Below are positions 1 through 64,000 of a stretch of DNA of 64,000 bases, in pieces. A program made the position numbers and the translations under genes. Every line of letters starts with the position of its first letter. Position 1 is the stretch's first letter. The stretch is taken from contig NC_052175.1 of NCBI RefSeq assembly GCF_902713615.1, forward strand, positions 9,713,271 to 9,777,270, read 5' to 3'. This DNA comes from Scyliorhinus canicula. Its lineage: Eukaryota. The notes below the pieces were generated by a model. It did no database searches, was not told where the DNA came from, and saw only the letters and a list, made by a program, of their open reading frames with translations.

Positions 1-400
1 CTTCTCCCTCCTGCATGCTCTTACACCCGGACCCCTGTGGCAAATCCCCCTGCTTTATTCATATAAAACTAAAGGGCTTGAAGAAATTAGGAAGCCCCAA
101 GTCACGGGCGCTAATCATCGCTGTTTCAAGTTACAAAATGTTTGAGGTCACTCTGCCCCCCCTGTTTGCCATAACATTCTATCAGCCAATTTCGTCCGTC
201 CATGCCAGTATTAATCTCATGTCATTCGTTGTTCCTTTGTCCTCTTTCATCAGTTCTCCTATAGGCTTTGCCTTAGCGGGATGTCTTACGGCCAATGTTA
301 AATGGCGTTCTGAAATTAAACCCATCCTAAAAAGGTCCCTCTGACTATGGGTCAACTGTACTAACATTCCAAACCCCACAATACTGAAAAATAAAAAGGA
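1..400 (-). mobile_element. Degenerate retroviral/LTR-type pol fragment (RT thumb-connection region)
   Basis: Manual minus-strand translation across stops and frameshifts gives AKPIGELMKED...AWTDE...AMISARDLGLPNFFKPFSF and YMNKAGGFATGVRV*EHAGGR. This resembles the ERV pol pattern AKPLYEL...WT...ALxSAPxLGLPDyxKPFxL...GFAxGVLxQ. Recognised by eye only. Confidence 0.4.
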
Positions 401-1284
401 GCGATATGCAATGAGGTCTGCTGTCCGAAGTGACTTTGCGTTTGTAAATTGTACGTGTGCTCATCCTCACGAGCATACCAACCCTGCAGTTGATCATCGC
501 TCCTTCTGCAAAATACTTTAGATCATATATATAACAGTAGCAACAACAATAGCAGCAACAACAATAGCAACGACCGCAGAAATCATTTACAAATACTACT
601 GGGGGCGCACACCGGTGTTTATCCTTTCACGAACTTTGAAGTCTCTTTTTTTCAATGTTAGTCTCTAAGGGACCTTTTTTCTTCCCATGCAGCTATCGTT
701 AATTTATAAATTAAGATTATTCACCCTAGCATGAGTTACCGGACAGTAATTAAGGCTGCCGAGCAGCAGATCCCCTTTCAGCTGGGGTCCCGTTATGGCT
801 CTCTCCCTTTCAGCTGAGACGAAGCCAATTTGTCGTAGAAATTACAATACAGACAAATTCCTGGAGGTTCGAGTTAAGGAAATGTACTTACACAAATATA
901 TTTGCGGAGAGAGAATGTTCTGGCTTTTTTGCAAGTGCACGGCAATCTGAGATTCGATTGAAGGAATCATATCTTTATAGTCTGAAATAACAGCTTAAAG
1001 TAAAAAGCCATGTTTATATTACATTGCCATGGAAAGTATGTGCGATGAAATACGTAGTACGTATGTTCTTGCCCTTGGTTAAAACCAACTCGAGTATACA
1101 TTTTGTTATCTTTCGGAGGACAATGTGTTATCATAATAATGCCGAGTCGAATATAGTAAGCAGTACTTTGTTTATGTTACCTGACCTACTTACTTTCGTT
1201 CTAAAAGCTGTGTTAAACTATATAGTCAAGCATTTCCCAGCATGCATCTAAGTTGACAACTCATTAATTTCCCTTCTGCAGCAT

Positions 1285-1565
1285 CATAGGCACATATGTT
1301 CACATACAGAGGCGCACAATAATGCACACGCAGATGATCATTCACAAACACATGCACACTCATTCTCTCTCTCACACAAACAGACTCACTATAAAACACA
1401 CACTACCATTCACTCACATTCACGGATACACATTAACACTCATTCTTGCAGATGCACATTCATGAAATCACAACTGACCCAAACACAAGAATAAACACAA
1501 TCGCACTCATCGACTCACACACAAACGCACAGTCAAAAGCACAGACGCATATACTAACACACACT
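1285..1565. repeat. CA-rich low-complexity tract
   Basis: Degenerate cacaca/acacat repeats. Confidence 0.8.
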
Positions 1566-1589
1566 GGAAAGCTGAATTATATTATATTG

Positions 1590-2060
1590 CGATGCACAAC
1601 TGCACTGCACTGGGATTCTGGAGTGCATGGTGCCCAGAGTGTATTGCACTGGATTTAGGAATGAATGTTACTGAGACATAGCAGTGCACTGTACTTGTGT
1701 GCATGATTGCGCTACAGTAGGATGCAACATTGTCCAGCTGTGAGCAGGGGATTTGCTGTACTGAGGTACTGGAGTATGCTATATTTTGATGCGGGACTGT
1801 AGTATTATGGGATGTTAGAGTGTGCGACTGGGATGCAGGACTTCACGATGTGAGGATGCAGGAGTGTGCTGTACTGCGGGGCAATGTTTCATGATGCTGG
1901 TTTGCAAGATTGCCCGGTACTAGTTTGCAGGTGTATACCATGGAGGGATGCAAGAATGTGCTGTACTGGGATGCATGAATGAGCTGTATTGGGTGGCAGT
2001 GTTTCATCCTATTGGGATGCAGTACTGTTTTGTACTTAGATACAGGAATTCTCTGTACTA
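1590..2060. repeat. Degenerate ~22-bp minisatellite (gtgtgctgtactgggatgcagga-like)
   Basis: Recurring tgtgctgtactg and ggatgcagga motifs; the same motif family recurs at 5935-6375. Confidence 0.6.
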
Positions 2061-2109
2061 CGGTCCTCATTTTTCAGCGCTTGTTCAACATTGCAGTGTG
2101 CAGACCTTA

Positions 2110-2690
2110 CCATGCAGAGCCAAGTGCCTTTTAAATGATTTGAATATTCCAGCCACAATCATCAAGTTCGACAGTGCATTCCAGACACCCATCGCCCTCT
2201 GGGTGAAACGAGCATTCCATGAAGTCCTCTCAGATCCTTTTTTTCAGTCTCATTTCACGATTGCCGCTATCAGATCCACAGCTTAAAGAAACACATCTTC
2301 CCTGTCCAACCTGTCCAGGCCCCTCATAATTTTGTAAATATCCATAAGGTCTGCCCTTAGCCACCTGTGTTCTAAAGATAACAATCCGAGACAATCTCTT
2401 CTCATTGCCTCATCATCTAAGCCCTGACAACGTGTTTGTAAATCTCTTCTTCACTCCGCCCAGGGCATTTTGGTCCTCCCTGTAATGTGGTGATCTGAAT
2501 TATAAAAAGTCTCCGGCTCTGGTCTAATAGCGTATAGACCGTTCCAACAATACATCCTGCTTCTGAATTCATTATCTATCCCAATAAAGAAACTCATTCC
2601 AGATGTTTTCTTGACCACCTTGTCGACCTGTTCTGCCACCTTTTTGGGCCAGTGGGCACGCACTTCGGGTCGCCCACTTCCTCAACTACG
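2110..2690 (-). mobile_element. Old CR1 LINE 3' fragment
   Basis: Minus ORF 2451-2663 (KVAEQVDKVVKKTSGMSFFIG...EFRSR) matches the CR1 ORF2 C-terminal region seen in intact copies in this window. Confidence 0.75.
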
Positions 2691-2694
2691 TTGT

Positions 2695-3005
2695 GAGCAC
2701 GGTAGCACGGTGGTTAGCACTGTCGCTTCAGAGCTACAGGGTCCCACGTTCGATTCACGGCTTGGGACACTGCGGAGTCTGCACGTTCTCCCCGTGCCTG
2801 CTTGAGTTTCGTCCGGTTGCTCCGGTTTCTTCCCACAAGTCCATGTGCTGGTTAATTGCTCTCAGTGTCCAAAGACATTTAGAGGGGTTACTGTGTTACG
2901 AGGATAGGGTAGAGGTGTGATCTTGGGCAGGGTAATCTTGCAATGGGCCGATGCAGACTCAATGGGCCGAGTGGCCTCCTTCTGCTCAGTAATTTCTACT
3001 ATGAT
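2695..3005 (+). mobile_element. HE1-like V-SINE
   Basis: tRNA-derived head (gcacggtagcacggtggttagc...gttcgattc), V-domain core (gagtctgcacgttctccccgtg...ggtttc), tail ggccgagtggcctccttctg. Confidence 0.85.
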
Positions 3006-3019
3006 GATGATCTGTCAAC

Positions 3020-3660
3020 GGCCAAAATCTGTGTCAGCTTCAAATGTAACAATTATTCCACCCACGTTTATGCCTAAATCATTAATATTTGCAACAAACA
3101 ACATGGCCTCAACACTGACGCCCATGGAGATCACTGAAATATATTTTTCATGTGCAATATATTCCTTGCCCTTTGCTTCCTGTCACAGCTAGATTAGGAT
3201 CCAACCTGCCTCTTTCCCCTGTATCCCATGATATGTTACTTTTCTAACATTCTGCCACGAGGGACCTTGTGAAATACATTACTGAAATCCACGTAGACAA
3301 TATCCACTGCAATACCGTCACCGATCTTCCTCTCTTACTTTTTCATAAAAATCTATGGAGTTAGTAAGTCACGATCTTCTCCAAATAAGACCATACTGCC
3401 CAGCCATGATAAATCCGTGCCTTTCTAAGTGACAGTTTGACTCTCAAAATTGTTTCCAATAATCTTCCCACTACTGGAGTCTGCCTGTCTGGCATATAGC
3501 GTTCAGGCCTATCCCTTGCACCATCCTAAAATAACGGTTAAACCTTTTTCCGTCGCCAACCTCCTGATACCTCACCTGTATAGAAGGAGCATTGGAAAAT
3601 AAACCTAAAAGCGGCGGCCCATTTCCTTCCTGGCTTCCTTGAACAGCCTGAAGGCAACCA
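3020..3660 (-). mobile_element. Old CR1 RT fragment
   Basis: Reverse complement shows decayed GVxxGSVLGP and AVDIVYVDF-type CR1 RT motifs. Confidence 0.6.
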
Positions 3661-4529
3661 TATGACCCTGGTAAATTCTCCACCTTCCAGTATCAGTGCA
3701 TCCTCTATATTATGGTTACCATAATGGTTCCGCTTGCCCCTTCCCCCATTTGCCCAACTTCATTTCCGTGTGTTAAATCTAGATGTGCACACCTCTCATT
3801 GGGGTTATTGCGTGCTGGCGAGAAACATTATCTTCAATATAGTTGAAGTGTCTTTCGCACTATTTGTATCCGAATTGATATTTGGGTAGTTGAGGTCCCG
3901 AGAGATAACCCCTTTTTTTTTACACTCAGAAATCTGAATATATTTGCCCTTCTAACTCATTTCTGCTAATTGGTGGATTATCATAGTTATAAGCAGTGAG
4001 AATTCCAGGTTAGAAATTTCTGATCTTAACGGATATGACCTGATTTGACGTTACATTTAGTATATCATCCATCCTGTCATTGATTCTTTATCCTATAATG
4101 ATGCCCACTCCCTATCATGCTTGAAAACTCAGTATCAACTCTTGCGATCATGAAGGATAGTGACATTTAAGGGGCATCTTGACCAATACATGAATAGGAT
4201 GGATTAGAGGTATACGGACTAAGGACGTGTTTAAGAGTTTAGATTAGAAGGGCAGGGTTGGCGGCACAGGCTTGGAGGTCCGAAGGGCCTGTTGCTGTGC
4301 TGTACGTTTCTTTGTTCTTTGTTCTAAATGCCATGGTTTCCCCTACTCAAGCCAAGTCTCTGTTGTGGCAATTATATCATTCCACCATGTGTCTATTAGT
4401 GACCTAAGCTCATCAGTTTTATTGGCTGTGATACTTGAATTTACATATATCTATCGATATATATATATATATAGGCACTGCCAAAAATCTGTGTGCTGTC
4501 TGTTTTTCGGCGTCACTCACTGATTCCCA

Positions 4530-5540
4530 ATATTTTGATCCCAACTCTTAACTTACATTCAGATTCCCAACTCCTCAATTAATCTATATTAATACCTCCA
4601 CTCTTCACGTCCCCAACAACGCTAACATATATTCTTCCCATTCCTTTTCAGCTGTAGATGTTTAGACTAGCACAGCTCTGATTCCCAGAACTTGTTAAAA
4701 TGCATCAAAAAGCTGATGTCCTCCCACTTATGGCGCATATACGACCATGGGATTACTCCCTCATTTTCTTGTTTGCATAATCATCAGCATGTTGGACAGT
4801 GAGTAATCCTAGGATTTCTGCTTTTGCGATCATTACTTCCAAGCTTCATTTTAGTTCCCTAAAGTCTGCTTTCAGGAACTTGCAATCTTCCCTATCTGAT
4901 CCATTGGGACCGACGTGGATGGCAACCTCTATCTGATTGCACTGCTCCAGAAGAATGTGCTGAAGTTGTTCCGTGACATCCTTGGCCCTAGCACCAGACA
5001 GGCAACATAGCATCCTGGAGTCAAGTATATGGTCAGACATAAACACCTCATTGAACGAATCCATTTTTACTGCTGTTCATATCCCCTACTTTCCCCTCTG
5101 CCGTACAGCAGAATTGTCTGTGGTGCCACAGACGTGTCTCTGACCAAATTCTTCTGAGGAATTAACACTCTCTCTTGTATGCAAAACGGAACTCTGATCA
5201 ATCAACGGGACATCAGGAGACTCTCCACAACATGTGTGGTTTTCTTGGACTACCCACCTGCCGTCAATGCCCTTTCTGCCGAAGGCTCCGAAGTTGCTTT
5301 GAGATGGCGTGATTGAACATGCCCTCCACATAGTTCCCGGCCTCGTGGATGTGTCACAGTGACTACAGCCACCGCCTGAGCTCCAAAGTTCAGAGCTCAG
5401 GATTTTGCAGCTGGTGACACTTTCTGCACACGTGCTGGCCTTGACAGAACGAGGATCCAATACTTCCCACATACATCAGGAAGGACAAACCATCAGACTG
5501 AGTTGTCTTGCCGTGGCTTCAATTTTCTTCTCTCACATTA
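4530..5540 (-). mobile_element. Old CR1 ORF1 (Zn-finger plus SGNH esterase) fragment
   Basis: ORF 4846-5064 CCLSGARAKDV...VAIHVGPN...DFREL matches the CR1 ORF1 esterase of other copies here; 5405-5530 carries the MWEV...TC motif. Confidence 0.75.
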
Positions 5541-5734
5541 ACCGTCTTTTACTTTGCTTAACGTATGTAGCATTATTCCACATGACCTCGAATTTATTTC
5601 GCTATTCCTTGTGTTTCTCACTGTAAGTAGTCCATTCTTTTAAAAATAACGTGTTTTTCTATTTCTCCGCTCCTTGATAACCACTGTTTTCCATCGGTTT
5701 GTTAAATATACATTTCTAACTAATGGACAATTAA

Positions 5735-5925
5735 GCGCTGCCAAGCCACCTTCACAGCACATCTTTCGGTTGTGTGGGCGATCCACGCAGACATGGGGGA
5801 GGGGGGAGGCGGGGTGGCGCGGGCCGAATTTCCAAACTCCACATGGACAGTGACCCGGGCTTCAAGTCGAACCCGGGACCTCTGTACCGTGAGGCATCAG
5901 TGCTAACCATTGCGCCGTCCTACAT
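5735..5925 (-). mobile_element. Degenerate HE1-like SINE
   Basis: aaactccacatggacagtgacccggg...cgaacccgggacc...gtgctaaccattgcgcc is the reverse complement of the SINE head. Confidence 0.6.
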
Positions 5926-5934
5926 ATCATTGGT

Positions 5935-6375
5935 AAAATGAGTGTGCTGCAAATATGCAGGAGCGTGCTGTCGTTGGATTAAACAGTTGTTGCACTGAGC
6001 TGCAGAGTATGCTCTAATGTGATGAAGGAATGAACATTCCTGAGTTGAAGGAATGTGCTTTCCTGTGATGCAGGGATTTGTGTTATTGAGATTCAAGAGT
6101 GTGTTGTACTGTGATGAAGGAGTTCATAGTTCTGAGTGAAGGAGTGTGTTGTACTGGAATACAAGTGTTTCTGTCATTGAGATTCAGGAGTGCGCTGTAC
6201 TGGAATGCAAGAATGTGCTGCTCTCGGATGCAGTTGTGTCTGGCATGGAGATACAGCTGTCTGCTGTTATGGGAAGCATGAGTGCATTGCACAGTGAGGC
6301 AGAAGTGCCCCATACTGGTTCGTGGGAATGTGAGGGTGTCTGGGGAGTGTAAAACGCCAGAGTTTAAAAAATGCA
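5935..6375. repeat. Degenerate minisatellite (gagtgtgctgtactgg...gcagga)
   Basis: Repeated gtgt(g)ttgtactg and gtgcgctgtactgg units. Confidence 0.6.
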
Positions 6376-7165
6376 GTAACATTCCTGTCTTTTCTGGCTC
6401 AAAAACATAGTTGTGCTTTGTTAGATGTTTCGTCTAATGATGAACCATGTTCTCATTGCCCAGTGAATAATTTAACTCATCTGCCTTATTGTATGACAGG
6501 GAAAGGAACAAGGTCACTGGGTATTAGGCAGAATGTTTTGCTGTAATCAATACACAGTCAGCGTGCAAACGGAATAATAGATTAAAACAGAGGCTGGAGT
6601 GGGCAGGATGCATGGTAACACAATACAGAAAATTGATATTTTTCTCGAAAGTTCCCAGTGACGGTGTGGAAGTCAATAACTTTTGAAGTTTTCATTTCTG
6701 CTTCCTGCCATTGTTTCCTTCCCGGTTGCTGTCTTGACTTTCAAAACACTTTGATTTAATAAAGCAATGATCAAAGAAACTGGCCAAACCTTCGGAAACA
6801 AACACCCCTCACTGACTGCAATTTGAATTAGTAGAGATAAGAAAATCATAATAAGTTTTCATTCCGAAAGTAATCTCACATTAAATGCTCAGAGTTAGTT
6901 TGTAAACCCCATGCATCGAAAATGTATACCTGGCAAGGTCAATATTATTGCATATCTCTAATTGCCATCAGGTGCTGGTGAGCCACCTACTTGAAGTATT
7001 GTACTCCATCTGGGTGCACCCATGTTAGGGAGTGCTTTTCAGAATTTTACATGGTAGCAGTGAACAAATGACAATATAATTCCATGTCGGAAAGGTAGTT
7101 GTACACAAATAAACGAAACTGGGATTGCATTCTTCAGACTGTGCCACAGAAAATGCGTAAAAATG

Positions 7166-8082
7166 TTAAAACGTTTTGAGGCCTTCTGACTGAAAAAAAT
7201 TGGTAATTATTATGAGGGGATATTTCACTCCATTCTTCAGCTCATGTCTGAATTTCTTCTGCGTAACAGCATATATGAACGTGTTGGTGCAGCAACTCAA
7301 GAGCTGAAGCATGAACCCTATTTCACGAACAAATGTTGGCAGGGGAACTGGAAGCCCCAAGTAATCGAGTCGTGTCAATACAGAACACACCATGAAGACG
7401 ACCCACAACACTATGAAATTGCCCGAAATCACAAACAGTAAAATCATGGACTTCCTTCGGCTCCTCATCTCTGGGTCACTGGTACGGTCCCCACTGCTCT
7501 GACACTGGAGTTGGCTGCGAGACCTGTTGGCCACGATAATATTTTTCACCGTCAATGCATTGAACAACAGTATCAAAACAAATGGAACTAAAGGATTTAA
7601 AACATAATGAATAAATTCAATGATGGACCAGACCAAAGAGTGAAGTACAGGAACCCTTATGATGCAAAACCAAGGACCGTTGGAAAGTGAATATTCACTT
7701 GTGTACATAAAAAACCAGAAAATGTTCTTCAAACAACTTAGTGCAGTCACTGCCCCAAGGACAAAAGAGGCTGTCTTCGCAGTGCAGTATTTAGTTTTCA
7801 GTTTTTGAGAATAGATTGCCACAAAGCGATCAAAGGTGAAAGTGACGGTGAACCAGACAGAACAGTCAGTGACAGCATAAAGGAGAACGGCATGATAATT
7901 GCAAATTCGAACAAAGTGCAGAAACCTCGATTGCTCACGATAAACGATAGGAATGTGCCTCAGGATCAGATCCATGACAACAACCAATAGGTCCGCTGCT
8001 GCCATTGCAACCAGATAGCTTGTTACACATTTAGAGAGGCCACACTTACCACGACAGATGACCACAATCGTCACCACGTTAA
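7166..8082 (-). CDS. GPR139/142-like class A orphan GPCR, exon 2 (TM1 end to TM7 and C-terminus)
   Basis: Uninterrupted frame with family motifs RGKCGLSKC, YLVAMAAADLL, SVWFTVTFTFDRFVAI (DRY variant), PFVLILLFNALTV, DPEMRSRRKSMILL and LLSCCTNTFIYAVTQKKFR. The expected acceptor at 8084-8083 reads AT, not AG. Confidence 0.9.
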
Positions 8083-8399
8083 ATGAAAGCACAAAGAGAA
8101 TGTGGAGTTATCCCCCACAATGCCAAAATATTAAAGTATTTCCCATGAACCAAGGCAATAGTTTCAGTAATATGCATAAGTATATTCTTCACAAGCCATT
8201 ATTATTCGTCAAAAACCTGCAGTGATGAAATATAGTATTGCAGAATATTTCACAACAAAAATGGAGTCATGGAGATCAATTGTGTAATCAATGAAATTAG
8301 TGTAATAAATCACACAAATTAAACATGTCTTCAAATGTATTGTGAATTTACATAGAATTCGAAGAGATGAATTAATTTCAAATAAAAAGAAACCAATCT

Positions 8400-9080
8400 G
8401 CTGGACTTCATCTGACTAACCACAGAAGACCAGGGACAGGTTGCAATCGGTCATTCATGATTCAGGCATGGAGGGAACTCTCCCAGAAAATATTGTGGAG
8501 GAACACGCTCCACTTTTACAAACCTCAGCTCTAATAAAGCTCTCAGAGGGAGAGCTGGATAATACGCCCGTGTCTTCTATAAAACGTAGGTTAGTCTATA
8601 AACCGTTGGTCATCCCACAGCTGGAATTTTGTCTGCAATTTTTCAATCCGCATTATAGGAGGAATATGAATGCCGGTTCGGGAACATGGGGGATTCACAA
8701 TGATGCTGCCTGGGTTGGAGCATTCTAGTTCTGAAGAGGGATTTGATAGGCTGTTTGTTTTTCATAGAGCAGAGGAGACTGAGGGGAACATGATTGCCAT
8801 GTATAAAGGAATGAGAGGCATAGATAAATTAGACAGGTAGAAACATTTCCCATTGGTGGAGCGAGCAATGACCAATGGGGAACATTTTTAAGGTAAGGGG
8901 CAGGAGGTTTAGAGGCAACCTGAGTAAAATAATTTTCCTCCAAAGGTTGGTGAGTGTCAGTAACTCACTGCCTGAAATGGTGGCGGAGGTAGTAACCCTC
9001 GTGACACTTAAAAAAGTATTTAGATGTGGATCTGAGACGCCAAAGCTAAGTGCGGGAAAATTGGATTATAATCTGGTTGT
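8400..9080 (+). mobile_element. Old CR1 3' fragments in the GPCR intron
   Basis: IPQLEFCLQFFNPHYRR and FKVRGRRFRGNLSKIIFLQRLVSVSNSLP are decayed CR1 ORF2 C-terminal motifs. Confidence 0.7.
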
Positions 9081-9124
9081 TTTCTTCATATAATTGCCTG
9101 AGAGGGAAAAACACTATCCCAAAG

Positions 9125-9410
9125 AATTCTTATTGTGCTGAAGCAGGTCATTCGTCCCAGCAGATATGCAACGACACTGAAAAATCGCAGCCCTTGTCGG
9201 ACCACTCTCCCACCATATCCCGATAACCCTATCTAATCTGCAGTCTTTTCAAACTGAGGGTCAGTTTAGCATGTTCGAAACACCGAATTTGCAGATCTTC
9301 GAACAGTGGAAGAAATCGAGAGCACATGGGGTTAACACACAAACTCCGCACCGTCACCCAATGCCGGGATTGAACAGGCAGCACGTTTTACCACTGTGCC
9401 ACCGTACCGC
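9125..9410 (-). mobile_element. Degenerate HE1-like SINE
   Basis: aaactccgcaccgtcacc...ccgggattgaac...accactgtgccaccgt is the reverse complement of the SINE head. Confidence 0.55.
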
Positions 9411-9924
9411 CTCTTCGAATGCAGCTCTCAGCTCCAATTCAGCTCTCGAAGAGAGAGCATGCGAAGATCTTAGCTCTGAGAAATGTCGTTATTCTGGCCT
9501 CAGCAACATATTTCGGGGGAGCCTGGAGAAAACGTACAATTTTGCCACATTCTGTGTGAGTGCAGCAGTCCTTTCTGCTTTCAGAGCTGAAGGCTTATCT
9601 GTCCACCTTAACAGCTTTGAACACCGTGCATACGATTGAAAATGAGCTTGTAACGTAGAAAAGGAAAACTGGTTTTCCGTTCATGAACAGTTCTTACTTT
9701 CTGTGCTCACACACGTACTACAGCAAATGTACTTAGGGCATTGAGCACTCCTGTAGAATTAAACAATCCAAACCTTCCCATTATAATGGCTGCACCATTT
9801 TGCATCCGGCTACAACAGATCAAATATGCAATCCCTCTATATGCTTCATTCTAGAGGCCAGGCCCATTTTGAACCTTGATTCTATATCATTTACCAATTT
9901 ATATAGAACCACAGAAGAACCATA

Positions 9925-10255
9925 GAATAATCAGAGTGCACAAATAGACCATTCGGCGTATCGAGTCTTCATTAACTCTCTGAAATAACACCTTTACCGC
10001 GCTCCATTGCCTTCGCCCGAAAATGCACCTAACCTAGATATCTTTGAACGCAAAGGAACAATTTTTATCCAATCCGCCTGATCTACGCAATATCTCGCAT
10101 GGAAAATCCACCGAAGCTGAATATCTGTGGACTGTGAAACCAACGCAGACACGGGGAGAAAATGCAAACTCATCTCAGTCAGTCACTCAACGCCGGACTT
10201 GGAACCGGGTGCCTGTCACTATGAGGCAGCAGTGCAAACCATTGTGCCACTGTTC
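9925..10255 (-). mobile_element. Degenerate HE1-like SINE
   Basis: Tail (catagaata...gaccattcggc) through to head (accattgtgccactg). Confidence 0.6.
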
Positions 10256-10264
10256 TAGTCCTAT

Positions 10265-10588
10265 AGTGTCACACCATTTACAGTGCAGAAGGTGGCGATT
10301 CGGCCCATCGAGTCTTCACCGGCTCTTGGAAAGAGCACCCTTCCCAAGCCCACCGTATCCCCATAACCCAGTATTCCCACCTAACACGATGGGCAATTTA
10401 GTATGGCCAATCCAACTAACCTGCACATCTTTGGTCTGTGGGAGGAAACCGGAGCACCCGGAGGAAACCCAGGCACACGCTGGGAGAACATGCAGACTCC
10501 GCACATACAGTTACCCAAGCCGGGAATCGAACCTAGGACCCTGGAGCTGTGAAGCGGTTGTGCTAACCACTATGCTACCGTGCTGCTC
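10265..10588 (-). mobile_element. HE1-like V-SINE
   Basis: Full head, V-core (gggaggaaaccggagcacccggaggaaaccc) and tail on the reverse strand. Confidence 0.9.
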
Positions 10589-11074
10589 TATATATTAACA
10601 ACATATAAAACACAATTAAGAATGCCATTTTTGCTCCGTCTCCTGCACACTGAATCAGAACAATTGAAACATCTACAAAATTCTTGAGTACTATGGCAAA
10701 AAAAGACTGAAACCGCACAATAGTATCAAGAACAGTACTAAAAATAGTCAAAAGGACATATCATATGCCAGCCAGAAGCCTAGGCGCATCAGTCATTTTA
10801 AATAAAACAGGCCAAGAGCTTAAAAATAATGAGCAATTGCTTAAACTTGGAATTGTGAGAATTCAGACAACGAATCACACGATGTTGAAATCCATTACAA
10901 GGAAGCTGCTGGAAGAATGTTCAATGTTCATTAACCTGGTAGCAATGATATTTTCAGCAGAATGATTACAGCACGATGAATAATGGACCAGATGAGATCA
11001 GAGGCATATTTCCCGACCAACCCCTGTCTCCGTACGTACAGCAAACTGGAAACACTTAATGAAGCACGGAGTAG

Positions 11075-11500
11075 TTGGACATAATTCAGAAATGTATCTT
11101 ATTATGGGCGACACGTTGGAGTTTAGAAGGTTCAGGGGGGATCTCATTGTAATATCCAGGATCGTGAGAGACCTTGAAATAGTGGACATGGAGAGACTGT
11201 TTCCACTTGTAGAAAAAACAAGAACCCGAAGGCACAGACTCAGACTGAAGGCACGATCCTTTAAAACAGAGGTGAGAAGGAGTTTTTTCAGCCAGAGGAT
11301 GGTGAATCTGTGGAACACTGCCGCAGGTGGTTGTGTACTTTAAGACAGAGCGAGATAGGTTGCTGATTAACATTGGGACCAGGGTTTATGGGGCGAAGGA
11401 AGGATTATGTGGTTGAGAAACGTCTCAACCACCAATGAATGGGCGTGCCGGAGTTATTGGATGATTGTGCTAATTCTGCTCCTGTGTCGTATGGTCTTCT
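11075..11500 (+). mobile_element. Old CR1 3' end
   Basis: LEFRRFRGDLI...RTRRHRLRLKARSFKTEVRRSFFSQRMVNLWN. Confidence 0.75.
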
Positions 11501-11599
11501 GGTATTATGCACATCAAGGTGTATTAACCATTGTGTTCACATGAGTGAATGGGAGTTGACGCCAGTGCAACATAGCCCATCGTCAAATGTACACTTTAA

Positions 11600-12130
11600 G
11601 AAAGAATAGAGAAACGGGAGAAGAAGAAAATTATATATGAAAAAGAGGAAGAGAGTGAGAGAGTAAGAGAGGGAGAGGGAGAGAGTGAGAGAGAGGGAGA
11701 GAGAGTGTAAGAAAGAAAGAATGAAATAAAGAAAGAAAGATAGAAAGGAAGATAGAAAGAAAGAAATAAAGATAGATAGAAAGTAAGAAAGATAGAAAGA
11801 AAGTAAGTAAGAAAGAAAGATAGATTGATAGATAGATATAAAGAAAGAAAAAATAAACCAAGAAAGAAAGATACATAAAAATAAATAAACAAGGAAATAA
11901 ATAGAGAAAGAAAAAGAAAAAAGAGACATAGAAAGAAATAATTAAAGAGAGAAAGACAGAGAGAAAGAAATAAGAAAGAAATGAATAAAAATTAAGAGGG
12001 AAAGAAAGAAGGAAGAGAAAATAGCAGAAACGTGAAGGCGAAAAGTTGCAGAAGTATAAAGAAAAAATATGCAAAAGAAAAGAGCGAAAGATAGAATGAG
12101 AGAAAAGGAAGAAAGAAATGGATGAACGCA
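11600..12130. repeat. Purine-rich (GAAA/GATA/GA)n microsatellite in the GPCR intron
   Basis: Almost pure A/G on the plus strand; it produces several spurious S/F/L ORFs. Confidence 0.95.
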
Positions 12131-12320
12131 TAGAAATAAATATGAGCCGCAATGTCCAATCATTCTAAATAGCTTTCGGGCCATGGAGGTATCTTTCGCA
12201 TAGATTTACTGCCGTAATGTGAAAACATTTTCACTTTTGTAATTCAGGGAAAGCAAGAAAATAAATTGGATCTGTTAAAGCTTTAAGAGAGATAAGTACA
12301 AAACCCAGGTAATGACTTAC

Positions 12321-12417
12321 GTGGGACGCCGGACGCGGCCAAGATGGGGAAGTAAATATTTTCTATGTCATTAAGTGTCCAAAGAATCTTGAGCTTCATC
12401 AGAAAACTGAGAGCCAT
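12321..12417 (-). CDS. GPR139/142-like GPCR, coding exon 1 (N-terminus and TM1 start)
   Basis: MALSFLMKLKILWTLNDIENIYFPILAASGVP followed by the perfect donor C|GTAAGT at 12320. ATG context is gacaacATGG. The phase-1 junction to TT AAC at 8082 gives GVP-L-NVV and a 1014-nt, 337-aa CDS. Confidence 0.8.
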
Positions 12418-12649
12418 GTTGTCCTCAGTTAAGTGTGACGAATTAGGTGTTGCTGTTGATAGTGGAAGAAATGATCCGCTCACGTTTGGAAAGAATCCCT
12501 TTCTTTATGAGGAGGGAGCTAAAGAAAAGTCAAGACCCGGGGTCCATGATGCCTGGAGTTGATTACAGTCACTGAACAAACAAAGTTAACATCTAAAACT
12601 CTAAGGCATTAAACACAAAACCAGAATTTCCAAATGTACAATTCCCTGA

Positions 12650-14553
12650 ACATAAGAACATAAGAACATAAGAACTAGGAGGAGGAGTAGGCCATCTAGC
12701 CCCTCGAGCCTGCTCCGCCATTCAATTAGATCATGGCTGATCTTTTGTGGACTCAGCTCCACTTTCCGGCCCGAACACCATAACCCTTAATCCCTTTATT
12801 CTTCAAAAAACTATCTATCTTTACCTTAAAACATGTAATGACGGAGCCTCAACTGCTTCACTGGGCAAGGAATTCCATAGATTCACAACCCTTTGGGTGA
12901 AGAAGTTCCTCCTAAACTCAGTCCTAAATCTACTTCCCCTTATTTTGAGGCTATGCCCCCTAGTTCTGCTGTCACCCGCCAGTGGAAACAACCTGCCCGC
13001 ATCTATCCTATCTATTCCCTTCATAATTTTAAATGTTTCTATTAGATCCCCCCTCATCCTTCTAAATTCCAACGAGTACAGTCCCAGTCTACTCAACCTC
13101 TCCTCATAATCCAACCCCTTCAGCTCTGGGATTAACCTAGTGAATCTCCTCTGCACACCCTCCAGCGCCAGTACGTCCTTTCTAAAGTAAGGAGACCAAA
13201 ACTGACCAGAATACTCCAGGTGTGGCCGCACTAACACCTTATACAATTGCAACATAACCTCCCTAGTCTTAAACTCCATCCCTCTAGCAATGAAGGACAA
13301 AATTCCATTTGCCTTCTTAATCACCTGTTGCACTTGTAAACCAACCTTCTGTGACTCATGCACTAGCACACCCAAGTCTCTCTGAACAGCGGCATGCTTT
13401 AATATTTTATCGTTTAAATAATAATCCCGTTTGCTGTTATTCCTACCAAAATGGATAGCCTCACATTTTTCAACATTGTATTCCATCTGCCAGACCCGAG
13501 CCCATTCACTTAACCTATCCAAATCCCTCTGCAGACTTCCAGTATCCTCTGCACTTTTCGCTTTACCACTCATCTTAGTGTCATCTGCAAACTTGGACAC
13601 ATTGCCCTTGGTCCCGAACTCCAAATCATCTATGTAAATTGTGAACAATTGTGGGCCCAACACGGATCCCTGAGGGACACCACTAGCTACTGATTGCCAA
13701 CCAGAGAAACACCCATTTATCCCAACTCTTTGCTTTCTATTAATTAACCAATCCTCTATCCATGCTACTACTTTACCCTTAATGCCATGCATCTTTATCT
13801 TATGCAGCAACCTTTTGTGTGGCACCTTGTCAAAGGCTTTCTGGAAATCCAGATATACCACATCCATCGGCTCCCCGTTATCTACTGCACTGGTAATGTC
13901 CTCACAAAATTCCACTAAATTAGTTAGGCATGACCTGCCTTTAACGAACCCATGCTGCGTCTGCCCAATGGGACAATTTATATCCAGATGCCTCGCAATT
14001 TCTTCCTTGATGATAGATTCCAGCATCTTCCCTATTACCGAAGTTAAACTCACTGGCCTATAATTACCTGCTTTCTCCCTACCTCCTTTTTTAAACAGTG
14101 GCGTCACGTTTGCTAATTTCCAATCCCCCGGGACCACCCCAGAGTCTAGTGAATTTCGGTAAATTATCACTAGTGCATCTGCAATTTCCCTAGCCATCTC
14201 TTTTAGCACTCTGGGATGCAATCCATCAGGGCCAGGAGACTTGTCTACCTTTAGCCCCATTAGCTTGTCCATCACTCCCTCCTTAGTGATAACAATCCTC
14301 TCAAGGTCCTCACCTGTCATAGCCTCATTTCTATCAGTCGCTTGCATGTTATTTGTGTCTTCCACTGTGAAGACCGACCCAAAAGACCTGTTCAGTTCCT
14401 CAGCCATTTCCTCATTTCCCATTATTAAAACTCCCTTCTCATCCTCTAAAGGACCAATATTTACCTTAGCCACTTTTTTTTGTCTTATATATTTGTAAAA
14501 ACTTTTACTGTCTGTTTTTATATTCTGAGCAAGTTTACTCTCATACTCTATCT
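12650..14553 (-). mobile_element. Young 5'-truncated CR1 LINE with an open RT frame
   Basis: Open frame 12821-14553 includes KSPGPDG, NYRPVSLTS, YLDFQKAFDKV, GVPQGSVLGP and KFADD; (TTCTTATG)n tail at about 12650-12675; CTGAA occurs at both junctions. Confidence 0.95.
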
Positions 14554-15139
14554 GAAGACGGAGGAACAATGCCCCACAACTCTGAAAGGAATTTTCACAG
14601 TCGCCCTTTCTAAATTCAACTGTAAGGAGCAAGAGAGATTGCATCAAACCAAAACTTGAACAAACATTCACAAATTTTAGACGAATAACAAGTAAGAATC
14701 TTCACCAAAAACATAGGAAAGCCATTTTAAGATTTTAAATCTGAGCATTATTTGCAGTGTGCGCCAAAGACAGCATCCGAGGTGCAATTGTTATAGATGC
14801 TGCCTGACCTGGTACATTATTCCACAAGTTCTAAATTTCATATCAGATTTCCAGCTTCTGAAAAAGTGGCCTCTCTTGACTCACTCAATCGAGCCGTGAA
14901 TTAAACACTGGTGGTTTAATAAAATTACATTAAAAGTGAATTAAAATTAACCTCCGCATTTGTTACAGACTGGTGGTTTAATAAAATTACTTGCTTTACA
15001 GTAATATCTATTTCTTTAGTTCTCTACAGGCAATGAGTTAGAAGGGTTGAAGTAAAGTATATAGGGAACCGAGTAAAGAGGGAAGAAATGAAAGAAAGCA
15101 ATGGCACGGGACGGGAAGAAGGAAGGGGAAAAGGAAGAA

Positions 15140-15660
15140 GAAAGAAAGAACAAAGAACAATACAGCACAGGAACATGCCATTCGGCCCTCCAAGCCAGTA
15201 CTGGTCATGATACTAACCTTGGCCAAAACCCTACGCACTTCCTTGTCACGTATCCCTTTTTACCCATTCCATCCATGTATTTGTAGAGATACCTTTTTGA
15301 ACGCCGTGAATGTATGTGCTTCCACAACGTGGCAATGTGATCCCAGCACTCACCACCCTCTGTGTAAAAAACAAACGACCTCGCACATCTCCTCGAGACA
15401 TTGTTCCACGTACCTTAAAGCTATGCCCCCTGGTGACTGACTCCTCCACCGTAGGAAACAGTGCCTGCCCATCCACTCTATCCATACCCCTCATAATCTT
15501 GTGGATGTCGGTCAGGTCGCCCCCCGCCCCTCCCCAACCTCCGTCGTTTTAATCAAAACAGTCTGAGTCTATGCAGCCTCTCCCCGTACCTATTACTGAC
15601 AGGCCAGCCAACATCCTGGAAAACCTCCTCTGCAAACACTCCAAAGCCTCCACACCCTTC
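15140..15660 (-). mobile_element. CR1 3' fragment
   Basis: MRGMDRVD...TRGHSFKVRG...FFTQRVVSA plus a (TTCTTTG)n-type tail. Confidence 0.8.
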
Positions 15661-15749
15661 TGGTCGTGTGACGGCCAGAATTGTGGGAAATATTCCAAGG
15701 GAGGGATGGAAGGGAGGAAGAATTCTTATCCGGTGGGAAGGCAATGAAA

Positions 15750-16455
15750 GGTAGAAAGGAGGTGTGGAGGATGGAGGGAAATCAGGAATGAACGAGGGAA
15801 AGAAGGAAGGAGGTGAAGTTGTAAGAAAGATGTAAAAACGAATTGGAGATAGGTAGGACGGAATGAAGGAAGAAGTAAGGAAAGAAAAGAAGGATGAANN
15901 NNNNNNNNNNNNNNNNNNNNNNNNNNNNNNNNNNNNNNNNNNNNNNNNNNNNNNNNNNNNNNNNNNNNNNNNNNNNNNNNNNNNNNNNNNNNNNNNNNNN
16001 NNNNNNNNNNNNNNNNNNNNNNNNNNNNNNNNNNNNNNNNNNNNNNNNNNNNNNNNNNNNNNNNNNNNNNNNNNNNNNNNNNNNNNNNNNNNNNNNNNNN
16101 NNNNNNNNNNNNNNNNNNNNNNNNNNNNNNNNNNNNNNNNNNNNNNNNNNNNNNNNNNNNNNNNNNNNNNNNNNNNNNNNNNNNNNNNNNNNNNNNNNNN
16201 NGTAGGAATGCAGACAGGAGGCAAAGGTAGAATCAAATACGGGAGAGACGAGGGAGGGGAGAAAAGTGAAGAGTGCAGCAGAAATAAAATTTGGAGGAAG
16301 GATGAAAGGAACGAATAAAGAAAGCAGGAATGGAGGACTGGGAAAGGCAGGAAGGATGGAAGTAAGGTAGGAGCGAAGGGAGGGTGGGACGGAGGGAGAG
16401 AGACAGGAAGGAAGGACGGAAGGATGGAAGTAAGGAACGAAGGATGGAAGGAAGG
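15750..16455. repeat. Purine-rich (GGAA)n tract containing an assembly gap (N 15899-16201)
   Basis: Low-complexity G/A sequence flanking 303 N. Confidence 0.9.
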
Positions 16456-16457
16456 AG

Positions 16458-16765
16458 TCATAGAACATATAGTGCAGAAGGAGGCCATTTGACCCATCTA
16501 GCCTGCACAGACCACATTAAGCCCTTGCTTCCACCCTATCGCCATAACCCAATAATCCCGCCTAACTTTTTTGGACAATAAGGGTAATTTAGCAAGTACA
16601 ATCCATCAAACCTGCACGACTTTGGACTGTGGGAGGAAACGGGAGCACCCGGAGGAAACTCACACAGTCACGGGGAGAACATGCAGACTCCGCACAAGAC
16701 AGTGACACAGCTGGGCCCTGGCGCTCTGAAGCCACAGTGCTAACCACTGTGCGACCGTGCCACCC
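16458..16765 (-). mobile_element. HE1-like V-SINE
   Basis: V-core and head on the reverse strand. Confidence 0.85.
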
Positions 16766-17444
16766 ACTAAAGTCTTGGAAAGGCACACATGCAACCAAAG
16801 CATAGCTTTTCTGATTAAAAAGGAACAACCATGCAAACAACAAGAGTTTCAGAGAATATATACCTTCTGTTGATCCAAATTTATTTAAATGTCACTGCTT
16901 TCATAAATCTTTAGAAAATATTTGCTGCCTTGAAACTGTATAGTAGCCATAGGCGTTATAGATAATTTAGTGATGTAACAATCTTTTGGATGAATGCAAT
17001 CCAAATGATGTTGAAAATTATGCCACAATATAGCTCCAAGGCATTGTAGATAATAGTCCACAGATGTAATATTTGGTCAGTAACGTGTTTTGACCCGAAA
17101 GAAAGAAAGTAAATCTGCCTGGGAGTACAGAAGATTGTTGCTCAGTACCACAAATGTTTTGTTGTCAGTGCCATTTATGCCTCTCATTTTCCATCGACAG
17201 AGGAAAAGTGAGTTTGTTTAGTTCCAAACAGAGTCTGACATCCATTCATGTGGGCCGGAAAGTGGAAAGAGGTGAAGAAAGAAAGTCAGTTTGAGCAAAC
17301 ATTTCATATGTATTATGAGACAAATTGTTATATTCTTTGCTCAAATTGCCATTATATTTATTCAGATTGAACTGGTTCCAATCGGGTTGATGGCCACCTC
17401 TCCTTCAGTTTTTCCGGATTATGTTTAACTCACCCAAATGCCTC

Positions 17445-18350
17445 TAACTGGAAGGAAGGAAGACGGAAGGAAGGCAGGAAGGAAGGAAGGAGGTAAAAAG
17501 TGTTATAAGTATGGAAGGAATAAAGGAAGTCAATGGAGCACGTTGGAAAGTATGGAAGGAAGGGTGGTGAAGGCGGGACAAAGAGTAGAAAAGGATAGAA
17601 GCTGCGAAGTAATGAAGGAATTGTGGAAGCAAAAAAAAAAGAAATAACAAAGGAACTAAAGGATGTACAAAGAATTGAGGCAAGCAACGTGGGAGTAAAT
17701 TAAATATGTCAGTAAGCAGGGATGTAGGAAGGATAGATGGAAAACGCTGAAGAGAGTTGAGAAGGAAGGAGGGGTAATCAGGTGGGAGGAATAATCGTAA
17801 AAGGGAAGGGGCGAAGGCAGTGAAGAATAAGGGTCAGAAGGGCGGAGAGAAACATGGTTGGAAGGAAGGAATGAGTGAAGGAAATATTGGAGGACGAAAT
17901 CACGAAATGAGAATGGAAAACGGAGGAACGGAAGTGAAGGGAAGAATGTTTGGATCGAATTCTGAAAGGATGGAATGAAGGAGGAAAGGAAGGTAATGTG
18001 ACACGAAAGATGGAAAGACACAAGAAGGAAAGTTTGGAGGGAAGGGAGGGTGGAGGGAAGGACGTGCTATGGAGTGGTAGAAGGAAGTGGGATGGAAGCA
18101 GGAGTGGAGAATGGGAAAGAACAAGAAAGACAGATGGTAGGGAGCAGTGAAGGAGGAAAGAACGTTAGAGTATGGATTAAAGTGAATAATGAGGAAAGCA
18201 GGGAGAGGAGCTGGGAATAAGGGATTATGAGGAGGAAAGATGAAAGCAAGGAAGAAGAAGCGAATGAAGGTGTAGGTGTTTTGGAGAGAAAAAAGCGTGA
18301 AGGAAGGAGGGAAGGAAGACGTGCAAATGAAGGGAAGTATTTGAAGATGG
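17445..18350. repeat. Purine-rich (GGAA/GAA)n tract
   Basis: About 900 bp of degenerate ggaa/gaag on the plus strand. Confidence 0.9.
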
Positions 18351-18449
18351 AATTGAAGTTTGTTTTCGGAGAATAAGTACAAAATATGCTTCAAGAGCTG
18401 TAAAAGGGCTCCATCAATCCACTAAAGACAAAGGCAGAGCACCGTTGAC

Positions 18450-19655
18450 CACGCTAAATGCCAGCGAAAGATAGACAGGCTCCTTTCGTTACATTCAGTT
18501 CGGAATGGGTTAATGTGTGCCTTCGGGACAGATGAGACAGATGAGGAAGAGATGGCAGATTGGGAAGAGTTAACTGAAAGCGCGCAAATGTAGGCTATAG
18601 GAACGGAAAGCCAAAAGCAGCCGCCACGCCAGCCAAAAGGAAAGGCACCGGGAGCACCGGCCGCACCAACCCTCACAGCTGTCCCGATACCCATGAATCC
18701 GGTCACCACGGAATGAAGTATAAGGGATCAGGTAGGTCCAGATATCACCTACACCACCCCACTTTCCGTAACTCAGTTAAGGGAAGCTTTCAGTAAAATT
18801 ACTCCATTTCAGCCCACCGCAGACACGCACAGCTTATTTGAGGTGCTGCGCCAACAAAGGTCATGTCCGGATTAGGTGACAGGGATGAAGTTAAATTGAT
18901 AGTAATGAGCCTCAGACAGTTGGTAAGGTCAGCTTTGCCAGAACCCCAAAACGATGGAGGAGAAACCTGAGAGAAAATGAAGGCCGCAATATTAGATGAA
19001 TCGGATACAACAAAGGGGAACCTGTAGAGGGTCTAAACAATTAGAACATAGAACATAGAACAGTACAGCACAGAACAGGCTCTTCGGCCCTCAATGTTGT
19101 GCCGAGCCATGATCACCCTACTCAAACCCATGTATCCACCCTATACCCGTAACCCAACAACCCCTCCCTTAACCTTACTTTTTTTTAGGACACTACGGGC
19201 AATTTAGCATGGCCAATCCACCTAACCCGCACATCTTTGGACTGTGGGAGGAAACCGGAGCACCCGGAGGAAACCCACGCACACAGGGGGAGGACGTGCA
19301 GACTCCACACAGACAGTGACCCAGCCGGGAATCGAACCTGGGACCCTGGAGCTGTGAAGCATTTATGCTAACCATCATGCTACCCTGCTGCCCAGGGTAG
19401 GCAAAAGAGAGGGTAACATCCGACCGCCTTTGCTGGTCGCCAATGGATACATTTCAAGGCATTATACGGAAACTTCCATGAGGAAGACGCTACTAAATGG
19501 TCCCATTCCATAGTTTCACATGCTAACGAAACAGGTAAAAATTCTTGCGCGAAGTATGACCCGGCAGATATCACACATAATGAGATTTGTGTACATAGTA
19601 TGATGTGGGAGCTGGCTGATCCCATTGTAAACGGCAGTGACCACATCTGCAGCAA
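18450..19655 (+). mobile_element. Decayed gag-like ORF of an LTR retroelement, split by a SINE
   Basis: Manual translation gives PMNPVTT...YTTPLSVTQLREAFSKITPF...DEVKLIVMSL...SALPEPQ...KGEPVEGLN, then the SINE, then RQKRG*HPTAFAGRQWIHF...SHANETGKNSCAKYDP. The gag assignment is from recall and was not searched. Confidence 0.5.
19043..19393 (-). mobile_element. Young HE1-like V-SINE
   Basis: Near-identical to the copies at 24642 and 47665; (TTCTATG)n tail. Confidence 0.95.
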
Positions 19656-22600
19656 CTGTTGGTTGCTGGAAGAACTCCGGATGATCTGGAGTCTGAGCTA
19701 CAAACTCTGCGGCACATCCGGGAGGGGGAGAGTTACCTGGACGTTTTGCTTCAGGAGGCAGTCACACCCGGTAGATTAAGTAATTCAAATTCAGTAAGTG
19801 TTCAGGAAAAACAGGGTGCGATTGGAAGTGAGGCAGGTAGGGGGATTCGTTCAGGAGTGCAGAAGCCTCATCCCTTGACCTTGTCCAACAGATATGAGAG
19901 TCTTGCTCCCTGTGCAGATGAGGAAAAGGGCTGTGGACAGGATAAGCCAGCTGACCATGGTACCATGGTGCAAAAGGCCATTCAAGAGGGGGGAGCAAGA
20001 AGACAAGTAGTTGTTATAAGGGATTCTACAATTAGAGGGACAGATAGTATCCTTTGCAAGCCGGATATGGAGTCCCGCATGGTGTGTTGCCTACCCGGTG
20101 CCAGTGTGCGTGAGATCTCCGACAGGCTTGAAAGGATACTGGAGCTGGAGGGGGAGGATCCAGTTGTTGTGGTCCACGTTGGAACTAACAACATAGACAA
20201 GTCTAGGGTGGAGGGCCTGTTTGAGGATTATCAAGCACTTGGAAGGAAATTGAAGAACAGGTCCTCGAGGGTCATAATCTCCGGATTACTGCCCGATCCA
20301 CGTGCTAATTGGCATAGGGATAAGAAAGTTAGGAAAGTGAACACGTGGCTAAGGGATTGGTGTGAGAAAGAGGGATTCCATTTCATGGGGCATTGGCACC
20401 AGTTTTGGAACCGGGGGTATCTGTACCTTTGGGACGGTCTCCACCTGAACTGATCTGGAACCAGTGTTCTGGCGAAAAGGATAAATAGGGTGGTCAGTGG
20501 GACTAAACTTCTGAGTCGGGGCGAAGGGAAAGGGAAAGCGACAGGGAGTAGGGAGTTAAATGGAAGGATAAGCAGCAGGTTAGCATGTGTGCCGGTGGGT
20601 TTAAGTTCAAGGCAGACTAGGAATGAAGCAAAAAGGAAGGATAACGTAGGACAGCTCATGATGTCCAATTTCTCTAATAATGATAAGAAAGTCAGCATTA
20701 AGGCACTTTACCTGAATGCTCGTATCATTCGTAACAAAGTTGATGAATTAACGGCACAAATCATCGCGAATGAATATGACTTGATATCCATTACGGAGAC
20801 ATGGTTGCAGGATGGTCACAACTGGGAGTTAAATATCCAGGCGTACCAGACGTTTCGGAGGGATAGACAGGTACGTAAGGGAGGTGGAGTAGCACTAATA
20901 ATCAAGGACGACATCAGGGTGGCATTGAGGGATGATATAGGTTCTATGGAGAATGAGGTTGAATCCATTTGGGTAAAAATTAGAAATTCTAAGAAGAAAA
21001 AGACACTGATAGGCGTAGTCTATAGGCCACCAAATAAGAGCACCACACTGGGACGGGCAGTAACTGAAGAGATAACTAATGCCTGTGAAAAGGGCACAGC
21101 AGTTACCATGGGCGATTTTAATCTGCCTGTAGATTGGTCAAATCAGCTCGGTCAGGGTAGCCTTGAAGAGGAGTTCGCTGAATGTATGTGGGGTAGTTTT
21201 CTGGAACAATATGTAATGGAACCGACAAGAGAGCAAGCTATCCTAGACCTGGTCCTGTGTAATGAGGCAGGAATAATTAATGACCTTATCGTTAGGGATC
21301 CTCTTGGTAGGAGTGATCGCAGCATGGTTGAATTAAGTATATAGATGGAGAGTGTGACGATAGAATCCAATACCAGGGTCCTCTGCTTGAACAAAGGGGA
21401 CGACGATAGAATGAGGAAGGACGTCGCTAAAGTAGGCTGCAAACAAATATTGTACGGTAGAACAGCTTGAGAGCAGTGGAGTACTTTCAAAACAATCTTT
21501 CATAGTGCTCAACAAAAGTATATTCCAGTGAGAAGGAATTGTAAGAAAAGAGGTAATCTACCATGGGTGTGTAAGGAGATACATGGGGCTGTCAAATTGA
21601 AAGAGAAGGCTTACAAACTAGCCAAGATCAGCGGGAAACTAGAAGATTGGGAAACGTTAAAGGTCAGCAGAAAACCACGAAAAGAGCCATAAAGAAAAGT
21701 AAGATAAAAGACAAAAAAAATCTGGCACAGAATATAAGGACAGATAGCAAAAGTTTTTATAACTATATAAAACTAAAAAGAGTGGCTAAAGTAAACATTG
21801 GTCCGTTAGAGGATGAGAGTAGTCATTTATTTATGGGACATGATGAAATGTCGGAGTCATTGAACAAATATTTTGTATCGATCTTCACAGTGGAGGACAC
21901 GAATAACATGCCAGCAATTGACCGTGAGAAGAAGGTAGGTGAGGACCTGGAAACCATTACTATCACGAAAGAGCAAGTGTTGGGCAAGCTAATGGAGCTC
22001 AGGATAGATAAGTCTCCTGGCCCTGATGGAATGCATCCCAGGGTACTGAAAGAGATGGCTGGATTAATAGCAGATGCACTGGCGGCAATTTTCCAAAATT
22101 CGCTGAACACTGGGGCAGTACCAGAGGATTGGAAAACAGCAAATGTGACGCCACTGTTTAAAAAGGGAAGTAGACAAAAGATGGGGAATTATAGACCGGT
22201 TAGCTTAACCTCTGTCGTGGGGAAGATGCTTGATTCTATTATCAAGAAAGAGATAGGAGGGCACCTCGATAGAAATTGTCCCATTGAACGGACGCAGCGT
22301 GGATTCATGAAGGGCAGGTCATTCTTGACGAATCTCTTGGAATTCTATGAATACATTTCGAGCAAGGTAGACAAAGGGGACCCAGTGTATGTGGTGTACC
22401 TAGATTTCCAAAATGCCTTTGACAAGGTACCGCACAAAAGGATGCTGCATAAGATAAGGATGCATGGTGTTGAGGGTAGAGTACCAGCATGGATAGAGGA
22501 TTGGTTGTCTAACAGGAAACAAAGAGTGGGAATAAATGAGTGCTATTCAGGCTGGAAATCAGTGACGAGTGGTGTGCCTCAGGGATCGATGTTGGGACCA

Positions 22601-23586
22601 CAATTATTTACAATATTAGTAGACGATTTGGAGTTGGGAACTACGTGTAAGGTATTCAAGTTTGCAGATGACACGAAGGTGTGTGTTGCAGAGCAAAGTG
22701 TACTGAGGACTGTAAAACCTTACAGAGGAACATTGACACATTGAGTGAGTGGGCAAAGGAGTAGAATGTCAATAAGTGTGAAATCGTGCATTTTGGTAGG
22801 AGTAACAATAGAACAGATTATTACTTAAATGGTAAAAAGCTGCGGCATGCTGCTAAGGGACCTGGGTGTACTTGTGCATGAGTAACAGAAGGTTGGTCTG
22901 CAGGTGCAACAAGTAATTAGGAAGGCAAATTAAATGTTGTCCTTCATTGCGAAGGGGATTGAGTTTAAAAGTAGAGAGGTAATGTTGCAGTTGTGCAGTC
23001 TGCTGGTGAGGCCACACCTGGAGTACTGTGTGCAGTTTTCGTCTACACACTTGAGAAAGGATGTGCTAGCACTAGAGGGGGTGCAGAGGATGTTCTCTAG
23101 GCTGATTCCGGAGTTGAGGGGGTTACAGTATGAGGATAGGATGAGTAGATTGGGATTATATTCACTGGAATTCAGAAGGTTGAGGGGATCTAATAGAAAC
23201 ATATAAAATTTTGAAGGGAATGGATAAGATAGAAGTAGAAAGGATGTTTCCACTTGTAGGTGAAAGTAGGACAAGAGGGCATAGCCTCAAGATTAGGTGG
23301 AGCAGATTTAGGACTGAATCAAGGAGGAACTTCTTCACTCAGACTGTGGTTAAAGTATGGAATTCCCAACCAAAAGTAGTAGTAGACGCTACTTCATTGA
23401 ATATATTTAAAGATAGGGTAGCTTTTTTTTGAAAAATAAAGGAATTACGGGATATGGCGAGAATGCGGGTAAGTGGTTCAGAGACCATGAATAGATCAGC
23501 CATGATCTTATGGAATGGCGGAGCATGCTCGAAGGGCCGGACGATCTACTTCTGCTCCTACTTCTTATGCTCTTATGTTCTCATAG
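19656..23586 (+). mobile_element. Near full-length CR1 (ORF1 SGNH esterase; ORF2 APE plus RT), mutated
   Basis: ORF 19659-20453 has RDS, CCLPGA, VHVGTNN and DGLHLN; ORF 20490-21344 has YLNAR, ITETWL and GDFN (APE); ORF 21647-22744 has RT motifs to KFADD; a tail follows at about 23560-23586. Confidence 0.95.
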
Positions 23587-23597
23587 ACGTCTAGAGG

Positions 23598-24097
23598 NNN
23601 NNNNNNNNNNNNNNNNNNNNNNNNNNNNNNNNNNNNNNNNNNNNNNNNNNNNNNNNNNNNNNNNNNNNNNNNNNNNNNNNNNNNNNNNNNNNNNNNNNNN
23701 NNNNNNNNNNNNNNNNNNNNNNNNNNNNNNNNNNNNNNNNNNNNNNNNNNNNNNNNNNNNNNNNNNNNNNNNNNNNNNNNNNNNNNNNNNNNNNNNNNNN
23801 NNNNNNNNNNNNNNNNNNNNNNNNNNNNNNNNNNNNNNNNNNNNNNNNNNNNNNNNNNNNNNNNNNNNNNNNNNNNNNNNNNNNNNNNNNNNNNNNNNNN
23901 NNNNNNNNNNNNNNNNNNNNNNNNNNNNNNNNNNNNNNNNNNNNNNNNNNNNNNNNNNNNNNNNNNNNNNNNNNNNNNNNNNNNNNNNNNNNNNNNNNNN
24001 NNNNNNNNNNNNNNNNNNNNNNNNNNNNNNNNNNNNNNNNNNNNNNNNNNNNNNNNNNNNNNNNNNNNNNNNNNNNNNNNNNNNNNNNNNNNNNNNN
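23598..24097. other. Assembly gap (500 N)
   Basis: Run of N followed by (GA)n. Confidence 1.
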
Positions 24098-24409
24098 AGA
24101 AGAGAGAAAGAGAGAAAGGAGAGAGAGAGAGAGGAGAGAGATGGAGGTATAAAGAGGGGAGAGGGGAGAAATTAAGAGAGAGAGGAAGGGAAGGTATCTG
24201 CTGGGTGGAAGTTTCATTGTTAATATTGAATGACGAAACAGCAGGAATCCTGGAATAAGTAACCAGGACACATTTTCTTTCACTTTACAGAGTTTGTGAC
24301 AGTACATTTCTCCCATCTCTCTCTCTGTATCTCCACCTTTCTTCCTGATGGACTAAATTAGTGGCGGGATTAATTGTGAGAGGAAAGGTGAGTAAGGGCT
24401 CTTAGACGG

Positions 24410-24590
24410 CGGTTGCTGCTACTGATTGGCACCACAGTGTCATCAGTCCTGACAAGCGACTTCCAACGGACTCAGGAGCCCTTATTGGCTGAGGGACCGT
24501 CGGTGAGCGGCGGAACTTCTTGATTGTCTGAGGGGCTGTCAATCAGCGGTTGGAGCTCCTGATTGGCTGAGTGGCTGTCCGCCAGGTTTA
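24410..24590. promoter_or_regulatory. Cluster of CCAAT-box-like motifs
   Basis: ctgattggc (~24422), tattggctg (~24483), tgattgtc, gtcaatcag (~24538) and ctgattggctg (~24560) within 150 bp of CpG-containing sequence. Confidence 0.35.
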
Positions 24591-24641
24591 TTTCTTGATT
24601 AATTTAATCATTGATGCAAGCCGACATTTCACCGCGATCAT

Positions 24642-24970
24642 GGGGAGCACGGTAGCATGGTGGACAGCAAAAATGCTTCACAGCTCCAGGGTCCCAGGTT
24701 CGGTTCCCGGCTGGGTCACTGTCTGTGCGGAGTCTGCACGTCCTCCCCGTGTGTGCGTGGGTTTCCTCCGGGTGCTCCGGTTTCCTCCCATAGTCCAAAG
24801 ATGTGCGGGTTAGGTGGATTGGCCATGCTAAATTGCCCGTAGTGTCCTAAAATGTAAGGTTAAATGGGGGTGTTGGGTTACGGGTTTAGGGTTGATACGT
24901 GGGTTTGAGTAGGGTGATCATTGCTCGGCACAACATGAAGGGCCTGTTCTGTGCTGTACTGTTCTATATG
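24642..24970 (+). mobile_element. Young HE1-like V-SINE
   Basis: Head with B-box-like ggttcggttccc, V-core, and tail gggcctgttctgtgctgtactgttcta. Confidence 0.95.
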
Positions 24971-25479
24971 TCTGAAATATACCAGAGATTGTTATCCCTC
25001 CTCACTTACAATTATTGGGACTCACCCCGATTGGACCGTTGGCCGAACTGGGTTCCTGATGGAGTTCGACACCATGCCTGGAAATTTGGAATCGTCCATA
25101 ATCAATGGAAAAGAACAAAACAGATGTAGCACTTTCCCAGTTCATAATTCTGCGACGAACAGAGCTTGCCCAGTCGCCACAATGCCAGGGCACACCCTTC
25201 CCAGCTTATGTCATTCGTCGGGCACCCTCTTCCAGGAATACTCCATCGTTATATTCCGATCATCCCCAGATCACAATATTCACAGGAATATTCTCTCCCA
25301 GTTTGGAAACATTCCCTGAATATTTTTTTTCTCAGCAATATACCGTCTCCCACTTTGGACATTCCTCAGGGTTAATTCGTCAGAAATAAACACCCGAGAT
25401 TCGGACGTATTGCATTTGACTGAAAAAGTGGGATATTGTAAAAATAAGATGGAAGATAAATTTCCCAGGCTAAAGTTGT

Positions 25480-25905
25480 TGGACATAATGTTGGGTCCTG
25501 CGGACTGTAACAACCTAATTGAAAGATTAGATTTTGCTACTCCAGCTTGCGTTGGGCTTCATTGGGTCCTTGCAGCGGGCCAAGGACGGGCCATGACGTG
25601 TGGTCATGAGAGCAAGGTGCTGAGTTACAATGGCCGCAGCAGGAAGGCTGGGGTAATGTCTGTGGGCTGTGTGAAGGTGTTCCGCAAATCATTCACCCTG
25701 TCAGCGTTTTGTCTCCCCAAAGTAAAGGACACGGCATTAAGAGCCGCAAATACAAGAGAACAAATTGAAGGAAGCAGGAGTGAAACGCTGCTTCACCAAA
25801 AAGGAGAGTTTGCTGCCGAGAATCATGAGACGGGAGGAGGAGAAGGGGATAGTTATTGCACCATCTGCGATTGCAATGGAAGGTGTCGTGGGACGGGGAA
25901 AGTGT
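25480..25905 (-). mobile_element. Penelope-like element fragment (GIY-YIG endonuclease region)
   Basis: Manual translation gives TFHCNRRWCN..., FTPASFNLFSCICGS*CRVLYFGETKR...FAEHL and CNSAPCSH...EAQRKLE*QNLIFQLG, the typical Penelope GIY-YIG C-terminus. Confidence 0.75.
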
Positions 25906-25929
25906 GTTTTGTGTGATGAAGGAGTGGGG

Positions 25930-26462
25930 AAGGGAGGTAAGCAGGAAGTGGGTAATTATAGGCCAGTGAGCTGAACGTCGGTCGCAGGGAAGATGCTGGA
26001 ATCTATTATCAAGGAAGAATTAGCGAGGCATCTAGATGGAAATTGTCCCATTGGGCAGACGCAGCATAGGTTCATAAAGGGCAGGTCGTGCCTAACTAAT
26101 TTAGTGCAATTCTTTTAAGACATTGCCAGTGCGGTAGATAACGGGCGGCCAAAGGATGTGGTTTCTCTGGATTTTCAGAAAGCTTTTGACAAGATGCCAC
26201 GCAAAAGGTTGTTGCATGAGATAAAGATGCATGGCATTAAGGGTAAAGTAGTTGCATGGATAGACGATTGGTTAATTAATAGGAAACAACGAATGGAGAT
26301 TAATTTGTGTTTCTCTGGTTGGCAATCAGTACCTATTGGTGTCCCTCAGGGATCAGTGTTGGGCCTACAATTGCTCACAATTTACAAACATGATTTGGAG
26401 TCGGGGCCAAGTGCAATGTGTCGAGGTTTGCAGACGACACTAAGATGAGTCATAAAGTAAAA
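25930..26462 (+). mobile_element. Older CR1 RT fragment, left part (host of a nested insertion)
   Basis: NYRPVS...LDFQKAFDK...GVPQGSVLG...ADDTKMS, breaking off at aaagtaaaa. Confidence 0.85.
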
Positions 26463-27197
26463 AGCACTTTTCCAGGAGACTCATCCGGAGTGAGACTCAT
26501 ACAGAGTGGAAGATTGAAACTTGGTAATTTGGTGCAGTGAGGTAAATCAGCAAAGGTAAGTGGAAAATCTAATTCTGCTGTTTTTCAGTTAAAAGTGCAG
26601 TGTGGAGCTTAGTGTCTGATTGGTTGAAGCTGCCCCCACCCTAATTGGTGAAAGGCAGTTATCTGTCAATCACCTGAGGCCTCTTTAGGGGCACATTGTA
26701 TTATTCTCTTTGAAGTTAAGGTTTTTTTTGAGTCATCGGTTAGCTGAGGTCTGCATAAAAGACAGACAGAGAGCGCACACAGTAAGCGAGCACTTTTCAG
26801 GAGACTCATCCGGCGTGAGGCTCATACAGGATGGGAGATTGAACTTGGTAATTTGGTGCAGTGAGGGTAATCAGCAAAGGTAAGTGGAAAATCTAATTCT
26901 GCTGTTTTTCAGTTAAAAGTGCAGTGTGGAGCTTAGTGTCTGATTGGTTGAAGCTGCCCCCACCCTAATTGCGGAGAGGCAGTTATCTGTCAATCACCTG
27001 AGGCCTGTTTAGTGGCACATTGTATTATTCTCTTTGAAGTTAAGGTTTTTTTGAGTCATCGGTTAGCTGAGGTCTGTATAAAAGACAGACAGAGAGCGCA
27101 CACAGTTAAGCGAGCACTTTTCCAGGAACTCATCCGGAGTGAGGACTCATACAGAGTGGGAGATTGAAACTTGGTAATTTGGTGCAGTGAGGTAATT
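26463..27197 (+). repeat. Tandem ~325-bp 5' monomers of the CR1 (two complete plus one partial)
   Basis: Units start agcacttt at 26463, 26789 and 27113. Each full unit has ctgattgg, an AAG|GTAAGT donor-like site and a terminal CATAAAAG or TATAAAAG (26754, 27077). Confidence 0.9.
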
Positions 27198-30100
27198 CGG
27201 TTGCAGAGTGTGAAGGAGGTGCTTTTTAACCCTGGTAAGTGACTGGTAAGTAGTCTCTCTTTTCTTTTCATTGTCTAATTTATTTATTTTTATTTTGAAT
27301 TCTAGTTGTTTTAAGTTTACCAAGGGTTTAAGACATGGCAGGAGATCCCAGACCCGTGTCATGCTCCTCGTGTGCGATGTGGGAGCTCAGGGACACGTCC
27401 ACTGGTCCCTGGCTCCTTCACGTGCAAGAAGTGTGTTCAGTTGCAGCTCTTGTTTAGACCGCTTGACGGCTCTGGAGCTGCAGGATGGACTCACTTTGGA
27501 GCATCCGCGATGCTGAGGAGGTCGTGGATAGCACGTTTAGCGAGTTGGTCACACCGCAGGTGAAGGTTACTGAGGGAGATAGAAATGGGTGACCAAAAGA
27601 CAGAGCAAGAGTAGGAAGGCAGTACAGGTGTCCCCTGCGGTCATCTCCCTGCAAAACAGATATACCGCTATGGATACTGTTGAGGAAGATGGCTCACCAG
27701 GGGAAGGCAGCAGCAGCCAGGTTCATGGCACCGTGGCTGGCTCTGCGCACAGCAGGGCAGGAAGAAAAATGGCAGGGCTATAGTGATAGGGGACTCGATC
27801 GTAAGGGGAATAGACAGGCGGTTCTGTGGACGCAATCGAGACTCCAGGATGGTATGTTGCCTCCCTGGTGCAAGGGTCAAGGATGTCTCGGAGCGGCTGC
27901 AGGACATTCTGAGGGGGGGGGAGGTGTGAACAGCCAGCTGTCGTGGTGCACATAGGCACCAACGATATAGGTAAAAAACGGGATGAGGTCCTACAAGCGG
28001 AATTCAGGGAGTTAGGAGTTAAACTAAAAGTAGGACCTCAAAGGTAGTAATCTCAGGATTGCTACCAGTGCCACGAGCTAGTCAGAGTAGGAATGTCAGG
28101 ATAGATAGGATGAATGCGTGGCTCGAGAGATGGTGCAAGAGGGAGGGATTCAAATTCCTGGGGCATTGGGACCGGTTCTGTGGGGAGTGGGACCAGTACA
28201 AACCGGACGGTCTGCACTTGGGCAGGACTGGAACCGATGTCCTAGGGGGGGGGTGTTTCTAGAGCTGTTGGGAGGGTTTAAACTACTGTGGCAGGGGGAT
28301 GGGAACCAATGCTGGAAGTTGGAAGGTAGTAAAACAGGGACAGAAACAAAAGGAAGTAAGGGGAAAAGTGCAAGGCAGAGAAGACATAGTCAGAAATCCA
28401 TAAGGGCGACAGTACAAGGTACAGTGACTGAGGGGAGCACAGTGAATAGGCCCAGTAATAACAAAAGGAATAAAACTGGAGATGTTAAGATTCAAAACAG
28501 AGGTAAAAAAACCAACATAAGTGTACTTTACCTGAATGCTCGTAGTATCGGAATAAAGTAAATGAGTTGGTGGCACAAATCATCGTAAATGACTATGATT
28601 TAGTGGCCATTACTGAAACATGGTTAAAGGATGGTCACGACTGGGAGTTAAATATCCGAGGGTATCAAACTATTCGGAAGGACAGAGTGGATGGTAAGGG
28701 AGGTGGTGTTGCTCTGTTATGTTAAGGATGACATCCGGGCAATAGTAAGGGATGACATCGGTGCTATGGAGGATAAGGTTGAACCCATTTGGGTGGAAAT
28801 CAGGAATAGTAAGGCGAAAAAGTCACTGATAGGAGTAGTCTATCGGCCACCAAATAGTAACGAGATGGTGGGGCAGGCAATAAACAAAGAAATAACTGAT
28901 GCATGTAGAAATGGTACAGCAGTTATCATGGGGGATTTAATCTACATGTCGATTGGTTTAACCAGGTCGGTCAAGGCAACCGTGAGGAGGAGTTTATAGA
29001 ATGTATCCGCGATAGTTTCCTAGAACAGTATGTAATGGAACCTACGAGGGAACAAGCGGTCCTAGATCTTGTCCTGTGTAATGAGACAGGATTGATTCAT
29101 GATCTCATAGTTAGGGATCCTCTAGGAAGGAGCGATCACAATATGGTGGAATTTAAAATACAGATGGAGGGGTGAGAAAGTAAAATCAAATACTAGTGTT
29201 TTGTGTTTAAACAAAGGAGATTACAAGGGGATGAGAGAAGAACTAGCTAAGGTAGACTGGGAGCTAAGACTTTATGGTGGAACAGTTGAGTAACAGTGGA
29301 GAACCTTCCAAGCGATTTTTCACAGTGCTCAGCAAAGGTTTATACCAACAAAAAGGAAGGACGGAAGAAAGAGGGAAAATCGACCGTGGATATCTAAGGA
29401 AATAAGGGGAGAGTATCAAATGAGGAAAAAGCATATAAAGTGGCAAAGATTGCTGGGAGATTAGAGGACGGGGAATCTTTAGGGGGCAACAGAAAGCTAC
29501 TAAAAAAGCAATAAAGAAGAGTAAGATAGAGTATGAGAGTAAACTTGCTCAGAATATAAAAACAGACAGTAAAAGTTTTTACAAATATATATGACAAAAA
29601 AGAGTGGCTACGGTAAATATTGGTCCTTTAGAGGATGAGAAGGGAGTTTTAATAATGGGAAATGAGGAAATGGCTGAGGAACTGAACAGGTTTTTTGGGT
29701 CGGTCTTCACAGTGGAAGACACAAATAACATGCCAGCGACTGATAGAAATGAGGCTATGACAGGTGAGGACCTTGAGAGGATTGTTATCACTACGGAGGG
29801 AGTGATGGGCAAGCTAATGGGGCTAAAGGTAGACAAGTCTCCTGGCCCTGATGGAATGCATCCCAGAGTGCTAAAAGAGATGGCTAGGGAAATTGCAGAT
29901 GCACTAGTGATAATTTACCGAAATTCACTAGACTCTGGGGTGGTCCCGGTGGATTGGAAATTAGCAAACGTGACGCCACTGTTTAAAAAAGGAGGTAGGC
30001 AGAAAGCAGGAAATTATAGGCCAGTGAGTTTAACTTCGGTAATAGGGAAGATGCTGGAATCTATCATCAAGGAAGAAATTGCGAGGCATCTGGATAGAAA

Positions 30101-31431
30101 TTGTCCCATTGGGCAGACGCAGCATGGGTTCGTAAAGGCAGGTCATGCCTAACTAATTTAGTGAATTTTTTGAGGACATTACCAGTGCAGTAGATAACGG
30201 GGAGCCGATGGATGTGGTATATCTGGATTTCCAGAAAGCCTTTGACAAGGTGCCACACAAAAGGTTGCTGCATAAGATAAAGATGCATGGCATTAAGGGT
30301 AAAGTAGTAGGATGGATAGAGGATTGGTTAATTAATAGAAAGCAAAGAGTTGGGATAAATGGGTGTTTCTCTGGTTGGCAATCAGTAGCTAGTGGTGTCC
30401 CTCAGGGATCCGTGTTGGGCCCACAATTGTTCACAATTTACATTGATGATTTGGAGTTGGGGACCAAGGGCAATGTGTCCAAGTTTGCAGATGACACTAA
30501 GATGAGTGGTAAAGCGAAAAGTGCAGAGGATACTGGAAGTCTGCAGAGGGATTTGGATAGGTTAAGTGAATGGGCTCGGGTCTGGCAGATGGAATACAAT
30601 GTTGACAAATGTGAGGTTATCCATTTTGGTAGGAATAACAGCAAACGGGATTATTATTTAAACGATAAAATATTAAAGCATGCCGCTGTTCAGAGAGACT
30701 TGGGTGTGCTAGTGCATGAGTCACAGAAGGTTGGTTTACAAGTGCAACAGGTGATTAAGAAGGCAAATGGAATTTTGTCCTTCATTGCTAGAGGGATGGA
30801 GTTTAAGACTAGGGAGGTTATGTTGCAATTGTATAAGGTGTTAGTGCGGCCACACCTGGAGTATTGTGTTCAGTTTTGGTCTCCTTACTTGAGAAAGGAC
30901 GTACTGGCGCTGGAGGGTGTGCAGAGGAGATTCACTAGGTTAATCCCAGAGCTGAAGGGGTTGGATTATGAGGAGAGGTTGAGTAGACTGGGACTGTACT
31001 CGTTGGAATTTAGAAGGATGAGGGGGGATCTTATAGAATCATTTAAATTATGAAGGGAATAGATAGGATAGATGCGGGCAGGTTGTTTCCACTGGCGGGT
31101 GACAGCAGAACTAGGGGGCACGGCCTCAAAATAAGGGGAAGTAGATTTAGGACTGAGTTTAGGATGAACTTCTTCACCCAAAGGGTTGTGAATCTATGGA
31201 ATTCCTTGCCCAGTGAAGCAGTTGAGTCTCCTTCATTACATGTTTTTAAGGTAAAGATAGATAGATTTTGAAGAATAAAGGGATTAAGGGGTATGGTGTT
31301 CGGGCCGGAAAGTGGAGCTGAGTCCACAAAAGATCAGCCATGATCTAATTGAATGGCGGAGCAGGCTCGAGGTGCCAGATGGCCTACTCCTGCTCCTAGT
31401 TCTTCATGTTCTTATGTTCTTATGTTCTTAT
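26463..31431 (+). mobile_element. Full-length young CR1 LINE (5' monomers, ORF1, ORF2, tail)
   Basis: ORF1 ATG at 27335 (MAGDPRPVSCSSCAMW...TCKKC Zn-finger, then SGNH esterase to ~28285). ORF2 APE starts at ~28520 and RT runs to ~31270. A (TTCTTATG)n tail ends at 31431. Several 1-bp frameshifts are present. Confidence 0.95.
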
Positions 31432-32280
31432 GATACCGGAATTCTGCAGAGGGACTTGGATAGGTTAAGTGAATGGGTTAGGGTCTGGCAGATGGAATAC
31501 AATGGAGCAAAATGTGCGATTATCCATTTTGGTAGGAATTACAGCAAAAGGGATTAGTATTTATGTCGTAAATATTAAAACATACCGCTGTGCATAGAGA
31601 ACCTGAGTGTACAAGTACATGAGTCGCAAAAAGTTGGTTTACAGGTGCAACGTGTGATTAGAAGGCAAATGTAGTTTTGTCCTTCATTGCTAGAGGGATG
31701 GAGTTTAAGACTAGTTAGATTTGCTGCAATTGTTGTAAGGTGGTAGTAAGGCCACACCTGGAGTATTGTGTTCAGTTTTGGTCTCCTTATCTGAGGAGGG
31801 CGTACTAGCGATGGAGGGGCATCGAGAGTAGAGGGGGTTGGATTACGAGGAGACGTTGAGTGGGACTGGACTGTACTCGTCAGAATTCAGAAGGCTGCAG
31901 GGGGATCTTCTGGAAAGATATAAAATTATGAAGTGAATAGATAGCATAGGTGCTGGTAGTTTACTTCCACTGGGGGTGAAGCAGATCGAGGGAGCATCAC
32001 CTCAAAAGAAGGGGCAGTATATTTACGACTGAGTTTAGGAGGAACTTCTCCCAAAGAGTTGTGAATCTATGGATTCCTTGCCCAGTGAAGCAGTTGAGGT
32101 TCCTTCATTAAATGTTTTTAAGGTAAAGATAGATGTTTTTCTGAAGAATAAAGGGATTAAGGGTTATGGTGTTCTGAGCTGAGTCTACAAAAGATCAGCC
32201 ATGATCTCATTAAATGGAGGAGCAGGCTCGGGGGCCTGATGGCCGACTCCTGCTCGTAGCTCTATGTCTTTATGCTCTTA
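31432..32280 (+). mobile_element. Older CR1 RT and 3' end, right part of the interrupted host
   Basis: Resumes at gataccggaattctgcagaggg, the consensus continuation of the 26462 breakpoint, and ends in a decayed tail. Confidence 0.85.
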
Positions 32281-32470
32281 ACGCCGCATATCCAGACATA
32301 GGAGCAGCTTATTCCGCACAGCAACTAAACTCCTCAACGACTCTCCCACGAACTGATCTGTTCCATGTAAGAACATTATTCACATCGCCCTATGCTTGCT
32401 CTCGCTCATGTATTTGCTTCGTTGGGACCATTGTTTCGAGCTTTAGCCGGTCACTACTTTTGATGGACAT
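32281..32470 (+). mobile_element. Rex1/Babar-like LINE 3' end
   Basis: catatccagacataggagcagcttattcc...ctcctcaacgac is homologous to 34570-34759 plus 41280-41390. Confidence 0.55.
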
Positions 32471-32659
32471 TTGATAATGTACTCCATCGATTATTCTTCT
32501 GATGTGTTGATGCCGGAATTTGACTGGGGTGAGCACAGTGAGAAGTCTTACAGCACCAGGTTAAAGTCCAGCAGGTTGTTTCGAATCACTACCTTTTCGA
32601 GCACAGCTCGTTCCGCAGGAGAATTACGAGATGTATTAATCTTTTGTCTACGGAAGAAC

Positions 32660-33050
32660 AGTGGTTAGCACGGTTGCTTCATTGGCCCAGTGTCCCGAGT
32701 TTGATTCCCGGCTTGGGTCACTGGGCAGAATCTGCACATTCTCCCGATGTCTGCATCGGTTACCTCCAGGTGCTCCGGCCAAGATATCATTGAATGGATG
32801 AGCAGGCTCGAGGGGCCAGATGGCCTCCTCCTGCTCCTTGTTCTGATGTTCTTATTCTTTCTTCCCACAGTCCGAAGATGTGCAGTTTCGGTGGATTGGA
32901 CATGGTAAATTGCACATACTGTCCAAAAACGTGGGTGGAGTTACTGGTTTACGGGAACGGGTGTAGGTGTGCCATAAAGAGGGTGATCTTTCCAAGGTCG
33001 GTGCTCTCGATGGGACGAATGGATTAATTCTGCACTGAAAATCTATGATT
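32660..33050 (+). mobile_element. HE1-like SINE interrupted by a short CR1 tail (32780-32860)
   Basis: Head at 32660, insert gagcaggctcgaggggccagatggcctcc, then the V-core resumes at cccacagtcc. Confidence 0.7.
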
Positions 33051-33155
33051 ACATGATTCTAACAGTCAGGTTAAAAAAATGTTTTGCGTACATCGGTACA
33101 TGGGACAATAAATATGAATTAATAAATAATTTCTCCCCCCTCGCCTTTTATCAGG

Positions 33156-33503
33156 AACATAGAATCATTGAAATTACAGTGCAGGAGGAGGTAATTCGGC
33201 CCAAAGAGTCTGCACCGGGTCTTGGAAAGAGCATCCTACCCAAGGTCAACACCTCCATCCTATCCCCACAACCCCACCCAACAGTAAAGGCAATTTTGGA
33301 CACTTAAGGGCAATTTATCGTGGCCAATCCACCTAACCTGCACATCTTTGGACTGTGGGAGGAAACCGGAGCACCCGGAGGAAACCCACGCACACACGGG
33401 GAAGATGTGCAGACTCCACACAGACAGTGACCCAAGCCAGGATCGAACCTGGTACCCTGCAGCTGTGAAGCAATTGCGCTATCCAGAATGCTACCGTGCT
33501 GCC
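33156..33503 (-). mobile_element. HE1-like V-SINE
   Basis: Complete reverse-strand copy. Confidence 0.9.
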
Positions 33504-33504
33504 A

Positions 33505-33674
33505 TTGAAAATCGCTTATTGTCACGAGTAGGCTTCAATGGTTACTGTGAAAAGCCCCTAGTTGCCACATTCCGGCGCCTGTCCGGGGAGGCTGGTACGG
33601 GATTCGAACCGTGCTGCTGGCCAGCTTGGTCTGCTTTAAAAGCCAGCGATTTAGCTGAGTGAGCTAAACCAGCC
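33505..33674 (-). mobile_element. Second, short tRNA-derived SINE family
   Basis: Reverse complement reads ggctggtttagctcac (A-box-like)...ggttcgaatcccg (B-box)...ctaggggcttttcacagtaac...gaagcctactcgtgacaataa; a second copy lies at 44182. Confidence 0.75.
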
Positions 33675-33679
33675 GCTTA

Positions 33680-33870
33680 CGTGTCGGTGAAAACTGTGCC
33701 TCACCCCACCCCCATTTATCATGGACACTGGCGGTGAACTCTGTCCCTCATCTCCCCCCACCTTTTATAACGAACATTGTCGGTGAACTCTGTCTCTCAC
33801 CCCGCCCCCTTTATCAGAGACACTGTCGGTGAACTCTGTCGCTCATCACCCCTCCCACGTTCATCAGGGA
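33680..33870. repeat. ~42-bp minisatellite (ttatcagggacactgtcggtgaactctgtccctcacccc)
   Basis: About 4 units; the same unit occurs at 41790-42030 and 42940-43475. Confidence 0.85.
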
Positions 33871-33889
33871 CATTTTAGGTTCAGTCTGG

Positions 33890-34759
33890 CCTTCAACAGA
33901 TCTGCCAAAGAGTGAATCCTGTCCGGCTGCATCACAGTTTTGTGTGGCAACTGCTCGGCCCAAGATCGCAAGAAACTGCAAAGTGTGGTGAACTCAGCCA
34001 AACGCATCTTGCAAGCTTGCCTCCTGCACATTATTTATGTCTGCACCTCCCGCTTCCTCAGGAAGGCAGACAGCATTGACGGAGGCCCCTCACACCTAGA
34101 CTTTGCCTTCATCTTTTTGTTCATTCGGTTTGTTTTCACTGGAATGACGGGGGTTGAGGGGCGAACAGATGGAGGTCTACAAAAGTATGAGGGGCATAGA
34201 CAGAGTGGATACTCAGAGGTTTTTCCCCAGGTTAGAGGGGTCAATTACTAGGGGGAATAGGTTTAAGGTGCGAGGGGCAAGGTTTAAAGATGTGCGAGGC
34301 ACATTTTTTACACAGAGGGTGGGTGCCTGGAACTCGCTGCCAGAGGAGATGGTGGAAGAGGGGACGATAAAGACATTTGAGATACATCTGGACAAATACA
34401 TGAATAAGATGGGAATAGAGGGATACGCACCCAGGAAGAATAGAAGATTTTAGTTTAGTTGGGCAGGGAGGGCCGAAAGGCCTATTCCTCTGCTGTACCT
34501 TTTTTCGTTCTTTCTTTGATCTTTGTTCTAGACCTTTTAATCAGGCAGAATATACAGAGATCAGAAGATCCACACATCCAAACACAGGAGCAGCTTCATT
34601 CCCACAGCGGCAACACTCCTCAACGACGCTCCATCGGACTTCCCAAGAGCCGGTGCAGACTTGATGGGCCGAATGGCCTCCTTCTCCACTGTAAATTCTA
34701 CGACTGATCTTTTCCCTGTACGAACACTGTCCATGACTCCCTATGCTGCTCTTGCGCAT
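33890..34759 (+). mobile_element. Rex1/Babar-like LINE 3' region with an inserted CR1 tail (34135-34520); continues at 41280-41390
   Basis: ILSGCITV.CGNCSAQDRKKLQSVVNSAKRI...YVCTSRFLRKADSI is a Rex1-type RT C-terminus; the 3' UTR is split by the LTR element. Confidence 0.7.
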
Positions 34760-35354
34760 TGAAGTTAAAACTCACCACTATTATTAGAATTCCCCCATAC
34801 CAAAAAAAGGTCGATATTCTAAATGGTGAACAGGGATTCTCACTCCCTGACTCCAATGCAGGCTTCTGTGGGTGCTATTCAGGTCAAACTATCTTTTCAA
34901 GTTATCCCCCGGTATAACCCATACCTTCACCGAAGAATTTTACCTACTTACCCCTTAATAGCATTGATGTCCTGGGTCCTGCGTTATTAAGGAAGTGAAG
35001 TAAGCTAATAACCACTTTTTCAGGTTAAGTTATTTTTATTATTATATTTTTTCTTTTAAAAGCTGCAAACACTTTCTTTACAGAAAAAAAAGGTCTTGCT
35101 TCTGGCTGCTGCTGGTTGGTTGTACAGACTTTCAGGCCCACCTTGTCAATCAATTTTCTTAAAATCTGGTCTTCTGGAGTTGTATTCACTGATGAACTCG
35201 GTTGCTGTGTCCTGTCTTTCCCATGCACCGAGCTGTGAGAGCTGGCTCTGCTAGCTATCTCTAAGCTGACTCTGACTCCTGTATAAATTCTAGTCTTCCT
35301 TAGATGTATAACTGTTTAAACTCGGCTGCTTGCCTTGTCTTTCCCATGACCGAG

Positions 35355-35386
<32 letters not shown>

Positions 35387-36191
35387 TCTCCTCCCCTTCT
35401 CTCCTGTTGCTGTTGCTGTTGCTTCTGCTCCCTGGGTTTATATTCTCTTTCTAAGAGTTATTAAGTTTTAACGACTTTATTGTAAATGGGCTTGTTTCAC
35501 TTTGATAGTTTAAAAGTATCTTTGATGTAAACATTTTACGACAACTAATTATTCATTTTGGGCATATCGTCTCCTCTCAAATCTGATTTTAAAATGCTTT
35601 GGTTTCAATAGTTAACTCTTATTTCTGTGATTTCGAATCGTTTAATTTTCCAATTGTCCCCAGCTCATAACTTTGCCTTTGATTTTGACTTAAATGATGT
35701 TTCTCGTAGACAGGTCGTCTCCAATTTTCTTTTAATTGACTTGATGTTCGTAGAATTTTACACTTTAAAATTGACACCAAATTCGACTGGGCATCTTCCA
35801 TCCTTTCCAGCTGTTTACTAAGAGAGTTTATTTCAATTAAGGTGTGAAACTTTGCTTTTAGCTGTATGCTAAAATTTAACTTGGTTATGACTTGAAAGAC
35901 TTGCCTGTTTTAAACATTCGTCACTTAATGCAATTGAAACTCTCATCCATGCTTTTTCAGATGCTTCCTGAGATAGTTACATTCCATGAAGGTGTGAGCC
36001 ATTGTTTTAGCTTACCAGATGAAACCTATGTGTTTGCTAACCCTGCTTGTGATCAAGAATCTGCATTTTATAACCCTGCTCTTTGCAGCTGCTATTGACC
36101 TATTGTGGGATCTTTCCTTGTACCCTCTCAAACCAGATATTGCCAGACTTCCATGTTTCAAATGACACATTTTTCTGTATTTTCAAGAACA
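34760..36191 (-). repeat. 3' LTR (1432 bp)
   Basis: Minus strand TGTTCTTG...AACTTCA; TATAAA at 35442-35437; AATAAA at 35040-35035; internal (GA)n. Confidence 0.92.
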
Positions 36192-36218
36192 CCCCGTCTT
36201 GACATTTGAAACATAACT

Positions 36219-36460
36219 ATAGAACATAGAACATAGAACATAGAACAGTACAGCACAGAACAGGCCCTTCGGCCCTCAATGTTGTGCCGAGCAATGATCA
36301 CCCTACTCAAACCCACAAATCCACCCTATACCCGTAACCCAACAACCCCCCCCCCTTAACCTTACTTTTTAGGACACTATGGGCAATTTAGCATGGCCAA
36401 TCCACCTAACCCGCACATCTTTGGACTGTGGGAGGAAACCGGAGCACCCGGAGGAAACCC
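36219..36460 (-). mobile_element. 5'-truncated HE1-like SINE inserted next to the PPT
   Basis: Tail (atagaac)n and V-core only; head absent. Confidence 0.9.
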
Positions 36461-39400
36461 ATAATTTGGTTAATTGTCCCCCCCATCCAATTGTACTAAC
36501 ATGCATCCCCGATCTTTGTCATTTGTATGCATGTGTTGGAATTTCAATTTGTGCACCGAAATCAACACGTAAATGCAGCCATATCTCAGACCAGTGTCGA
36601 AAAGAGTCTTTTTTCCCTCAAGTCCAATTACCGTGGACCATAGCCGTTGTTGCTCAGGAAGGTAACATAATCGCTTTCCGTGTGTTCCACTACCTCCAAA
36701 GCATTTTACTTCCTTGGGATAGCAGCACCGTAGAAGCTTCCTCATGTCCCTTAGAAACAGCACACAACTCAGTCCATCAGTAACCACAAAGGTCTTTTGT
36801 CCATCACTGGCTGTTATGTGTCCCATTTTTCCGTCATCCAAATTGCTTTTCCATTTCTGATTGGAGTGGTAAATTATGATATCATGTACCACCCACTGAT
36901 TCCCTTGATTCATTAATTTAAAAGGTTCAATTGATATTGCTTGTATTCCTAACTTCCCCATTAATGTCTAACATTGTCGTGAACCATGTATGTCTGCCAA
37001 CCCCTGGTTTACATGAGAGAATATCTTTCTGACAAATTTCCTTCAAATCCCTTTCATCTGTCATCATTTCCCTTACACCATGAAAGTGTATATTTTCCAT
37101 TACAGCATTTGTAAAACCACATTGAACTGTCACTTTTCCAAATAAATTCTCCCTATTGTTAAATACATAGTAACAAAAATTAAGTCTTATCTTAACACAT
37201 TACTCATTACCTAACCACACAAATAGACTGTGTGGTACAAATTTACATATTTTCAACTGTTATCACAATTTTAATACTCGAAATAAAGTACAATATTGAA
37301 ACATCCCTTCTTGGCTTTGGGACCAATAGTCATTACATACTAAATATGGCATATAAACAACATCAATATTATTTGTAATGTTCTATGTAATTAAATCAAG
37401 AAAACACACTAAACTACCCCTCTATTAAAACATTCACACAGTTTAGAAATGCGGATCAAGTTGTTTAACGGCACACCTACCCCCCTTATCATATATATAT
37501 ATAACAGTCCCTATCAATTTACATGAAATGTCTTTCTTTAATAACGATTACAGCTCTTCAATGCAATATTGTTTTGCTGCATTGGTAACAATTTTCCCGC
37601 CGTGGTATCAAGCTACAAAAATTCTTAAATGATTGTCATTTATCATGTTGGGGTTCCTCGTCAGTCGCTGCTGTCTGCCGAGACCCTTAATACCTCCACC
37701 GTGTAGTACATACCCCATGGAGACCACAGATCATCCATCAGCTAATGTCCAGTTAGAGATGTCTGACTGGAGGTTTCACTGTCCAGTAATAATTTGATAT
37801 TTCGATTTGTTTCTAACCCGTAACGTTGTCCACCGGGCTCTTTCATTTAATTCCCTCAAATTTGTAGCCAATTGTATCATTAGTTTCCCCCCAATCCTGC
37901 AAAAAGATTCTTCTCTGGAGCGTAGTTCTCTTCCTTCTTGTGAACTGGTTTGTTATTTATCTGAAAAATCAAATGAACAGATCAAGGGTGGAGAGGGCCC
38001 TATTCTTTAATTTGTACTTTCTATTTTAATTTGGTTAACTCAGAAGTGCCCTCTCCAGGACTTCCTGATTTCGTTTGCCACCATTTCTTTTTGAACTGGT
38101 TTATTTTCCTTATCATTGATGTACATCATACAACTAAAGCCTGTTAAGCCTCCTCCTTCGTCATTGCACCCCTGAGTGAGATGCGAAGAATCTCAAACTC
38201 CTCCTCTTTTGCTCACCCTGTGATCCAATCTGGTCAAAACCTTACCCTGATACTTTCCTGATATTGCTACTATATTTAATTTAATTACTTTATTTTGATT
38301 ACGACCGGATTTTTATGAAAGTAAGATCCGAACATGACATTTTTACTTTATTATCTGTCCAATCAATGCTGCTAACAGGTTTTAATTCACTGTCTTCCCA
38401 CCAATTGGATCATGTGTTTTAATTGTGATACAATTTATTTTGCTCCAGACACCATGCTTCTCTAATTCAACTGTATGTGTCCCCAGAATCTGAATGATCT
38501 TATCTTTACATTTTACAGCTTCACTGATTATTTTCCTGCAGTTTTAGTTGGTAGCTTCACCCAAATTTCCTCTATTATCAATTGGTTTTAATATCTTAAT
38601 TTTCTAAAGCTCCTTCTTCAATGTATTTAACATTCTAAACATCATTATTTCTGCTCGTGACTATGTGATCATCAGGCACTAGGACCCTGCGGAGCCATGC
38701 AGTGTCAATTTCAATGCAGCAATTTCAAAGTCTGCAGCAGCTGACTGCTGCCCAGCACAAACTCTTTATCTGTTTATTCTGAGACCAATTTAGTTCTGAA
38801 CATACTGATTTACTGATAATACTGATCACATTTCTTCCTGCCATTTATAACTTCCAATTCATGTGAAAATCGGCTTTACAAAATACAACATTTTTTTTAA
38901 ATACAAACATTAAAGGAAATTCACAATTCCTTATTAGACATACACACACTCATTCATCCACTCAGATCTTGGATCTTTACTCTGCAGGATTTCACAAATC
39001 CTTATTAAACACACATTTATCCACTGAGATCTTGGACCTCTATTCTGTAGGGTTTTAGTTACTCTTAATAAAATTTGAGACCCCTCCCTGCGTGTAAGTT
39101 TCACTTCTGCAGGAGTTTTTTTTGCCTCTTAAGCTTTTCCACTCTTGTTTCATTGTTTCAACTCTCTAGACCATGTTTCAGAGCAAGAGGATTATTCTCA
39201 TTGCCATTTTTCTGAATTCAACTTCTGTTCCTGGTTGCCCCTTTCAGGTGCACTCTGAAATTAAGGATAAGTACCATTTCTGGGCCCTATCCAAGGCTGA
39301 ATAAGGCACTATCTTCCTGTTTTAGTTAAGGGTCGATTGGTTATTGGTTTCTGAAGATTCTAAGCGTCCCTATTTTCCAGAAAATGTCCGCACAATCTGC

Positions 39401-39637
39401 TTTACTCTGAGGATGATTTATTCTTTGGCCTCTTTTACCAGTAACGGATGCAAGATTTTAGTGCTATCACCAAAATGTCTTGCAGACTTTTTCTCAGGGT
39501 CATTATCTTCTAGTCTACTGATTTTCACACCCAACCTGAGCTTCAGTCCCCTCGATCCACAGAATATCCTTACAAAAGCCAATCACACATGACTTTCCAG
39601 ACTAAACTCGGCAGGTAAAGTCTGACTCACACATGGA

Positions 39638-39833
39638 CTAGAAACTTCTAATATTCTAGCCTTTGTGCCGGTTAGAAACTTCTAATATTCCAACCGTTTC
39701 TTGGGAACTAGAAACTTCTAATATTCTAGCCCCTACTCTGCTTAACTAGACACTTCTAATATTCTAGCCTCGCTTTACCTAGAAACTTCTAATATTCTAG
39801 GTTCACTTTACCTAGAAACTTCTAATATTCTAG
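39638..39833 (-). repeat. Array of six 22-bp hairpin repeats with unique 11-16 bp spacers in the LTR-element leader
   Basis: Plus-strand CTAGAAACTTCTAATATTCTAG at 39638, 39672 (variant), 39708, 39746, 39779 and 39812; spacers are 12, 14, 16, 11 and 11 bp. Confidence 0.95.
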
Positions 39834-39834
39834 G

Positions 39835-39852
39835 CCTCCACGCTGGGCGCCA
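39835..39852 (-). promoter_or_regulatory. Primer-binding site, tRNA-Lys(CUU) type
   Basis: TGGCGCCCAGCGTGGAGG immediately follows the 5' LTR; 15/18 match to the Lys1,2 PBS TGGCGCCCAACGTGGGGC. Confidence 0.85.
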
Positions 39853-41279
39853 TGAAGTTAAAACTCACCACTATTCTTAGAATTCCCCCTATACCAAAAA
39901 AAGGTCGATATTCTAAATGGTGAACAGGGATTCTCACTCCCTGACTCCAATGCAGGCTTCTGTGGGTGCTATTCAGGTCAAACTATCTTTTCAAGTTATC
40001 CCCCGGTATAACCCATACCTTCACCGAATAATTTTACCTACTTACCCCTTAATAGCATTGATGTCCTGGGTCCTGCGTTATTAAGGAAGTGAAGTAAGCT
40101 AATAACCACTTTTTCAGGTTAAGTTATTTTTATTATTATATTTTTTCTTTTAAAAGCTTCAAACACTTTCATTACAGAAAGGAAAAGAGATCTTGCTTCT
40201 GGCTGCTGCTGGTTGGTTGTACAGACCTTCAGGCCCACCTTGTCAATCAATTTCTTAAAATCTGGTCTTCTGGAGTTGTATTCACTGATGAACTCGGTTG
40301 CTGTTTCCTGTCTTTCCCATGCACCGAGCTGTGAGAGCTGGCTCTGCTAGCTATCTCTAAGCTGACTCTGACTCCTGTATAAATTCTAGTCTTCCTTAGA
40401 TGTATAACTGTTTAAACTCGGCTGCTGGCCTTGTCTTTCCCATGACCGAGCCATCTCTCTCTCTCTCTCTGAGTTCTCCTCCCCTTCTCTCCTGTTGCTG
40501 TTGCTGTTGCTTCTGCTCCCTGGGTTTATATTCTCTTTCTAAGAGTTATTAAGTTTTAACGACTTTATTGTAAATGGGCTTGTTTCACTTTGATAGTTTA
40601 AAAGTATCTTTGATGTAAACATTTTACTACAACTAATTATTAATTTTGGGCATATCGTCTCCTCTCAGATCTGATTAAAAAATGCTTTGGTTTCAATAGT
40701 TAACTTTTATTTCTTTGATTTCGAATCGTTTAATTTTCCAATTGTCCCCAGCTCATAACTTTGCCTTTGATTTTGACTTAAATGATGGTTCTCGTAGACA
40801 GGTCGTCTCCAATTTTCTTTTAATTGAATTGATGTTCGTAGAATTTTACACTTTAAAATTGACACCAAATTCGACTGGGCTTCTTCCATTCTTTCCAGCT
40901 GTTTACTAAGAGAGTTTATTTCAATTAAGGTGTGAAACTTTGCTTTTAGCTGTATGCTAAAATTTAACTTGGTTATGACTTGAAATATTTGCCTGTTTTA
41001 AACATTCGTCACTTAATGCAATTGAAACTCTCATACATGCTTTTTCAGATGCTTCCTGAGATAGTTACATTCCATGAAGGTGTGAGCCATTGTTTTAGCT
41101 TACCACATGAAACCTATGTGTTTGCTAAACCTGCTTGTGATCAAGAATCTGCATTTTATAACCCTGCTCTTTGCAGCTGCTATTAACCTATTGTGGGATC
41201 TTTCCTTGTACCCTCTCAAACCAGATATTGCCAGACTTCCATGTTTCAAATGACACATTTTTCTGTATTTTCAAGAACA
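39853..41279 (-). repeat. 5' LTR (1427 bp)
   Basis: Colinear with the 3' LTR, differing by scattered substitutions and (CT)n length; TATAAA at 40530-40525. Confidence 0.92.
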
Positions 41280-41394
41280 GCATGTATTTGCTTAGTTTGG
41301 CCCTTTGTTCCACGCTGTAACTATTACTATGTTTTGATGTACATTTGGCAATGAGCTCTGTCGATTATTCTTTTGTCCACGGACTTGCTTGACG

Positions 41395-41705
41395 ATCCAT
41401 GGTCCCGGGTTTGATTCCAGGCTTGGGCCACTGTCTGTGCAGAGACTACACGTTCTCCCCGTGTCTGTACGGGTTTCCTCCGGGTGCTCCGGTTTATTCC
41501 CACAGTCAAAAGATGTGCAGATGAGGTGGAGTTGCCAAAATAAATTGTCCTTAGTGTCCAAAAACGTTTGGTGGGGTTACTGGGTAACGGGGATCGGGAT
41601 GGGGGTGTCGACTTAAGTAGCGTACGCTTCCCAAGGGCAAGAACACTCGACGGGCCGAATGGACTCCTTCTGCACTGTAAATCTAGAATACCTGAGTCGA
41701 TGATT
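41395..41705 (+). mobile_element. HE1-like SINE (older)
   Basis: B-box-like ggtttgattcc, V-core and tail. Confidence 0.8.
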
Positions 41706-41789
41706 CCAACAGTCAGGTAGAAAAATGCGCTTTGCTGTACACCGGCACATGTGACAATACACACAAATCAATCCATCGTTTCTCTCCCC

Positions 41790-42030
41790 TCGCCGTATAT
41801 CAGGGACACTGTCGGTGAACTCTGCCCGTCAATCCCCCCCCCATCCCTCCGTTTATAAGGGACACTCTCGGTGAACTCTATCTCTCACACCCCCTCCCAC
41901 CCCCGCCCACTCCCATTTATGGGGGACACTACCTGTGAACTCTGTCCCTCACACCCACCGCTCCGTATATCAGGGACACTGCCGGTGAGTTGTGTCCCTC
42001 ACCCACCTCTCCCAACACCGTTTATCAGGG
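41790..42030. repeat. ~42-bp minisatellite
   Basis: gggacactgtcggtgaactctg units. Confidence 0.85.
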
Positions 42031-42519
42031 AGTTTATTTTTTCTGAAAAGGGACATTTATCCAATTCACATATTTGGCTCTTTGAATATTTTTAACTGCT
42101 TTGCAATATTACTTTTATCAGTGGGTTTATTTCTCTTGAGATATTTTCCAGGCTTTGTTCTCTTGTGGCTTTTCCTCCTCCTCCTCCCGGACGGCAGGGG
42201 CCGCTACAGCTCTCAGTGCTGTCCGACGTTGCTCTCAGTGTCACCTCTTGGCCCCTCACCACCAGCCCGGCCGCTACTTGTTGGCTGGAACATCCGGTCC
42301 CTAAGGAGAAGGTATGGGCGGGGCATCGCGGCCGGGCCCTTCCTCCAACAACCGTTAACTTTAATCTTGTGGAGATGCCGGCGTTGAACTGGGGTCAGCA
42401 CAGTAAGACGTCTTACAACACCCGCTTAAAGTCCAACATGTTTGTTTCGAATCACTAGCTTTCGGAGCACAGCTCCTTCTGTAGGAGAATAAAGAGGTGG
42501 ATGAATCTTTTGTCCACGG

Positions 42520-42845
42520 AAGCACAGTGTTAGCACAGTTGCGTCAGAGCTCCAGGGTCCGTGGTTCGATTCCCGGCTGGGTCACTGTCTGTACGGATTC
42601 TGCACGTTGTCCCCGTGTCTGTGTGGGTTTCCTCCGCATGCTCCGGTTTCCTCCCACGCTCCAAAGATGTGCTGGCGATGCTAAATTGCCCTTAGTGTCC
42701 AAAAATCTTGGGTGGGGTTACTGAGTTACGAGGATCGGGTGGAGATGTGGGCTTAAGTAGGGTGCTCATTCCAACGGCGGTGCAGACTCGATGGGCCGAA
42801 TGGCCTCCTTCTGCACTGTAAGTCTATGATTACATGTTTCTATGA
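42520..42845 (+). mobile_element. HE1-like SINE (older)
   Basis: Head gcacagtgttagcacag...ggttcgattccc, V-core and tail. Confidence 0.85.
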
Positions 42846-42939
42846 TTCGGGTAGAAAAAAACTTTTTGTTGTACATTTGTACATGTGACAGTAAATATTA
42901 ATTTATCAATCATGTCTACTTCCTCGTTGTTTATCAGTG

Positions 42940-43475
42940 AAACTGTCGGTGAACATTGTCCCTCAACCCCCCACCCCCCGCCTAAACCGATTTATCTGGG
43001 AGACCGTCAGCGAACTCGGTCCCTCACCCCCACACCTCGCTTATCTCGGACGTCGGTGAATTCTGTCCCTCACACCCCCAGCCGTTTATCAGGGACACTG
43101 TCGCTGAACTCTGTCCCTCATACCCACCCCCTCCCTGAGGTTTATCAGGGACACTGTCGGTGAACTCTGTCCCTCATCGCTGCATCTCCCCCTCCCCGAT
43201 ATTAGGGACAGAGACTGTGAACTCCTTTCCTCATCCAACCTCCACCGCCGCTCATCAGCGAACCTGTCGGTGAACTGGGCGCCTCATTCCGCCGCCAGTC
43301 CCCGCCGCTTATCAGGGGCACTGTGGGCGAGCTCTGTCCCTCATGCCGTCCCCGAAACCCCGTTGATCAGGGTCACTGTCAGTGAACGCTGTCCCTCCAG
43401 TCCCAGCCTCGATTATCAGGGACAGAGTCGGTTAACGCTGCCCCTCATCCCCCCACCCCACACACACCATTTATC
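42940..43475. repeat. ~42-bp minisatellite (over 10 units)
   Basis: ttatcagggacactgtcggtgaactctgtccctca units. Confidence 0.9.
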
Positions 43476-44181
43476 GAGGCTTTTTCTTTTTCTGAAAAGG
43501 AAAGTTTTCTCCAATTCACACATTTGGCAATTTTAATATTTTAGCTACATTATAATAATATCTGTGTCAGTGGATTTATTTCTTTTGAGATATTATCCAG
43601 TCTTTATTCCCTGTGTGCCTGTTCCTCCTCTTCCTCTTGGACGCCAGGGGCCGCTACAGACCGTGGTGCAGTGCCAAATGTTCCTCTCTGTGTCACCCCT
43701 TGCCCATGCAACCTCAACCCGGCCGCTGCTTGTTGGCTGATATCCGGGCTACTGAAGAGGAAGTGCGGGCGTGGTATCACGGCCTGCCCCTCCCCCTCAC
43801 TCCATTTTAATGATGTGGAGATGCCGGCGGTGGACTGGGGTGGCTCAGTATTAAGTGTTAAAAGTCCAAATGGTTTATTGGGAATCACTAACTTTCGGGG
43901 CCTTGCTCCTTCATCAGGTGAATCACCGAAAGGTCGTGATTCCAAATTGACCTGTTGGATTTGAACCTGGTGTTGTGAGACTTCGTAACGATAATTTTAA
44001 ATAAGGAGGAAGCAGTGAATCTTCAGAAAAGGCGTCAAAGTGACTGAAATTCTAAAAAGAACAAAGTAAGGCCCGAAGGCCAATTTAAAACAACGAAATA
44101 AACAAAAAGTCATGTTTATCTATAAACGGAGGACCGGCTGCACAGGCGAGGACGCTTCTACCGTACGGGCCACAGCTAAAT

Positions 44182-44362
44182 GGGGCTGGTATAGATCACT
44201 AGGCTAAATCGCTGGCTTTTAAAGCAGACCAAGCAGGCCAACAGCAACGTTCGATTCCCGTACCAGCCTTCCCGGACAGGCCCTGGAATGTGGCGACTAG
44301 GGGCTTTTCACAGTAACTTCATTGAAGCCTACTCGTGACAGCGATTTTCATTTTCATCTCAT
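44182..44362 (+). mobile_element. Second tRNA-derived SINE family copy
   Basis: ggggctggtatagatcac...gttcgattcccgtaccagcc...ctaggggcttttcacagtaac with a (ttttca)n tail; homologous to 33505-33674. Confidence 0.75.
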
Positions 44363-44503
44363 TTCACTGTCTCCCCGGCAAGCCATGCTGGCCGCCTACC
44401 GTCTCCCCTGAATGCAAGATGGCCAATTGCATGCTTAGGATGTACATTTTGAGCGGCCAATGAGAGAAGAGAGATAACGTGTTGGTGGATTTCCTCTCAG
44501 GAT

Positions 44504-45347
44504 TTAACTAATTGACGAAATGGTGGAGTGGAATTTCAAAACATTATTCAATTGCTGCCTGAACTGAGTCTGTCACGATGAAAATCGCAGTGTTTGTGCA
44601 GCAGCTCAGAAGCTGCGGCATGAAGTCCAATTCCATAACGTTACGTGTGTATAGAATTGTCCCGCAAACAAAGCATCCGATACCATATAAAATAAACCAT
44701 GAACATTGACCATAACAGAATGAAAGTGGCTTTGATAATACACAGTAGAATTATGGATTTCCTTCAGCTCTCCATCTCCGGGTCTCTAGGACTCTCCCCA
44801 CTGTTGTGAGCCCGGAATCTCCTGCGGGCCTGCTGTTAAAGACAATGTATCTGATGGTGGAAACATTGAGCAGCAAATGGACAAATGAAATATTGTGGAG
44901 GAAATCGATTGCTCCCCAGACTGGAGAGTAATAAACATCACCTGTGACACCACAAAACCAGTGCAATTTCGTCATCCGATACCTAACCAAGAACATAAAA
45001 TACTAGAAAATTTTCTTGAAACAACTCAGCACAGTCAGTGTTCCCAGTCAGAGCCGTCGTTTTCTCGCTGCAATATTAACTTTTCTGCTACGGTCATCAA
45101 ATAGCCACAAGTCGATCAAAAGTGAATGTGACGGTGAAACAGACAGAACAAGCAGTGGCTGAAAAATGCAGAATGGCGTAGGTATTACACACAGAGATGG
45201 ACCGCAGGAAATCAAACTGTTCAATAAAAACAATGGAAATATGTCTCAATATCAGGTCGAGAATAACGGCCAGTAGATCCCCCATGGCCAAATTTGGCCA
45301 GCCCACAGTTTTTTTTCTCTTCAGGATAATAATTGTGAGGAGGCTCA
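44504..45347 (-). pseudogene. GPR139/142-like GPCR pseudogene (exon 2)
   Basis: Intact acceptor ctcacAG|TG at 45349-45348, same phase as copy 1. Motifs AMGDLLAVILDLILRHI, SVCFTVTFTFDRLVAI*, RDPEMES*RKS and QLLSCCTNTAIF..TQTQFRQQL survive amid multiple stops, frameshifts and deletions. Confidence 0.9.
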
Positions 45348-45429
45348 CTGTGAGAAAGGGAAAGAAAGAATGAAATTATACATCAGGCTAGGGAAGGCAT
45401 TGTCCGTTTGGTTGATTTAGTGTTAACAA

Positions 45430-46490
45430 AGACAAACAAACAAACACTCACAGTCACAGAGACATATATACACACACACACAGAGTCACAAATGCACACA
45501 CTTACGGACAAAGATATAGAAATACACAATCTCACAGAAACAGACACAAATAAGAACATTCACAGACAAAGTGCGACACAAATACACAATCACAGACAGA
45601 TACAGAAATACACACTCACAGACACATTTGGACAAAAATACACACTCGCAGACTCAGAACACAAATACAGAAACTCACAGAGACACAAGTACACACATTC
45701 AATGCCTCAAGTACACACACGTAAATAGAAACAAAAATGCACACGCTCATAGCCACAGAGACGCAAATACAGACACGGTCACACTGAGACACAAATACAT
45801 ATACTCACACAAACACAGAGACACTAATACACACACAGACAAAGACACATATCCAGTCACACACCCACACACACACATACACACCCACACCCAGACACAT
45901 GCATCTAAACACGCCCAAAAATGTACACGCCCACACAATGACACATTTACACCGACGCACACACTTGAACCCATACACTCATCCACACACGCACACATAC
46001 ACACACACACACACTCAGGACCACAACCTGACACACTGACATCCACTCACATACACGCACATGTACACATACATTTACCTAAACACACGTACATACACAC
46101 AGCAACATAATCACACCCACATATGGCAATTCCACACATATACATAAGTACCCACGCACTCCCACTCACTCATATATAACCTGCACTCACCCTCACTCCC
46201 ACACACAACCACACTGACAAACACTCAGCCACATACACACCCACACGCAAACGGGGGCACACACGCTTAACCAACACACACATACACGAATCCCAGACAC
46301 ACAAACGCACACACCAAACCACTCACACATACAACTATGAACAACCCCCCCCCAAACACACACACACCCGGAGACCACATAAACAAACGCTCACAACCAG
46401 CCGCAGGCACACAGAGACACCTACACACACACACTTTCACCCACATACCTACACATAAACATACCCACACAAATGGCGAAATACACACCC
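45430..46490. repeat. CA-rich low-complexity tract
   Basis: About 1 kb of degenerate (CA)n; source of the H/T-rich and V/C-rich spurious ORFs. Confidence 0.95.
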
Positions 46491-46499
46491 CGCTTTTTG

Positions 46500-49400
46500 T
46501 TTGCACTGAAGTGCTGAACTTGGTGCATTTAAGTGCAACAGTAAAAGGTTGGTGACTGAGGGAGTTCGGCGAGGAAGGAGCAACGTGCTCCTTTCATTTT
46601 ATTTCCGCAAAGTGCAAGAAGGGAGAAAAGAGTTTAGAGTGCAGCTGACTGGAAGTAGAGTCGGAGGGCGGAGGTCCAGTTGGTCTACAGGGCAGCTATA
46701 CTCTTTAAAAACAGAGGGGATGGAGGTTAGGGAAGTTGCATGCTCCTCCTGTAGGATGTGGGTTGCGAGGGATACCACCGGTGTCCCTGCTGACTATACC
46801 TGCGGGAAGTCCAGCCAACGCCAGCTCCTCAGAGACCGTGTAAGGGAACTGGAGCTGGAGCTGGATGAACTTCGGATCATCTGGGCGGCAGAGGGGGTGA
46901 TCGATAAGAGGTATAGGGAGGTAGCCACACCCAAGGTACTGGACAAGAGTAGTTGGTTTACAGTCAGGGGAGAGAAAACTAACAGGCAGACAGTGCAGGG
47001 ATCCCTCGTGGCCGGTTCCCTTCAAAGCAAGTATACTGTTTTGGATGCTGTTGTGGGGGTGCGGCGGGGGCGGGGGGATGACCTACCGGGGGAAGGCCGT
47101 AGCGGCCAGGTCTCTGCCGCTGACTCTGGCTCTGGTGCTCAGAAGGGAGAGGGGATAATAGAAAAACAATCGTAATAGGATAATCAATGGTTATGGGCCT
47201 AGATAGGAAAGTATGTGGTCGTGAGCGAAACTCCCGGAAGGTATGTTGTCCCCCAGGTGCCAGGGCCAGATATGTATCGGATCATGTCTTCAGTATTCTG
47301 AAGTGTGAGAGTGAGCAGCCTGAAGTGGTGCACATTGGTAGCGTAGGAAAAGGGATGTGGAGGCAATAAACAAATTTAGGGAGTTAGGCTGGAAGGTAAA
47401 GGACAGGACAGACAGAGATGTCACCTCTGGTCTGTTACCGGTGACACGTGATAGCGAGGCTAGGAACAGAAAGATAGTAGTTGAACACGTGGCTGCAGGA
47501 ATCGTGTAGGAGGGAGGGCTTCTGTGGAAGGTGGGACTTGTAAAGCAGTACGGTTTGCATCTGAACCAGAGGGGCACCAATATCCTGGGAGGGAGATTTT
47601 CTAGTCGTCTTCGGGACGGTTTAAACTAATGTTGCCGGGGGAAGGGAAACGGATTTGTCGTCTTGGGGCCTCACGGTAGCATGGTGGTTAGCATCAATGC
47701 TTCACAGCTCCAGGGTCCCAGGTTCGATTCCCGGCTGGGTCACTGTCTGTGTGGAGTCTGCACGTCCTCCCTGTGTGTGCGTGGGTTTCCTCCGGGTGCT
47801 CCGGTTTCCTCCCACAGTCCAAAGATGTGCGGGTTAGGTGGATTGGCCATGCTAAATTGCCCGTAGTGTAAGGTTAATGGGGGGATTGTTGGGTTACGGG
47901 TATACGGGTTACGTGGGTTTAAGTAGGGTGATCATTGCTCGGCACAACATCGAGGGCCGAAGGGCCTGTTCTGTGCTGTACTGTTCTATGTTCTATGTAA
48001 CTAAGGAAGCCGATATAAGTGGAAAGTCTTTGGATCAAATAGATTGGATGGGGTAGTGTTTGTGCAGTGTGACCAGGAAGCGTTTCTAACAGTATGTAGA
48101 TTGTCCGACTAGAGGGGATGCCATATTGGATTTGTTCCTCGGTAAAGAACCAGGGCAAGTGATAGATTTGTTAGTGGGGGAGCACTTTGGAGGTAGTAAC
48201 CACATTTCTGTGACTTTCACTTTAGTAATGGAGAGAGATAGGTGCGTGCAACAGTGCAAGGTTTACAATTGGCGGAATGGTAATTACAAAGCTGTCAGAC
48301 AAGAATTGAAGTGCATGAGTTGGGAACATAGGCTGTCAGGGAAGGACATAAGTGAAATGTAGAACTTGTTCAAGGAACGGCTAATGCGTGCCTTTGATAT
48401 GTATGTCCCTGTCAGGCAGGAAAGAGATGGTCGAGTGAGGGGACCATGGTTGACAAGAGAGGTTGAATGTATTGTTCACAGGAAGAAGGAAGCTTATGTA
48501 AGACTGAGGAAACAAGGTTCAGACATGGCGCTGAATGGATACAATATAGCCAGGAGGGACGTGAAGAAAGGGATTAGGAGAGCTAAGAGAGGGCGTGAAA
48601 AATCTTTGGTGACAAGGATCAAATAAAACCCCAAGGCCTTTTACACATATGTGAGAAATATGAGAATGACTAGAGCGAGGGTGGGTCCGATCAAGGACAG
48701 CAGCGGGAGAGTGTGTAGAGTCTAAAGAGATAGGAGAGGTCTTGAACGATTACTTTTCTTCTGTATTTACAAACGAGAGGGTGCATGTGGTTGAGGAGAC
48801 TACGTTGAAGAGACAAGTAAGCTAGAGGAGATACTTGTTAGGAAGGAAGATGTGTTGGGCGTCTTGAAAAACTTGAGGATATACAAGAATCGCCGGCCTG
48901 ACGGGATATATCCAAGAATTCTATGGGAAGCCAGAAAAGAAATTGCAGAGCCTTTGGCAATGATAATTTCGTCCTCACTGTCAACAGGGGTGCTACCAGG
49001 GGGCTGGAGAGTGGCGAATGCCGTGCCCCTGTTCAAAAATGGAATAGGGATAACCCTGGGAATTACAGGCCAGTTAGTCTTACTTCGTTGTAAGGCAAAG
49101 TAATGGAAAGGGTACTGAAGGATAGGATTTCTGACCATCTGGAAAGACACTGCTTGATTAGGGATAGTCAGCTCGGATTTGTGAGGGGTAGGTCTTGCCC
49201 TACGAGTCTTATTGTCTTCTTTGAGGAGGTGACCAAGCATGTGGATGAAGGTAAAGCAGTCGATGTAGTGTATGTGGATTTTAGTAAGGCATTTGATAAA
49301 GGTCCCCATTGTCGGCTTATGCTGAAATTAAGGAAGCATGGGCTAGTGGGGAATTTGGCCAGTTGGATAACGAACTGGCTAACCGTTGGAAGTCAGAGAG

Positions 49401-50345
49401 TGGTGGTGGATGGGAAATATTCAGCCGGGAGCCCAGTTACCAGTGGCGTACCGCAGGGATCAGTTCTGGGTCATCCGCTGTTTGCGATTTTCATTAATGA
49501 CTTGCATGAGGGAGCTGAAGTGTGGGTCAGTAAATTTGCAGATGATACGAAGATTGGAGGAGTTGTGGATAGCGAGGAGGGCTGTTGTCGGCTGCAAAGA
49601 GGCAGAGATTGGATGCAGAGCTGGGCTGAGAAGCGGCAGATGGAGTTTAACCATGACAAGTGTGAGGTTGTATAAATATCAATGCGGAATACAGTGTTAA
49701 CGGTAGTGTAATATAGAGGCAATTTAGAGGAGCAGAGCGACCTTGGGGTCCATGTTCATAGATCTTTGAAAGTTGCCGATCAAGTGGATAGAGCTGTGAA
49801 GAAGGCCTATGGTGTGCTCGCGTTCATTAGCAGAGGGATTGAACTTAAGAGCCGTGAGGTGATGATGCAGCTGTATAAAACCTTGGTAAGGACATATTTG
49901 AGTACTGTGTGCAGTTCTGGTCATCTCATTTTAGGAAGGATGTGGAAGCTTTGGAAAAGGTGCAAAGAAGATTTATCAGGATGTTGCCTTGAATGGAGAG
50001 TATGTCTTACGAGGAAGGGTTGAGGGTGCTAGGCCTTAGAACGGAGCAGGATGAGGGGCGACTTGATAGGGGTTTATAAGATGATCAGGGGAATATATAG
50101 AGTACATAATCAGAGTCTTTTCCCCGGGTGGAACAAACCATTACAAGGGGACAAAAATGTAAGATGAATGGAGGAAGTTATAGGGGAGATGTCAGAGGTA
50201 GGTTCTTTACCCAGAGTGTAGTGGGGGCATGGAATGTACTGTCTGTGGAAGTAGTTGAGTCTGAAACGTTAGTGACCTTCAAGCGGCTATTGGATAGGTA
50301 CATGGATTATGGCATAATAATGGAGTGCAGATTAATGTGTTCTTA
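46500..50345 (+). mobile_element. Old CR1 (ORF1 Zn-finger and esterase, partial ORF2) interrupted by a SINE
   Basis: ACSSCRMWV...YTCGK, CCPPGAR...VVHIG, then RT motifs YVDFSKAFDK, GVPQGSVLG and KFADDTKIGG, and a 3' end near 50340. Confidence 0.9.
47665..47998 (+). mobile_element. Young HE1-like V-SINE
   Basis: Intact head with ggttcgattccc B-box, V-core and (TTCTATG)n tail. Confidence 0.95.
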
Positions 50346-50346
50346 A

Positions 50347-50640
50347 GGGCAGCACGGTAGCATTGTGGATAGCACAATTGCTTCACAGCTCCATGGTCCC
50401 AGGTTCCATTTCGGCTTGGGTCACTGTCTGTGTGGAGTCTGCACATCCTCCCCGTGTGTATGAGGGTTTCCTCCGGGTGCTCTGGTTTTCTCCCACAGTC
50501 CAAAGATGTGCAGGTTGGGTCGATTGGCCATGATAAATTGCCCTTAGTGTCCACCATTCCATGATCTTTGATTAACCTAAGCCAAAAGTTTGGCACAACA
50601 TTGTGGGCCGAAGGGCCTGTTCTGTGCTGTATTTATCTAT
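50347..50640 (+). mobile_element. HE1-like V-SINE
   Basis: gggcagcacggtagc head, V-core and tail. Confidence 0.9.
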
Positions 50641-50672
50641 AACACGTATTTCTCTATAACGAAGCGCTCTCC

Positions 50673-51241
50673 TGTCAGGTGGATGTGCCGTTAAGAAATG
50701 GGTGTTTATCAAATAGTTACAGTGATGTCAATATTTGGGTGGAGCTGGGATGTCTGTCTGTCTTTAATTTTAGTTTTTGAGCTGGGACCTGCAATGTGTT
50801 TTTGGTTTCGTTTCAGAGGTGGAACACTTCATTCATAGCAAGCAGCTGTATAATAATCTCAGTCTCCAGAAGGTAAGGAATAGCTCCAGTTCATTAACAA
50901 TTTCTAAGTAATACCTGTTTCTGTAGTGCATTTAAACCTGCTGTCTTTATATTAAAAAGCATTTAACTGATCGATGTTGTTTGGGAAGTTATTAAGGGTT
51001 ACCTATCGTGTATTGTATTTGGGAACATGTCAGTGATTGTAGTTGATAATCTGGTTACTGTGTGTTTATACCATGTTAACTGGATTAATAGAATAAACAT
51101 TGCTTTGTTTCAAAAATTCTTTAACTCTCTATTTCACCAAACGTGGGCCCTTGTGACCCCACACAAAAAATATATTTAAAGTTGTGGGTCAGATGAACTC
51201 CATGATGTGCTTTGGGGTTCTCTAAACCCTGTCCCATAATA
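50673..51241 (+). repeat. 5' LTR of the Gypsy element
   Basis: Starts tgtcaggtggatgtgccgttaag (18/23 match to 53505-53527), has AATAAA at ~51093 and ends just before the PBS. Confidence 0.7.
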
Positions 51242-51245
51242 ATAC

Positions 51246-51263
51246 CGGGGGCTCGTCCGTGAT
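51246..51263 (+). promoter_or_regulatory. Primer-binding site, tRNA-Pro type
   Basis: CGGGGGCTCGTCCGTGAT, a 16/18 match to the Pro PBS TGGGGGCTCGTCCGGGAT. Confidence 0.8.
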
Positions 51264-51279
51264 ACAAGTCTCTCTATTT

Positions 51280-51632
51280 TTGATCTTTAAGTCATCTTTG
51301 TCTACCGAAATAGTGCCAGAAGACTGGAGGATAGCAAATGCTGTCCCCTTGTTCAAGAAGGGGAGTAGAGAAAACTCGGGTACCTATAGACCAGTGAGTC
51401 TGACTTCTGTTGTGGAAAAAGACTTTGAAAGGTTCATAAGAGATAGGATGTATAATCATCTGGAAAGGAATAATTTGATTAGAGATAGTCAACATGGTTT
51501 TGTGAAGGGAAGGTCGTGCCTCACAAACCTCATTGAGGTCTTCGAGAAGGTGACCAAACAGGTGGATGAGGGTAAAGCAGTTGATGTGGTGTATATGGAT
51601 TTCAGTAAAGCATTTAATAAGGTTCACCATTG
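51280..51632 (+). mobile_element. CR1 RT fragment inside the Gypsy element
   Basis: PEDWRIANAVPLFKKG...YRPVSLTS...YMDFSKAFNKV. Confidence 0.85.
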
Positions 51633-53527
51633 CAGCTTTGACAAAGAGTCATCGGACTCGAAACGTTAGCTCTTTTCTCTCCCGACAGATGCTGCCAGAC
51701 TTGCTGAAATTGTCCAGCATATTCCCTTTCGAAACAGATTCCAACATCCGCAGTAATTTGCTTTTATCATGATGTAAGAGGACCGCTTAAATTGATTGAG
51801 GAAAATTTGGTGTGAGCAGTCAGAACTTGCTTTATTGGATTTCGTGTCAAATTTTAGGGAACAATTAAATAGAGCTGGGGAATTGGCTGGACAACATTTA
51901 ATAGTTGCACAAAATGTGATGAAACAGTAGCCAAAGAAAGCAAAAGTTCGTAGTTTTGCCTGTGGAGTTAAAGTTTTAGTGTTGTAACCAATGGTTGATG
52001 AACCTTTAAAAGTAATGTTTTGTGGACCTTATCAGACTGGCAGAAGGTCAAGTGAGGTGAATAACGTGGTAAGAACGCCAGATAGAAGGAAAACTAACTG
52101 AGTGTGTCATGTGAACATGCCGAAAAGGTATTTTGAAAGGGAAGGAGAGCAAAAGGATTAGATTCTATTTATTTTAACTCAAAGTAAAGAACCAAATCCA
52201 GATGACTGTGAATTTGACATTCCTCAAATTCAATTGGAAACCGGGGACGTTCTTTAAAAAATGGATATATTGTTGAGTTCCTTCCAGAGGAAAAACGAAC
52301 TGACCTGAAAGTGTTATTGATATCGTATGGGGAAGTTCTCGAAAGTTGGGAAGGACGAAAATGGCTGTACATAATGTCGATGTGGGAAATGCTCTTCCAA
52401 ATAAACAGCATTCATATAGACTTAACCCTTTAAAATTGGCACAGGTTAACAGAGAGATTAAGAGTATACTTAAATATGGCATAATTGAAGTGTGTTGCAG
52501 CCAACCAAACTAACTCTTAGTGATGGTACCGAATCCAGACGGTACCCAACGTTTGTGTGCGGACTTTAGAAAGGTTAATGCAGTTACAAGAACGGACTCT
52601 TATCCCATCCCACGTTTGTTGGATTGCATTGAGAAGGTGGGACAACCAGCTTTTATTTCCAAACGGGATTTACTTAAATGTCACTGACCTTTATCCGAAA
52701 GGGCGAAGGAGATTTCAGCTTTTGTGACTCCAGATGGTACAGACCAATTCAAAGTTATGCCATTTGGCATGAAAAACGCCCCAGTCCCATTTTAACGGTT
52801 AACTAAAACAATTGTTACAGGATTACCCAATTGTGCGCTGTCCATCGACGATCTGGTAGTTTTCAGTCAGCCATGGAAAGAACATTTAAAGCATCAGGTG
52901 GAGATATTCGATTGACTTCAGGAGGCATGTTTGCTGGTAAACCTAGCCAAAAGTGAATTTGGTAAAGTCCAAGACACTTTCCTTGGCCACTAAATCGAAC
53001 AGTATGGCATTGTCCCACGGGTTGCGAAAACAAAATGTATTGGCGAGTTTACAGTGCCTTCGACACAAAGGGAAAAAATGCGATTTCTTGGCATGAGTGG
53101 ATTTTACCCGAAATTTGTGCCGAACTTTAGCAGCGTGGCTGCTCGATTGACGGACTTGCTGAAGAAACGCTGCAGATTTTACTGGGCAGCGAAGTGTCAA
53201 CAGCCATTTGGCTGACATAAGGCTCTGATCGGATTGAACGAAAGTATCTGACTTTAAAGAAAAATGCCGGGGAGTAGAGAAATGGATGGATCGTACAGGT
53301 TTCTCTTGTTCAAAGAGAATGTAAATCAAGAGCGATTCATTTTGGCTGATATAGGACTAAATTGGATTATGTCCTTATAAATGTTTGCATGTTTTGTTTT
53401 ATTTAAAAAGTATAATCAGTCAATATTTCTTGACGGAAAGTGAAAAGGTGAAAAATAAAACCATCTTGAAGTTGATGGTTTATTTATTTTTTCTTGGGTG
53501 GAGTTGTCAAGTGCATGTACCTTTCAG

Positions 53528-56500
53528 CCTCCACATCCTTCTGGCAGTGTGGCGACCTGAATTGAACACTATATTCCAAATGTGGCCTAACTAAGGGTTG
53601 ATACAGCTGCAACATCACTTGCCAAGTTTTATACTCAATGTCCCGGCCAATGAAGACAAGCATGCCGTTTGCCTTCTTGACTAACTTTTCAACCTCCGTT
53701 GCCCCTTTCAGTGACCAGTGGAACTGTACACCTAGATCTCTCTTACTTTCAATGCTCTTGAGGGTTCTACCATTCACTATATATTCCCTACCGGCATTAG
53801 ACATTACAAAATGCTTTACCTCACAATTGTACGGATTAATCTCCATCTGCCATCTCGAAGCCCAAGTCTCCAAACGAACTAAACCCTGCTGTGTCCTCGG
53901 ACAGTCATCACTATCCGTAATTCCACCAAACTTTGTGTCGTCTGCAAACTTACTAATCAGACCAGTTACATTTTCCTCCAAATCATTTATATGTACTACG
54001 AACAGCAAAGGTCCCAGATCTGATCCCTGCGGAACACCAATTGTCACAGCCTTCCAATTAGAAAACACCCTTCCATTGTTACTCTGTGCCTTCTTTGAAC
54101 TAGACAGTTTTGTATCCACCTTGTCAGCTCACCTCTGATCCCGTTTGACTTCAAGTTTTGTACCAGTCAACGTTGAGGCACCTTGTCAAAGGCCTTACTG
54201 AAGTCCATATAGACAACATCGACTGCCTTACCTGCATGAATGATATTTGAGACCTTTTCGAAGAGTTATATCAAGCTAGTGAGACACAACATCACCTTCA
54301 CAAAACCATGGTGCCTCTCACTAGTATGTCCAGTTGCTTCCAAATGGGAGTAGATCCTGTCTTCAAGAATTCTCTCTGGCAATTCCCCTACCACTGACGT
54401 AAGGCTTACCGGTCTGTAGTTCCCTGGATTATCCTTCTTAAACAAAGGAACAATATTGGCTATTCTCCAGTCGTCTGGGAAATCACCGGAAGAGAGTGAG
54501 GATCAAAAGACTTTTGTCAAGGCCTAAGCAGTTTTCTGTCAAGCCTCCTTCAGTATTCAGGGGTAAATCCCATCAGGCTCTGGGGCCGTATCTACCTTAA
54601 TATTTTGCAAGACGCCCAACACCTCGTCTTTTTGGATGTCAATGTGACGCAGGCTATCTACACACCGTTCTGCAGACTCAACATCCACCAATTCCTTCTC
54701 TTTGGTGAATACTGATGCAAAGTATTCATTTAGTACCTCGCCCATTTCCCCTGGCTCCAAACATAGATCCCCTGGCCAGTCTTTCAGTGGGATAACACTT
54801 CCCCTGGCTACCCTCTTGCTTTTTATGTACGTGCAAAAAGCATTGGGATTTGACTTAACCCTTTTTGGCAATGACTTTTCGTGATCCCTTCTCGCCCTCC
54901 TGACTCCTTGCTTAAGTTCCTTCCTACTTTCCTTATATTCCACACGGGCTTGGCCTGTTCCCGGCCTTCTAGCCCTGACAAATTACTCCTTTTTCTTTTT
55001 GACGAGGCCTAAATATCTCTCGTTATCCAAAGTTCCTGAAATTTAACGTATTTATCCTTCTTCCTCACAGGAACATGCCGGTCCTAAATTCCTTTCAAGT
55101 AACACTTGAAAGCCTCCTACATGTCGGATGTTGATTTACACTGAAACGTCCGCCCTCAACCTAGGTTCTTCAGTTCTCGCCTAATATTTTTACAATTTGC
55201 CTTCCCCCAATTTAGCACATTCACCATAGGTGAAGTCCTTGTCCACCAGCACTTTACAACTTACGGAATTGTGGACACTGTTCCCGAAATGCCTCCCTAC
55301 TCAAACTTCTAATATCTGGCAGGGCTCATTCCCCAATACTAGGTCCAGTACAGCCCCTTCCCTAGTTGGACTGTCTACATATTGTTTTAAGAAGCCCTCC
55401 TGGATGTTCCTTATAAACTATGCCTCGTCTGAGCCCGAAGCACTGTGATTCCCAGTCAATATTGGGGAAGTTGAAGTCTCCCATCAGAACAACCCTGTTG
55501 TTTTTACTGTTTTCCAAAATCTGTCTACCTGTCTGCTCCTCTATATCCCGCTGGCTGTTGATAAGCCTGTAGTAAACCCCCAACATTGTGACTGCACGCT
55601 TCCTATTCCTGATGTCGAGCCATATAACCTCACTGCCCTCTGAGGTGTCCTCCCGTAGTGCAGCTGTGATAGTTTCCCTAACCAGAAGCTGAACTCCGCC
55701 ACCCCTTTTCCAGCCCCCTCTATCCCGCCTGAAACGTCTAAATCCTGGAACATTTAGCTCCCAATCCTGTCCGTCCCTCACACAGATCTCTGTAATGGCA
55801 ACAACATCAAAGTTCCAAGTACTAGTCCAAAGCTCTACGTTCATCTGCCTCCCCGTAATACTTAATGCATGAAAAGATACGCACTTCAGGCCACCAGACC
55901 CGCTGTGCTCAGCAACATCTCCCTGTCTGCTCTACCTCAGACCCATATTGGCCATATTCCCTAGATCTCACTCAATGCTTCCACCTTCGGAACTATTGCT
56001 CCGGTGCCCGCCCCCTGCCATACTAGATTAAACTCACCCGTGTGACTCTAGCAAAACTCGTGGACAGGATTTTTACGCCTCTCCAGTTGAGATGCAACCC
56101 ATTCTTCTTGTGCAGGTCACACCTGCCCCGAAGGAGCTCCCAGTGGTCCAGATAACGGAAAAATTCCTTCCTATACCAGCTGCTGAGCCACGTGTTTAGC
56201 TACTCTATCTTCCTATTTCTAGCCTCACTGGCACGTGTCACAGGGAGTAATCCCGAGATTACGCCCCTAGATGCCCTGTCTTTTTAAATTTCTGCCTAGC
56301 TACCTGAACTCCTGCTGCAGGACCCCATACTACTCCCTGCGTATGTCGTTTGTACCAATATGTATCTCGACCTCTGACTGTTTTCCCTCCCCCTTCAGGA
56401 TGCCCGCTACTCGTTCATAGACATCCTGGACCCTGGCACCAGGGAGGCAACATACCATCCTGGAGTTCCTTCCACGTCCACAGAAACGCCTATCTGTGTC

Positions 56501-57420
56501 CCTGACTATAGAGTCCATGATGACTATTGCTCTTCTGCGCTTTGACCCTCCCTTCTGAACATCAGAGCCAGCCGTGGTGCCACTGCTCTGGCTGCTGCTA
56601 TTTTCCCTGATAGACTAACCAACAGAAAGTATACAAAGGGGTATATCTGTTCGAGAGGGGGACAACCACAGGGGATTCCTGCACTGACTGATTGTCCTTT
56701 CTCTGCCTGAACCTTGGGTGTGGCCACATTTATATAACTGCTATCTATGACACTTTCCGCCACCTGCAAGCTCCTAAGTGCATCCAACTGCTGCTCCAAC
56801 TGAACCATGCAGTCTGTGAGGAGCTCATGTCGGGTGCAGTTTCTGCAGCTGAAGCCATCCGGAACCCTGGAAGCCTCCCGGACCTGCTACATCTCACAGT
56901 CAGGGCACTGCACCCCACTAATTGACACTACGTCAATTAATTAGCAAATTAAACTTAAACTTTTTTTTTAATGTTACTGTTGACTCTATGTTTCCTCGCA
57001 CTAGATTTCTACTATAAATGTGAAAGCTAAATACAACACACTCCGATCTCTGGCTTAGACCCTCCTCTAAATTATAATTAAGTAATACTTACACTAATTA
57101 TGTCCAATTAGTTTAACAATGCTTAATTTTTAAATTTAGCTTCCTAACCAGCCAATCACGTCACAACTTTGTTCAGCGCACATCAGCCCCCCCCCCCACC
57201 CCGTTCCCCGCCACGCACTCTGAAAAGGTAATACAAATAAATAAAAATAACTTATATCTCCAATTTACCAGATGTTCCCTGGTTCTCTCGCAGCAGATTA
57301 AAAATTACAGGCCAGAGGAAAGGGAGAGAATAAAGCAGCAGGGAAAGAGCACCTTCTCCCACGCTGCACCAAATTACCAAGTTCCAAATTCCCACTCTGG
57401 ATGTGTCTCACTCCGTCTGT
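53528..57420 (-). mobile_element. Old near full-length CR1
   Basis: RT (GVPQGSDLGP, KFADDTK) at 53530-54600, APE (VAITE, GDFN) at 55362-55844, esterase (CCLPGARV, HIGTND) at 56330-56518. Its 5' end at ~57370-57420 is homologous to the monomer start (ggagtgagac...gaacttggtaatttggtgcag). Confidence 0.9.
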
Positions 57421-57427
57421 GTGTCAA

Positions 57428-57690
57428 TCACTTGCGCAAAGCTGTCACTCGGTGTGATCCATTGATTATTTTAATAATAGATTTAAGTGGATACATCAAT
57501 GCAATCTGGATCTGCTCCCTGAACCTGGACAGAGTTTCCACATAAATTAACGTGCTCCTGCTGCAATTTATATTCACCAGTATTTTTCCAACTTCCTGTA
57601 AATTATATTGAGGAATGGTGAGGTAAATTAAGCTTCCCAAATCAATATAGAAAAATGTAACATCAAAAACCGTCCACAGGAATGGTAGCA
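57428..57690 (-). pseudogene. GPR139/142-like GPCR remnant (TM6-TM7 and C-terminus)
   Basis: FLWTVFDVTFFYI...YNLQEVGKILVNINCSRSTLIYVETLSRFREQIQIALMYPLKSIIK aligns by eye to copy 1 (LWVVFMV...REIGFMLQLLSCCTNTFIYAVTQKKFRHELKNGVKYPL). It is cut off upstream by CR1. Confidence 0.7.
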
Positions 57691-59085
57691 ATGATAATCC
57701 AGGGAACAACTGGTCGCTGAGCCTTATGTCACTGGTAGGGAAATTACTGGAGTTTTCTTCAAGGCAGGATCTACACTCATTCGGAAGCAAATGGAAGTTT
57801 TAGCGAGAGGCAGCACGGTTTTGTGAAGGGGAGGTCGTGTCTCACTATCCAAATCGTGTTTTTCGAAGAGGTCACAAAGATGACTGATGCTGGCAGGGCA
57901 GTGCATGTTGTCTGTATAGACTTCAGTAAGGCATTTGACAAGGTCATTCGTGGCATACTGGTACAAAAGGTGAAGACACACGGGATCAGGGGTGAGCTGG
58001 CAAGATGGAAACAGAACTGGCTGTGTCACAGAAGGAGAGAGTAGCAGTGGAAGGGTGCTTTTCTGATAGGAGGGCTGTGATCAGAGTTGTTCCGCAGGGG
58101 TCAGTGCTGGGACCTTTGCTGTTCGTAGTATATATAAATGATGTGGAGGAAAATGGGATTGGTCTGATGAGTAAGTTTGCAGCCGACCCAAAGTTTGATG
58201 GAATTGCGGATAGCGATTAGGACTATCAGAGGACACAGCGGGATTTAAATGGTTTGGAGACTTGGGCGGAGGGATGGCAGATGGAGTTTAATCCGTACAA
58301 ATGTGAGGTAATGCATGTTGGAAGGTCTACTGCAGGTAGGGACTATACAGTGAATGGTAGAACGCTCAAGTGTTGATAGTCAGAGAGATCTAGATGTACA
58401 GGTCCACAGGTCACTGAAAGGTGCAACACAGGTGGAGAAGGTAGTCAAGAAGGCATACGGCATGGTTGCCTTCTTTGGACGCGGCATTGAGTATAAAAAT
58501 TGGCATGTCATGTTGCCGCTGTATAGAAAATTAGTTAGGGCTCACTTGGACTATAGTGTTCAATTCTGGTCGCCACACTACCAGAAGGAGGCTTTAGAGA
58601 GGAGTAAGAAGAGATTTACCAGGATGTTGCCTGGCACAGAGTGCATTAGCTATGAGAGGTGGAGGAAACACGTTTTGTTCTCACTGGAACGACGGAGGTT
58701 GTTGGGCGAACTGATAGAGGTCTACAAAATTATGAGGAGTATAGACATCGTGGATAGTCAGGGTTTTTTTTCCCAGGGTAGAGTGGTCAATTACTACGGG
58801 GGATAGGCTTAAGGTGCGAGGTGCAAGGATTAGAGGAGACGTACGAGACAAGTTGTTTACATAGAGGGTTGTGGGTGCTTGGAACTCGCTGCCGGAGGAG
58901 GTGGTGGACGCAGGGACGATAGTGACTTTTAAGTGACATATTGACAAATACATCAATGGGATGGGAATAGAGGGATACTGACCCCAGACGTGCAGAAGAT
59001 TTTATTTCGTCGGACACCCTGGTCGGCACAGGCTTGGAGGGCCGAAATGCGTGTTCCTATGTTGTACTTTTCTTTGTTCTTTGTT
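57691..59085 (+). mobile_element. CR1 RT and 3' fragment
   Basis: DFSKAFDKV, VPQGSVLGP and KFAAD motifs, with a tail ttctttgttctttg. Confidence 0.85.
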
Positions 59086-59089
59086 GTAA

Positions 59090-59920
59090 ATCCCAAGGCC
59101 CGATGGGATCTACCCAGAATACTGAAGGAGGCTGGAAAGGAAATTGACAGACATCTTTGGATCCAGACTGTCTGTAGGTGATATTCAGGAGGACTGGAGA
59201 ATAGCCAATATTGTTCCTTTGTTTAGGAAGTGCAGCAAGCATAATCCAGCGCACAACAGGGCGGTGAGCTTTACGTCTGTGGTAGGGAAATTACTGGAGA
59301 GAATTCTTAGAGACATGATCTCCTCCTGTTTGGAATTAAATGGACGTATTAGCGACAGGCAGCACGGTTTTGTGAAGGGGAAGTCGTGTCTCACTAAGTT
59401 GATAGAGTTTTTCGACGATGTCACAAAGATGACTGATGCAGGCAGGGCAGCGTATGTTGTCTATATGGACTTCAGTAAGGCCTTTAACAAGGCCCCTCAT
59501 GGCAGACTGGTACAAAAAGTGAGGTTAGACGGGATAAGAGGTGAGCTGGCAAGATGGAAACAGAACTGGCTGTGTCATAAGGAGTAGCAATGGAAGGGTG
59601 CTTTTCTGATTGGAGGGCCGTGACTAGTGGTGATCCGGAGGTATCAGTGCTGGGACCTTTACTGTTCGTAGTATATATATATTTATATATATAAATATAT
59701 ATAAATGATTCGAAGGAAAATGTAACTGGTCTGATTAGTAAGTTTGCAGACGACACAAATGTTGGTGGAATTGCGGATAGTCATGAGGATCGTCAGAGGA
59801 TACAGCAGGATTGAGATCGTTTGGAGATGGGCGGAGAGATGGCTGATGGAGTTTAATCCGGACAAATGCGAGGTCATGCATTTTGTAAGGTATAATGCAG
59901 GTCGGGAATATACAGTGCGC
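59090..59920 (+). mobile_element. CR1 RT fragment (same subfamily as the neighbour)
   Basis: DWRIANIVPLF...YMDFSKAFNK; closely similar to 57810-58340. Confidence 0.85.
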
Positions 59921-60409
59921 TGCTGCAGCTCTTTCCCAGATCAGAGCTCTTCATTCCTCATTCAGAACAGTCCAATTGCAGGTGATAGGCAATTGATATC
60001 GTCACCCGTGTAGGAAATCACTCCCTTACTATTACTCCCTTATACTGGTATGAGATATTAAATCGAAAAGCCTTGCCAAGCACTTCTGGGCTGTACAGAA
60101 ATACATGTTCGCTCTGAGCGGAAGAGCGGTGTGTGTCTGTGTGTGTGTGTCAGTGGTGTGAGCGTTGGGGAGGAAGGTGTTCGCCCCCGTGTACCAGGAT
60201 CAATCATTGGCCCTGAACACAGACAATTAAAAATCACATGACCTTGGCCATTGACACATTGTTGATTCAGAGCTCTTACTCTGCCGAAATTTAGCTGCAG
60301 CGTTCCCTACATAGCAACATCGACTATACTTCCATTAGTCCTGAAGGGTGTCACTTTCTCTCTTTGTCCTGGTATTCATTCGATTGTATCTTGTCACTAG
60401 ATTACACCC

Positions 60410-60846
60410 GGTGCTGCCGTCCATGCAAGCAGATCGGACATGCTGCCATACAAGTCTTGTGACTGCACATCCTTTAGGTAGTTCAAAGTCAGAGATCCTA
60501 AATAATCGGGGTCTGGGACAATACAACCTGAGACACAATAACTGTGAGAGGCACAATGATTCACCATTCAATTGTTACCCTCGGCATTTGATTCAAATTG
60601 GATTCATGAATGAGGGAACGGGATATTTTATAGTTTACTCTTGCACCCCATCCTTCATTGGGAATATCGTCACTTGCCCTGCGACAACAGAACCGCTGGT
60701 TTTGGCTCTCACAGTTATTTTGTCTCAGGTAGTTTTGTCCCAGACTACGTCAATTCAGACTCTCTGACTTTGAACTACCCAAAAGGTGCACAGTCACAAG
60801 GCTTGTTTGACAGCATGTCCGATCTGCTTGAATGAACGGCAGCACC
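60410..60846. repeat. Long inverted repeat (141-bp gapless arms, 153-bp spacer)
   Basis: 60411-60551 against the reverse complement of 60705-60845 shows 22 mismatches and no indels (manual alignment). Confidence 0.9.
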
Positions 60847-63800
60847 TGAAGTAGTTTAATGTTAGAATAAACGGCTTGACATGTATAAATCGACTCTCTG
60901 CTCATTGCGGTTGTCCAGGACAGTGATTCTATAATTTATTTGTGAAAGGAAGGAGCTCTGAGGGATGCCCTTGGTCGGTGCAATGGCTCCAATTTTCTCC
61001 GCACGGGGTAAACCTGCGATTCCTTCTTTAATAATCAGGACTCGAGGTGCAAGTGTGATCGAACAGTAACTCCCCATCCCAAGAAGCTGTCCAATCGCCT
61101 CCCTCATCACTACACCAAAGACTTCAATTGCTTGGATTGTTCCTATGTTTGGTGAGGAGTTTGGGATACAATTCCTTAACTATCTACTGGAATGTTTACA
61201 GGGCGGGATTGGGAGGGTCAAACCTCACTCGTTTATTGAACTACTTTTGTGTCATCTCTTTATAATTACGAGTCCCTGTGTACACGTATAATTATCTGAC
61301 CAAGATATCTCATCCATCTTATTCTTTCTATCCTTATGTTTATGAATTGTCAACTCGATCTGTAAGTAGAATACACGTGACTGGCGGGAGATAGTGGGAT
61401 GAGGAATGGAATCTGAGTATCCTCGCGCTGGCATAGACAAGATGGCCAAATGGCCTCCTTCGGTACCGTGACTTTTCTCTGATTTTGCTATGATACATTG
61501 ACTTTCCATGATGAAATTAAACAGCATTTTCAATTTCCCACTTTCTCCCTCGACTGTACTTTGAACGTATGGCCACTCTTCAGAAATCGCGCCAATTGAA
61601 TGCTCTTCAGATTCGTATAATCAATCCAAAGCACTACTTTTGTATATCAATGGCCTACATACGTGTTGCAATGTGTATCTCAATGATCAACGGACAGTTT
61701 GAAGTGTTTCAAGTGTCTGTGAACGCACGCAGCCCAGAAGCTGAGCTTCACAGAGAGAACACCGGAGGCACATTTAAAAAGAGTTCGTCAGTGTTTGTTT
61801 TTAATTAGAAACTAAAAGTTTTTGAAATGAGTCATAATGCTTCAGAAAATGTATGCAAAGATCTGGTGCACAGTATTTTAACGGTCAACATGGCATTCTG
61901 CCCGTGGTTACCTCAGTGTGAACAACCAAGGTGTTCTCGCCAGAATTGTCAACACTTCAGGTAAAAACTTTGGTAGACAGCAGACGCAGCTCAATAGTTT
62001 GTTTCACAAAGGAGCTCAGAGGAAAGTCCAGACCATCACCGGTAGTCCCTCGCACTCTTTGAGCCGATGCTTTATAATGCCTGTTGCATGGAACAATCGG
62101 CTCAAGAGGTATTTTGTTCCCAGTACCATAAGCACTGAATAACATAATGTTAATTTAACTTGCTGTTTTTAATAGATATTTAGTGAAATATCTTATGCGT
62201 GTGTGGTATGTATACATGAGAAATATTCGCAAAAGTATGAATCGTGGCATACAAGCAATATCTACTCTTTTGAAGAGTTTTTACTGCTATACTGGATGTG
62301 AAACGAAATACAAGTGTACACTTTTGCATGGGAAATTCAACGCTATTATTATTATTCCTCGACATCATTCGCAATATCGCAAGGCCGTTTCCAGCAAGCA
62401 ACTGCCCGTTCGTCCCCTCTTCTCCTGCCGCACTATCTAAATTCGCATTAACAAATAGAATGCTGTTACGCGTTAATTTCCAATCATCAAGAGATTGGTT
62501 GGGAAATTACTCGGAGATTGATATTGAAAGAGTTTATTCATATGGGGAGATATCTTTGTTGTGACTCAGTGTAACATGCTGTATCTGCTCATGCGGAGTA
62601 ATCAGAATGGAGATATAATTTGGAATATCTAGGCAAAACAAGACGAAAGTCCATAGAGATGGAATCAGGCCATGGCGCTAACATGACAGACTGAATTCCT
62701 AATGATCAGCTCAGAACTGCTCCTGACTCAACAAGGAAATCTACCGCTTGTCGAGGGCACAGTTCCAAATCCATCCCTTCTTTCTAAAATTCCACCTCTG
62801 ACATGTTGGTTTCAATCAATACTTCCTGTTTAAAGGAAAAATAGAATCATGGGAAATTTCAGACATCACTCCCCACATCTGTCCCTGACTGTTCAGGGCC
62901 TGTTTAGAACATCTGCTTCGACAGTGTGTTCACGAAGCCAAACTCCCATACGGGATGAGGATATTCATGAAGGCCCCGCCTCCTGAAACTTTGCCGCTCG
63001 CATGAGGTGTGGCGATCATTAGGTTTATTCACCACCAGTCACCTGTCCCACTCAAAGGGGAAGTAGCCTACGGTCACCTGGGCCTATTGTTAGTTTGATC
63101 AATTTCCCCAATTCACATCTCAGCCCGTGCAACCCACCTGAATCCTGAACTGATATTTTCAACTCAACAGAAATCGCAGATGTCATTTTATCAATTATTG
63201 GACGTATTGCAACATCGTTTAATGGTCCATTAATTTAGTTATATTTACATATCGACATTTGAAATGAAATGCAACTGGAACGATACAATCATCGTAGAAA
63301 TCTCTCTGTGACTGCAGTTTTCTCGAATTCTGCCATACCTTGATTACTATGGATTATCACAAATGATTCTTAACAATTTGTCCTCTGCACTGAACAAAGG
63401 AATCAGTGTTTAGCGCAATGCACGGGGAGAGTTTAGCTGCTTGATAGAAGTCTACTTGGTTCTATGTTTATTTCCACAAGGCATCGGGTTGTTCGGCATA
63501 ACCTGTCTCCTCCAGGACTCATCAAGGAAAAGCCGTCCATTCTCATCTGCGGCCTGCCTTCTTTTTTGATCTCTTTTCCAATGCGGCCAAATCCAGGGAG
63601 GCGTAGAGAGGTCCGCCCTGAGACTGGGAAATATATGAAGCATTGACATTCAAAAATAGTGAACATAGATGTCAAATTATTCCGAAAAGAATTAGACTTC
63701 AATGGTGACAGAATGAAACAACTGAGAAGGATAGCATTCGGTCCATTCAATCCGTCCTGGCTCCTTGAAAGTGCTAGTCAGTTAGCGCAATCGTCTTTTT

Positions 63801-64000
63801 GACATTTCCCATATCTTCAACAATTCTCCTCCCTTCAAACATCTAACAGATCCCCTTTTGAAAACCACAGTTGAATCATCTTCCAGTTCCCCTCTGTATC
63901 TATCTGCAAGTGTGCTGCTTCATGTTTATGGAAAATAAATTAAAGCAGACATGGTCAATGGAAAAGACGACAACTGGGGCGACGTAACTGTTACTTTTAT

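Follow-up and report, generated by a model that had tools for sequence, protein, structure and literature searches.

Among the closest described counterparts of the locus analysed here are the leaders of foamy viruses. The leader of the prototype foamy virus contains CAS-I, a structured cis element that lies between the primer-binding site (PBS) and gag and includes a CUAG-containing inverted repeat (PMC5035957, PMC5874298). It comprises one 10-nt palindrome and three unlike dimer sites, SI-SIII. According to the same sources, the leader palindrome has a role in dimerisation and none in packaging, nucleic-acid binding by the Gag tail shows no known specificity, and a region in pol is an additional requirement for packaging; a review names as an unanswered question how a foamy-type Gag without zinc knuckles chooses its RNA (PMC5035957). 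In MLV, psi includes two fixed tandem leader hairpins, SL-C and SL-D, which present the same GACG loop on different stems, are read by a zinc-knuckle nucleocapsid and serve both dimerisation and packaging (PMC5874298). Foamy-like endogenous retroviruses (ERVs) of fish have been described as having a Lys PBS, a GGG-TG junction, a 4-bp target duplication and a Gag without a Cys-His box (PMC5210030), together with a Gly/Arg-rich Gag end and a Pol nearest to that of foamy virus (PMC5210030, PMC5512871); the word 'hairpin' is absent from the main text of both of these papers.

We analysed a stretch of 64,000 nt from the shark Scyliorhinus canicula (hereafter the window), in which an LTR element on the minus strand carries six copies of a 22-nt repeat directly after its PBS. 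As in CAS-I, the repeats lie between the PBS and gag, but where the prototype foamy virus has a single palindrome and unlike sites, the shark family has 2-11 like hairpins with a non-palindromic 10-nt loop; compared with MLV, the number of hairpins varies, the loop is longer at 10 nt, and the Gag lacks a knuckle. A repeat region located in the 5′ leader is also present in ZFERV, another fish endogenous retrovirus. That block is a tandem array of 517 bp with 9 direct repeats, but ZFERV belongs to another lineage, has an env gene and longer units, and the available parts of its description mention no hairpin covariation (PMC3382231). A literature search, which did not extend to repeat libraries such as Dfam or Repbase, brought up no account of an array like this one in foamy-like elements. 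The patterns reported below indicate that the array is a real, structurally selected feature.

The array and the element that carries it

A six-unit repeat array had been proposed at this locus from the sequence alone, and it proved real: it occupies 39638-39833 on the minus strand and adjoins the PBS at 39834-39852. In element order the units are A (39812-39833), B (39779-39800), C (39746-39767), D (39708-39729), E (39672-39693) and F (39638-39659), with gaps of 11, 11, 16, 14 and 12 nt between them; four of the six are exact 22-mers. The exact 22-mer has 1,773 copies in the genome versus 0 for a reversed-pattern control, and the array region folds with z = -5.7, with none of 200 shuffles equally stable, which shows that the array is not due to chance. 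The PBS is a variant of the site for tRNA-Lys(CTT), with one substitution and one extra base, and its last two bases form the bottom of the 5′ arm of unit A. Its earlier assignment to Lys is upheld by a search with the complement of the canonical PBS, which gave 56 genome matches; two of the three that were checked are tRNA-Lys(CTT) genes.

The sequence-only reading held that flanking bases extend the hairpin stem in two copies. The extension is real, but it is present in all six units. In single-unit folds, five units form stems of 8-10 bp: specifically, A and B have 8-bp stems that include the flanks and share the same 3′ arm, D has a 10-bp stem with two G-U pairs, E has 9 bp, and F has 8 bp in the window copy and 9 bp in most relatives. 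The stem ends of unit E are compensated (TTGG..CTAA in place of CTAG..CTAG), a C-G pair having become U-A, in addition to a change of A-U to G-U. Unit C carries one substitution in its top, which recurs in the family only in a twin locus, and when folded alone this mutated unit adopts a rearranged fold. As the flanks of all six units take part in the stem, most of what had been called 'spacers' is lower stem specific to a unit, with short purine-rich linkers making up the rest. Their description as mostly unique was too strong for the first two, which share their 5′ half.

Palindromic repeats with intervening spacers give the array the looks of a CRISPR array, and the likeness ends there, as the sequence-only reading had also concluded. 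The spacers are 11-16 nt long, are common to family copies (recurring in up to 77 loci), pair as stems and are not acquired, and they belong to a eukaryotic retroelement. An Rfam scan of the element returned one weak match (E 2.9) and none on the array, nothing notable for CRISPR or otherwise.

The rest of the element is that of a deleted LTR retroelement, with all of the following features on the minus strand. The 5′ LTR (39853-41279; 1,427 bp, TG...CA) adjoins the PBS and contains a TATA-like motif at 40525-40530 and an AATAAA at 40129-40134, which may serve as promoter and poly(A) signals, respectively. It pairs with the 3′ LTR at 34760-36191 (97% identity over 1,442 columns), which is preceded by a short polypurine tract, recognised by its sequence, that ends in a GGG-TG junction with the LTR (36192-36200). 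A 4-bp target-site duplication, ATGC, flanks the element, with its left copy at 41280-41283 and its right copy at 34756-34759. What is left of gag-pol is a decayed remnant of the 5′ end of gag (39064-39286, with an ATG at 39207; tblastn E 8e-13, the long ORF of relative L041 being the query) and a remnant of the 3′ end of the integrase (38388-38587; tblastn E 7e-22). The coding region is otherwise deleted and no long open frame is left; none of nine short frames of the element scored above the Pfam cut-off. A later insertion at 36219-36465 (boundaries approximate) is a dispersed short repeat with a 7-nt tandem tail and many matches in the window, and is SINE-like.

Several observations concern the surroundings. 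A twin of the window copy, at 9.40 Mb and 350 kb away, is 100% alike over the array and the internal region, and is either a segmental duplication or an assembly duplicate. A contig from a sequencing run filed under a second organism label matches the 3′ part of the array (39542-39726) with one difference. Contigs from runs that are presumably of RNA also span the leader, although contigs by their nature do not reveal transcription. On either side of the element there is a minisatellite-like dispersed repeat of 46-57 bp (33682-33907, 41778-42013 and 42912-43459), and a distant reverse-transcriptase (RT) match with 25% identity at 52319-53248 belongs to another retroelement.

The host family

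Relatives of the window element are longer by ~5 kb and often have one frame of 1,549-1,865 aa with RT, tether, second RNase H and integrase domains (RT_RNaseH at 1187-1315, RNase_H at 1344-1486). The best PDB matches of their Pol, a measure of similarity only, are foamy virus Pol (E 6e-81), then Ty3 (2e-41) and MLV (2e-28). Their Gag has no CCHC knuckle, ends in a tail that is 51% Gly+Arg and has a YxLR motif at residue 689. With its Lys PBS, GGG-TG junction, 4-bp target duplication and Gag without a Cys-His box, the family shows the features listed for the fish foamy-like ERVs, and these similarities identify the host element as a foamy-like endogenous retroelement. Despite them, the shark family differs from the fish elements in that gag and pol are in a single frame and in that no env was seen in the sampled copies (10-kb stretches examined). 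In these copies the ~1.4-1.7 kb before the 3′ LTR contain no recognised gene, and in the sampled coding copies there is no accessory frame of at least 150 aa. A foamy virus proper (Spumaretrovirinae) was rejected on the grounds that no env or accessory genes were seen and Pol is not in a separate frame. Lokiretrovirus has been described with an Env related to the paramyxovirus fusion protein and an RT that is sister to those of all retroviruses (PMC7947760); the sampled copies of the shark family offer no env for comparison, and their Pol leans to the foamy side in a similarity search, which is not a tree.

The family is young: its RT is 96-100% alike at 150 or more genome places, and LTR-pair identity is high, with medians of 99.6% for coding copies (n=27) versus 98.2% for non-coding copies (n=41). 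Within this young, foamy-virus-related family, the window element is a member that has suffered deletions. Searches for more distant relatives returned little. The Gag region had no homologue at E 0.001 among 7,980 candidates, viral contigs contained no exact copy of the 22-mer, and the metagenome contigs searched for foamy-like relatives yielded a single weak locus that lacks a leader. Two protein searches of the shark's own genome gave no other family among their 150 and 41 best places, respectively.

Two further features of the family were seen. Of 30 copies whose protease motif can be read, 10 have an in-frame TGA at one common position, immediately behind the Gly/Arg-rich tail of Gag. These copies include L044, L061, L072, L085, L120 and L129, and the stop is common to several sublineages; most of the other copies with a readable motif read through the gag/pol boundary in one frame. 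The TGA may be a programmed read-through stop rather than the result of decay. In addition, L070 and L071 are tandem elements with a common middle LTR.

Covariation and strand asymmetry in the stems

We examined a family sample of 117 loci. An unbiased part of it consists of 66 of the 72 loci with a perfect PBS, while the remainder were partly chosen via the repeat itself; 8 of the loci L001-L030 were left out as duplicates of later loci. Arrays were present in 115 of the 117 loci, yielding 117 arrays and 641 units, with 2-11 units in each array. As 64 of the 66 loci picked by PBS alone carry an array, it is not private to the window copy, and its presence in a PBS-adjoining leader position bears out the idea of a repeated RNA hairpin module in the place of retroviral packaging and dimer signals.

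The 16-nt top of the hairpin is invariant between unit types, and the five pairs below this core are 96-99% paired over the 641 units; the two informative positions among them are paired at frequencies of 0.98 and 0.96 versus 0.85 and 0.58 after arm shuffling. Covariation was examined in a set of 20 unit types, each found in at least two loci. Three pairs vary on both sides in this set (C-G/U-A; C-G/G-C/G-U; A-U/C-G/G-C). None of 500 shuffles attained the observed covariation score or the observed proportion of paired cells. For the number of pairs and the number of pair types, the data did no better than shuffles, of which 196 and 93 of 500, respectively, reached the observed values. When the arms of the five commonest unit types were permuted, 2 of 120 arrangements paired as well. 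All of this covariation comes from ~5 paralogous unit types of one family and hence from few independent events, and own-genome protein searches and metagenome searches for a distant family with a different loop, which would allow deeper covariation analysis, found none. Within this one family, the pattern indicates that the stem-loops are supported by covariation. The earlier view that the array is not simple slippage of one unit is upheld.

The covariation is asymmetric between the strands. At stem positions 4-5, G-U pairs account for 48% and 66%, and A-C pairs, which would speak for the opposite strand, for 0%. Antisense folds were less stable than sense folds in all eight copies compared. 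These patterns point to stems that act as sense-strand RNA, and they bear directly on a DNA-level alternative. Some repeat-spacer arrays of retrotransposon leaders work at the DNA level, the Su(Hw) array of gypsy being an example, and the shark array could be a row of transcription-factor or insulator sites, or of heat-shock elements; its core does contain a two-pentamer GAA..TTC dyad in five of the six window units. However, the flank complementarity depends on G-U pairs, which would be mispaired in DNA and likewise on the opposite strand, and the strand-specific G-U pattern largely refutes a DNA element, leaving it most improbable. A heat-shock element array was rejected separately, the window copy having 0 triples of alternating nGAAn pentamers.

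A different role, that of several dimer-linkage sites, would have two genomes joined as in foamy SII, either through the AAUAUU palindrome that tops the stem or by arms exchanging strands. The array and foamy SI-SIII occupy corresponding positions (PMC5035957), the core of foamy SII is CUAG, given as UCCUAGGA (PMC5874298), AAUAUU is both invariant and self-complementary, and extended homoduplexes are predicted to be possible for single units. The sequence-only reading had placed the dimer signal in the CUAG palindromes. This is not supported, since CUAG is base-paired within the stem and varies between units: of the 641 units, the 78 of the fifth unit type (unit E) have another sequence in its place, and two further multi-copy variants, with 25 and 33 units, carry it in altered form. 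The AAUAUU palindrome is all A-U and, with two bases in the stem, lies only partly in the loop. The 10-nt loop itself is not palindromic, so that no self-complementary loop is exposed, and the predicted gain from dimerisation is constant at -6.6 kcal/mol for 2-11 units, in a model that does not cover kissing loops. Together, these points make dimer linkage an unlikely role.

Folding of whole arrays suggests what the differences between lower stems may be for. In the window copy, units A and B, which have the same 3′ arm, pair with each other, with local probabilities of only 0.01 and 0.07, whereas units D, E and F, which have lower stems of their own, fold locally at 0.98; distinct stems would thus help local folding. 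More generally, cross-pairing of neighbours is possible in whole-array folds between units with the same 3′ arm. Three of the eight copies tested (L049, L058 and L132) fold poorly as whole arrays, and in L041 and L094 most units reach only ~0.3-0.6 local pairing. Arms are matched in 596 of 629 classifiable units, the other 12 of the 641 being left out as unclassifiable. Mismatched arms occur in 17 units at 10 loci of one young multi-copy lineage, and another shared variant, at 8 loci, breaks one pair.

Among 33 close copies, changes show no preference for loop, stem or linker (chi-square p=0.38). The sequence-only reading had taken such equal neutral divergence as a point against function, and the even spread is indeed what is found, but the comparison is not the right test and reflects decay after insertion. 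Single copies decay neutrally once inserted, as expected, and the selective signal lies in the differences between unit types. As a separate observation, an A-to-C change at position 11 of the 16-nt core, the commonest core change, has recurred 9 times in different units and subfamilies.

Array retention, unit number and the candidate ligand

The PBS 20-mer has 72 perfect matches among 323 looser ones in the genome, and directly before the first unit the PBS is variant in 42 and canonical in 30 of the 117 arrays. Most copies thus have the variant, both forms are found with the same array types, and we found no variant tRNA that matches the common variant PBS. The array itself is kept even where almost the whole of gag-pol has gone: such short non-coding copies have 4-6 units, and there is only one clean array-less deletion copy, at a single locus (n=1). 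This retention is more compatible with a cis-acting signal for the RNA than with one that controls how Gag is translated.

The array had also been proposed as the device of a non-coding parasite that multiplies psi to compete for a helper's capsid. Unit counts contradict this: the median is 6 in RT-bearing copies (range 2-11, n=37), 7 in copies with an open frame of at least 1,500 aa (n=16) and 5 in short non-coding copies (range 4-6, n=41), the copies being related and p-values for this comparison therefore not independent. Coding copies carry equal or greater numbers of units, and the array is a trait of the family, not a parasite's device. A large number of units is not required, since some coding copies have two or three. 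Among the 25 of 37 RT-bearing copies with an LTR match of at least 400 nt, unit number correlates with LTR identity (rho 0.56), the youngest coding copies carrying the most units, in a comparison that is confounded by lineage.

The junctions at which units were gained or lost are also informative. By hand tally, rearrangement junctions found in two or more loci fall in the linker in 8 cases and in the identical core in 1, whereas those found in a single locus fall ~6 times in the linker and ~11 times in the core (Fisher p 0.014, post hoc and with small numbers). Five apparent chimeras that arise from point changes (L095, L115, L121, L135 and one unit of L060) were left out of this tally. Homology alone would favour junctions in the core. 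Either whole-hairpin variants spread better, or RT switches templates at hairpin bases; polymerase pausing and template switching there could explain linker junctions without selection (PMC3187697). Both readings require the hairpins to form in RNA.

If RT slippage beside the PBS had simply amplified one functional hairpin, the extra units would be idle. Unit number does vary freely from 2 to 11, mismatched units occur in a successful lineage, and the linkers resemble the 3′ half of the PBS, so that the unit probably arose there by duplication. Against idle units, each unit type has its own compensated lower stem below a fixed top, which requires selection on each unit after duplication; no copy among the 117 loci has a single unit, and direct repeats, of which longer ones have been studied, tend to be lost in reverse transcription (PMC3187697). 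On balance, neutral amplification is improbable.

An invariant top on exchangeable, repeated stems, a position between PBS and gag, and retention in non-coding copies are together what one would expect of an RNA signal that acts in cis and offers protein several binding sites. Two features of psi are present, namely location in the genomic RNA between PBS and gag and retention by non-coding copies, and the position matches that of foamy CAS-I and of other retroviral psi regions (PMC5035957, PMC5874298). We propose, with confidence and doubt in about equal measure, that the array is a multivalent landing pad by which the element's Gag selects and packages its RNA. Specifically, the leader of the genomic RNA would present 2-11 predicted hairpins, each with the fixed 16-nt top on its own co-varying lower stem. 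The distinct lower stems may keep each hairpin folding locally and not with its neighbour, units would be gained and lost through template switching during reverse transcription, and whole-hairpin variants would presumably spread better. The candidate ligand is the element's Gag, which is without a zinc knuckle, and the candidate step is packaging; as a prediction from these sequence patterns, the element's own Gag acting in packaging is the likeliest ligand, at roughly even chances.

Other ligands have been weighed. The constitutive transport element provides the comparison for export of unspliced RNA by a host protein. A host RNA-binding protein could act on the array in export, in stability or in translation, because an invariant exposed loop on exchangeable stems suits any sequence-specific protein, and the missing accessory frame in the sampled coding copies implies that export proceeds via host factors or Gag. 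However, a PBS-adjoining position is typical of packaging and dimer signals, and retention in non-coding copies counts against translation control, although not against export; we regard a host ligand as possible but doubtful. The array RNA could also serve Pol as a scaffold, given that activation of the foamy protease takes place on an RNA structure rich in purines (PMC5035957), that the loop here is purine-rich and that unit A adjoins the tRNA helix. The foamy structure (PARM) sits in pol, not in the leader, and this role seems very improbable.

Under the Gag landing pad, the 16-nt hairpin top is a candidate recognition motif for foamy-type Gag, and the 2-11 repeats on exchangeable stems form a natural dose series in which binding could be measured on short RNA fragments. 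The array would further be a case of a cis signal whose copy number varies amid ongoing retroelement expansion. A bolder and rather unlikely version makes the array an accordion-like avidity dial: germ-line copies would compete for shared capsids by gaining Gag-binding hairpins, the lower stems would act as addresses against misfolding, and the 16-nt top would be the first defined RNA ligand for a knuckle-less foamy-type Gag. If the role is not packaging, the array would still be a clear selected RNA structure in a fish-type foamy-like leader.

Two observations on non-coding copies stand apart from the array itself. Many of these copies keep the same short 3′ remnant of the integrase, ~3% of the long frame, which makes it a candidate for a second cis signal, by analogy with foamy CAS-II or a central polypurine tract. 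Finally, one non-coding subfamily, represented by L042, L055, L057, L081 and ~25 similar loci, has two PBSs in the order LTR, perfect PBS, ~45 nt of other sequence, and a decayed PBS fused to the array; it looks like a leader that was captured behind a new LTR.
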